A stretch of DNA of 8,391 nt from Vibrio cholerae ATCC 14035. GTDB taxonomy: Bacteria; Pseudomonadota; Gammaproteobacteria; Enterobacterales; Vibrionaceae. This document shows positions 1-8,391 of the stretch, one piece after another. The translations under genes and the position numbers were made by a program. The DNA lies in assembly GCF_000621645.1 (NCBI RefSeq), contig NZ_KK211326.1:7228-15618 (forward strand), written 5' to 3'. Position 1 is the stretch's first letter, and every line of letters begins with the position of its first letter. The notes below the pieces were generated by a model. That model was not told the origin of the DNA and did not search any database. It saw nothing but the letters and a program-made list of their open reading frames with translations.

Positions 1-12
1 GCAATAAATACC

Positions 13-135
13 TAACAAACGCCTCAAGAGGGACTGTCAACGCGCGGCGTTTCCAGTCCCAATGAGCTGCGGTGGTTTCGGTTGTTGTGTTTGAGTTTGG
101 TGTTATGCGTTGCCAGCCCCTTAGGCGGGCGTTAG
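13..135 (+). repeat. attC site (VCR), closes the cassette whose tail is at 1-12
   Basis: Inverse core R'' TAAC at 13 and core R' GTTA at 131-134. Arms pair as TAAC/GTTA, with an unpaired spacer AAA x GGC and an L box CGCCT/AGGCG, then AAG/CTT, GGG/CCC, CTG/CAG and CAACGC/GCGTTG. The left arm has three extra bases (C, A, A), which become G/T/T extrahelical bases on the bottom strand. This is the canonical attC architecture. Confidence 0.95.
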
Positions 136-309
136 TTTCTATCTAGAAAAAATCATAAAAAGCTCAGGTTTAACGTTCTGAAAAATCCACTTTAAGCGTT
201 CAAGCCGCACAATTGTGTTTTTGAGTTTTTCTTGATGCTAATTTGGTAGAAAGCGTTGAAAGTTCAGTAGATGCAAAGACGTTGAAAACCAACAAGCCTC
301 GAAGCTTCA

Positions 310-492
310 ATGTTGTCGGATATTCAACACGATCAGTTTGGTTTCATAAAAGGCTGCATCATCTCTGTGATCTGGCTTTCTTTGTCGCGGACTCTTAACC
401 GTGACCAACTTAACCTTGATCGTTTTGAGTTTTGGCAGCCAACTTCACAGCTTTTGGTGTTGGACGTGTGTTTGTTCGATGCATTTGCGTAA
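310..492 (+). CDS. Doubtful 60-aa hypothetical ORF in a paralogous cassette (copy A); may not be translated
   Basis: Open frame from the ORF track with no convincing Shine-Dalgarno upstream (cgaagcttcaATG). Against its paralog at 4689-4871, 18 codons differ, 15 of them nonsynonymous. That is not the signature of a protein under purifying selection. Confidence 0.25.
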   Translation: MLSDIQHDQFGFIKGCIISVIWLSLSRTLNRDQLNLDRFEFWQPTSQLLVLDVCLFDAFA

Positions 493-548
493 AATGCTTT
501 CCAAGCAAAAGTGTTAAAAAATCATTGCTAAACAAATGGCTACGAAAC

Positions 549-672
549 TAACAAACGCCTCAAGAGGGACTGTCAACGCGCGGCGTTTCCAGTCCCATTG
601 AGCCGCGGTGGTTTCGATTGTTGTGTTTGAGTTTGGTTGTTATGCGTTGCCAGCCCCTTAGGCGGGCGTTAG
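549..672 (+). repeat. attC site (VCR) of cassette 136-672
   Basis: Same VCR sequence and architecture; TAAC at 549, GTTAG at 668-672. Confidence 0.95.
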
Positions 673-700
673 GCCTTCGGTAGGAGATTTAGTAGTTTGT

Positions 701-1159
701 ATGAAAGATGAAATAAGTAATCCAGATTTAGGCGCAATTTATACCACCAAAATTTTAGGCGTTTTATTAGAAAATTGGCCTAAACAAACTTATCTATGTT
801 GTTCGGAAGTGACAGGAATTGATTTTGATGAAGAGTCCGTGTTTGATTCGTTTTCACCACAGCCTTACCCTAAAGAATGGGAAGTATGTAGAGATTTAAT
901 CGTCTGGCTCGAAAATGAGGGCTTCATACGGTCCGAAGGTTCTCGTGGGAGTTCTTTCGGTTTTTTTTCCGTTGAAATAACGATGTCAGCTATGACAGCT
1001 TTAAATCAAGTTCCAGATCCACTAGATCCTGAATCGACTAGAACCTTGAAAGATACTCTTAAAGATATTGCTAAAAGTGGATCAGGCAAGTTGGCAGACA
1101 AAATTATGGATAAAGCATTCTTTGCATTTGTCACAATGCTAGAAAAAAGTGCTGGATAA
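701..1159 (+). CDS. Hypothetical protein, 152 aa
   Basis: The only long ORF in cassette 673-1168, co-oriented with the array. AGGAG at 682-686 lies rather far (14 nt) from the ATG. I recognise no motif. Confidence 0.7.
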   Translation: MKDEISNPDLGAIYTTKILGVLLENWPKQTYLCCSEVTGIDFDEESVFDSFSPQPYPKEWEVCRDLIVWLENEGFIRSEGSRGSSFGFFSVEITMSAMTALNQVPDPLDPESTRTLKDTLKDIAKSGSGKLADKIMDKAFFAFVTMLEKSAG

Positions 1160-1168
1160 TCGCAGGCC

Positions 1169-1292
1169 TAACAAACGCCTCAAGAGGGACTGTCAACGCG
1201 CGGCGTTTCCAGTCCCATTGAGCCGCGATGGTTACAGTTGTTGTGTTTGAGTTTAGTGGTAGTGCGTTGCCAGCCCCTTAGGCGGGCGTTAG
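1169..1292 (+). repeat. attC site (VCR) of cassette 673-1292
   Basis: Same VCR sequence; TAAC at 1169, GTTAG at 1288-1292. Confidence 0.95.
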
Positions 1293-1309
1293 GTAAATAG
1301 GAGGTTTCA

Positions 1310-1672
1310 ATGGAAGTAACTTTGTATGATGGACAAGGCAAACCGGTGGCATACGTAGCAGCAGATAGCGAGAACAGCATTTATACATGGGATGGACATG
1401 CAGTAGCGTATATTACCGATGGCAAAGTATATGGTTGGAATGGGCAGCATTTAGGTTGGTTTATAGATGGTGTTATTTTTGATCTACAAGGATATAGAGT
1501 TGGTTCAATTGCTGAGCGTTGTCCTTACGCTACCTACGCCCAACCAGCAAAATACGCAAAGTATGCAAAATACGCTAAATATGCGAAGTACGCAGCGTAT
1601 GCTAAGCCTGCGTTAAGTGTAAGTTATGGGCGTACTCATTTAATTGATTTTTTAAATAGCGGCGCAGTTTAA
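1310..1672 (+). CDS. Hypothetical protein, 120 aa: four tandem beta-hairpin-like segments followed by a C-terminal (A-K-Y)n repeat
   Basis: Strong RBS: AGGAGG at 1299-1304, 5 nt before the ATG. Four internal repeats occur at ~12-16 aa spacing (YDGQGKPVAYV / YTWDGHAVAYI / YGWNGQHLGWF / FDLQGYRVGSI), reminiscent of small 4-fold beta repeat proteins. These are followed by YATYAQPAKYAKYAKYAKYAKYAAYAK. Confidence 0.82.
   Translation: MEVTLYDGQGKPVAYVAADSENSIYTWDGHAVAYITDGKVYGWNGQHLGWFIDGVIFDLQGYRVGSIAERCPYATYAQPAKYAKYAKYAKYAKYAAYAKPALSVSYGRTHLIDFLNSGAV
1547..1606 (+). repeat. Tandem 9-nt (GCN-AAR-TAY) repeat encoding (AKY)5-AAY-AK inside CDS 1310-1672
   Basis: gca aaa tac / gca aag tat / gca aaa tac / gct aaa tat / gcg aag tac / gca gcg tat / gct aag. 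The units differ almost only at synonymous third positions. Confidence 0.9.
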
Positions 1673-1678
1673 TTTACC

Positions 1679-1798
1679 TAACAAACGCTTCAAGACGGAT
1701 TCGCAACGCGTGGCATTTTTACAATGCGTTGGTTTTGGTGATTAAGGTGGTGTGCTGAAATATCGTATTGCGTTGCTCACCACTTAAGCGGGCGTTAG
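1679..1798 (+). repeat. attC site, divergent VCR-like (120 bp), of cassette 1293-1798
   Basis: TAACAAACGCTTCAAGACGGATTCGCAACGCG...GCGTTGCTCACCACTTAAGCGGGCGTTAG. The R''/R' cores and spacer are the same as in VCR. The L box is CGCTT/AAGCG, a compensated double change relative to VCR CGCCT/AGGCG. The central region is unrelated to VCR. Confidence 0.88.
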
Positions 1799-1907
1799 CA
1801 CACACATCTCATAAGCTGGAGCTTGTATCCTGTGACGGTATTTCTGTTCAATGGTCTTTTGCCTTGGTTTAGTATCGAGACGTAACCTTTATTTGAGAGG
1901 CTGAAAA

Positions 1908-2333
1908 ATGAAAAAATTGTTAATGGTACTGACTGTAATGATTGCTTTAGTGGGTTGCGATGATGCAACTAAAGCGATTGATGGGGCTCAAGCTGCAGCG
2001 AATAAAGCCGTAGATAACTTGCAGCAAAAAGCGGACTCACTAAATTTGCAAGACCTTAATCTTGACGTTATTGGTGATGCGACTCAAAAAGCACAAGAGT
2101 TTACTCAATCAATAGATTTGTTGATCAATACCGATTTCACCGATCACCAAGCAGTTGTTGCCGCTACAGAGAAAATTTCTAATTCCTACAGTTGTTTAGT
2201 TGACGTTTCTTCGGAAGCAACAGCGGAAAACTTGCTAGATAAAATCGTATCATCAGTAAAGAACGATCAAGTGTTAGCAATTATCGAAAAAGGCGTGGCA
2301 CAAGCTAAAACGGCGAAAGAGTGCGTTATGTAA
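1908..2333 (+). CDS. Putative lipoprotein, 141 aa
   Basis: N-terminus MKKLLMVLTVMIALVGC is a signal peptide with lipobox L-V-G-C. GAGAGG lies upstream of the ATG. It is the only long + ORF in cassette 1799-2344 and is preceded by a ~110-nt leader. Confidence 0.85.
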   Translation: MKKLLMVLTVMIALVGCDDATKAIDGAQAAANKAVDNLQQKADSLNLQDLNLDVIGDATQKAQEFTQSIDLLINTDFTDHQAVVAATEKISNSYSCLVDVSSEATAENLLDKIVSSVKNDQVLAIIEKGVAQAKTAKECVM

Positions 2334-2344
2334 CCAGTGTGTGC

Positions 2345-2467
2345 TAACAAACGCCTCAAGAGGGACTGTCAACGCGCGGCGTTTCCAGTCCCATTGGGCT
2401 GCGGTGGTTTCGGTTGTTGTGTTTGAGTTTAGTGGTATGCGTTGCCAGCCCCTTAGGCGGGCGTTAT
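2345..2467 (+). repeat. attC site (VCR) of cassette 1799-2467
   Basis: VCR sequence; TAAC at 2345, GTTAT at 2463-2467. Confidence 0.95.
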
Positions 2468-2484
2468 AACACAGAATCAATTCC

Positions 2485-2532
2485 TTGCTCGTAAATCTCA
2501 ATTGAACTACTATTTGTACATTAAATTGTACT
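2485..2532 (+). promoter_or_regulatory. Putative cassette-internal promoter and antitoxin operator of the TA module
   Basis: TTGCTC (2485-2490), N17, TACTAT (2508-2513) is sigma70-like. It is immediately followed by TGTACA (2515-2520) and TGTACT (2527-2532), 12 bp start to start. TGTACA hexamers with this spacing are the operator core described for YefM-type antitoxins. Confidence 0.5.
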
Positions 2533-2546
2533 AAATGGAGTTCGTT

Positions 2547-2828
2547 ATGAGCCGTATTCACCTTGATCAAGATATTCAGCCTTTGTCTGAGTTCCGTGCT
2601 GGCGTTGCATCATTTATCAAACAGATCAATGAGACTCGTCGACCATTGGTTATTACACAACGAGGTAAAGGTGTAGCCGTTGTTCTTGACGTTGCGGAGT
2701 ATGAAGCAATGCAAGAGAAAATCGAATTACTCGAAGAAATGCGTACTGCAGAAGCTCAATTGGCTGCAGGTTTAGGTATATCAAACGAAGATGCTCGTTC
2801 ACAAGTTCTGGGGCGCATCATCAAATGA
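2547..2828 (+). CDS. Type II antitoxin, Phd/YefM family (93 aa from ATG 2547; the ORF track starts at 2535)
   Basis: The N-terminal pattern (S..EFRA.....I..IN.T..P..ITQRGK...VVL....YE.M.E..E.LE) is typical of Phd/YefM. GGAG at 2537-2540 sits 6 nt before ATG 2547. The stop overlaps the toxin start (ATGA at 2825-2828). Confidence 0.9.
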   Translation: MSRIHLDQDIQPLSEFRAGVASFIKQINETRRPLVITQRGKGVAVVLDVAEYEAMQEKIELLEEMRTAEAQLAAGLGISNEDARSQVLGRIIK

Positions 2829-3112
2829 AAGTAGTTTGGTCACCTCTAGCGTTACAAAAACTGGGTGATGCCGCAGAGTTTATTGCTTTGGATAACCCAT
2901 CAGCTGCAGAAAAGTGGGTGAATGAAGTATTCGACAAAACGGAATTGCTCGGCTCAATGCCAGAAATGGGCCGCATGGTTCCTGAAATGCCTCATACGAA
3001 CTACCGTGAAATAATTTTTGGTCATTACCGCATTATTTATAGTTTGAGCCACGAAATCCGCGTTCTAACAGTTCGTAACTGTCGTCAATTGCTCACGGAA
3101 CATGATGTGTGA
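2825..3112 (+). CDS. parE: Type II toxin, ParE-like (RelE/ParE superfamily), 95 aa
   Basis: The N-terminus W.P.A...L...AEFIA.DNP.AA..W resembles ParE, as does the C-terminal Y.EIIFG.YRIIY.....I.VLTV core. It is translationally coupled to the upstream antitoxin by a 4-nt ATGA overlap. V. cholerae superintegrons are known to carry several such modules. The symbol indicates family only. Confidence 0.88.
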   Translation: MKVVWSPLALQKLGDAAEFIALDNPSAAEKWVNEVFDKTELLGSMPEMGRMVPEMPHTNYREIIFGHYRIIYSLSHEIRVLTVRNCRQLLTEHDV

Positions 3113-3122
3113 AACTGTGTTA

Positions 3123-3245
3123 TAACAAACGCCTCAAAGGGACTACCAACGCGTGGCGTTTCCAGTCCCATTGAGCCGCGGCGGTTGCAGTTGTTATGTT
3201 TAAGTTTAGTGGTAATGCGTTGTCAGCCCCTTAGGCGGGCGTTAT
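3123..3245 (+). repeat. attC site (VCR) of the toxin-antitoxin cassette 2468-3245
   Basis: VCR sequence with the variant left arm GGGACTACCAACGCGTGGCG; TAAC at 3123, GTTAT at 3241-3245. Confidence 0.95.
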
Positions 3246-3270
3246 AAGGTGGTTTAGCAAAGGAGTCTGT

Positions 3271-3810
3271 ATGCTTGACAAGGAAAATACTGGTCTGATT
3301 ATCGTTGATATCCAAGGCAAGTTGGCTCGATTGGTTTCTGACAGTAATGAGCTTGTTTCAAATTGCATAAAACTAATTAAAGGAGCTCAATTGCTAGGAT
3401 TGCCAATAGTTTGGCTTGAGCAAAATCCAGATAAATTAGGCCAAACCATCGAAGAGCTCACTGTGTTACTGAGTAATCAACAACCGATTAGCAAGTTCAG
3501 TTTTGGTGCCTGTGGTGAGCCTCGTTTCATCGAAACTATCCAAAAATCGAATAAAACGTCTTGGTTAATATGTGGTATCGAAGCTCACATATGTGTTTAT
3601 CAAACGGCTATTCATCTCAAAAATCTAGGTTACGACATACATTTAGTGAGTGATTGCGTGTCTTCACGTGATGCATCAAACAAGGAGCTAGCAATTACAA
3701 AGCTAGCAGGAGCTGGTGTTGAAATAACAGGTTTAGAAATGAGTCTTTATGAACTGGTTAAAGATTGTCGAGCGCCAGAGTTTAAAGGAATACTCAATCT
3801 AATTAAGTAG
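3271..3810 (+). CDS. Isochorismatase-family (cysteine) hydrolase, 179 aa
   Basis: GLIIVDIQ (Asp13), ISKFSF (Lys75) and CGIEAHICVYQTA (Cys108) fit the D-K-C catalytic-triad motifs of the family. AGGAG at 3261-3265 lies 5 nt before the ATG. Confidence 0.9.
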   Translation: MLDKENTGLIIVDIQGKLARLVSDSNELVSNCIKLIKGAQLLGLPIVWLEQNPDKLGQTIEELTVLLSNQQPISKFSFGACGEPRFIETIQKSNKTSWLICGIEAHICVYQTAIHLKNLGYDIHLVSDCVSSRDASNKELAITKLAGAGVEITGLEMSLYELVKDCRAPEFKGILNLIK

Positions 3811-3822
3811 TTATCCACCTTA

Positions 3823-3946
3823 TAACAAACGCCTCAAGAGGGACTGTCAACGCGCGGCGTTTCCAGTCCCAATAAGCCGCGGTGGTTTCGGTTGTTGTGA
3901 TTGAGTTTTGTAGTAATGCGTTGCCAGCCCCTTAGGCGGGCGTTAT
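3823..3946 (+). repeat. attC site (VCR) of cassette 3246-3946
   Basis: VCR sequence; TAAC at 3823, GTTAT at 3942-3946. The ATG of the next ORF overlaps the R' core. Confidence 0.95.
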
Positions 3947-4394
3947 GTTCCTTTGGAGAAAATTTTTGAACCAAGATAGTGATTTAATGGAGTGGCCTAA
4001 ATTTTTACTCGATCATAAGAAATTACAGTGGATCTATGATCGAGATAAAGCAGCGCTATTATCTGTAGTGATTTTATATTACTCATATTTTTATGCATCG
4101 CTACTTGAGTTACCTTCTATTTTCTCTAGTTCAGGTTCGATAGTTTCAGCTATAGGCCTTCTATTAACACTAAAACACAACTTCTTAAGTAGCGTAAAAA
4201 ATCCTGAAGAAGCAGTTGCTAAACATAACCAGTATGGTCGTACAAATTCTATCTTTATGATGAAAATGCCCAGTGTGGTAAATCCTACGATAATTGCGTT
4301 AAAGGATGAATATGTGGGAATCTTGTTGGTACTACTTGGAGGTATTACTAATGGATATGGTGGCTTTTTGCCACTACTTGGCAGTGGAACATAA
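3945..4394 (+). CDS. Hypothetical membrane protein, 149 aa (start uncertain; alternative ATG at 3987)
   Basis: Three hydrophobic segments (AALLSVVILYYSYFYASLL, SIVSAIGLLLTL, YVGILLVLLGGITNGYGGFLPLLG). The ORF fills the whole cassette: ATG 3945 lies in the upstream R' core and the TAA stop is the first 3 nt of its own VCR. Confidence 0.65.
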   Translation: MFLWRKFLNQDSDLMEWPKFLLDHKKLQWIYDRDKAALLSVVILYYSYFYASLLELPSIFSSSGSIVSAIGLLLTLKHNFLSSVKNPEEAVAKHNQYGRTNSIFMMKMPSVVNPTIIALKDEYVGILLVLLGGITNGYGGFLPLLGSGT

Positions 4395-4515
4395 CAAACG
4401 CCTCAAGAGGGACTGTCAACGCGTGGCGTTTCCAGTCCCAATGCGCCGCGATGGTTACGGTTGTTGTGTTTGAGTTTAGTGGCAGTGCGTTGTCAGCCCC
4501 TTAGGCGGGCGTTAG
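4392..4515 (+). repeat. attC site (VCR) of cassette 3947-4515
   Basis: VCR sequence; TAAC at 4392, whose TAA is the stop codon of ORF 3945-4394; GTTAG at 4511-4515. Confidence 0.95.
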
Positions 4516-4688
4516 CTTCTTAAAGGCTAGAATCCTCAAAATCTGGGTTTAATTGTCCTGAAAATTCAGCTTTTAGTGCTCAAGTTTCACAATTTGGCTT
4601 TCGAGTTTTTTTGATGCTGATTTGGTCGAACGTGTTGAAAGTTCAGTGGTTTCAAAGTCGCTGAAAACCATCAAACCTCGATGCTTCA

Positions 4689-4871
4689 ATGTTGTTGGAT
4701 GCTCAACTCGGAAAGTTTGGTTTCACAAAAGGCTGCATCATCGCTGACAGTGTTTTTTCTTTGTCGAGGACTCTTAACCGTGGCCAACTTAACCTTGAGC
4801 GTTTTGAGTTTTGGCAGCCAACTTCACAGCTTTTGGCGTTGGACGTGTGTTTGAGAGATGCTTTTGCATAA
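4689..4871 (+). CDS. Doubtful 60-aa hypothetical ORF in a paralogous cassette (copy B); may not be translated
   Basis: Paralog of 310-492 with the same length, start and stop. It has no Shine-Dalgarno, and nonsynonymous differences dominate. Confidence 0.25.
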   Translation: MLLDAQLGKFGFTKGCIIADSVFSLSRTLNRGQLNLERFEFWQPTSQLLALDVCLRDAFA

Positions 4872-4927
4872 AATGCATTTCAAGCAAAAGTGTTAGAAAG
4901 CCATTGTTAAACAATAGGCTACGAAGC

Positions 4928-5050
4928 TAACAAACGCCTCAAAGGGACTGCCAACGCGTGGCGTTTCCAGTCCCAATGAGCTGCGGTGGTTACGGCTGTT
5001 GTGTTTGAGTTTGGTTGTTATGCGTTGTCAGCCCCTTAGGCGGGCGTTAT
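4928..5050 (+). repeat. attC site (VCR) of cassette 4516-5050
   Basis: VCR sequence; TAAC at 4928, GTTAT at 5046-5050. Confidence 0.95.
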
Positions 5051-5078
5051 ATCAATTTAGAGATAGGTGCAAAAAATA

Positions 5079-5771
5079 ATGAAACTATATGAGAATGTAG
5101 TTATTGGAAACTTTCTTTATGGATTAGGCTACTCTATTGGTACTAAGAAAGGCGGAAATGAGGTTCTGTCAGTCGTAAACCTGCTTCAACAAACGCCAGC
5201 AGACAAAGAGTTGGGCGATGTACTTTTAGAATTTCCTGGAGTTGTAAAACTCATAGAGTTTAAAAACAAAGCTGGCAGCTTAAAAAAAGAGATGCAAAGA
5301 CACTCTCAATTAAAGTCGGCATTGGGAGAAGACCATGCAAATATTTCTTTGTCTAAGAGTATTCACTGGTATGTTGAAACCGAGCCTTTTAATGATCTTT
5401 GTATAAATAATATCAAACCTTATTTGGATGCTTTTGATAGTAGTGTTAACGATAGTTTTACATTAGAAACTTTTATTGAGAAAATTGTAGACGATGTATT
5501 TAGTAACGATACCAATTTTAGCGATGATGACTTTAAGGACTATTTGAGTTTGGTTGCTAGGTGCCAAGGTACAGGAGAGGTAGGAACTGGAGGTATAATC
5601 ATCGCAGTTTCTGAGAGTAGAATTAAGTATTTCCAGTTTACGGATATTATGCAGCTCAGGTTACAACATGAAGAATATGTGAATGAGATAAAGAATCAAT
5701 TTAATAAAAGTATAGAGGCTAAAAAAAGTCTTAATAGAACCAAAGGTTTCGATATGGAGATAAGTCGATAA
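5079..5771 (+). CDS. Hypothetical protein, ~230 aa, with a PD-(D/E)xK-like motif (possible nuclease-fold protein); the ORF track starts at GTG 5067
   Basis: It is the longest ORF in the window and is AT-rich. AGGTG at 5065-5069 lies 9 nt before ATG 5079. In track numbering the motif is LGD51-VLLEFPGVVKLI-E64-F-K66 (D at 5217-5219, K at 5262-5264), i.e. D-x12-E-x-K in a hydrophobic strand context. The stop overlaps the next start (TAATG at 5769-5773). Confidence 0.8.
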   Translation: MKLYENVVIGNFLYGLGYSIGTKKGGNEVLSVVNLLQQTPADKELGDVLLEFPGVVKLIEFKNKAGSLKKEMQRHSQLKSALGEDHANISLSKSIHWYVETEPFNDLCINNIKPYLDAFDSSVNDSFTLETFIEKIVDDVFSNDTNFSDDDFKDYLSLVARCQGTGEVGTGGIIIAVSESRIKYFQFTDIMQLRLQHEEYVNEIKNQFNKSIEAKKSLNRTKGFDMEISR

Positions 5772-5950
5772 TGGAGAGGTTAGATAAGTTATTTGATGCA
5801 GCTGCTAATTTGCTTGCTGCAAGTGAGAAAAATGAACAAAGATTTTTAAATGCAATCACGTCAATTGAAAAGACTAACCGGAGTGTTAGTAGAGTTGAGT
5901 CAGAGACTAAAATAGCAATAAAAGAGTCTACCCAAAATGCATCAAGTTAA
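5771..5950 (+). CDS. Small coiled-coil ORF, 59 aa (below the ORF-track cutoff); possibly the 5' part of a gene interrupted by an in-frame TAA
   Basis: ATG 5771 overlaps the upstream stop (TAATG), and GGAG at 5756-5759 lies 11 nt upstream. The translation is MERLDKLFDAAANLLAASEKNEQRFLNAITSIEKTNRSVSRVESETKIAIKESTQNASS*. It is in the same frame as ORF 6053-6331, with no other stop between them. Confidence 0.45.
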   Translation: MERLDKLFDAAANLLAASEKNEQRFLNAITSIEKTNRSVSRVESETKIAIKESTQNASS

Positions 5951-6052
5951 ATAGCGGATAAGGTTTCGGAGCAATTATTTAAAAAACTTGAACATGCGCA
6001 TGTTAAAGCAGAACAAGCAGCGTCTAGGTATGAGAAAGCAAGCAGATATTCG

Positions 6053-6331
6053 GTGTTAAAACTATCTTTCATTATGCTTATATTATTAATTTGTGTTGCA
6101 ATTAGTATTTGGTTCCTATTTGTCAAAGATATTCCCACTATAAATGAGATTAACGAGCTAAGAAGTGAGAAAGCGCAACTTCAAGCTCAGATAGAGAAGC
6201 TTAATCAGTATGGTCACATCACGAGTTGTGATGGTAAATTGTGTGTTTCTGTAGATAAAAATGACAGCTATAAATCTAGTGATGGTAAGGTTATTTATTA
6301 TGTAATAGCCCCTCGAGATAGTAAAAATTGA
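6053..6331 (+). CDS. Single-pass membrane / coiled-coil protein, 92 aa from GTG 6053; possibly the 3' part of the interrupted gene starting at 5771
   Basis: A TM helix (LSFIMLILLICVAISIWFLFV) is followed by a heptad-like stretch (INELRSEKAQLQAQIEKLNQ). There is no recognisable RBS before GTG 6053 or ATG 6074. The frame stays open back to the TAA at 5948-5950. Confidence 0.5.
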   Translation: MLKLSFIMLILLICVAISIWFLFVKDIPTINEINELRSEKAQLQAQIEKLNQYGHITSCDGKLCVSVDKNDSYKSSDGKVIYYVIAPRDSKN

Positions 6332-6333
6332 TA

Positions 6334-6425
6334 TAACAAAGCATTTAAGAGTGATTCGCAACGCTTGGCGCTTTCGCTTCGCTCAAGTATAGCCAAGCGT
6401 CGCTCACACCTTAATGCGGCGTTAG
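6334..6425 (+). repeat. attC site, non-VCR type (92 bp), of the multi-ORF cassette 5051-6425
   Basis: TAACAAAGCATTTAAGAGTGATTCGCAACGCTTGGCG...GCCAAGCGTCGCTCACACCTTAATGCGGCGTTAG. It has TAAC/GTTA cores and complementary arms (GCAACGCTTGGC vs GCCAAGCGTCGC; CATTTAAGAGTGA vs TCACACCTTAATG). Its length and sequence differ from VCR. Confidence 0.85.
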
Positions 6426-6445
6426 GTTTCACACGGAGGTAGTGT

Positions 6446-6856
6446 TTGGAAGTGATAAAGTTGCCAAACAATGGCATATGCGAATGGGCTGGAATGGAAG
6501 ATTATCAGCTTCTTTCTCCAAGCAGTACCATTAGTGCGATACTCACCTATATTGGAGAGCCTCCTCATGGCGACTCCTATCATAGCCTAAGTATTAATGG
6601 TAAAAAGTGCCCAGGCTATGCTTGGGGTTGCCTGTTTGCATTTTCATCTGATTCTAGGTTTTTAGTTTGTAGCTGGATGGAAAAGCTCATTGAGCGAAAA
6701 ACTGTAGTTATAGACTGCATAGAAGAAAAGTACTTTATTCTCCCTACTTACATCTACATGTTTTCAGTTGAGTGGCCCCATGTGTCGGGAGTGGGAAGTC
6801 AATGGGATAGCTTAGGCTATACGTTCACAGGGGATGAGAACTGGCTGAACTACTGA
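6446..6856 (+). CDS. Hypothetical protein, 136 aa (TTG start; GTG 6452 is an alternative)
   Basis: GGAGG at 6436-6440 lies 5 nt before TTG 6446. It is the only long ORF in cassette 6426-6860 and is co-oriented with the array. I recognise no motif. Confidence 0.72.
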   Translation: MEVIKLPNNGICEWAGMEDYQLLSPSSTISAILTYIGEPPHGDSYHSLSINGKKCPGYAWGCLFAFSSDSRFLVCSWMEKLIERKTVVIDCIEEKYFILPTYIYMFSVEWPHVSGVGSQWDSLGYTFTGDENWLNY

Positions 6857-6860
6857 AACC

Positions 6861-6936
6861 TAACAAGGCCATCAAACATCGCCCCCTTCGGGGGCTGGAC
6901 TCGCAAAACACGCTCGCCGTTTATGGCAAGCGTTAG
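6861..6936 (+). repeat. attC site, non-VCR type (76 bp), of cassette 6426-6936
   Basis: TAACAAGGCCAT...ATGGCAAGCGTTAG terminal inverted arms with TAAC/GTTA cores; a central GCCCCC-TTCG-GGGGGC hairpin; short, unlike VCR. Confidence 0.82.
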
Positions 6937-6950
6937 GTTTAAGGTTTTTC

Positions 6951-7376
6951 ATGGAAATCAAAGAGTTTAGTGCCTGTAATCTCGAATCGTTGAGAAAGCT
7001 CTACTTGGACTCTAGACGAGATAGTTTCCCATGGCTCAAGGCGGATAGTTTTCGGATAGAAGACTTCGACCGCGATAGTCAAGGTGAACGAATTTGGTTG
7101 TCTGAGGTTTTAGGGAATGTTGCCGGCTTCATTTCCATTTGGGAGCCTGACAATTTTATTCATCATCTCTATGTCGCAACCGAATATCAGGGGCAAGGTG
7201 TGGGCTCGATGCTGCTTAACGGCGCAAAAATGAAATATGGCAACTTAAGCCTTAAGTGCATGGTTCAAAATCAAAAAGCACTCAACTTTTATTTGTCGCA
7301 AGGTTTTGAAATTGTGTCGCAAGTGGATGATGAATTGGGTGGTTATTACTATATGAGCTTCGTAGCACAAACCTAA
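6951..7376 (+). CDS. GNAT-family N-acetyltransferase, 141 aa
   Basis: Motif A HLYVATEYQGQGVGSMLL (Q-x-x-G-x-G) and motif B KALNFYLSQGFE are present, and the size is typical of single-domain GNATs. The stop TAA is the first 3 nt of the VCR at 7374. Confidence 0.92.
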   Translation: MEIKEFSACNLESLRKLYLDSRRDSFPWLKADSFRIEDFDRDSQGERIWLSEVLGNVAGFISIWEPDNFIHHLYVATEYQGQGVGSMLLNGAKMKYGNLSLKCMVQNQKALNFYLSQGFEIVSQVDDELGGYYYMSFVAQT

Positions 7377-7496
7377 CAAACGCCTCAAGCGGGACTGTCA
7401 ACGCGTGGCGTTTCCAGTCCCATTGAGCCGCGGTGGTTTTGGTTGTTGTTTTTGGGTTTAGTGTAATGCGTTGTCAGCCCCTTAGGCGGGCGTTAA
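7374..7496 (+). repeat. attC site (VCR) of the GNAT cassette 6937-7496
   Basis: VCR sequence; TAAC at 7374, whose TAA is the stop codon of the GNAT ORF; GTTAA at 7492-7496. Confidence 0.95.
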
Positions 7497-7619
7497 CTCT
7501 CATCTGTATATACATCAATAAATTCAATCGCTTGACTGATTTTTGATAATTCGCTCTCTTTTTAGCTCAGGAAAATATGTTTATATGCTCGTCTTATATA
7601 AAAAACAGTTGGTATTGGA

Positions 7620-7856
7620 ATGAATAATAGATTTTGTGAAAAGTGTGGCCAAAAAACTGAGCATAAAGAACTCATAAAGCAAAAACCCTCAAAGTATGGA
7701 AAAAGTAAAAAAGAACAATTTAAAGCTTTTCTGGATGGCTTTTTTGGTGGTGTAGCAAGTCCGGTTGGAGCATCGTTAGATCTCATCGATAGATATGTGG
7801 TTTGTAGTGTGTGTGGTCACAAGACTCTCGATAATCAAGGTGATGAATTTCTCTAG
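7620..7856 (+). CDS. Small zinc-ribbon-like protein, 78 aa
   Basis: Two CxxC pairs sit at opposite ends (C6-EK-C9 and C62-SV-C65). The protein is lysine-rich in the middle. It is co-oriented with the array, and its RBS is weak (ttggaATG). Confidence 0.68.
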   Translation: MNNRFCEKCGQKTEHKELIKQKPSKYGKSKKEQFKAFLDGFFGGVASPVGASLDLIDRYVVCSVCGHKTLDNQGDEFL

Positions 7857-7878
7857 TTATCAGTGTGTTAATGAGAGT

Positions 7879-8002
7879 TAACAAACGCCTCAAGAGGGAC
7901 TGTCAACGCGCGGCGTTTCCAGTCCCATTGAGCCGCGGTGGTTTCGGTTGTTATGTTTGAGTTTAGTGGTAATGCGTTGCCAGCCCCTTAGGCGGGCGTT
8001 AA
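7879..8002 (+). repeat. attC site (VCR) of cassette 7497-8002
   Basis: VCR sequence; TAAC at 7879, GTTAA at 7998-8002. Confidence 0.95.
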
Positions 8003-8050
8003 CTGGCAAAATGGAAATGTCAAAAGCATCTGAGCAAAAGGAGTTTGCAA

Positions 8051-8212
8051 ATGTTTCGTTGTGGGCAATGCCGTCATTTCGAAAAAGCTAAAAATAATCT
8101 CAAGGATCTTTGTGGTGCTTGGGAACAACCTACGACTGCAACGCGTGAAGCTTGTGGATTTTTCATGCTCAGAAAACCAGCCCTAGATGTGAAAACACCA
8201 AACGAAGTGTAG
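8051..8212 (+). CDS. Small Cys-rich protein, 53 aa (not in the ORF track, below 60 aa)
   Basis: AAGGAG at 8038-8043 lies 7 nt before ATG 8051. The translation is MFRCGQCRHFEKAKNNLKDLCGAWEQPTTATREACGFFMLRKPALDVKTPNEV*. It has C4-x2-C7 plus C21 and C35, and it is the only RBS-preceded frame in cassette 8003-8268. Confidence 0.6.
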   Translation: MFRCGQCRHFEKAKNNLKDLCGAWEQPTTATREACGFFMLRKPALDVKTPNEV

Positions 8213-8268
8213 AGTAATCTTCTTTGTGTTGGTTAAAAGTGCAGTGAAAATCATAAGCACTGGCCAGT

Positions 8269-8391
8269 TAACAAACGCCTCAAGAGGGACTGTCAACGCG
8301 TGGCGTTTCCAGTCCCATTGAGCCGCGGTGGTTACGGTTGGTGTGTTTGAGTTTTGTGTTATGCGTTGTCAGCCCCTTAGGCGGGCGTTAG
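8269..8391 (+). repeat. attC site (VCR) of cassette 8003-8391
   Basis: VCR sequence; TAAC at 8269, GTTAG at 8387-8391 (window end). Confidence 0.95.

Follow-up and report, generated by a model that had tools for sequence, protein, structure and literature searches.

SNIPE is a single protein that combines DUF4041 with a GIY-YIG-type nuclease domain, and RexB – the membrane protein of the two-gene RexAB operon – is multi-pass and channel-like. SNIPE is bound to the membrane and cleaves phage DNA as it is injected (PMC13190303). Compact defence systems are also encoded by integron cassettes: the integron of Vibrio cholerae N16961 carries Epona, a single gene in which Mrr_cat is fused to a 2-TM holin domain, and in Sucellos, a pair of genes, defence needed both (10.1101/2024.07.02.601686).

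Here we describe a cassette with two genes, A and B, found in an 8,391-nucleotide stretch of V. cholerae ATCC 14035 (contig NZ_KK211326.1, positions 7,228 to 15,618; hereafter the window). On balance, we favour the view that it is a two-gene conflict (defence) module of an undescribed family, namely a membrane-tethered nuclease. The likeness to SNIPE lies in the proposed arrangement – a nuclease anchored at the inner membrane, compact and encoded in accessory DNA, for which location could be the rule separating self from non-self – and a natural A-B fusion (386 aa, from one MAG, with a C-terminal TM helix) would likewise be a single membrane-anchored nuclease polypeptide. However, A-B joins a PD-(D/E)xK-like protein to a separate bitopic partner with a predicted periplasmic domain, and no sequence-family match (Pfam, PADLOC) links the two systems. 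With Epona and the nuclease-type cassettes of N16961 the pair shares small size, residence in an integron cassette and a restriction-endonuclease-fold domain (predicted for A) joined to a membrane element; all are missed by defence-finding software. In contrast to Epona, A gives no match to Mrr_cat, and the A-B cassette belongs to the O395 lineage. Because the exact A protein was found on 88 contigs only, the cassette is probably absent from the 88 N16961 cassettes that were tested (10.1101/2024.07.02.601686).

Table 1. Features of the A-B cassette (positions are those of the window).
Feature	Position	Strand	Description
Integron gene cassette	5047..6421	+	1375 bp; begins at TT of the R' core upstream and ends at G of the cassette's own R' core; core sites read in sequence
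Shine-Dalgarno-like AGGTG	5065..5069	+	9 nt 5' of the gene A ATG; read in sequence
Gene A	5079..5771	+	230 aa; predicted PD-(D/E)xK-fold nuclease
Putative catalytic motif, gene A	5217..5264	+	D47 5217-5219, E60 5256-5258, K62 5262-5264
Gene B	5771..6331	+	186 codons; bitopic membrane partner; pseudogene in the window
In-frame TAA, codon 60 of B	5948..5950	+	The V. mimicus cassette has GAA (Glu) here; intact V. cholerae alleles encode Glu
TM helix of B	6056..6124	+	Single; residues about 96-118; hydropathy maximum 3.1 at residue 100
Predicted periplasmic part of B	6134..6328	+	IPT/SxxEI motif, ~25-residue coiled coil, mini-domain C153/C158; from alignments
The cassette's own attC	6331..6427	+	97 bp, non-VCR; R'' ATATAAC 6331-6337, R' GTTAGGT 6421-6427

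The segment is an integron cassette by its attC core sites and by the bottom strand of its attC, which folds into a hairpin (-18.7 kcal/mol, z = -2.6); the upstream limit is the R' core of the preceding VCR (GTTATAT, 5046-5052). In an alignment that included VCRs, the ends of this attC were those of the attC that accompanies the same cassette in a Halomonas integron. A first-pass annotation, made from the sequence of the window, had recognized the attC as non-VCR and the cassette as the largest present, and both observations stand: the unique DNA amounts to 1281 bp, compared to 267-654 bp for the 12 other cassettes (the upper end had been placed too low, in a range of ~260-560 bp). The cassette is also AT-rich, as noted then (34.0% G+C), but not uniquely so, for the cassettes at 7498-7877 and 3946-4391 have 33.9% and 35.2% G+C. 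No promoter-like site was found upstream of gene A – the cassette is without its own promoter – and an Rfam search of the window returned zero RNA families.

The true start of gene A is the ATG at 5079 (MKLYEN...): homologs all start MKLYEN, and the GTG at 5067, taken as the start in the earlier list of open reading frames, falls within the Shine-Dalgarno-like sequence. The putative catalytic residues originally numbered D51/E64/K66 from that GTG are thus D47/E60/K62. An exact-sequence look-up showed the protein to be identical to ABQ19105.1 / ACP11245.1 of V. cholerae O395. Genes A and B share one base (TAATG) and are translationally coupled. The cassette had previously been read as three coupled frames; there are two genes, since frames 5771-5950 and 6053-6331 are the halves of one 186-aa gene B, split by an in-frame TAA. 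All close homologs of B are single proteins of 182-186 aa, and the intact V. cholerae allele differs from the copy in the window at codon 60 of B alone: the stop is a recent single-base change (GAA>TAA), fixed in the O395 lineage. Sequencing error was rejected as its source, because the fragment proteins are recorded in 49, 31 and 44 contigs; one contig of about 1.13 Mb has all three. With B cut at codon 60, the module is probably inactive in the O395 lineage, including the copy described here. Reading a cassette as several coupled frames can conceal a pseudogene.

Conservation within the A family bears on the D-x12-E-x-K arrangement that the first-pass annotation had picked out in the large protein. 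Across 121 A sequences E60 and K62 do not vary, and at least 90% have D47; the other invariant or near-invariant residues are E5, N6, Q37, Q38, H96, W97 and E100. Two AF2 models of A (pLDDT about 72, pTM 0.65-0.70) predict an a-b-b-b-a-b core (H5-24, E29-35, E48-52, E55-63, H69-82, E96-103), in which D47 stands at the start of strand b2, and E60 and K62 lie within b3. Both the motif (D ... (D/E)-x-K) and the order of core elements that define the PD-(D/E)xK fold are found in A, the latter in a model of moderate confidence (pLDDT 60-93 for the core). In Foldseek searches of the PDB and BFVD, PD-(D/E)xK enzymes dominate the top matches – bunyavirus cap-snatching endonuclease, HincII, Hjc, MGME1, CinB, and RecU-like and Cas4-like proteins – with E-values above 1e-3 throughout, the best BFVD match (probability 1.0, TM 0.63) included. 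Motif conservation, predicted topology and fold-search matches together lead us to predict, with moderate confidence, that A has a PD-(D/E)xK core, and so support what had been a guess at a nuclease fold. The likeness to the superfamily (Hjc, HincII, bunyavirus cap-snatching endonuclease, RecU, Cas4) covers the order of secondary structures, the position of D...ExK on b2/b3 and a conserved acidic residue in helix a1; A differs in matching no profile of the described PD-(D/E)xK families, and it also contains an additional a/b region (about residues 129-190) and, at its C-terminus, a long charged helix. A profile search of PDB sequences with A returned nothing.

In the predicted layout of B, a helical domain in the cytoplasm is followed by a single TM helix, after which come a coiled coil and a two-Cys mini-domain in the periplasm. 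Hydropathy and alignments agree with the earlier description of one TM helix between coiled-coil or helical segments, and the TM region (residues 95-125) is conserved in 46 loci. Given the basic flank on the N side of the helix (RYEKASRYSVLK), the positive-inside rule predicts an N-in, C-out topology; C153 and C158, in the mini-domain, are a conserved Cys pair in the alignments. Searches with B gave weak matches only, either generic coiled-coil or DivIC/FtsL-like, and a profile search of PDB sequences returned designed coiled coils and SNAREs only. Short forms of B in Burkholderiales retain the helical domain and TM anchor alone.

The pairing of A with B is strict. In about 55 of 60 loci an HMM search placed B immediately 3' of A, in line with the suggestion that the nuclease-like protein is paired with a membrane/coiled-coil partner; the two genes overlap or lie no more than about 30 bp apart (46-55 loci), and no third conserved gene lies beside the pair across homolog loci. 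Pairs span Gamma-, Beta- and Alphaproteobacteria, Campylobacterota and Cyanobacteria. The A family is nonetheless rare and patchy – one search gave at least 347 homologs, another 517 cluster representatives among 1.84 billion – and searching with a B profile added few homologs. That neither protein belongs to a known family, as had been proposed, accords with searches of Pfam, NCBIfam and PHROGs (nothing above threshold) and of PADLOC-DB 2.0.0 (no match at E <= 1), in each case for A, the B fragments and the rejoined B; in the literature on integron defence cassettes, no described system fits A-B. Scans of individual members yielded weak matches only, both for 121 A homologs (EAD8, Halogen_Hydrol, APOBEC1) and for 42 B homologs (DivIC, synaptobrevin-type). 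EAD8 (PF19961), the adaptor domain of NTPase conflict systems, was matched at E < 1 by 4 of the 121 A members, the window protein not among them: member P0043, which carries an ordinary A-B pair, scored 29.6 bits over residues 65-149 (cut-off 27). A phage origin, with B as a spanin-like protein, was rejected, there being no A homolog in 50,697 phage records.

The same cassette is found in a V. mimicus array and in the Halomonas integron, with different upstream neighbours in each: the A-B cassette is mobile as a unit. In Oceanospirillum and H. citrativorans, a pair of 55% identity was read directly in the sequences, together with a short attC, and A-B pairs occupy integron cassettes of at least two lineages. 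Elsewhere the pair forms part of the cargo of an ICEclc/PAPI-like ICE, adjoining AbiEii, and of a Tn7-like element, alongside an RM-type methylase (a role for A as a TnsA-like transposase was rejected, for it lies 7.5 kb from TniB/TniQ, among the cargo genes); other neighbours are SIR2-HerA, TIR, and ABC-3C plus a helicase/nSTAND protein. In at least five of nine genome contexts (a raw count, which excludes the P0043 contig) defence-type genes lie within 10 kb (TIR, AbiEii, RM-type methylase, SIR2-HerA, ABC-3C), and two further contexts have only defence-suggestive ATPase or endonuclease genes. The 140 nearest neighbours include SMODS+AGS_C (CBASS), S_4TM, OLD/Gabija-like ATPases, ResIII and Fic. 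The survey of homolog neighbourhoods advocated in the first-pass annotation thus located homologs in defence islands and in the cargo regions of mobile elements, and from this context A-B looks like an anti-phage or anti-plasmid defence.

Some of these contexts could instead indicate an accessory of conjugative or mobilisable elements, one that serves entry or surface exclusion, or lets elements compete with one another (for example through the breakdown of conjugated DNA), and is not directed against phage. We consider this unlikely. Although a 54%-identical V. cholerae pair is flanked by TraG_N and TraN inside an integrated element (IME), and the pairs of Pectobacterium and several Pseudomonas lie between TraI_2 and DUF3742/TraG_N of an ICE, transfer genes are not nearby in most loci, and ICE hotspots often harbour defence cargo. 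A homolog of B bears the name 'Mobilization protein' in one source, but no conjugation-family model matches A or B; and while the shape of B – TM helix plus periplasmic coiled coil – would suit a function at the level of the envelope, the pair moves as a stand-alone integron cassette. Plasmid transfer had been named beforehand as a setting that would count against defence: a minority of homologs do lie in transfer regions of conjugative elements, but A is present in only 6 of 72,556 plasmid records, which led us to reject a role in plasmid transfer as an account of the family in general.

Quite improbable, in our judgement, is a reversal of roles of the kind expected for RexAB-like abortive infection, with A a cytoplasmic DNA-binding sensor (catalytic or not) and B a membrane-damaging effector. 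RexAB and Sucellos are, like A-B, two-gene operons for one cytoplasmic and one membrane protein, and V. cholerae integron cassettes are known to encode sensor plus membrane-effector pairs (Sucellos; 10.1101/2024.07.02.601686); however, neither Pfam nor PADLOC reveals similarity to A-B, and A has a conserved nuclease-type triad (D47 at least 90%, the other two residues invariant) that argues for catalysis. That loss of B is tolerated where A is kept fits a harmful or costly effector, and B has weak spanin-like and DivIC-like matches; yet its one TM helix offers no channel-like multi-pass body, and the retention of helical domain and TM anchor in the Burkholderiales short B and in the fusion suits an anchor over a pore. 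That A-B is a TA-like addiction module stabilising the cassette array or host element, with A a nuclease toxin and B its neutraliser, is very improbable indeed: two-gene TA cassettes are numerous in chromosomal integrons (the window has one at 2535-3112), the genes are coupled and the fold of A is nuclease-like, but no TA family model matches, B – a 186-aa membrane protein with a predicted periplasmic domain – is unlike known antitoxins, and, whereas a type II antitoxin is not lost beside an intact toxin (its loss requires that A be harmless alone), B is destroyed beside an intact A both in the O395 lineage (B fragments in 31-49 contigs, exact A in 88) and on the P. aeruginosa plasmid pSE5369-NR, where an IS21-family element cuts B.

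If A-B is, as we favour, a membrane-tethered nuclease, then A would be a cytoplasmic PD-(D/E)xK-type nuclease and B an inner-membrane protein whose N-terminal helical domain would be cytoplasmic, probably holding A at the membrane, and whose C-terminal coiled coil and disulfide-type mini-domain would face the periplasm. The most likely action would be for B to position or switch on A at the membrane; A would then cut incoming foreign DNA (during phage injection or conjugation), or act following an envelope signal. A bolder form of the proposal, which we put forward as rather doubtful, is that A-B constitutes an undescribed, widespread immunity family in which bitopic B docks a soluble PD-(D/E)xK nuclease at the inner membrane, the periplasmic domain of B reports on or contacts the DNA-entry machinery, and foreign DNA is known by its site of entry, whatever its sequence. 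Evolution would then have arrived at the SNIPE principle a second time, independently, and the module might cover phage injection as well as conjugation.

Apart from its nonsense codon, the O395 allele is identical to the intact V. cholerae allele; the two constitute a natural loss-of-function pair, and because they are one base apart in B the function of the module is easy to test. Should intact alleles prove protective against phage or conjugation, the defence repertoire would gain a compact system of two genes, about 1.3 kb in length, that travels in integrons, ICEs and Tn7-like elements, and A-B would be a second, unrelated case of a nuclease working from the membrane.

The window carries 13 integron cassettes in 8.4 kb, separated, as read from the sequence, by ~120-bp repeats of the Vibrio cholerae repeat (VCR) type. 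By exact-sequence look-up, the 230-aa protein of the A-B cassette is that of V. cholerae O395 (ABQ19105.1 / ACP11245.1), which places the window in the superintegron on chromosome II of the classical O395 lineage. The limits of the A-B cassette follow from the G/TT rule applied to both core sites. As the first-pass annotation stated, it is the largest cassette in the array, with 1281 bp of unique DNA against 267-654 bp in the twelve others; it was also described as AT-rich, and its G+C is low (34.0%), but level with that of cassette 7498-7877 (33.9%) and near that of 3946-4391 (35.2%). Its attC is, as claimed, of a non-VCR type, unlike VCRs in sequence and length. Its bottom strand folds into a hairpin (-18.7 kcal/mol, z = -2.6), and both ends agree with those of the attC that this cassette has in a Halomonas integron. 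No promoter-like site lies in the stretch from the preceding attC to the start of gene A, and no terminator was seen.

Two more attC sites fall outside the canonical VCR type: a 121-bp variant having GATTCGCAACGC in common with the A-B attC, and a short site with a GC-rich CCCCCTTCGGGGG hairpin. Two other cassettes are mutual copies (83% identity across 397 bp), each with an ORF that is conserved in its C-terminal half and matches none of the families looked at. A further cassette has two overlapping genes that appear to encode a Phd/YefM-type antitoxin (97 aa) and a ParE/RelE-type toxin (95 aa), and one ORF has consecutive AKY/AKYA repeats (QPAKYAKYAKYAKYAKYAAYAKP).

Features of the A-B cassette, of the rejoined B protein (in residues) and of other cassettes in the window
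Feature	Position	Length	Description
Upstream VCR R' core	5046-5052		GTTATAT; left bound of A-B cassette
A-B cassette	5047-6421
Gene A	5079-5771 (+)	230 aa	Predicted PD-(D/E)xK-fold nuclease
Gene B	5771-6331 (+)	186 codons	Predicted membrane partner
Stop in B	5948-5950		TAA, codon 60 (E60*)
A-B attC	6331-6427	97 bp	R'' ATATAAC, R' GTTAGGT
B, part 1		~95 residues	Helical N-terminal domain
B, part 2	~96-118		One strongly hydrophobic helix, basic stretch before
B, part 3		~25 residues (coiled coil)	Conserved IP(T/S)xxEI motif, then coiled coil
B, part 4			Small C-terminal domain, two conserved cysteines
Copied cassette, first	137-545
ORF in first copy	310-492	60 aa
Copied cassette, second	4516-4925
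ORF in second copy	4689-4871	60 aa
Two-gene cassette	2535-3112		ATGA overlap at 2825-2828
ORF with repeats	1310-1672	120 aa
attC variant	1677-1797	121 bp	Non-VCR
Short attC	6859-6937	~79 bp	Non-VCR

Where three coupled frames had been proposed there are two genes: 5771-5950 and 6053-6331 share one frame, and are the halves of a continuous 186-codon reading with a sole break, the TAA. Close homologs of B are each one protein (182-186 aa, full coverage); the interrupted codon is GAA in V. mimicus, and an intact V. cholerae allele (P0146), found on 98 contigs, is the same as the window translation save for Glu60. Fragment proteins of the B region are recorded on 49, 31 and 44 contigs, all three together on one contig (~1.13 Mb). 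By these sequence comparisons the TAA is a real, recent and lineage-fixed nonsense mutation and gene B in the window a pseudogene; this copy of A-B is most likely dead. Once rejoined, B shows the coiled coil and single TM helix already noticed in the partner, plus a helical domain. The positive-inside rule and the cysteine pair suggest an N-in, C-out topology. Matches of B are weak, and only to generic coiled-coil, DivIC/FtsL-like or spanin-like proteins.

Gene A begins at ATG 5079, 9 nt 3' of an AGGTG. Because this AGGTG contains GTG 5067, and because all homologs begin MKLYEN, the motif proposed as D51/E64/K66 is renumbered D47/E60/K62; the motif itself stands. Across 121 aligned sequences E60, F61, K62, E71, H96, W97, Y115 and Y155 are invariant, while E5, N6, Q37, Q38, P40, D42 and D47 are at least 90% conserved. 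Two AlphaFold2 models (pLDDT ~72; pTM 0.65 and 0.70) predict helix 5-24, strands 29-35, 48-52 and 55-63, helix 69-82, and strands 96-103 and 108-114: the modelled core is in the a-b-b-b-a-b order of PD-(D/E)xK nucleases, with D47 opening b2 and E60-x-K62 within b3. No fold-search match in the PDB or a viral library reached E 1e-3, but those in the PDB are almost wholly PD-(D/E)xK enzymes (bunyavirus cap-snatching endonucleases, E 0.014; HincII, archaeal Hjc, MGME1, CinB), and those in the viral library are PDDEXK nucleases, YqaJ-like recombinase, RecU-like and Cas4-like proteins (best: probability 1.0, TM 0.63). Predicted topology and fold matches point to the PD-(D/E)xK-like assignment. The family (at least 347 members in one search; 517 representatives at 50% identity among 1.84 billion proteins in another) consists of stand-alone proteins of ~230-260 aa, and, in keeping with the first reading, matches no Pfam, NCBIfam, PHROG or PADLOC model. 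Individual members give weak Pfam matches in a stretch that overlaps the predicted nuclease core (residues 65-149 in P0043; 62-119 in P0084, P0095 and P0110): EAD8, known as an adaptor domain in NTPase conflict systems, matched P0043 just above cut-off and 4 of 121 members at E < 1, and Halogen_Hydrol (XpaC) matched 11 of 121 just under its cut-off.

Homolog neighbourhoods, recommended for survey at the outset, comprise defence islands, integrons and mobile elements, some loci lying among transfer genes. Near-identical A-B cassettes occur in integrons of Vibrio species, Pseudoalteromonas and Halomonas, and a 55%-identical pair with a short attC behind it is found in Oceanospirillum and H. citrativorans. 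On a V. cholerae chromosome (locus L070, 1-16714) a second, 54%-identical pair lies between the TraG_N and TraN genes of an integrated element that also has Integrase_1 and an FlhC-like gene and resembles SGI1-type mobilisable islands in layout; V. cholerae thus holds A-B in two kinds of mobile context. Other mobile contexts are a Pectobacterium ICE, where TraI_2 and DUF3742/TraG_N flank the pair and AbiEii is near, and Tn7-like cargo in Sulfuricella with an N6_Mtase/Eco57I gene. In defence islands the pair adjoins SIR2-HerA (Moritella), has a TIR protein nearby (Halomonas), stands directly after an ABC-3C system with DUF2779 and helicase/nSTAND proteins next (Aliarcobacter), or shares the island with integrase, AAA_13 and HigB genes (Cedecea). 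The 140 nearest neighbours at 41 loci include SMODS+AGS_C, S_4TM, OLD/Gabija-like ATPases, ResIII, Fic, integrases, TniB/TniQ and TraG_N. Gene A occurs in 6 of 72,556 plasmids and in none of 50,697 phage records. Judged from these loci, the pattern resembles that expected of defence or inter-element conflict cargo. The ICE contexts would also suit an exclusion or competition function of conjugative elements, a reading to which the other loci lend no support.

The pairing itself is well conserved. In 46 of 67 loci fetched with the A profile, a 160-230-aa ORF with a TM segment at residues 95-125 starts a few bases from the A stop; a B-profile HMM finds B in ~55 of ~60 loci with intact A; and all-against-all clustering of every ORF returns A (64 loci) and B (51 loci, with a short variant in 5) as the only conserved genes. 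The Roseateles/Pelomonas variant of B is reduced to the helical domain plus a TM anchor at the C-terminus. In one MAG of an uncultured proteobacterium (L062, 6001-7161) a single 386-aa ORF combines the A domain, a B-like helical domain and a TM helix at the C-terminus: this one fusion argues that A and B work together and would place the helical domain on the same membrane face as A. The predicted anatomy fits a nuclease at the inner membrane: B, with a domain in the periplasm, would hold A there or activate it. The nearest precedent known to work is SNIPE, a nuclease bound to the membrane that cuts phage DNA during injection (PMC13190303). In Epona, from the N16961 integron, a nuclease domain of Mrr type is linked to a membrane domain (10.1101/2024.07.02.601686). 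A and B share no sequence relationship with SNIPE or Epona. In a rival design the roles are reversed: A would be the sensor and B the effector at the membrane.

The module appears from sequence to decay starting from either gene. On the P. aeruginosa plasmid pSE5369-NR (NZ_MN894889.1; locus L078, 7001-10312) A is intact and B has been cut to 117 aa by an IS21-family insertion (istA/istB), a second independent loss of B with A retained; that A stays intact both here and in the O395 lineage makes a toxin-antitoxin pair unlikely. A is itself truncated or fragmented at L029, L058, L063-L065 and L067, in genomes including Pseudomonas baetica, Candidatus Pantoea formicae, Erwinia tracheiphila and Photorhabdus viridis.

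A role in defence is plausible, and better supported than its rivals. In the two studies that screened integron cassettes of Vibrio for defence, no described system fits A-B; one covered the cassettes of N16961, among which A-B was probably not included, since exact A is recorded on only 88 contigs. The first-pass annotation was largely right in what it observed, while miscounting the genes and missing the pseudogene. A-B is a good, low-cost candidate for experiment rather than a surprise.
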